44,646 nucleotides of DNA from Fistulifera solaris (GCA_030295235.1 AP026140.1:992001-1036646), one strand, 5' to 3'. Shown: positions 1 through 44,646, counted from the first letter of the stretch. Numbers and translations are program-made. The notes: generated by a model from the letters alone, not told the origin.

Positions 1-1880
1 ATGCAGCTTGTCCGTCTTTATACTTACTAGTTGAGATGCTGGCAGAAGGTGAGCCAGCGTGGATGACAGTCGGAACGGCTTCTGCTTCTTGCGAAGACGC
101 ATTAAGCTTTGTCGCCAAGTCAAACAAAACTGCCGTGACATCACCGGGAGGTAAAGCGCGACTCTTTTGCGTTTATGAATGATTTTGGATATCTTCTCAC
201 CAAAAAGGAAATTGCTGAATACGTGCGACTCAAACGGGTCTTCCGACGTAACACTGTCGTCAGCATCTTCAGAATCCGATTCCACGGCTAAATTGGAAGT
301 AACATTTTGGAGAAATTCAATGACCTGCTTGCGCCAAATTTCATCGTTCGCCGCCAATCGTAGCAACAATTCATCGCCGTCAATCTCTTCTTCGCCTTCG
401 TCCGAATTTCCCGAAGCCACGGTGGCCATATCATTGTGATTATCTTCACTTTTTTTGCTCGGATAGTTATCGTGTAAATGGTAACGATCCTGGTTTCTAC
501 TCAAGCACAACGAAAAAGTTTCAAGGGCACGACTACGACGAGAACTGGCGTTACTCCGTAGACTCAGCGTTGTTTTCCACGACTTGAAGGATCGAATATC
601 TTTGCCACTATCGATGCGTTCCAAATAATTCGTTAGAGCTGTAGCCCCCAATATGGCTCTTCTACCACGTTCCAGGTATTGCTCCTTCGTCAGACTACTC
701 GTATCCGATAAAGGGCTTGTTACTGGTTCCCTCTTTATTGACAAAAGTCCATCCCCTCGCAGGATCTTGCCGTACTTTTCTTCCCATGCAAAAATTCACT
801 AACCGCGTGCTCCCGCTCGGCTTGTCTCCGTTCCGCCAGTGCTCTTGATATCCGTTCATTTGCGCATAACACCGATGATGGCGGTTCATTCTCTAAATCG
901 CTTTCCGGACGTAATGGCAACAGTGGCTGTGTCTCTGGGGCGGTGGTTGTGATAGAGTCACTCTGATTGGCACTCGCCTCTTGTGACAGAAGGGGTGGTG
1001 ATTCAAACGGTATTCCACTAAGCTGATCGACCACCATGGGAAAGAGTGCCATGACATCGTTCGCTACTGCCTTGTCTCTTTGTTGTCTTTCGCTTTGTAG
1101 TAGTAGATCCATTCCTCCGATAGAATCAAAGCGCAATTGCAATGTCCGCGCATAGAGACCGGTAGTAGAATCGGGTGTACTCAGGGGTGCTAAGGCTTTC
1201 ATCAGTTGATCGATCGGTAAGCGAACCAGGCTGATATCGTTAACTGCCACGAGTACATCGCCTCTTCGAATGAGTCCAGCCAACTGCGCTGGAGATGCTC
1301 TTCCGTCAATCAGTGCATTGAGACTTTGCACGATGACTTTTCCAGCAATGACACTCAGCTTCATCCCCAATGACACATCGCCGAATTCCTCTTCCTTCTC
1401 GTCTTTTGCTGTGTTCATGCTTGCTACGGAATCGTTCTCAGCTTCAGGTTTGAATTCTCGTTTTCGAACAGCACGCCTTATCAAAGTCACTTGATACTGG
1501 GAAGGCGGCATTGACAAACCCAACACTGTTGCAGATTGTTCCTCAATTTCTACCACACGTGCCGCAATGCGCCCATTTTTCCGTTTTCGTTTCCGAATCG
1601 TCCTTGGTGTCTGAGGAGAAAGATTGTTGAGATTATTGCTTCGCGGTGTTATTCCGTTTGCGGCATTGTTGTTATTTTGTTTCGGAGGAGTTGCTGCCTC
1701 TCCCAATTCGTCGTCATGTACAGTGACGGCAAAATCAACCGTGACAGGTTTTCGTACTGACGTATCTTGTAAATTATCGATTTGTTGATGAGCGATCACT
1801 TCCGAAGAATCATTGGGCGCTTCATTGTCCTCTGCGTCTTGTTGAGCAACTGCATCAGTCGCATCCTGTTTGTCATCCAT
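1..1880 (-). CDS. PDZ-domain-containing protein, 3' end runs off the window; apparent frameshifts near 790 and 165
   Basis: ORF 735..1880 contains a PDZ fold signature (SLGMKLSVIAGKVIVQSL...SPAQLAGLIRRGDVLVAVND). Adding one T to the run at 790-794 continues the frame as EFFAWEEKYGKILRG...DGDELLLRLAANDEIWRKQVIEFL towards position 1. Confidence 0.7.
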
Positions 1881-2292
1881 TCTTTACTGCTATTGCTTGT
1901 GCTAAACAACCGCGCAATCGCTCGCTCTCAAACACTCGTCCTCTCGTAGTGCAATGAAAAGGAATGAACAATCGAGCAGAGCAATTGCATTGCAATAACC
2001 TTCATTTCATTGTCATGTCGAAGAAGAAGATCGAAATAGAGCTCGAAATCAAGGCCATCGTTATCGCGCGGCGTCATCCTTATATACTTTATCAGCTACA
2101 ATAAAATCTTCCAACAGACCCGGATATAGCACTAATCGTCAAGACCCGTTCTTGCCAATTTAGAAAATTATTCGACTTTCTTTTGACCATTTTCAAGCAA
2201 ATAATGCTCCAACAGTTGCTTAAAACTAGGTACACTTGCGCTAGTGGAGAGGCTGCCAAAAAAAGAAAGAATAGTCGAGCGATGATTGAAAA

Positions 2293-2767
2293 GTCTACGT
2301 TTCATTTCACGTAGACCCCGTAGGGAAATTTATCGACAGAGGGCAACCCGGATACTGCGTATTTTTACATTATTCGTTTTTCGGGTCTGTTTGACTGCAA
2401 TGCCTTTGTTTTATGAGCGAACATCAATTGCTTGTACTTACATATAATTTTTACCACCAGTTCAGCATTGAAACGCAGAAAAGAGCGAACATAAAGCGCT
2501 TTGTATGGCTACATGAATTTGACGTAGCCCCCGTAGGAATTTTAATGATGCAAGTAGCACTCGACCTCATCAATCATCGGGTCCGACAGCGACAAATATC
2601 ATAAGAACACTCATCAAAATATTTTCCTTAACACCATAGCAAGAATCGACATTAATTGGAACACCCGCAAACATGGACAATACAACAGATGCGATGTCGC
2701 GAACGTCTACGTACATTTCACGTAGGCCCCCGTAGGGAAATTTATCGACAGAGGGGAGACCCGGACA
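2293..2767. repeat. Three spaced direct copies of a hairpin-containing 30-62 bp repeat in a divergent promoter region
   Basis: Copies start at 2293, 2507 (partial) and 2705. Copies 1 and 3 share gtctacgt..catttcacgtagrccc(c)gtagggaaatttatcgacagaggg..acccgga. Confidence 0.8.
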
Positions 2768-2880
2768 TTCAATTTACGGTACGACACCACTGCACAATAA
2801 CAACAAAATAGCAGGCGCGTTTTTATTTTCAATAAAAAAGTCAAAGATTCAAAAGCAATTTATTTTATTTGATTATCTCC

Positions 2881-4162
2881 ATGATTGTGGCTCCTCGTGG
2901 TAATACAAACGTCACCTATTCTCTTCTTTATTGCTGGGGAATGCTGTTTTTCTCAGCCAACGTCAGTGCATTTCGTAGTCTTTCAAGTCATCTCTCTGTC
3001 ACGAAGTATAGCTCGTCTCTTGCAGCTTTCTTCTTGACGAAATCAACACGCCGCACCTACATGACAACACAATCTTCTACAATCAGCGACCGTGATTCGT
3101 TCTTTTGTTCCCTCCGCGAAGACGAAAACGATTTTCACATCCCATTAGACGCAGCATTAAAGATACACGCACAATGTTCTCCGGAACAAGTTCGATTTGT
3201 CGATGGTACTTGGACGTTACCGACTCCTTCATCGACCACATTGAAACCACGACAACTTTTCGAACAAGGACCGCGCATCCCTGATGCCATTTTCCTCGAC
3301 ATTGATGATTTGGCCGACACAACGACGAATTTGCCGCACATGATGCCATCACCGACACTCTGGAATGCCTACATGAATGCGTATCAGATCACCAACAATC
3401 ATCACTTGATCGTTTACGGGCAGACGACCAATTGTATGTACATTCATCGAGCGTTTGTGCAGTTGTTGTCTATGGGGCATGATCGGTCGAAGTTGCATCT
3501 CTGCACCGCGTCGTTCGAAGAGTGGCAAGAAGCTGGTGGACCGGTCGAGACGTCTGTAAAGTCGGTATTCACAGCAAAAGAAGTCTTAGAAAGAAAGTCT
3601 GCCGGTACCTATCAAGCTACGGAACCTCAAGCTGTTATAGATAAGGGTGCACTGCTTTCGATTGTGAACACACAAAGCAAAAGTCCGGCCGACAACAAGT
3701 ATCGCATCATTGATGTCCGATCGCCCGACCGATTCTATGCGCGCGTCGATGAACCACGACCTGGACTACGCAAAGGCCATATACCCGGAGCAAAAATGTC
3801 TTTTTCGCTTCCCTTTTGCAGGACGACGCGCCGATTCGACTGAAACCTAAAGCGGAGCTGGAACCAATTTTGGCCGAATATCTGAAATTGCCTGAAGGGG
3901 AAAAAGAAGAAGCTACAATTATATCATTGTGTGGCAGTGGTGCTACGGCTTGCACGCTCAAATCAGCTCTTATGATTTGCGGAAGAGATCCCAAATCAAT
4001 ATTACTTTATGATGGAAGCTGGTACGTTGTAAAAAACAGCATTTTGATCTTCGCTGGTCTTTTCTATTTCCATCCCTCAACCCCTGGTTGCTCATCCTTA
4101 CTTTGAACAGGTGTGAATGGGGTGCTGATCCTGAGACTCCCATTGTTGTTACCGAGGAATAG
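2881..4162 (+). CDS. MPST: Tandem-rhodanese 3-mercaptopyruvate/thiosulfate sulfurtransferase; intron 4022..4110; frameshift near 3795-3805
   Basis: Motifs RIPDAIFLDIDDLADTTTNLPHMMP, IDVRSPDRFYARVDEPRPGLRKGHIPGA and active-site loop CGSGATAC. Splicing GT(4022)..AG(4110) gives LYDGSWCEWGADPETPIVVTEE* ending at 4162. Confidence 0.92.
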
Positions 4163-4548
4163 TTGGAGTTTCAAGACAATGTTTTCTACGGAGTGTGTGC
4201 GTAGCCTAAGATTCAGTCGCGGACATTAAGCTATGAGACGATATCACTATGCTTATTACCTCTTTTGGTCTTTGTAGCATCGCCTCGGAAATGTTCAAGT
4301 ACAAGTAACGTTAGTACAAGTAAGGTTAGTATCCCTAGTTTCCTAGCAACTCGTGATCCATTCCCAATAGTGACACTCGGACGTAACAACGTCATCCCAT
4401 CAACGGTACGTCACTTTCATTGTTTTTACGACATGCTCGGAAGGGAGAGAAAGGCTTCTGAAACACGCCGCACTTGAAAGTGGAAACGATACGGACTTGC
4501 GACCCTATAGAATTCCGAAAGGCCCGATTGCCACTAAATATTCTGACA

Positions 4549-4578
4549 TGACGTCAGAAATGCCAAGGGGTGACGTGA
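4549..4578. promoter_or_regulatory. CRE/bZIP-type motifs upstream of the HSF gene
   Basis: Perfect palindrome TGACGTCA at 4549-4556 and TGACGTGA at 4571-4578. Function is not shown. Confidence 0.25.
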
Positions 4579-5158
4579 GAAGCCATGACTATAGCTTTAC
4601 TTGTCCAAAGTTCAATTCTTGACACCTTCGCTCACACGTCACTCCCTCCGCCAGGGAACGAGATCGGCTTGCGGAGACAATTCGAACCGTTCTCACATAA
4701 TCACCACTAATGGCTGTAGCTGCCCACGTAGATTCCCTACGAAGCTGTCGTGGTAGCTAATCTCGTCGATTTTAGCAAGTACGCATGTGGTGAAACGTAC
4801 GATCGCTGAACTCCATCCATCTCACATTTCAACAACTTTGTGGTGGTTTCTCCACCGCTCGGTCTGGCATCCAACCGATTTGTTGACGCCAAAGTGTCAG
4901 CCCGCCTACGTTGCACTACTCTTTTGTATGGGAAACCCTTCCTACGGCACTCATTAGAATCCTTTTCCTTTCTCGATAAAAACAAACAAAATGGAAGAAA
5001 TTATTCTATCCATCGGGTTGATGGCATTATTTTCCTCGCTGCTAAAGTCTTCCGATTATCAAAATACAAAAGAATCAATTACACTTCATCATTCTTTCCT
5101 GGGCGAAAGACGCAAAGCATTCAAGAACTGTCAGACGCACAAAGACAAGACTAATATT

Positions 5159-5967
5159 ATGGCTGCCCTGATACATCATGACATCATGGTCCCTCAGAGT
5201 AATACATCAAGTAACAGCCCAGCAACTGCCATGGCGTATTTCCCTTTCCCGCGAACAGGAAAGCGAGGAGTTCCTCAGCAGTTTCCGCGACGTCTTTTTG
5301 AGATGTTGGAAGGAGAAGCGAAGCTCATGGAACTTGATCCTGTCAACCATCATCAGATCATTTCGTGGTCCGATTCGGGTAAAGCCTTCAAAATACACAA
5401 CATCACGGCCTTTGCGGAAACTATTCTTCCCAAGTACTTTCGCACAACGAAACACAGCTCGTTTCAGCGCAATCTGAACTTGGTATGTGGCCTTTCTTGC
5501 TGATTCTTGTTGTCATCTCTCTGAATTTCTCTTGACTTACACAATCACCTTTTCCTCTACAGTACGGCTTTACAAAAGTACGCCGAGGCCCGGAAACCGA
5601 CATGTACGCGCATCCTTCCTTCTTGCGCTACGAGCCCGAGTCCTTGGTGCATCTGCGAAAGGTAACGACCACCGATCGCAAACGATGGGAGAGTGCTACC
5701 GTGTTGACACCGGACACGCGCTCCGTGTCGCCGACCCATTCTTCTTCATCGGCCGCATCGACTGTGAAACGCACCGCTCCGTTGCCGCCCATGATGCCCC
5801 AATGGACATTGCATCATAGCAGTCGTGTCCCCGATACGCTCACTTTTACCATTTCTCCACCCAACAAGGCCTCTGATCGTGGTAAACTCGATCTATTGGC
5901 TTTGGCAATGGAACAAGAGTTTGCGGTAGCCACTACCGCTGGAGTTCTACCCATGCTACATACCTAA
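5159..5967 (+). CDS. Heat-shock transcription factor (HSF DNA-binding domain); intron 5483..5562
   Basis: FPRRLFEML...IISWSDSGKAFKIH...ILPKYFRTTKHSSFQRNLNL joins after the GT-AG intron to YGFTKVRRGP..YAHPSFLR. The start is uncertain (ATG 5159, or 4991 upstream in frame). Confidence 0.9.
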
Positions 5968-6137
5968 AGCCTACAAACCTGGGGGATCTTACCAAGCCGA
6001 AGATCCCCTCTCCGCCTCTTGTATATTCTTCTACATATTTATCATCACCTATCTTTGCTACGCCGCTATATTATGACACTGACACAAAATTCACCGCTAA
6101 TGCTTCTATATCTAAATTTTAAAGTTTAAAAGGAAGA

Positions 6138-9100
6138 CTAATCTATCTCTAATTCTTCGTCTGGCTCATTTCGAGCACACAGCTGTGATAACGATGGAAT
6201 GCCTTGACCGGGAACTTTTTCAAACACGGCTTGCGATAGAGATTGCTTGGTTACGCCGGGGACTCGACAAGTAGGACAACTGGACGAACGTTGTAGCCAT
6301 TCCAGCCAACAAGACAAGCATGCCATATGGCCGCATTCTGACACAAAGGGTTGGGCACAAGAATCGCTGCAGATGGGGCAGGTCAAATCTTTCGGTGCGT
6401 TGGAGCGTATTGAACGTCGAATGTCAGAAACTTTCCGTTGCACATAGACTTCCGATCCAACTTGTTGCAAACATGCTTGCACAGGATCTGCCTTCTTCAT
6501 GGACGCTACCTGTGAAAATGCTCTATTGGGCTGGGTGGTAGATGAGACGGGAGCGTTTTGCTGAGACATCACCACTGGCTTAGATGAAGGCTTGCTTTTG
6601 GTTGCGTAAGGGTTGGTGGTTGGCTTGTTTAATGGTGGCTTTGCAGGGACCGGATTCTCCGATTCGGCAGGTCGTTTGCGAGTGCTGTTTAACCCAACGG
6701 CGGCAGGTTTGATGGATGCCGGCTTTCCTGGGGCTAGATTTTCAGTTTCAGCGGGACGTTTGCGCGTAATGTATGAGTTGATGGTGGGCTTTGCTTTCGG
6801 CGGCACGACAGATTTTTGGGGTGCGATGGAAGACCCAGCAGCGGGTTGCATATTAGTTGAAGTATCGGTCGGAGATTTGACCGTGTCCGATGATCCGGCA
6901 ACGACTATCTCTGGTTTTGACAACGACGAAAATCTCGCAAGCGATGATCGCTGAAAAGCTGCACCATCAACAACTGCTTCTCCACGATTTGTTTTGTCCG
7001 TCTCGCGAAGTTTTTGGATATTTCGCGAAGCAAGAATATCATCAGCGATTGCGCTGGTACTGGAATGATAAGATTCTGGGATGATTTTGAGTAGAGCATT
7101 AATCATAGATGAAGCCTTCCCTTCGGCTTTCAGTACGATTTTCAAATTGAATTGAACTTCTCTGAGGTATTCTTTTGAGGGCGTCGCTGAAACAGGACCG
7201 TCGCACCAGAGTGATACAAGCAACGTACTGATCCCAGTTTGTATTCTTCCTGCATCAAGGTCCGATAGGGCATCCCTGCAAAGCTTCCCCAGGGAGGAGT
7301 GCTCATAAACACAATTCATCGCGATAGATTGAATGGCTGATCGATGCTGAGATGGCTGTAGCTCGCAAAACAGAAAAACCATCGGTTTCTCCTTTGCCTG
7401 GATGGCCTTGTCGAACGCCCTCAACTTGGCAAATAATGGAAATAACCCCGCGCACATGGATCATGTAGCCTTTTTCATCCTTGTTCTCGCCGCACTGTTT
7501 CATCGCCTTTATTAACTTCTTTATTTTCGATTGCTCTGAGGGCGGAAACTGATTCGTGAGCTTATGCATGAAAGATGCAGCAATTGATTTTGACTCAGAA
7601 GTACCACCAGTCGGCTTGAGTCGCTTTGAAGATTCGAATACGCTATCAATAAAGGAACCTCCTTTCGTGGAAATAGTCAATGTATCTCCTTTCGCATCGC
7701 TGATAGTATGCTCTTTCGGTTTATCAATATCTTTCATATCAATGCGTGCAATAACTCTCTCTGGCGGAACATAAGAAGATCCACCGTTTGCGGAACCAGA
7801 GGCCGCAGTACTTTCTGGCACTTCGCCATTTCTTATGAGAGCAACTTTCGTAATTTCATCCTCCACTGTTTTAGCTATAGGGGAAGCGGCTTCTCGTCAT
7901 CGTAAGCAAGAGAAACACGACCCGTAGATTTTGCTTCCTCCTCTGCGCGCTCTTTGGCTCTGGCTTCAGCGGTCTTGAAAAATTGAATGAGGCCCTTGTT
8001 CGCGACGCCGTATCCTTCATCCGGCTGAACATGGGCGCGTACCCATTTGCTGAGGCCTATCTGATTTCTCTTATCGCCAAATCGAGAATCTAGTAGAAGA
8101 ACAGCCCCGTAATCGTTACGGTTTCGAATAACCCGCCCTATGGCCTGATTGACAGCTCTGTGGGCTTGCTGTGTATACCAGTCATTTCCGGAAAGCGTCA
8201 GAGATGCATCACGAGCTATATTATTTCCCGGGTCACCGAAACCACTATCCGTCCTGGGTTTTACGCTTTTGTTTGCGCGGGCCAAATCTAAGAACTCCCG
8301 TTTCAACTGTACCTTTGCATCGTGAGATGGAGCGAAGGGAATACCAGTGATGACAACCGCTCGACTCATTTCATTAGCAAAATCGATTCCTTCACTGATC
8401 TTTCCACGGCATACTCCCATTAGTATGCACCCTTTCGACTGAGGCAGGTCCAGTAAGCGTTTAAACTCTGACATGGCATCAGGGAGATCGGCTGATGAAC
8501 GCGGTTCCAGAACAATTGACTTGCACGATAACATTCTTTTCCAAGGTGTGTTAGACGGTGTATTACTTGCGAACGCTGCTGGGATCATTGGAAATGAGTA
8601 TTGATTGGCCGCCGACTGTTTCTTTCTGATTGCGAAAAAGTTTTTCTTCTTGTCTTGATCTGAATAGGATCGTGAAGAGGATGGTCCACCCCAGCGTTCA
8701 AGACATGTTTCCATGACGCCGTACGATGGAAAAAACACTAGCATTCCGTCAGGCGTTACTCTCGCGATGTTGACTAGAGTGTTGCCGAGCTCGCTGTAAT
8801 ATTCCCCATCTTGGCGCCGCTGGTAAGAACTATTAAGGATCTTCCCTGTCACGCCTGTACCGATCACACGAACATGAATCTGATCGTCACCAATAATGTG
8901 AGGGTTTTCAAGGACATTCGGAAATGGCAACCCAAGCTCCATCGCGTAACTCGGAAGCGGAGACAATGTACCAGATGTCACCAGAATGGACCGCACTTTG
9001 AGCCCAGCGAGCTCTTCCATTGCCATTGCCGGCGCAAAGCACCAGTAGGAGATCGTTCTACCCGCGTTAGGATCGGTAGTTTTCGGCGAGACGTGAACTC

Positions 9101-10435
9101 TATAATAAGCAGCCTTGGCAACACATCTGGACTCCAGCGGGTGTCCGTATACGCGTTTCAGGCATTGAATGAAATGCTCCAGCTTAGGCGATCCGCGTGT
9201 TGCGCCCGTTCCTCGCATGTCCATAATAGCATCATTGATTTTCTTGATTTCCTGAATGAAAAGATCGTGGTTGGCATGCGTTATTTTAGCCCCTTGTTGA
9301 AAGAAATGCATCATAAATTCACCGGAGTAAGCTGTTTGCGGCCCTAAATTCACAAGATATTCTTCCAAGCTAAGAAACAAGGCTTTCAGTCGAACGATGT
9401 TATCCACCTTCAATTGCAGGTCAGGCAAGGCTTGTACATAATTCATTGCCTTTGTCAGTTCTGCAATGCAGCCGGCGATATCGCCATTCGAGAGGTCGAA
9501 TGAAGCACTGTCGCTGGCAAATGACTCAAGGTTGTGGGCTTCATCAAATATTACAACAGCATTCTCCCACGCTATTTCTGCCAGAGTCGTCGTCCGCGAA
9601 TCTTTGTCAAAAAGATAATTATATGGCATCAAAATAAGTTCGGCGCCTTCGACGAGCGATCGAGTGTAGTAAAACGGGCACACGTTATGTTTTTTGCCGA
9701 CTTCCAGCAATTCTTCAATATCCATGATCGGTTGTGTACCGCCTCCGCTGGCAGAATCATCCACGGGCAAAGAAAATCGCTCGAGATTGTTTTTAAATCG
9801 ACACTTCCGATCCTTTCCTAGCTTATTGCAATCGTGATTAATATCAAAAGACGATGCGTGTTGCGTTTTTACCTTTGGATTGACACACATTTGTTCACGT
9901 GAGCCTACACCACAAAAAAAGTGAGAAGCAGGGTGGTCTCTAAAATAGGAACATGCCTCGTATACGCACCTAGAATCGCATGCTGAGGCCGATATCGTGT
10001 TGTCTTGAGTTCACGCAATACTTGTGTCAGCTGAGAATGCGTTCTCGATGCATAAATAACAGTGGGTACGCGCCTTTGAGGCTGCTTTTGTTGTTGACTC
10101 ATTTGTGGCTGTTGTTGCATATCTTCCCGGGGTACATCTTGTGCGGCCAAGTGCACTAACCGAGCTTGTTCGCGTTGCCAAGCCAAAGTCGCACATAGCA
10201 AGCAGAGTGTTTTCCCAGTTCCAGTAGGCGACTCAAGTAGTGCATTTTCGGCGCGAAACAACGATTCCATTACCTTCCGCATGTAAGCCTCTTGACATGG
10301 GTAAGGTTGAAACGGAAAATGAACATTCACACCGTTAAGTTGAAGAGTCGTTGGTGCTGAAGAAGCTCGCCGTCGACGTGTCGAGACGACGACTCGACTT
10401 TCCGTTTCTTGTGCCTTTGGTTGGAAGGATCTCAT
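6138..10435 (-). CDS. RTEL1: RTEL1-like XPD-family Fe-S DNA helicase with C-terminal RING finger; intron 9905..9969; frameshifts near 7870 and 7450
   Basis: Motifs [34 protein letters not shown], spliced [48 protein letters not shown]. The C-terminal [17 protein letters not shown] is a RING. Four consecutive minus-strand ORFs join into one gene. Confidence 0.88.
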
Positions 10436-10647
10436 TCTTCTGCCTTATTAACGCCCTTTATGAATAGATAACAGATTATTAAAGATATAATAAAATAGAA
10501 TGGATGCAAAAGAATAAAAAAAATAAATGACGCAATGTTGTCGTTGTCGGAGGCAAGAGTGAGGACGAGTTGGTCCTTCAGAATTTCCGTCTGATTCAAA
10601 ATAAGTGCGACGGTATCTAGTATACTCCAAACTGTAGCCGACACTTT

Positions 10648-10890
10648 CCACGACTGCACTTCAGTCATGAATCATCAATCTTTCGAATGACAATTTGTGG
10701 CGTAAAATCAGTTCATTCGCCGAGTTTTTGAGCCCCATTTTTCCTTGTTGCAATGCAACAGTCTTAAGCAGCGTTTGATTCGTAAACATGGATGTATGTG
10801 CGTCGAAAAGCAAGCGAAACGTTGCCTTTCGTAAAATTACTGTGAAGCAAAGTGTTGTCTGGATTCGCCACGACTGCACTTCAATCATGA
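10648..10890. repeat. 23-bp direct repeat pair 220 bp apart (dispersed family, second locus at 27155-27392)
   Basis: ccacgactgcacttcagtcatga (10648-10670) and ccacgactgcacttcaatcatga (10868-10890). Confidence 0.75.
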
Positions 10891-11473
10891 TTAAAACAGC
10901 AACAAAATATATTATCTGAGAAAGATTGTCACCTCACGTTTCAATTCCTAGAAGCGTTAGCTGAGACAAAATGCTGCAAGATGCAAGCAATATGCGAAAT
11001 ACGAAATACGAAGGCCTTAAACAAAGGAATCAGGAATTTCACTCGAAGCTGTAAAATTTTCATGAATTTTTAGTCGTGGGAAAGGTGCTTCTCGCGACTC
11101 CGTCCGCTGGTGAAGTGGCGGTGGGACTGACGTCTATACTTCGTTGTCAATACTACGATGTGCAGGCGCGATTACTGTGAAATGTTTACAGTCGAACACG
11201 TTTTCTTCCGGCAACACAAGCACGCAGGAAATGTCCTTGTCGCGCATGCCCACTTTTTTGCACCGCGACTTTCATAAAGGGTAGTCGCTCCAGAGAACTA
11301 TAAACTTGAGTGTAGACAACTTTTTTTTCTTCGATGGACTACTGTACGAGCATGAAAGCAAGACGCGATCTGCTCGATGAATGAATAACGTATTGAAAGC
11401 TAACACTGCCTCTCCTATCAATTGATTGCATCTTTGGTCCCATCTGCTTTGAATTACATATTAATCTGCTAAA

Positions 11474-13497
11474 ATGCGACGACGCTGCGCCTCAGAGTCG
11501 TGCTCGTCTACGTGGAGAGCCGAGCAAGAAGAATACTTGAGAGAACTTTCAGCACAACGAGGAGGAGTCGGCTCGAGATTCTCAAAACTTGTCAAAGGAC
11601 GACTGACGAAAAACAACAACGGTAGCAACTCTACTGAGAAAGGCATGAGTACTCGTGATGTTATCAGTTCCCGCCCTCGAGGAAGTGCGCCTAGCTCGGC
11701 GTTACGGAGAGATGCGGCGTCGGTGGCATCACAAAGTCTTGAAGGTATACAGTCGCACACCTCCAGCTTAGATACGGTCAAAGCTTCCAACACGAAGGAA
11801 GATGAAACAAACGACTCTGCGAAAAAGAAAGGAAAATGGAGTAAACTGAAGCGAATAATGGGCGTAAAACCGTCTTCCGAGGGTTTTAATTCCTCACCAC
11901 AGACAATCAACCCAGGTTCAAACGGCTTATCGAAGAGCACAAATCCTTTCGCTGCGAAGCGATCTCGCTCCGTTTCGGCTTCCTCAAATCAAGATATGGA
12001 GGATGACGCGATTCGGGGCAAGTACGATGGAATTGCTGTCATCGGAATGGGAGGGGCACAACACGTATCTTCTGTTTTGTATCCGTTCTATCCGGATGCA
12101 ATGCAGTTTCCGGAGGAGTTTCAAGATTGGCCTCGTCATTCATTTATAGGAGAGTCTTTACTCTTAGCGCCAGCAGAATTAGTTGCAAAAACTCTGCAGT
12201 CGGAAGTCATGCTTGATGGTTTCACTCCGGGCACCGATGATCGATGGTGCGTTCGTTTAGAGCAACAGAACTTGGCTGTATCACCGAGCAAAACTGCCGA
12301 TAGTGCCGCTACAAATACGACTTTGGCTACCACCGACAGCTCGGAAGAGGACGGTAGTGCAAAAGGTACGAGTCAACAGCTGTGGAATATATTATGGGGT
12401 CCCGGCCCTATCCCCACGACAATGCGAGACTCGCTACGCCGCGGCAACGCAAGTGAGGATCCGATTGTCGCGTTAGCCGCCGAATGTGCGGTCCCGATTG
12501 ATGTGGACGAAGATACTTTTATGATTAGCTCACGTGAACACTACAATGCTATACTTGAAATTGTTTCAATACAGCTCGCAGAACAAGGAAATCTCGACTT
12601 GGCTTTGGGAGTCTTCGACAAGGTTGTCAGAGGATTAGATACGTCCACAGATTACGCATTTCTCAAAGGGACGACGTTGCATAATATAGGTATGGTACAA
12701 CTTTGTAAAGGAGATTTCTCAAAAGCACTGGAATGCTTTGATCGAGCAGTGGAAGAGCGCACAACCAATCTTCCTAAAGGCCACCCAGACACTGTGGTGT
12801 CAATGGTTTGGAAAGGGGCAGTCCTTTTTGCGCTAAAACAATTTGAGGAAGCTATTACAACGTTAGAAGCGGCACTACCGTTGATTCCCAAAGACCATAT
12901 TGTGGCAGGAAAAGTGAGGAACAATTTGGGCGTGATTTATTACCATCTAAATGACTTTAATATGGCCATGAAAGAATTCACGGCCTCACTGGAAATACAG
13001 CGAACGTGGTTAGATACATCCGCAAGAAGGGAACCGTTTGTGCACGGAGCGGCCTCTACTCTTTCTAACATGGGACGCATATATCTCGAGCAAGGTAGCC
13101 CAGACTTGGCGTGCGAAGTTTACGAAGAAGCTTTATTGTTGCAAAGCACTATCTTTCGAAAGGATAACGAAGATGTCATGCAAAGTCTGATGAATCTTTC
13201 GATCTCCCATGCACGAGCGGGGAACTCTAAAAAGGCTCTCCAGATACTTCACGGGTGCGTTCGATCCACAAATCAACGATACGGGCCGATGAGCGCTCCA
13301 TCGATGGAGACAATTGGTTTCATGGGTTACATCTACATGAAGCGCAAAGAATTTACCGACAGTAGCAAATGCCTCACCAGCGTGAAATTGTGGCAAAAGA
13401 TCATTTGGTGGAAAATCATCCCGCCATCGAGCAAACCAGGGACATGCTTGCTGCACTGGGCGATGTTATTAGCAAAGGCGATAAAGTTTGGGTATAA
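11474..13497 (+). CDS. TPR-repeat protein (kinesin light chain/nephrocystin-3-like TPRs); frameshift near 13398
   Basis: Repeats such as TTLHNIGMVQLCKGDFSKALECFDRAV, KVRNNLGVIYYHLNDFNMAMKEFTASL and STLSNMGRIYLEQG. A corrected C-terminus DHLVENHPAIEQTRDMLAALG...WV* would end at 13497. Confidence 0.8.
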
Positions 13498-13539
13498 CTT
13501 CAAACTTTGTGTATAAGTGCATCGAGACGTACACTGCAT

Positions 13540-15266
13540 TTAGACATGTATGTGTTCGATCAGATTTTTGGGTTGTGTTGATCCATTGGATGCTCCCATA
13601 GTTGCTTTTCTCCTAGAACCAAACCGTTTCTTGTCGCATACATGTGATATCCGGCTACCAAACTGAATCGCGCGTTTCACCATCGAGCTAGCTGTCTCGA
13701 CCCCTAAAGATTCCGCCACTTTTCGTAAGATGCGCTTATCACCCTGCCCAGGTGGGAGGTTAAAATCACAAACCAAATTCAATGGCAAAGCAGCAATGTA
13801 AGACATGACATTCGTATCAAGAAAGGGGTACCTCGCCTCAGTTCCATGATCCGATAATACTCGATCATCTCGTCCCAAGTTACGTTCCCATAGCCGCTGC
13901 AAATCCAGATCCAGTTCTTTTCGAAGAGCTTCTTCTCCATTCTGGCTCCACGCTTTCCTGTGTCTCCCATAGCCTCCCATTTGTTCATCTGCTCCCAACC
14001 CACTCAAAAGCACCCTCGCAGGAGTCGCTGCCTGTGCAGCAAACCACAACGCCGTAGCAATATTAAGATCCATAGTGCCATCTTTCGGATGAATCAAAGC
14101 ACGAACATGCGTTTCAATTTTTGAATTTCATTCCAATCCACTTGATGCGGAATGAATTGTAAGCTGGAATGTTCCGGATACAATTGTTGAAGTTCTTGGT
14201 AGGAAAGTAGCGCAGCTTGCGTATCCGCAGCATCGGAAGAAAAACCTCCCCGTACTATCGGATACCGACGAATGTATCTCGACAAATGATACGTTCACCA
14301 GTAATACAGAGAATGTCGGCGGAACTACTTTCAACGCCAATGCCGCCAAAACAACGGAATCCAATCCACCCGAAAATAATATGGCTACCGACCCCGTGTG
14401 CAATGGTATTCGGCGTCGAACAGCCATTTCTAATAATTCCATAAGTTGCAAAGCAGCTAATTCAGCTGAAGTGGGAAGAGTTGAAACGGCGAATGGCGGC
14501 ACGGCAAATGGTTGAGGTGCCCAAAAGCGATTTTCTCTCCATGCATAGCCATGCACCATACCAGGTGAGACTTCTTCCCAGAGGCGCATCGTGTCGGTAG
14601 CCACTGAACTTAATTCAAAAGTTATACAGGCAGATCCAATGTCTTCATTGCCGTCGTCAAAATTTTCTTGTGATCTGTTGATTATTATTTCGCGATGATA
14701 GAATAGAAGTGATCGCCGACCCAGTGGATCCCTCCCGTAATAAACAGCAGTTGGTGTTACAACGCAGAATGCGTACTCGGCATTGATCAGTGTCGAGCAG
14801 TAGTACGCTATTCCTTTCATGATTCGAACAGGATCGTCATCGTCGTTGAACTCGAGCAATATCGAGCGAATGGCATCCGCAAAAGAGATGTATCACTCAC
14901 ATCGTCCTGCCACACCTCGCTCACTGTAGCATCAAGCTCGGCACTACTTGATAGTGTCTGCTGTTGGTAAAGTTCTCCATTCCAAGAGACAAACGGCGGG
15001 GTTTCAAAAACAGGTTGAGCTACGAATGCATCACGCAACTGCAGAACCGAAGCTTGCAAAACAACACGGCAATCGTCATGTTCGAGATATTGTTCTCCAC
15101 AACCATCCGGTCCTCTGCGTTTTAAGGATTGAGGAACAGAATTACTGGCGTTGCAAACTTTGTTGTTCATTTCATGCGCGTTTGCCTTGTTGCTGTCCTT
15201 TTCTTCGGTCAACGAAGCTGCACCGACATACTGCTGTTTGAGTACCAACAACCGAATACCACACAT
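13540..15266 (-). CDS. ASNSD1: Asparagine synthetase domain-containing protein 1; about 3 frameshifts
   Basis: N-terminal MCGI, KRRGPD, ASVLQLR, WNGELY, GRDPLGRRSLL, LFSGGLDS, MDLNIATALWFAA, LSGLGADEQMGGYGRH, RNLGRDDR, KRAIQFGSR spread over four ORF fragments. Confidence 0.9.
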
Positions 15267-15597
15267 TCTACTGAGAATTCCTTCGCATTTATGTTAAGGA
15301 AGCACAAGAAGGGGTGTGACAGCTTTAATTCATGAATAATCATCGATTACAAAGCACAACAATGTAGGCAGGCATTCTTGTCAATATTTTTGCGGCTCAT
15401 CATCATCGTATCGTCAATAGTTCAGCAGTCACGAACAAAATGAATCACGAACTAATTTTCGACCGAATTTGCTTTAAATTTAGACTATGACTCGAATTGA
15501 TGATGAGAATTTGAAATGAATTGCTTTAGTTCATATAATAAAATCTTATGCGTTGACTCGTGCATTGACGGCCGAGAAAGCACCGACGCTCCAAAGT

Positions 15598-16122
15598 TTA
15601 GATAATCTTGACATGGCAGGTCGCACCTCGAATCGCGGTTCGGCAAGAACGACTGAGCCACCAGCTGTAGGTGAGCGCGGCAAGGTTGTCCTGGCAGTCA
15701 TCGTGAACGTCAGCGACAAGAGGAGTGTAGTCGGTCAACTCTCTTTCTTCCAAATGGTCAGCCTTGCGTAGCTGGCGACGAAACTGGCAATTGTACATTT
15801 GATTGCAGAGGCTACGGGGGTAAAGACGTCTGCAAAAATCACAGTTGGGTGTACTCACAGCGAGCTCGCGTCGGATTGCAGAGCCGATTTCCCATACCGG
15901 GGTAAGATAGTTGTAGGTGAACAGCGTCATGTCAATGTCGGCAAGCATTTTACGGTCAATGTAAGCAAGTTCACCGTCGGTACAAGCGGAAGGCGCGGCT
16001 TGCTCATTGACGTAGTAGACGACCATCTCGGGGGCCTCCTGTTGCGCAAAGAGGAAGGCACTGGTGTAAGGAAAGATCGACGCCAAAGAAGTGACGAGAA
16101 TGGCTAGGGCAAAGTGTTTCAT
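15598..16122 (-). CDS. Small secreted Cys-containing protein with RXL motifs, unknown function
   Basis: ATG 16122 begins a signal peptide MKHFALAILVTSLASIFPYTSA. Internal RREL, RRQL and EREL motifs and 8 Cys are present. Confidence 0.65.
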   Translation of the reverse strand: MKHFALAILVTSLASIFPYTSAFLFAQQEAPEMVVYYVNEQAAPSACTDGELAYIDRKMLADIDMTLFTYNYLTPVWEIGSAIRRELAVSTPNCDFCRRLYPRSLCNQMYNCQFRRQLRKADHLEERELTDYTPLVADVHDDCQDNLAALTYSWWLSRSCRTAIRGATCHVKII

Positions 16123-17092
16123 CTTGAGCCGAGGTTTCGTTTGACGTTTGAATGGTTTCGACGCGAGAAGAAATAATGGCAACCAAGAGCGAGCTAAAAA
16201 ATGATAGTGTGCTTTCAGCTTTCAGGGATCCGGAACAAATAATCGTCAAAAGATTTTTTGGAAAAAAAATACGATTAGATGAGTAGGGAAGGCGTCGAAA
16301 GCGTGAGGATGTTAGAGTCCCCCTTTCTCAATTTTCAAAGGTTGCTGAACCCTCGAGAGCGAGAGTCGATAAGATGAGATAAATTCGGTAGGTAAACGAG
16401 CATCCGGGGCGTCCGACCCTAAGTCTACAGTGACTATGTCCATTCATAATCGAAGTTTCTGAATGAAAAGAAAAAAAAGAAGATATTTGCGACAAAACAG
16501 TGGAAAATTCAGTCGAAAATTCAATAATCCTAGTAAAATTAATTTATTTGAAAAAAATTCATAAAGACTGCACATATTCTGGACATTAGGCAACAGGTAG
16601 TCTCGAGAGTAGAGACCTCAGACATTAGGAAGGTTGACGGTTGACGGTACAGTAGACGCTAGACATTAGACATTAAGACAATCAGAAAATTCTACAATAA
16701 ATTCGTAAGACCTTACTAGACACTACTGTAGGCATTTAGACACTAGCTACGTACCTAAAACAGTGTAAAAAGCGAGACGCTTGACAACTAAGTAGCTATA
16801 AGCCATATGCTATATGCTATAAACTATGATCTATGATCTATCATCTATAATCTATACCAGATACCAGTAAAATGTAATCCATCGTCCCTTTCCCATTTCT
16901 ATTTCCCATCGTTTTTGCTTCTTTTCCTACAGTATTCCAAGTAAAACGTATTTGCTAATGATCATTGATCAACTAATGCTTAATGCATTATGGATTGTGG
17001 AGTCTATGGTCTATGATCTACTTCGGATAATCATTCGTGGAAGCAATAAGAAATACGGAGTAATTGTCGACACAAGATACCAGGTACGGAGT

Positions 17093-17383
17093 TAGGGTTC
17101 TGTACGGGTTGATCCCTTCATCCGGTGTAACCCTTCATGAAGGGGTGAAGGCCTTCACAGAAGGGTTGTCCGATCGAACCCTTCCCGTGAAGGGGTACTC
17201 ATAACGTATTCTTTTGACGCCCAAACTTCCACGTGGAGCAAAAACAGAGGGTTGAGACTTCAGTCACGCTCATTTTCGGCTCGGGACTGAACCCTTCTCG
17301 AGAAGGGGTACATGAAGGGTTCGAGTGTCCGCCGGACCCTTCTGAAGTGAAGGGTTCGAAAACCCAACCCGTACAGAACCCTA
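17093..17383. mobile_element. Non-autonomous DNA transposon (MITE), 291 bp
   Basis: Perfect 19-bp TIR tagggttctgtacgggttg (17093-17111) / caacccgtacagaacccta (17365-17383). Flanks gtacggagt and ttacggagt form a near-perfect direct repeat. Many internal cccttc/gaaggg subterminal motifs. Confidence 0.85.
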
Positions 17384-18194
17384 TTACGGAGTACAAGATT
17401 TTGATGCGTGATGCGTGATGCGTAAACCTACGATGAAGAATGGGTTCACAGTTCACAGAGAATTTTTAATCACAAGACTACGGGTTGATAAAAAGGAATG
17501 AAGAGGCAGACCAATGAGAGGTCGGGAAGGAACATAGACGAGGTCTAGAGCCGAAGGAACAAGGACCTTAGATGACGCGTCACTTGAGTACCGAATACCG
17601 AAAGTAGAGCGACTAAAGACTGAAGACTAAAAGACCCAGACACTAGACACTCTAGAGACCCTGGAGAGCCTACCAGTATAGCCTAGTGTACTTCATCACT
17701 GTTTTATATTCCTCCGTGGGCCCCGGACTAGATGGCTCTAGCCTCTAGCCACCATTTAGATTCACGGCTCTAAAGTCTAGAGAGATGCTAGAGCTACCTG
17801 GTACAGATCGAAGATCGGTGTTCTGTGGCTGTGACCTTGAGTCTTGAGTCTCGGTTCTCTACAATCTCTTTCTTGTCTCTAGAGACTAGACTACAGAGAG
17901 AGAAGAGAGCAGGAGAACGGAGAGCAGGAGAGAGGAAAGAGAAAGAAAGAGAAAGCGAAAGATTGTGAGAGTAAGGACGTATAAAATTTGAGAGGTCTAT
18001 TTTTTACTGTTTTTTTTACTATTTCTTGAATAAGGTTAAGGAATAATGCTGTTCGTGAATGAGCCGAAAAATGATCGAATGAATAAGCGCTGGCGGATGC
18101 GCAGCACATCATAATAACATGACCATTACCAGTATTATTTCTAAACACTACGGAGTGCTATTTATTCCGTCTTTCAATACATAAACAAGCTAAA

Positions 18195-19186
18195 ATGAAC
18201 TTAATACAAAGAGCTTGCGTCAAGTATCGACCGACTGCATTACAGCGTGTGAAGATAGAAAATGCTATCCGCCAACATCAACATCAGAGGCCGCTTCCTC
18301 AAATGCCCGTCTCTACTGCTTTCAATCATTCATTTCAGCCTACCCGTTCCTTTTCCTTTTCTTCTATCTTTGATACAAAATACAACAATAACGATCATCG
18401 TCATGAAGGAATCGAAATGCATCCGCAATCGATCAGTAATCAAATTCAGCCGGGAAATTTCATCATTCGTCCCGGACCCACGCAAAAGAAACGATACACC
18501 GAATTTGTTTATGGATATTTCTGGATGCTCAAAGATCTGTCGAAATCAAACGAGAAGCCGATTTTATCGAATGTCGAACTAATACCAGAAGCAAAAGCGA
18601 AAACGTTTCCCCGACTATCACAAATCAAGTCGCTGACTGGACATGTTGTAAACCTACCCGAGTATTTTTGGCGGAAGAATCGGGCGATGGATGCCCACGC
18701 ACAGTGCACGGTTGTGGCGGTGAGCTTTCGGGATTTTGGCTATCAGTTGTTATCCAGTTGGTTGAATACGTTTCGAGAAGCCTTTGCGGAAAGCAACAAA
18801 GGGATCGTGTCGAAATTATTCGATTGAATATTTCGGAAGGATGGTTTCATAAGTACATTCTGAAGGGTTTCATTCTCGGTTTCACGAGGAATAATACGCC
18901 GACAGAAGAGCATGATCAGACCTTTGTCTATTTCGGCAGCAGTCAGCAATTGGAGATTTTTCGCGATTCCTTGCGAATGCACAATGCTATGACGGGTTAT
19001 GTCTTTCTGCTAGATGGATTGGGACGGGTCCGCTTTGCGGGCTGCGGTCCAGCCACTGACGAAGAAGTCGAGCGGCTGGTAGGAATGGCCAACGAGTTGA
19101 TGTCGCCTGCCAAATTCGATTGGAGTGCGCCGCGTTCTACTTCCGGACGAGGAGTTTCTGCCAACAAGCGACCGAAACGTAGGTAA
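18195..19186 (+). CDS. ATP10: Mitochondrial ATP synthase assembly chaperone ATP10-like; frameshift near 18800
   Basis: Arg-rich presequence-like N-terminus, LIPEAKAKTFP, and C-terminal FRDSLRMHNAMTGYVFLLDGLGRVRFAGCGPATDEEVERL typical of ATP10. Confidence 0.8.
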
Positions 19187-19237
19187 TTTTTGAACGCATA
19201 AAAAGTGACGTTACAATAATTACAAATCTATTTACTT

Positions 19238-19949
19238 TTATTTCAAGGTAGCTCCGTCGTAACTGCAGCCTTCATGAACCACATCTTTCATATTCGCGGT
19301 ACAGATACCCAGCTCGAGTGCCTTGGCCTCCATGGCATCAATGATAGAGGAGTCGGGATTCTGTGCTCGCGTGAAGAACCACAAACCTTGACCATTTCCA
19401 ACACACGGTAAAAAATCCAATTTTGCAATCTTCTCGCAAGGTACACAGGAACGAATCTGCCGAGCAGGCTCCTTCCTGATCGGGTTGTCCGGCTGTGACG
19501 ATGGCCCACTCGTAATTCGGATCAAAAGCCACCACCCAGTAATCACCTCCCAACGACGCTGGTACGTAACAAGGTGCGACACGAAGTTCTGCTGGTTTAC
19601 GGAATCGAAAGCGCGGTGTAGCACACAGCTTAAAGTCTCCGTTCGGACTTGGTCCATTGACGGCACCACTATTGGCATAATTGCGGACTGTGATGGCTCT
19701 TCGACCCCATTGACGCTCACCTTCCTTGTTGTAGGTGGCTACGATGCAGTACAGATCATCTTCGGGCTGATAAGTATTCGTCTGCTGCCGTTGTATGTAC
19801 CAACTTTTCTCAATGTATTTGTCAACATCAAAGTCATCCGGTGTCTCGATCTTCGCGCAATTATTCCCAAACAAACGGGCGTTTGCCGGGGAGCAGCATA
19901 GTGCGGCGGAAAGAAAGAGGATGAATAGGTTCATTACAATGTACATCAT
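19238..19949 (-). CDS. Secreted lipocalin (apolipoprotein D/Blc-like); frameshift near 19412
   Basis: Signal peptide; DFDVDKYIEKSWY (SCR1-like), CIVATY, GDYWVVAFDPNYEWAIV (SCR2), and after the shift GLWFFTR (SCR3). Confidence 0.85.
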
Positions 19950-20444
19950 CTTGCTGCTGTAAAGTGAATAGCAAATGTAAGCGAGAATTTATGAGATACT
20001 GCAGAAGAAAATAATGAAATGAGCGATGGGAAATGGAAAGGAGTGAGTTACTCCGTAGAAACGATTGGAATGTTCGAGCGAAGTCCAGGATGCCCTCGTC
20101 AGCTCGATGTTTCTGACGTGGATTTGCAACGTATCGTACATTGAAACACAAATCACAAAACCACGATTATTGCATAGTATAGAACAAGTAAAACAAAGCG
20201 GAATGGCGAAATGTACCTTTAGCAGTAACGGACTCCCGTGAAAATGTCTCTCCGAAACTCCATTTCTTTTGACAACGCCCTTGCCGCCGATAATCCAAGA
20301 GACAGGCTAATGAAAGTTTATACTCCGTAAATAACAAGGAAGGAGCTCGGATTGGAAATCACATCTTCAAAAAATAAATGATAAGGAACTCGTAATGGCG
20401 TAGCTCTAATGTAGAACTTGACTTACCGATTGAGTAGACTACAA

Positions 20445-20965
20445 TTTTTCTGGAACACAAAAAGCTGTTTGAGCTAAAACCGTTTCCAGCGATTCTGACT
20501 ACTGTCAGAATTTCTGTATTTTGCAAAACCCAATCCAGAATTTTTGGAACATGTAAGAAATCTCTGTATGACGCAAAACACAGATTTTAGGAATGGACCG
20601 CAACTTTTTGTATGACGGAAAGCACTAATACCCGAATTTTTTTGAATTGTGACGCAAAACACCGATTCCAGAAATTCTGGAATGGAAACAGAATTTCTGT
20701 AAGACCTATAATTACCTTTTCCAGATTTTCTGGAACATGCACAAATCTCCTTGCGACGCAAACACCGATTCCCGATTCATTCATCTAGATTACCAGGTTA
20801 TGTCTGGAATGTACCAGCAATTCTTTTTGTTTCAAAAAAAGGTTTCCTGAATTTTCGAAAAACTCGCGGATTTTGTGTGACGCAAAAACCACAAAATCCA
20901 GAATTTCTGACTTTGTGACAATATTTATCAATTGCTCAGAATTGCGTTTACAGAATTTCTGAAGC
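20445..20965. repeat. Degenerate sub-repeat array (cagaatttctg, tttctggaa and gacgcaaaac motifs), likely a decayed transposon
   Basis: gacgcaaaa/gacgcaaaac near 20570, 20651, 20755 and 20879. cagaatt at about 20506, 20537, 20689, 20899, 20937 and 20951. Confidence 0.55.
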
Positions 20966-21078
20966 AAAACTTACATGGAATATTATTTGTACTTGTAGGT
21001 ATCAACGCAAACACGTGTTTCAAACTAAATAAATCAAATCTATCTAAGGCGGTTATAACTAGCTATGCCTCTTTCTTT

Positions 21079-24069
21079 TCATTCAAATCCAGTGAATACA
21101 GCATTGTCTTTCGCAGGAGGCGCTGAATAATTGCTGGCCTTAGTAATCTTCAATCGTTCGTTCTCCACGCCGACCGAAATGGTGTCGCCATCGTAGTACT
21201 CGCCTGCCAAGATACCGCGAGCAATTACCGTTTCCAGTTCACGCTGAATAGTTCGCTTGAGAGGACGGGCACCATAAACTGGATCAAAACCGACATCCGC
21301 TAAAAGTCGAGAGCCGCTTCGCTGACATGAATCTCGATTTGGCGCTCCGCAAGGCGCTTCTCCACCCGTCTGACTTCCAGCTTGACAATGTTGCGTAGAC
21401 TGTTCTTGCCCAAACTATTGAAAATGATGTATTCGTCAATGCGATTCAAAAATTCAGGACGGAAATTTTCTTTCATGGCTTGGGTTACTCGCTCTTTCAT
21501 GATAATTTGTGCGTCTGGTTCATTCGATCCATTTAGATCAAGAATATCTTGACTTCCGATGTTGCTAGTGAAAATGCAGATGGTGTTTCGGAAATTCACC
21601 ACGTTGCCTTTAGAATCAGTCAAGCGACCATCGTCCAACATTTGTAGCATAACATTGTACACATCAGGGTGTGCCTTTTCCATTTCGTCAAACAAGATTA
21701 CCGAATACGGTTTGCGGCGAACGGCATCAGTTAACTGGCCGCCCTCGTCGTAGCCTACGTATCCAGGAGGGGCACCAAGAAGGCGAGAAACGGTATGTTT
21801 CTCCATGTATTCCGACATGTCGATACGAATCAAAGCATCTTCACTGTCAAACATAAACTCAGCCAAGGCTTTGCAAAGCAAAGTCTTACCAACACCCGTC
21901 GGACCCAGAAAGATAAAAGAAGCAATGGGCTTGTCAGGATCATTAAGACCAGCGCGGGATCGTTGCACGGCCTCTGTTACGGCTTCGACGGCCTCTTCTT
22001 GTCCAACAACTCGGTTCTTCAACTTCTCTCCCATTGTCAAAATGCGATCTTTCTCGGTTTCCAACAATTTACCAGGAGGGATTCCGGTCCAAACAGCCAC
22101 AACTGCAGCAATATCATCAGCAACGACTTCGTCACGGAGCATTTTCTCGCGGTTGTTCATATCGGATTCCGTTTCCATGGCATCCAATTGCGCCAGTTCC
22201 TCCTCCAGAGGCGGAAGGGCCGAGAACTTCAGTTCAGCTGCCTTGTTCAAATCATACTCGCGCTCTGCTTTTTCAATTTCAAACTTAATGCCCTGAATCT
22301 TTTCTTTCAATTCGTTGAGACGATTCACTCCACCTTTCTCGGCCATCCAACGAGCGGTCAAATCCTGTTGTTCTTTCTGCAGCTGCAAGAGCTCCTCATC
22401 TAGCTTTGCCAGACGGTACGACTCCTCTGGCGTAGACGAACCGTCTTTTTTCAAAGTCGGAGCGCAACGACAGCCGTTCCATCTCCAATTGGATAATGCG
22501 ACGATCAATCTCATCTAAGACCACAGGCTTGCTGGTGATTTCATTTTTCAGCTTCGCACAGGCTTCGTCGACAAGATCAATGGCCTTGTCAGGCAAGAAG
22601 CGGTCCGGGATGTACCGATGACTGAGCTTGGCCGCCGCAAGTAGAGCTTCATCACGAATACGAATACCATGGTGCAACTCATAACGTGGTTTAAGACCAC
22701 GCAAAATACTGACAGTATCTTCAGGAGTCGGCTGATCAATCATAACCTGTTGAAAACGACGTTCCAAAGCCTTGTCCTTCTCAATGTACTTTCGATACTC
22801 ATTCACTGTAGTCGCACCGATGCAACGCAATTGTCCTCGCGCCAAAGCTGGCTTCAAGAGATTACTGGCATCCATGGATCCCTGTGCGGACCCAGCACCG
22901 ACAACAGTATGCATTTCGTCAATAAAAGAATAATCTCTCCGTCACTCTTCATGACTTCCTCAAGAACAGCTTTGAGTCGCTCCTCAAATTCACCACGCAT
23001 CGTCGCACCGGCTACCAACGCTCCGAGGTCGAGACCAATCAGGCGACTGCCTTTCAAACTTTCCGGAACATCTCCATCAACGATACGTTGAGCAATGCCC
23101 TCCGCAACAGCCGTCTTTCCGACTCCAGGGTCTCCGATCAACACAGGATTGTTTTTGGTTCGTCGCGATAAGATTTGAATAGCACGTCGGATTTCGTCAT
23201 CACGACCGATCACTGGATCTAATTTGCCTTCGCGAGCTCGTTCGGTAAAATCAATGCCGTATTTGTTGAGTGCATCGTACATATTCTCCGCACTTCGCGA
23301 AATGACAGGCCCCGACTTTTCACGCATGCCTTTGACAATAGTCAGCAAGTCCTGGTATTTAACATTTTGCTTGAAAAGAGCATCGCGAGTAAAAGGGAAT
23401 CTTCCTTGGCGAGCGCCAGCAAGAGACCTTCGGAAGATACAAATGAATCCTGTGAAATGAAAAGCAATAAAAATGATGAGTCAAAGGATGGATGCGTCTA
23501 CCATAACATCTCTCGAATCACAACTTACACCTAGTACACTCTTGACTTGCGTCGCACCGTCCAATACGGCTTGCAGCGATCGTCCCATGGTCTTCTGCGC
23601 CCCGGAATCCGCACTAATCTTGGCCTGTCTCGCCAAAAAGTCATCGAGTTCTCGACGCAAGTCGCTCACGTTACACTGAGCTTGCGTTAAAATACGTTCC
23701 ACAACCTTGCGCGCCGCTTCCGCGTCGTCACCGGCGTTGTGTTTCTTGGGATTGAGCAGTAAATCCAGCATCAAAGGTGCTTCCACATTCGACGATTGAT
23801 GGAATTCGGCGGCTTTGGTCAAACTAGCGATCGCACTCCAGGCCGCGTCGGTGTATTTGGCTTGATTAAAGTCATCAGCAGACATTTGAAGTCTAGAAGA
23901 GCGACGATAAGGTGTGCTTGTCAAGAACAAAGAGGGAGCTAGTGTCTTTGGCGATCGAGAAAAGGTCGACGAAGGCACGAGTGCAGCAGGACAAAAGGCG
24001 TTCGAATGTTGCCATGTTGTCGAAGCAATACTGAAAAGAAAAAAGAACTGCGCTGTTTCCAAGCTTCAT
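21079..24069 (-). CDS. clpB: Plastid-targeted ClpB/Hsp100 disaggregase; intron 23450..23528; about 5 homopolymer frameshifts
   Basis: [47 protein letters not shown], coiled-coil middle domain, [50 protein letters not shown]. The repaired N-terminus [25 protein letters not shown] is a signal plus Phe transit peptide. Confidence 0.95.
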
Positions 24070-24825
24070 GCTTGTTTTTTTATAGCAGCAACAGAAGAAT
24101 AAAATAAATACGATTGATAAATATTTACTTGTCGTTCAAAGACGCGAAGAGAAAAATAATGAGCTTTTGTCATCGCTCTCGTGTTTCGGGTTCGCTTGAC
24201 ATCGCTTCGTTTCGCCATCAAAGGTGGTGCGCGCGTTCTACATAACAATGAATAGTAAGTTATAACGGTCTCATTTTGTATTGTACTGACTTTAATCCCA
24301 CTCTGACAACTGACACGTGGAGCACTCTCCGATCTCCGACAGACCGTCGTTATTGCGATGCTTATTATTTCGAAAAAAATAATGGCACCTTCAATAATGC
24401 GCCTAATCCTTCATCATATATTACTTTTGCATTTCTACAATTAAAAATACCTCTTCATCCTGTTTCAAAGACTGAGACATCGTATTTGTTGAGTACGATC
24501 CACCGCTAGCGAACACGGGGATAATCAAGAGGAATCGCACCGCTTGAAAGCGGCCCTACTGCGTCAAGAAGATCGTCAATGGTCGATTTGTCGAAAGTAA
24601 AAAGTACATTACAACAATCTGCAGCTTCAAAGGAAATATGATAATCTAGTTTCGCATCACTGAGTGAACGATTTTTCTAGCAAGAGTGATGGTGAGAAGA
24701 GAGCGCGAATTGTTTTGGCGTAACTAAATGAAAGGATGTAGCTGGCAATGTCTACGATAAATGCAGCGCGAACATTCTGCCTAAAGATTAATTTCGCCTA
24801 AATGCTGCGTGAATCGTAAGACGGC

Positions 24826-25601
24826 CTAAATGCGGCGGCTTCCCGAATCGGCCGAATCCTTGCTGGCACTGTCAAGATGACGACGGCTTCCCGAATCGGC
24901 CGAATCCTTGCTGGTACTGTCGAGATGACGACGGCTTCCCGAATCGGCCGAATCCTTGCTGGCACTGTCGAGTTGACGACGGCTTCCCGAGTCGGCCGAA
25001 TCCTTGCTGGCACTGTCAAGATGACGACGGCTTCCCGAATCGGCCGAATCCTTGCTGGTACTGTCGAGATGACGACGGCTTCCCGAATCGGCCGAATCCT
25101 TGCTGGCACTGTCGAGATGACGACGGCTTCCCGAATCGGCCGAATCCTTGCTGGCACTGTCGAGATGACGACGGCTTCCCGAATCGGCCGAATCCTTGCT
25201 GGCACTGTCGAGATGACGACGGCTTCCCGAGTCGGCCGAATCCTTGCTGGCACTGTCGAGATGACGACGGCTTCCCGAATCGGCCGAATCCTTGCTGGCA
25301 CTGTCGAGATGACGACGGCTTCCCGAATCGGCCGAATCCTTGCTGGTACTGTCGAGATGACGACGGCTTCCCGAATCGGCCGAATCCTTGCTGGTACTGT
25401 CGAGATGACGACGGCTTCCCGAATCGGCCGAATCCTTGCTGGTACTGTCGAGATGACGACGGCTTCCCGAGTCGGCCGAATCCTTAGAGTCGTTGCTTGC
25501 CAAAAACGCTTTCGCAACATCTGGTTGCTGCTTGGAATGTCACTTGAGCTTCCGCACGTCAAAGAGACGAGGAACAAGAGGGTTGCAGTGGTGAACTTCA
25601 T
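24826..25601 (-). CDS. Secreted silaffin/silacidin-like polyprotein precursor: signal peptide, pro-peptide ending RKRFL, 14 x (DS[A/T]SKDSADSGS-RRHL); one frameshift at 25502-25506
   Basis: Signal MKFTTATLLFLVSLTCG (ORF 24798..25601) joins ORF 24826..25503 if the 5-T run is 6 T. Two recurrent repeat polymorphisms (CTC/CTT, GAC/GAT) are synonymous in this frame but not in the overlapping same-strand frame. Confidence 0.8.
24829..25485. repeat. 48-bp coding tandem repeat, about 14 units
   Basis: Unit (plus strand) cggcttcccgaatcggccgaatccttgctggcactgtcgagatgacga repeated head-to-tail with few substitutions. Confidence 0.97.
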
Positions 25602-25920
25602 GTTTGATGAGTACGTATTGTTTTTCTTTCGAATGTTTTGTTTTATGAGCTCAATGTGTCAAATTAGAAAGATATCGCATTTTGTGATCTACCTGTGTAC
25701 GTCAGTATATCTTCCACGTTTCTCGCTTCTCGCTCACCTTCACACGAATCGTCACTCACCTCCGATCCCACATCTGTTAACGTAACTAACAGACGGAACA
25801 CGGAGTTGATTTAATTGTGATGGGATTTATGGTTTATGGAATCATGAATGGCGTAAGTTCTAATATCGAAGACTCTGTAAACATTTTAAGCACGACTCAT
25901 TGCGAGCCGAAACCGGAAAC

Positions 25921-25989
25921 GACGTTAAAATTCTGCCTCGCCGTAGGCTCTACGTAGAAACTTGTACTGAGAGGCAGAATTTTAACGTC
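25921..25989. repeat. Perfect 19-bp inverted repeat with 31-nt spacer
   Basis: gacgttaaaattctgcctc (25921-25939) is the exact reverse complement of gaggcagaattttaacgtc (25971-25989). Confidence 0.9.
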
Positions 25990-27154
25990 CTTCCGAAATT
26001 CTATATTTATCTCTGAAGAAGGTTACAGATTCTCATGACCTCCTCATAGACGGCTTCTCATAGACGGAGTATAAAAGGATGTTTTGAGATAAGTTTTGGC
26101 TATGATTGACGAAGCATATGTTCACGTTGAGTGATAAAACGTGTTTGCTTTTATAAACAATTTATTTATGTTTACAGCTTCGCCACTGCAAACAGCAAAC
26201 AACATTTGGATTTGGATTCCCATTTCCAACTTCCAATACAGGGTAGTGGGTAGTGGGTAGTTGCGCGTTGCGTTGGATTTTATGGGCTTGTGTGAAATAA
26301 ATATGAAACATAGCTGATTGCAGGTTGTAGTTTGTAGGTCGTGTTTCGTGCAGAGTGGAGAGTGCGGAGTTTCAGTAAGTTTGGCCTAAAATGCGGCCTA
26401 TAAAGGCTTAAGTGGTTCACAGTTCACAGTTACAGTACAAGTATTGGACTTCTTGACGATTGACACTCGACACTTCAAACTTGGTTCCTGACGTTGAACT
26501 TGAACCCCGAACCTGAAATCCTTGTTCAACAATGAAGTGGGCCATAGGCCATAGTGCCATCGAAGATCGAAGGCGCTGTTTGTTAGAATTACTCAGCATG
26601 AATTTATTGTTTATTGGTCCTAGTGTCGGGTATGGGTATCGGCTATGCCGCTGAAGCTCTCTAGGGCGACCTAATGTGTGTCATGTGTCATGTGTCATGT
26701 GTCTCCTCCCATTTCTCATTCCTTGCTCCGTATGTTTTAGTCGTTGGCCATACTGTACTTTGAAAGCTGAAATCTGATTTGCTCGGACGAACCGCGATGA
26801 TGGAAGGCGGAAATCCCATTCCAGCAACGCTCTTTGCACTCCGTACTCCGTACTCTCTAGAAGCGGTAGACGAGCAACAAATTTGTTGAGAGATGGAAAG
26901 AAGCAAGAAGTTTTTCAGTTCCCTGTACACGTCGTGTCAAGTGTCAAGTCTTGGCTAGATGCTCATGTTGATAGCGCAGAGCGCGGTTTTGGTTTTAGCT
27001 TAACTTTTGAATCGAGTTATCGACAGGAGCGTAGCGCAAATCTTTTGTTTTAATAAGCTCTCAATTACTCGTCGGCAAAAATCATCTTCATCTGTATTTC
27101 ATGCGGAGTACAGGTAGAGTAAAATTTAGACCAAATAGTATTAGTCGGCCTCGT

Positions 27155-27392
27155 CCATGACTGCATTCCAGTCATGAATCATCATGTGCCATTTTCCATT
27201 TTTATGATTCATTCAGAGCCTATATTTATAACACTGCTACAGTTTTGCTAGCTTGGTAAGCCAGTTGGTTGTTATACAATTCTTTGGCTTACTTTCAGCA
27301 ACATGCTCTGCTTACGTCGTAAATGCTAAAAATAGTAACTTCCATGAAACCATGAACCATGAATGTGTCGACAATTTCGTCCCACGACTGCA
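27155..27392. repeat. Second locus of the ccaygactgca direct-repeat family
   Basis: ccatgactgcattccagtcatgaatcatca (27155-27184) closely matches 10648-10677. A partial copy ccacgactgca lies at 27382-27392. Confidence 0.65.
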
Positions 27393-27444
27393 AACTCCGT
27401 AATAATGAAAGATCCTTACCCAGTGGCGAAGTGCAATCTTGAAA

Positions 27445-28047
27445 TTAATTGTTCTCATCACTGATGCCGTCATCTGCGCTGTCATCCGCGCTGTCGGTGT
27501 CGTTATTATGCGTTTCAATCATCGCGTATCCGCTTTCGCAACCCGTGGCATTCAGTACAATTTTCAAGAACGCCTTCTCACAGCCAGTGAGATTGATGTT
27601 ATTGCCAACGCCTGTGATTTCGCAACCACTCCTATCCGTTTCGATAACCATTAGTCCATGATTGCAGTTACTGATGTTCATTTCGATTTCAAAAATTACG
27701 TCGGTGTGGTTAATCACAATTGTTTCATCATCCGCACTATCGGAATCGCGATCCGGCACGCTGTTCAAATCACTGTCGTCGTTCTTATCGTCGGAGGAAT
27801 TCTCGTTTGGTTGAAGGTGACGGGTGGATGAGTGTAAAGTTGCCGAAAAGCGATCCAACGGGCTGATCCCCGCGCTTCCTAGTTCGAACGGGTGCTTTCT
27901 CAAATGCGGACTCGAATGAGGTCTCAGGCTTGCATGCGTCGGTTCATCTGGTTCGTTTTCGACTTCGTGATTGGGCAATGAAGCGAGGACCAAGAACGTT
28001 TCTTTTGAAAAAGTATACAACAAGAGACAAAGTAAACGACAATTCAT
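27445..28047 (-). CDS. Putative secreted acidic (Asp/Ser/Asn-rich) protein with RHL pro-peptide site and DSAD motifs
   Basis: 200-aa ORF with hydrophobic N-terminus MNCRLLCLLLYTF, STRHLQ, acidic blocks ENSSDDKNDDSD..DRDSDSADDE and DTDSADDSADDGISDE around a 4-Cys segment. Confidence 0.6.
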   Translation of the reverse strand: MNCRLLCLLLYTFSKETFLVLASLPNHEVENEPDEPTHASLRPHSSPHLRKHPFELGSAGISPLDRFSATLHSSTRHLQPNENSSDDKNDDSDLNSVPDRDSDSADDETIVINHTDVIFEIEMNISNCNHGLMVIETDRSGCEITGVGNNINLTGCEKAFLKIVLNATGCESGYAMIETHNNDTDSADDSADDGISDENN

Positions 28048-28961
28048 CCTTTCAAGTTTTGATGATCACTATTGGCGAGAAAGACAATACAGGGAGCCTT
28101 TTATGAATAGGATGAGTCGGTGCAAAAAATGGGAAGCATTCCGTTTTACGTTCGCTGGGCAACACTGTTCGGAACTCTCTTGAGTTCTTTGAGAACTGTG
28201 AAAGTAATTGCAAGCAGTTCTCTTTCCCTGGACGAGAACCGTCGAAGTCATGGCGAGAATAAATAGCGTGCCGGCTTCGCTACTATCAGGGGGGTTCTCA
28301 AGGGCAAAGTAGCAACAATATGAATGGCAGCTCTACCAGGTACGGTTCCCTATCACGATGGTTTTGTTGATCGTTGGCAGAGAACCTGGAAGTTTCAGCG
28401 AATAGATTGCTGTTTTCACGACTATCAGGGTATTTTGATCGCTGAAATTCTTGTGGCTGACGCTTGTCATCCAAGCTGATATCAGATAGGTTGGAGTTTG
28501 CAACAGTGAAAGTAAGACTAAAGAAAGTCTGCATGATTTCGTGATGATTGTGCTTTCTCACTCGAAAGACGTTTGGATGAAGAACACCCGCCGACAAATA
28601 GCTACATAGACCTACAACATCAGCTGGTACCCACACTTACTTGGTACATTTTAGATGGTTTCATGGAGCAGCTAGGCTAAAGTAAAGCTGAAGTATAAAA
28701 AAACAATTATTCATTTATCATTGCGACTACCGCTACCGACGATCGTTCATTCCCGTGACACATTATAGCGACTAACCTCACTGACAAGAATGTTAAAGAA
28801 ATAAAAAATGTAGTTTCTGTAGTCATTTATTCACAACGCCATTGATTCAGCAAGCGGCGAACCCGCCCCTGGAACAAAAGAACCAAGAGAGCTAAAACAA
28901 GCACCGACAAAGTGATGACGAATTCCATTTCGTCGTCGAACTTCCGCATTTATCTTCTCAT

Positions 28962-29165
28962 TTATACGGTTTGTTTCAGCAAGCGATGACGGTCGCTGCC
29001 GATTTGGTCCGCTTTTCTTAAAGGCTCTTTCACTTCTCCGTTCTTTAAAGACGAAGGCTTCGGTTCGACCATGACGCGGTGGATCTTGTTGTTCGTTGAG
29101 AGAAGGCTTGAATTTACTCCCGGCAAAGCTGCAACGATAAATAGAGTTAGAAAAGACAGTTTCAT
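28962..29165 (-). CDS. Small putative secreted protein (may extend to 28831 through a frameshift)
   Basis: ATG 29165 begins MKLSFLTLFIVAALPGVNS, a signal peptide, and the ORF ends in DRHRLLKQTV*. Confidence 0.4.
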   Translation of the reverse strand: MKLSFLTLFIVAALPGVNSSLLSTNNKIHRVMVEPKPSSLKNGEVKEPLRKADQIGSDRHRLLKQTV

Positions 29166-29826
29166 CTTCGAACAAGAAGATTGGTTGATCTTTTGATGCA
29201 ATGATGATGAACTAATCAGAATGACAATGCGTTCCTCTTGTTTCGGGAAAAGAGCTTTAACTTATTATGTTTGAGCCGTCGGCATTTATTCTCCAAAAAT
29301 GGTTGTCTTCCACTATCGGTTGTAGAGTACGCACAATCCTGCGCAACGAGTCGTGCGAAAAAGGAAAATTCTTATGTAGCTAGTCAGAAAGCAAAAAGCA
29401 GACGTCATCACACGTCAGTTGCCTTTGGTGTCGGTTCTAAGGCCGTGCCGGTGCCGTCTAGAGTCGCTTCGACTTAGACTAGAATTTAGAGAGTCGAAGG
29501 TGCTAGGTAATTGACGACTAAGTTACTGAAAATGAAATTGTAATGTATACGCACGTAATACACCGTGCTTCTTCTTTTCTTTGGTAAAGAAGTGTTAAGT
29601 GATCTAGTTTTTCTTGCCTAACTTTTCAACATGAGCTTAATAGATGTTAGGCATCGGACAAAGTGCCTAGGTTAGCGACATACGAAGCATTCAACTAATC
29701 ATGAATTTCAAAATTAAAAGGACTTATGGCAAACCCATTTTTGACCATATTTATCGAACTAAGAATATGAATGTTTATTGCTAATAATTAGGTGCTCGCC
29801 AAGGGAGATTTGACTTGACAAACCCT

Positions 29827-30867
29827 TCAGGACGATCCCATTTGATGAAACAAAGTTTCACCTCGCGGTATGGCAATCGCCTCTGCTTCTCCTCCAACTC
29901 CGATCGCAACAGCTGCTTGCTGATCAGGGCAATCCATAATTTGCGTCGGTGCTAGTTGCACTAGCTGCGACCACGCCCCGGGCGCATGCGCCAATCGAAA
30001 CTGAAACGCATGTCCTACAAAGGTACCTTCAAACTTTGTAGCACTTGCCCAGTCCCACATAAAATCGGGCAAGTTCGTGGTCTCGCGGCCCAAGTGAAAC
30101 TTGAAGGTTTCTTGACAGTCATCGGCTGCCGGTGAAACATAGTAGCCATGCAACGGACATCCCGCCACATTGCGAAACGCCACATCGAGTGTATGACACG
30201 GGCGGCCTTGAGCAGGTGGTGTTCGAGCGTACATCGGATCGCGAGTCGCATCCTCACGCACCGGCTCCAAGTCTTCCAAAGGACAATTGACGAGCAGTTC
30301 GGGAGGAATGTTGCTACCAATCGGAATAAGGCCGACTCGATGTTGCATCAAAACAGGTCCTGCGGAACCATCCGGAAGTATTTCACGTGCTTGAAACGAA
30401 TGTCCTTGATAGGTATGCAAAGCCATCCACTGTCCCGGTTGCAGTTGCGTGGATTCATCCTGCATCGGTGCCAGCTGCGGATTACGAGCTGATTTCTCAT
30501 TCCCTTCGGCGTCTAAGTACGAAATAACTACCGCATGACTCGATTTATTTTCGACAATCCACATCGTATCAAGCCCAGTTTGAATGTTCTGTTGTGCGTG
30601 TTGCTGTGTAAACGCTCCTGGATCCGTCGGACAGTAAGAAGTCTTCTCATTCGGCACATTCATGATAGTTCCTTGTGCTTTTAATGCTTGATAGCGTGCC
30701 GCTCGACCCATCGTATCTTTAAAGGCATTAAATTGCTGGCGATCACAAACAACATCCGAATGAAAGCGCGCACCTTCTTGAATCGCATTCGGATCAGGAC
30801 ATTGGCTTCCGCTGTTACTTGCGGCAGCAGCCGCCAAAGCAGCAGCAGCAGTCAGTGGGTTCGGCAT
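29827..30867 (-). CDS. Protein with two VHL-beta-like domains; true N-terminus probably upstream and frameshifted
   Basis: WIVENKSSHAVVISYLDAEGNE...LQPGQWMALHTYQGHSFQARE and FRNVAGCPLHGYYV...FEGTFVGHAFQFR fit the VHL beta-domain pattern (N..v.l.W/Y....TyxGH.F). Confidence 0.6.
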   Translation of the reverse strand: MPNPLTAAAALAAAAASNSGSQCPDPNAIQEGARFHSDVVCDRQQFNAFKDTMGRAARYQALKAQGTIMNVPNEKTSYCPTDPGAFTQQHAQQNIQTGLDTMWIVENKSSHAVVISYLDAEGNEKSARNPQLAPMQDESTQLQPGQWMALHTYQGHSFQAREILPDGSAGPVLMQHRVGLIPIGSNIPPELLVNCPLEDLEPVREDATRDPMYARTPPAQGRPCHTLDVAFRNVAGCPLHGYYVSPAADDCQETFKFHLGRETTNLPDFMWDWASATKFEGTFVGHAFQFRLAHAPGAWSQLVQLAPTQIMDCPDQQAAVAIGVGGEAEAIAIPRGETLFHQMGSS

Positions 30868-31324
30868 GCTTGGGAAGCAATAGGTAGTAGTATATCAGCA
30901 AATAAAAGCAAAAGGAAGAATAAGGAGGGCACAGCTTGCTATGCAAAAGCAAGTGAAGCAGAAAGCTTCTTATTGTGCCTGTTTTTCTTCCATTCTGCAT
31001 TCTGCATCCAAGTCAGCGCGGACTTTTGTACTTTGATGCGTATAATAAAATTGATTGGGGCTCTTTATGTCTTTGAAGGGTCATAAAATCAGAAACAAAA
31101 TCAAAATTACGCTATGATCAAAAACACATGCAGTGCCGCTCCGTCTTGCCATCGACCTGACCTTTTGCGACAGGCGTCGAGAGTCGAGAACCACGCAACA
31201 CTCAAAACGGCGCAAAACTGGCAAGAGATTTTTTCTCTTCTCTCATTTTTGCTTTCCTTCCTCTCCTTTATCAGCGTCGATGTGCGATCTGCAATCGGAG
31301 GCTATTATTTATAACTGAAATAAC

Positions 31325-32664
31325 ATGACAGAAGTGAGGGATACAACCTCTTCAGGAAAGGCATTATTTGCGACACGCGAGTATGCGGTCGGTGACATCA
31401 TTTTGCAAGAAGACAAGCCGTTGGCTGTCTTGTCGCGCTCTTCTTTCAACACAACTACGAACGATCCGTTTACGGCTATTGCGCAGGCATATCAACAAAA
31501 CAGCAACCAGCTGGATATTGAAGGGAAATTATTATCTCTTTATCACCCGCAGTCTGATACGACGAATCCTGCCGAACAAACACTCTGGAAAAACAGTCAA
31601 TCCGCCGCGCAAAACGACAATCGCCTTCACAAAGTCATCATGGTTGCGTGCTGCAATTCTTTTCAAGGAGGATATGTGTACGAGCAAGCCAGTCGAATCA
31701 ATCATTCCTGTCAGCCGAATGCACTTGTGAATATACAAGACGACACCGGTGCATTGCTCGTACGAGCGTTGACGCCGATTGCGGTCAATGAAGAAATTGT
31801 TATTTCCTATGCTGGCTTGTATCTCTATGCCGATACCAGGGCACGACAACATGTATTGCGTCGCGACAAATACTTTGATTGTTCCTGTGTGCGGTGTCAA
31901 GCGGCTGTCGATCCGGCGAATACAATACCTTGTACGAGCTGTCATCCTCGACATCAATCTCAACTGGATGAAGCGACCCAATACGATGACGATGACGAGC
32001 ATCCCGTGAACTACATGATATGGAAGAGCGATCAGCTTATCTGTGAGTCATGCGGTCATGTAGAAACGTCACAATCATCTGTCGTTAACGTGATACATTC
32101 CATTTCGGATAAAGTTTTGCAGTTTTTGAGCAATACAAGCAACAAGACCCTAACTCCAAGACCCTTTCCGAGCAGGATGACAATGAAACCCAAGACGAAG
32201 AGGAAGAGCAACTGGAATCGCTTTTGCAGGAGCATTTATCGCTAGCTAGCAGTGTATTGGGGGCTCGTCACTGGACGACCAATCTGTTGCTCCTCCTGTA
32301 TCTCGACCGAGGATTGAAACAATATAACCGAAAACTCATCTTCCAACAAACAGCCGACGATGACATGCAATTGGACCTGGCGGAGCACATTGATCATTTA
32401 CAAAAAATCACTCAGTTTGTTAAAAGGTTACAACTACACTTGCATCCGGGCCATTTGCTCTCCGACGTGATTGTCGGAATAGCGCGTGCATTAGTAAGCT
32501 TGGGTGATGTCAAATCCGCTCAGTATGCTACAAGATGGTTGGATCATTTGAATGGATACGAGCCCTTTTTGTCTGAGGCGCTTGTCAAAGTGGTCGACTC
32601 CCTAAAAAATGCATGGAAACGTATGGAAGACGACGAACCGGCACGTAAGAAAGTCAAGGGCTAA
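31325..32664 (+). CDS. SMYD-type SET-domain lysine methyltransferase; frameshift near 32165
   Basis: GKALFATREYAVGDIIL, SRINHSCQPNA, EEIVISY, post-SET YFDCSCVRC. The helical C-terminal part is in ORF 32224..32664. Confidence 0.88.
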
Positions 32665-33873
32665 CAGATTAGAACAAACGCAGTCATTTTCTGACTTGGA
32701 TACAGCCGTTCGCAGACAGCACCACATGCGTTTGTCGGGTGCGAAGCCAACGCGAAGATCAATTGCTTCTCGTTCAACGTTGATTCAGAGATGGCCGTTC
32801 GCAGAAAATTGTCCCCATTTGGGACCAAAGATGAAAATAGCCACCATTGGTCCCAAAAGGGACCAAATGAGGTAGTATTGCAGGCGCCGTTGGCTGTATC
32901 AGCACTCACACCAACAACGAACTCGGAATTGAGAATTTTGGAATAGTTTCGAATTGCAGAAGGCATTTTCGAAGCGCGAAGATTCCAAATAGTACTCGTC
33001 ATTGAAGAGAACGAGGCACGTCTCAAATTTCCAGAGGGCAACTCATCGTTCATTTTTTCTTCCAAATCTGCATTGCTTAATGTTCTTTCGTCTCCTTCTT
33101 AGCAATCATCCCCAATGGACCGTTCGTTACCAAAATTTAATCCGTCAACTGCGACGCCGGAGTCTTCAGAAATTGAGACGTTCGGTTGGAGCGATTTCCC
33201 TTGCTCATGCTAAGTTTGCAGCACCACGAGGCAGATTTCCGCGAAAACAGCACGTGGGGCTATTTCTGCGATACAACTTCAGCCTGTACCAACGTCATTG
33301 ATCAGGTCCATTCACAACCTTATGCTACATCTCTTTGCAATGGCGTTTTATCATCCATTCCCGAAGAAGTCGAAGAAAAGCTCGTTGCGACAAATTGCAG
33401 GTTGTCGTCAGGCAATAAAGTTGTCAAGAACCTTACTGTGCGGGCAGCTACAACCAGCGAGACGACTAAGCAGCTGCTCTCTCTAATCGAACCATCTCGA
33501 AAGCGGGCCAAGAATGCGCTCCAGAGAACAGTACTGAGCAAGGCCGTCAAACGAGCCAATGTCCGGATGCAGCAACGTCGCTTTCTATTAATGACCCGTG
33601 ACGACTAAGAAGGCACAGAATAGCAAACACTTCATTTACTTCTTTTCATAAATTAAGCTTATTTAGATCTGGTCCAACAATATGTACAATTTTGAAAGTC
33701 AAATCGTGGGATGAGATGCGTGTTGGCCTTTGGAAGTGGATGCTCTCGTTACAATTGCGGAGCAACCACTCGTTTCTTGTGTGCATTGTTTTAGGTATCA
33801 TTATCGAGGGCTTGACCATTGAATATAACAAAGGCATTTTGATGCATGCATGCGAAATATGTGCAGAATTTTA

Positions 33874-35724
33874 TCAGTTCTCGTGGAGTCGCGAAAAGAC
33901 GAAGACGGTTCCTCGGTGACCACGAACAATGCGTAGACTCTCGTCGACGAATAGAGTGTCGACGTACGCCATTCCGTGTCCACCTAAAGGACGTGTGAAT
34001 GTATAACTCATGGAGCTATCATCATTCATGTTTTTGGGAAGCTCAGCTCCCATTAAAATCTTGACAGCCAAAAGTTTGGCTTTTTCGGCAAAGCCGTGGG
34101 TCGGTGGGTGCAGTGCGAACAGACGGAGCCACTCGCTCTGATCAACGGGGTCGTCGTTGGGTTCAATTCTACCTCCTGTGATCCAAACCGACTGCCGGTT
34201 TGGGGTGTTGGGATCCTTCACTGTATATCCAGTTGTTGTCATGATACCACGAATGGGGCGTCGGACATCCTTGTTCGGGGCATTGGGATATGCTGCTTGC
34301 GGCGACTCAATAGTGAAAGCGGACATGATGCTGCAAAAGTAAAGGCACTTGAGTATAAAGATCGCTCGGTACAAAATTTCTTCATTTGCAAAAGCCACTT
34401 ACTCATAGGTGTGTAACTCTGCCCCACTCGCAACTTCCTCTTGCAATGCCTTCGGGATAGGAGTGCCCTCATGAATCTCCGCTCGTTCCACCGAGTTGAA
34501 ATTACCCTGCAAACTGCAAACAAGCTGAGTTGGTGCAAACATGTCGAATGACATGCGACCGAGTGTGTACATAGGATCACCGGCATCGTTATCTCCGAGG
34601 TTGCCGAAGAAACTGGGTTTTGTCAGCGTCAGCCATTGTCCATGACTCAGCTCGACGTCGCCGTCACAGATATTCAAAGTGAACGAGCTCTCCAAGAACC
34701 GGAGACACTCCTTGAAACGGTCACTGTTAGTTTCTCCACCGGAGATAGCTAACTCGTGTAAGATCCCATCACGAGCCTTTGTGATTGCCGATACGCTTAC
34801 ATTGGGTGGGATGTAGGACACGACATCGTCGTTGTCGGGAACTGTGATAAAGGTAGGAGCGGCATCTTGATTATCAGTTGACTCGGACCCGTTATTTCCA
34901 AAGAAAGAGCTTCCTAAGGATGGAATAGTAAGCGGACTGATGCTACGGCCGAGCACGTAGCAGCTCATCATGAGGCTTGATGGTAGCTTTTCATCTTGTT
35001 GGGGTACCGTCGGGTGATGAACACGAAGTGCAACTGGGCGCACAATGTCGTTCTCTACAACTTCATCTTCCACGTTCGTTTTCGAGGGCGTGAACGGGCG
35101 CTTCGTCTGAAGATTAGCATCCTCATCCAGAGAGGGGTTTCGAGCTCCAGCAATTCGTTCCTCTTCGTGATGCGCGTAAAAGTGCACCATATCGCCCGAA
35201 CTCGTTAGTTCATGCGCTTTTTCATCTTGTACAACCCATTTACGATGCCATTCGTGAGCGTCCACGGAGGCTTTGAATAAATAAATCCCTGGGATACCTT
35301 GCGTATGAGCTTGCTCATAGAACTCCTCAGCAGCTTGTTGCGCAACCACACGTGGTTTCGGGCGGATAATGGTTGGTAGCTCTTCCAAAGTAGTATCCTT
35401 CTTTATAAAAGCTGGCTCTGTACTGTTTTGAAGCGCCTCCAAATGCATGAAATCTCTGTTGATCGCTGATTCATCATCTGAAATGGTTTCGGATGGATCG
35501 CTCCAAGGAGAATTTAACATGAAACTCGGCGGCATCGCCCTCACTGGGACAGGCCGTACAACGCATGGTCTAACAATTTCCGGTCTCACTAATACGGGAG
35601 AAGAACAAGGAGAAACAATTGTTTGTTGCCTAATCTCGGGAGGAGCTGATACTTCCGGAGCATCTTCAACGCCTGGAACGTCCCTCTCGTTGTTTATCCG
35701 GATTCGTTTGGCTGAAAGTGCCAT
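33874..35724 (-). CDS. Protein with C-terminal PAP/fibrillin-like domain; intron 34331..34402
   Basis: Splicing gives ..LHTYDIMSAFTIE.. The C-terminus YVDTLFVDESLRIVRGHRGTVFVFSR resembles the PAP_fibrillin terminal motif, with GQWLTL and YTLGRMSF upstream. Confidence 0.65.

Positions 35725-44646: not shown

Follow-up and report, generated by a model that had tools for sequence, protein, structure and literature searches.

In biosilica-associated proteins of diatoms, the signal peptide typically precedes a short segment ending in an RXL motif (PMC5525289; here and below, identifiers refer to the excerpted texts of the sources). RXL sites terminate the repeats of silacidins, cingulins and frustulins, and an RXL-specific endopeptidase has been inferred in diatoms (PMC4557024). 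The repeats of Sil1p end in RRIL or RRNL, residues that are missing from the mature peptides (PMC4557024). The silacidin precursor of Thalassiosira pseudonana was described by Wenzl (2008) and Richthammer (2011), as cited in PMC4557024 and PMC5649158. Silacidins are rich in Ser, Asp and Glu, and their activity together with polyamines requires phosphorylation (PMC4557024). According to the excerpted text of PMC5649158, Kirkham et al. found no homologue of silacidin in P. tricornutum or F. cylindrus, both pennates. The soluble proteins associated with silica are of low complexity and disordered, are often restricted to a species, and are difficult to find by homology (10.1101/2021.09.18.460806). 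A reading of the present DNA made from the sequence alone (the sequence-only reading) had drawn on two of these points, RRIL/RRNL in Sil1p and RXL at the ends of silacidin repeats, and both agree with PMC4557024 and PMC5525289.

We analysed a stretch of 44,646 nucleotides (the window), whose minus strand carries a tandem array that can be read as short acidic, Ser-rich peptides. Overall, we suggest that the locus encodes a secreted, RXL-delimited polyprotein with a silacidin-like role (probability about 0.6). As judged from the predicted protein, its secreted, RXL-delimited and acidic character, and with it a place among the diatom RXL-processed repeat precursors of silacidin type, is well supported. 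A biosilica function may reasonably be inferred by analogy with these precursors.

Gene layout and the homopolymer run

The features of the locus are listed in Table 1. The minus-strand ATG starts MKFTTATLLFLVSLTCGSSSDIPSSNQMLRKRF, an N-terminus that resembles a signal peptide. This hydrophobic segment and its ATG lie about 100 nt upstream of the array, and a stop codon stands directly after the last unit. Tandem Repeats Finder places the array at 24836-25485, with a period of 48, 13.5 copies and 97% matches. After the T run, the window's own frame reads W-Q-A-T-T-L-R and then, as far as 24798, 13 units of the IRPIREAVVISTVPAR type. The neighbouring frame, in which the units are rich in Ser and Asp (the DS frame), is open from 25539 and reads ..AFL-ASNDSKDSADSGS-RRHL, followed by the units. 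The 13 units of the array comprise eight copies of DSASKDSADSGS and five of DSTSKDSADSGS. Over the whole gene the spacer is RRHL 12 times and RRQL once, and the terminal RRI is followed by a TAG stop at 24826-24828.

Table 1. Positions of the features in the window
Feature	Position	Strand	Evidence
ATG (25601-25599) with the N-terminus MKFTTATLLFLVSLTCG (codons 1-17), which resembles a signal peptide	25551..25601	-	translation, hydropathy
SSSDIPSSNQMLRKRF(L), a short pro-region; in the restored frame its last residues are RFL, an RXL site	25501..25550	-	
Homopolymer run, 5 T on the minus strand (A on the plus); window one base short	25502..25506	-	short-read contigs
First, divergent unit ASNDSKDSADSGS + RRHL, 51 nt	25450..25500	-	
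Thirteen 48-nt units DS[A/T]SKDSADSGS + RRHL (11/13), RRQL (1), RRI then TAG (1)	24826..25449	-	
Opposite-strand ORF with EMTTASRIGRILAGTV repeats; taken as a by-product of the repeat, not a gene	24877..25785	+	

The signal-like start and the DS frame are joined only if one base is restored in the T run. We compared contigs of four public runs over 25440-25800, with the long repeat excluded. All three independent short-read contigs that span the run, from two runs of two studies, carry one extra base. The contig of X1, a DNA metagenome run, has an A inserted behind 25501 (depth 11.8 of 11.8). Run X2 yields two contigs of similar depth, one with an A behind 25501 (15.3) and one with a G behind 25503 (15.9), which together account for the total depth (31.2/31.2). 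On the coding strand the run is thus read as TTTTTT and as TTTCTT. Both forms translate to Arg-Phe-Leu-Ala (R-F-L-A), and in the restored frame the two X2 forms differ at this point by a silent TTT/TTC change. In the pro-region, the second of them has D21E and S25G as well, and it looks like a further allele in which the frame is kept. The other two runs cover less of the region: X3 spans only 25542-25700 and X7 only the repeat unit, and neither reaches the T run. The comparison rests on these four runs; six others, X4-X6 and X8-X10, have only small word shares. X1 may be the source sample of the window, in which case it is not independent of the organism, yet it contradicts the 5-T run.

For the one-base deletion in the window, an error of assembly or consensus is the likeliest cause. 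The sequence-only reading had postulated a missing T at this run and had asked for the run length to be checked with reads. Each contig crossing the run bears it out, and all read-derived depth there (X1, X2) has the one-base insertion. With the frame restored, RFL, an RXL site, stands immediately ahead of the first peptide, ASNDSKDSADSGS. The rest of the earlier description, that is, a signal-like start, a pro-region ending in RFL, 14 acidic Ser-rich peptides and RRxL spacers, matches the translation. An intron behind the frame change is ruled out, because the two frames join between 25539 and about 25500 (about 40 nt), which leaves no room for one, and because the contigs show an insertion at the run instead, with no skipped stretch and no joints. 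We consider it highly probable that the minus-strand DS-frame gene and its restored frame are real. With less certainty, the product would probably have about 259 residues, of which 1-17 form the signal peptide, the next 17 a pro-region with RFL at its end, and the rest an array of 14 peptides.

The N-terminus has the features of an ER signal peptide, as judged by hand. Over the signal segment, the Kyte-Doolittle hydropathy (9-residue window) peaks at 2.58 at residues 8-16, and Lys occupies position 2. T-C-G stands at -3 to -1 before Ser18, with small residues at -3 and -1, the cleavage site being assigned by hand. The repeat region consists of 31.2% Ser, 18.8% Asp, 12.5% Arg and 6.2% Lys and has no KxxK motif. 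Each 12-mer contains five Ser, spaced as S-x-D and S-x-S, together with three Asp, one Lys and no Glu, and has a pI of 4.05 and a charge of -2.2. Before cutting, the repeat region is close to neutrality, with a pI of 7.42. An AlphaFold2 model of seven DS-frame units shows no secondary structure (pLDDT 53.5, pTM 0.11), which is the usual outcome for disordered proteins. The tandem array of 14 acidic peptides is thus predicted to be disordered.

Coding frame, relatives and genomic setting

The variation between units distinguishes the frames. Six columns vary among the 13 units, and in the DS frame five of the six are third codon positions (P = 0.018 for this named position) and four of the six are silent (P = 0.038 versus a 25% expectation). 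Only one of the six variants is silent in the window's frame. The same count holds for the codon-aligned opposite frame, in which five of the six fall on first codon positions. The CTC/CTT and GAC/GAT variants, which the sequence-only reading had taken as silent and as the mark of the coding frame, are indeed silent in the DS translation, and the last unit has two further silent changes there (CGT>CGC). Open frames by themselves are no evidence of coding here, because the array is free of stops in four of its six frames. With eight confident ORFs of the window as the training set, the codon-usage log-odds are 0.117 for the DS frame, 0.154 for the opposite frame and -0.067 for the window's frame. 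These values do not single out the DS frame, since the opposite frame is the highest of all six.

Transcription evidence for the gene is none from either X2 or X7. X7, the only certain RNA run, matches the repeat unit only, with 2-4 mismatches. The RNA label of X2 is a guess, and X2 may be DNA, since its contig reaches over 300 nt beyond the ATG on the upstream side.

Searches for relatives covered proteins, structures and metagenome contigs. The DS-frame ORF had no match at E <= 0.001 in a word-indexed protein search, and the exact products of both the DS frame and the window's frame are absent from the protein collection. A phmmer search of 1.84 billion representatives returned 230 matches at E <= 0.001. 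The best 150 of these 230 are unrelated tandem repeats of period 8/16, with no Ser/Asp-rich units separated by RRxL spacers among them. The top score in the ESM Atlas was 0.88, below the lead level of 0.9, and fell on unrelated clusters. In JGI metagenome contigs, a protein-based scan gave 104 pattern stretches, none of them confirmed, and a degenerate pattern for K-D-S-A-D-S-G-S-R-R-x-L-D found no match. A sequence search of solved structures with the DS frame found none either, and Pfam returned only Fibrinogen_BP (19.9 bits versus a cut-off of 50), a compositional match. The neighbouring acidic ORF at 27445-28047 has no significant similarity to the polyprotein (E 7.6). The literature search found no description of the peptide or of an RRHL-delimited diatom polyprotein. 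These searches found no relatives and hence no cross-species conservation. Absence from protein collections is weak evidence, because short-read assemblies collapse arrays and gene callers may choose another frame or strand. The lack of relatives agrees with the species-specific nature of soluble silica-associated proteins (10.1101/2021.09.18.460806).

The neighbouring ORFs are eukaryotic and include an RTEL1-type helicase, TPR, RING, ClpB-like AAA, kinase and SET proteins. The 671-residue RTEL1-like helicase ORF has 2186 matches at E <= 1e-30. The best named ones among the 120 matches listed are from diatoms: Phaeodactylum with 64% identity, Cylindrotheca with 61%, Pseudo-nitzschia with 58%, and Thalassiosira with 57% (partial). 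Oomycetes and land plants in the same list reach 36-39%, and none of the listed matches that cover most of the query exceeds 64%, so that the collection seems to lack this species. The neighbouring genes therefore point to a diatom as the host, and probably to a pennate one. A scan for bacterial promoters and terminators gave no sites, a scan of no relevance to a eukaryote. About 103 copies of AGGGTT stand at the end of the window (44017-44646). Since this is a telomere-type hexamer array, the distance from the gene to the end of the chromosome is about 18.4 kb.

Rival readings of the array

The plus strand might be the coding one, its ORF specifying a beta-solenoid or beta-flower-like protein and the signal peptide on the minus strand arising by coincidence. 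Several results speak for this: Pfam Bflower_2 (PF21785) matches the ORF with 70.6 bits versus a cut-off of 38, a single-sequence AlphaFold2 model of seven units is all beta (pLDDT 95.3, pTM 0.83), and the frame has the top codon log-odds given above. VIA-align matches the model to beta-helices, with bactofilin at Z 11.2 and an rmsd of 2.6 A over 97 residues, and also to pentapeptide-repeat and two-partner-secretion beta-helices. However, the Bflower_2 score scales with the number of identical units, from 15.2 bits for three to 49.2 for seven and 68 for thirteen (about 5-7 bits per unit), and is therefore a weak per-unit match multiplied by perfect repetition. The beta-flower itself is a shallow barrel of about 96 residues with ten short strands, 9- and 4-residue loops and five-fold symmetry (PMC10584680), whereas the single-sequence model of the ORF has one unbroken strand region (residues 3-111), as in a generic solenoid. 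Foldseek found no match for it in the PDB at E <= 0.001. Single-sequence AlphaFold2 may also be overconfident in beta-solenoids for perfect repeats. The plus frame is the exact codon-antisense of the Ser/Asp frame, so that the genetic code would by itself yield the beta-prone residues I/V/T/R/G/A. Nor does the ORF look like a gene: a stop lies two codons before the array, the first Met is inside unit 2, and a true six-base run would end the ORF 12 codons past the run. Its share of silent unit variants and the first-position placement of most variants point away from it, a word-indexed protein search gave no relatives at E <= 0.001, and a sequence search of solved structures gave only E >= 0.45. 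Taken together, we consider a plus-strand gene very unlikely.

The window might also be correct as it stands, in which case the same signal peptide would head a repeat protein of 267 residues with IRPIREAVVISTVPAR units. An uninterrupted ATG ORF at 24798-25601 does exist in the window, but the frame is shifted at the run in each of the three contigs, the unit variants and the negative log-odds speak against this frame, it has no Pfam match, and its exact sequence is absent from the protein collection; we find this reading scarcely credible. We regard it as quite improbable that the array is not a working gene at all, whether as a minisatellite of the subtelomere in which an ORF has arisen by chance, or as a gene that the frameshift has inactivated in the strain sequenced. 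The telomere-type copies at the end of the window, the frames of the array that are open by construction, the transcript result for X2 and X7 and the 5 T of the window itself would all suit it. On the other hand, the sixth base is present in all of the depth of two independent runs, two frame-keeping alleles included, variation is concentrated at third codon positions, and the start, the signal-like N-terminus, the RXL site and the stop are all positioned as in a gene. A more serious rival accepts the gene and its secretion and places the product outside silica formation, as an acidic, modified Ser-rich surface or mucilage component, a cation-binding polyanion, or a peptide precursor cut at dibasic sites by a Kex2/furin-type protease. 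The architecture does not prove a silica role, because RXL sites also occur in frustulins, wall proteins that do not form silica (PMC4557024). The repeats show no Lys-rich or KxxK signature, and the organism occurs, in small shares, in metagenomes from wetlands, sediments, soils and fresh water, a range of habitats that would fit a benthic diatom secreting mucilage. Against this stands the full combination of a signal peptide, a short RXL pro-region and Ser-rich acidic repeats ending in RRxL, which fits known silica precursors. A product unrelated to silica therefore keeps perhaps one chance in four.

Processing, meaning and comparison with known precursors

For the polyprotein with a silacidin-like role, we infer secretion, cleavage, phosphorylation and a part in silica by analogy with Sil1p and silacidin. 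The polyprotein would be imported into the ER co-translationally, and its serines would be phosphorylated in the secretory pathway. A diatom RXL endoprotease would then cut the 14 RXL sites and the site of the pro-region, the basic RRxL tails would be removed, and 14 polyanions of 12-13 residues would be released, with a pI of about 4 before phosphorylation. Such RXL processing into peptides is somewhat more likely than not, to judge by the analogous precursors. Most plausibly, the peptides would act as silacidins do, as polyanions that pair with long-chain polyamines in the cell wall or in silica deposition. We put forward the biosilica role tentatively, at somewhat less than even odds.

A bolder reading is that this is the first silacidin-type polyanion precursor of a pennate, non-marine diatom, that it arose independently of the centric silacidin and that it has a built-in charge mask. 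Each acidic 12-mer would be paired with a basic RRHL spacer, so that the region would stay near neutral while uncut, and only RXL cleavage would turn it into a polyanion that crosslinks polyamines. Proteolysis in the silica pathway would thus act as the on-switch. We offer this proposal as speculation and think it unlikely to hold in every part.

To our knowledge, silacidins have been described from centric diatoms only. In pennates, the polyanion that partners polyamines during silica formation is missing, and this pennate gene, which has the complete precursor architecture and an unrelated peptide, is a candidate for it. Its 12-mer peptide is short and easily synthesised. The locus also bears on annotation. 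One homopolymer error in a long tandem repeat misleads gene callers to the wrong frame or the wrong strand, and the wrong product can even be matched by Pfam and be given a fold predicted with confidence. Under-reporting of such RXL-delimited repeat polyproteins in long-read diatom assemblies is therefore likely.

Outside diatoms, precursors of the yeast alpha-factor type are a familiar case of the same economy: many short peptide copies are cut from one secreted precursor at basic, dibasic-type spacers. The polyprotein differs from them in its spacer, which is of the diatom RXL form, and in its peptides, which would be polyanions and not signalling peptides. Closer in taxonomy is the Ser-rich 'SEV.S.SE' protein of Entomoneis vertebralis, likewise a pennate, which was proposed to be silacidin-like solely from its repetitive Ser/acid motif and does not resemble the silacidin of T. 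pseudonana in sequence (PMC12533330). Its motif is a different one and its gene model is uncertain, and the excerpted text of PMC12533330 reports no RRxL-delimited polyprotein architecture for it.

Sil1p of Cylindrotheca fusiformis has a signal peptide, a pro-region ending in RXL and tandem short repeats ending in RRxL (PMC4557024), and each of these elements is found in the polyprotein. The two have the processing logic and the type of spacer in common. Their peptides differ in kind: the Sil1p repeats are basic and Lys-rich, with polyamine-modified lysines, whereas those of the polyprotein are acidic. The silaffin-like screen of Scheffel asks for at least 18% Ser and at least 10% Lys per 100 residues (PMC3478156). 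The repeat region passes on Ser and falls below the limit on Lys, and the KxxK motif is lacking as well. The locus is therefore silacidin-like rather than silaffin-like. Of the blend of silaffin and silacidin that the sequence-only reading had proposed, the RRxL spacer and the silacidin-like composition and architecture stand, and the silaffin half is otherwise a poor match, given the low Lys content.

The T. pseudonana silacidin is among the nearest described systems. Its precursor, too, starts with an ER signal peptide and is highly repetitive, with repeats ending in RXL (PMC4557024, PMC5649158), and it is cut into short peptides rich in Ser and acidic residues, which are strongly anionic when phosphorylated and act together with long-chain polyamines (PMC4557024). 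In the polyprotein, the 14 units end in RRHL, RRQL or the terminal RRI, RFL precedes the first of them, and the peptides are rich in Ser and Asp. It differs in that the acidic residue is Asp only, without Glu, in the single Lys of each peptide, and in having the tetrapeptide RRHL as its spacer. The likeness to silacidin is one of composition and architecture only, in a host that looks pennate and non-marine.

Chromosomal setting of the polyprotein gene

Features in the neighbourhood of the polyprotein gene are collected in the table. The AGGGTT array, which we take to be a telomere repeat of the TTAGGG type, occupies the last bases of the window, and the window therefore extends to the chromosome end. 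The polyprotein gene is thus subtelomeric, at ~18.4 kb from this end.

Features of the window (window positions)
Feature	Position	Strand	Description
RTEL1-RING gene	6138-9890	-	Frame switches near 7866-7890 and near 7366-7382
ORF	15598-16122	-	Start MKHFALAILVTSLASIFPYTSAFLF, putative signal peptide, then SAF-type junction with Phe
ClpB-like gene	21300-23348	-	Split among three ORFs (22854-23348, 22396-22914 and 21300-22514) that overlap and alternate in frame
200-residue ORF	27445-28047	-	Hydrophobic N-terminus; TRHL site near residue 77; several Cys
67-codon ORF	28962-29165	-	Signal-like start MKLSFLTLFIVAALPGVNS; end ..SDRHRLLKQTV
AGGGTT tandem array	44017-44646		~103.5 copies, up to the window end

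Neighbouring ORFs with secretion-like or targeting-like features

The 67-codon ORF lies 3.4 kb upstream of the polyprotein gene on the same strand. An RXL-type site is located ~60 residues into it, within its terminal segment, and GTATAA, a possible intron donor, comes directly behind this site. This ORF may be exon 1 of a second secreted RXL-domain protein. The 200-residue ORF contains Asp/Ser-rich stretches (DSDSADDE, DSADDSADDG). A Pfam search with it returned no family, and its similarity to the polyprotein is not significant (E 7.6). It may represent a further acidic secreted protein adjoining the polyprotein gene. The putative signal peptide with SAF-type junction in the ORF at 15598-16122 presumably resembles the plastid-targeting motif of diatoms, in keeping with a diatom host.

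Frame changes in the ClpB-like and RTEL1-RING genes

Alignment of the RTEL1-RING gene with its homologue P0004 revealed no intron-sized gaps at either frame switch. The frame changes in this gene and in the ClpB-like gene may reflect short introns or additional single-base assembly errors.

The repeat unit and its layout elsewhere

In the public freshwater metatranscriptome run X7, three short contigs match one repeat unit (window 25440-25485) with 2-4 differences in 36-46 nt. Environmental RNA may contain a close relative of the repeat unit, though matches of this length are too short to carry further conclusions. A phmmer search with the polyprotein also matched an unrelated 200-aa database protein, P0260, made of 16-residue units DAHTVDAPPESG that end in RRML and, once, in RRIL. 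The RRxL-delimited polyprotein layout is common to P0260 and the polyprotein; the peptide differs.
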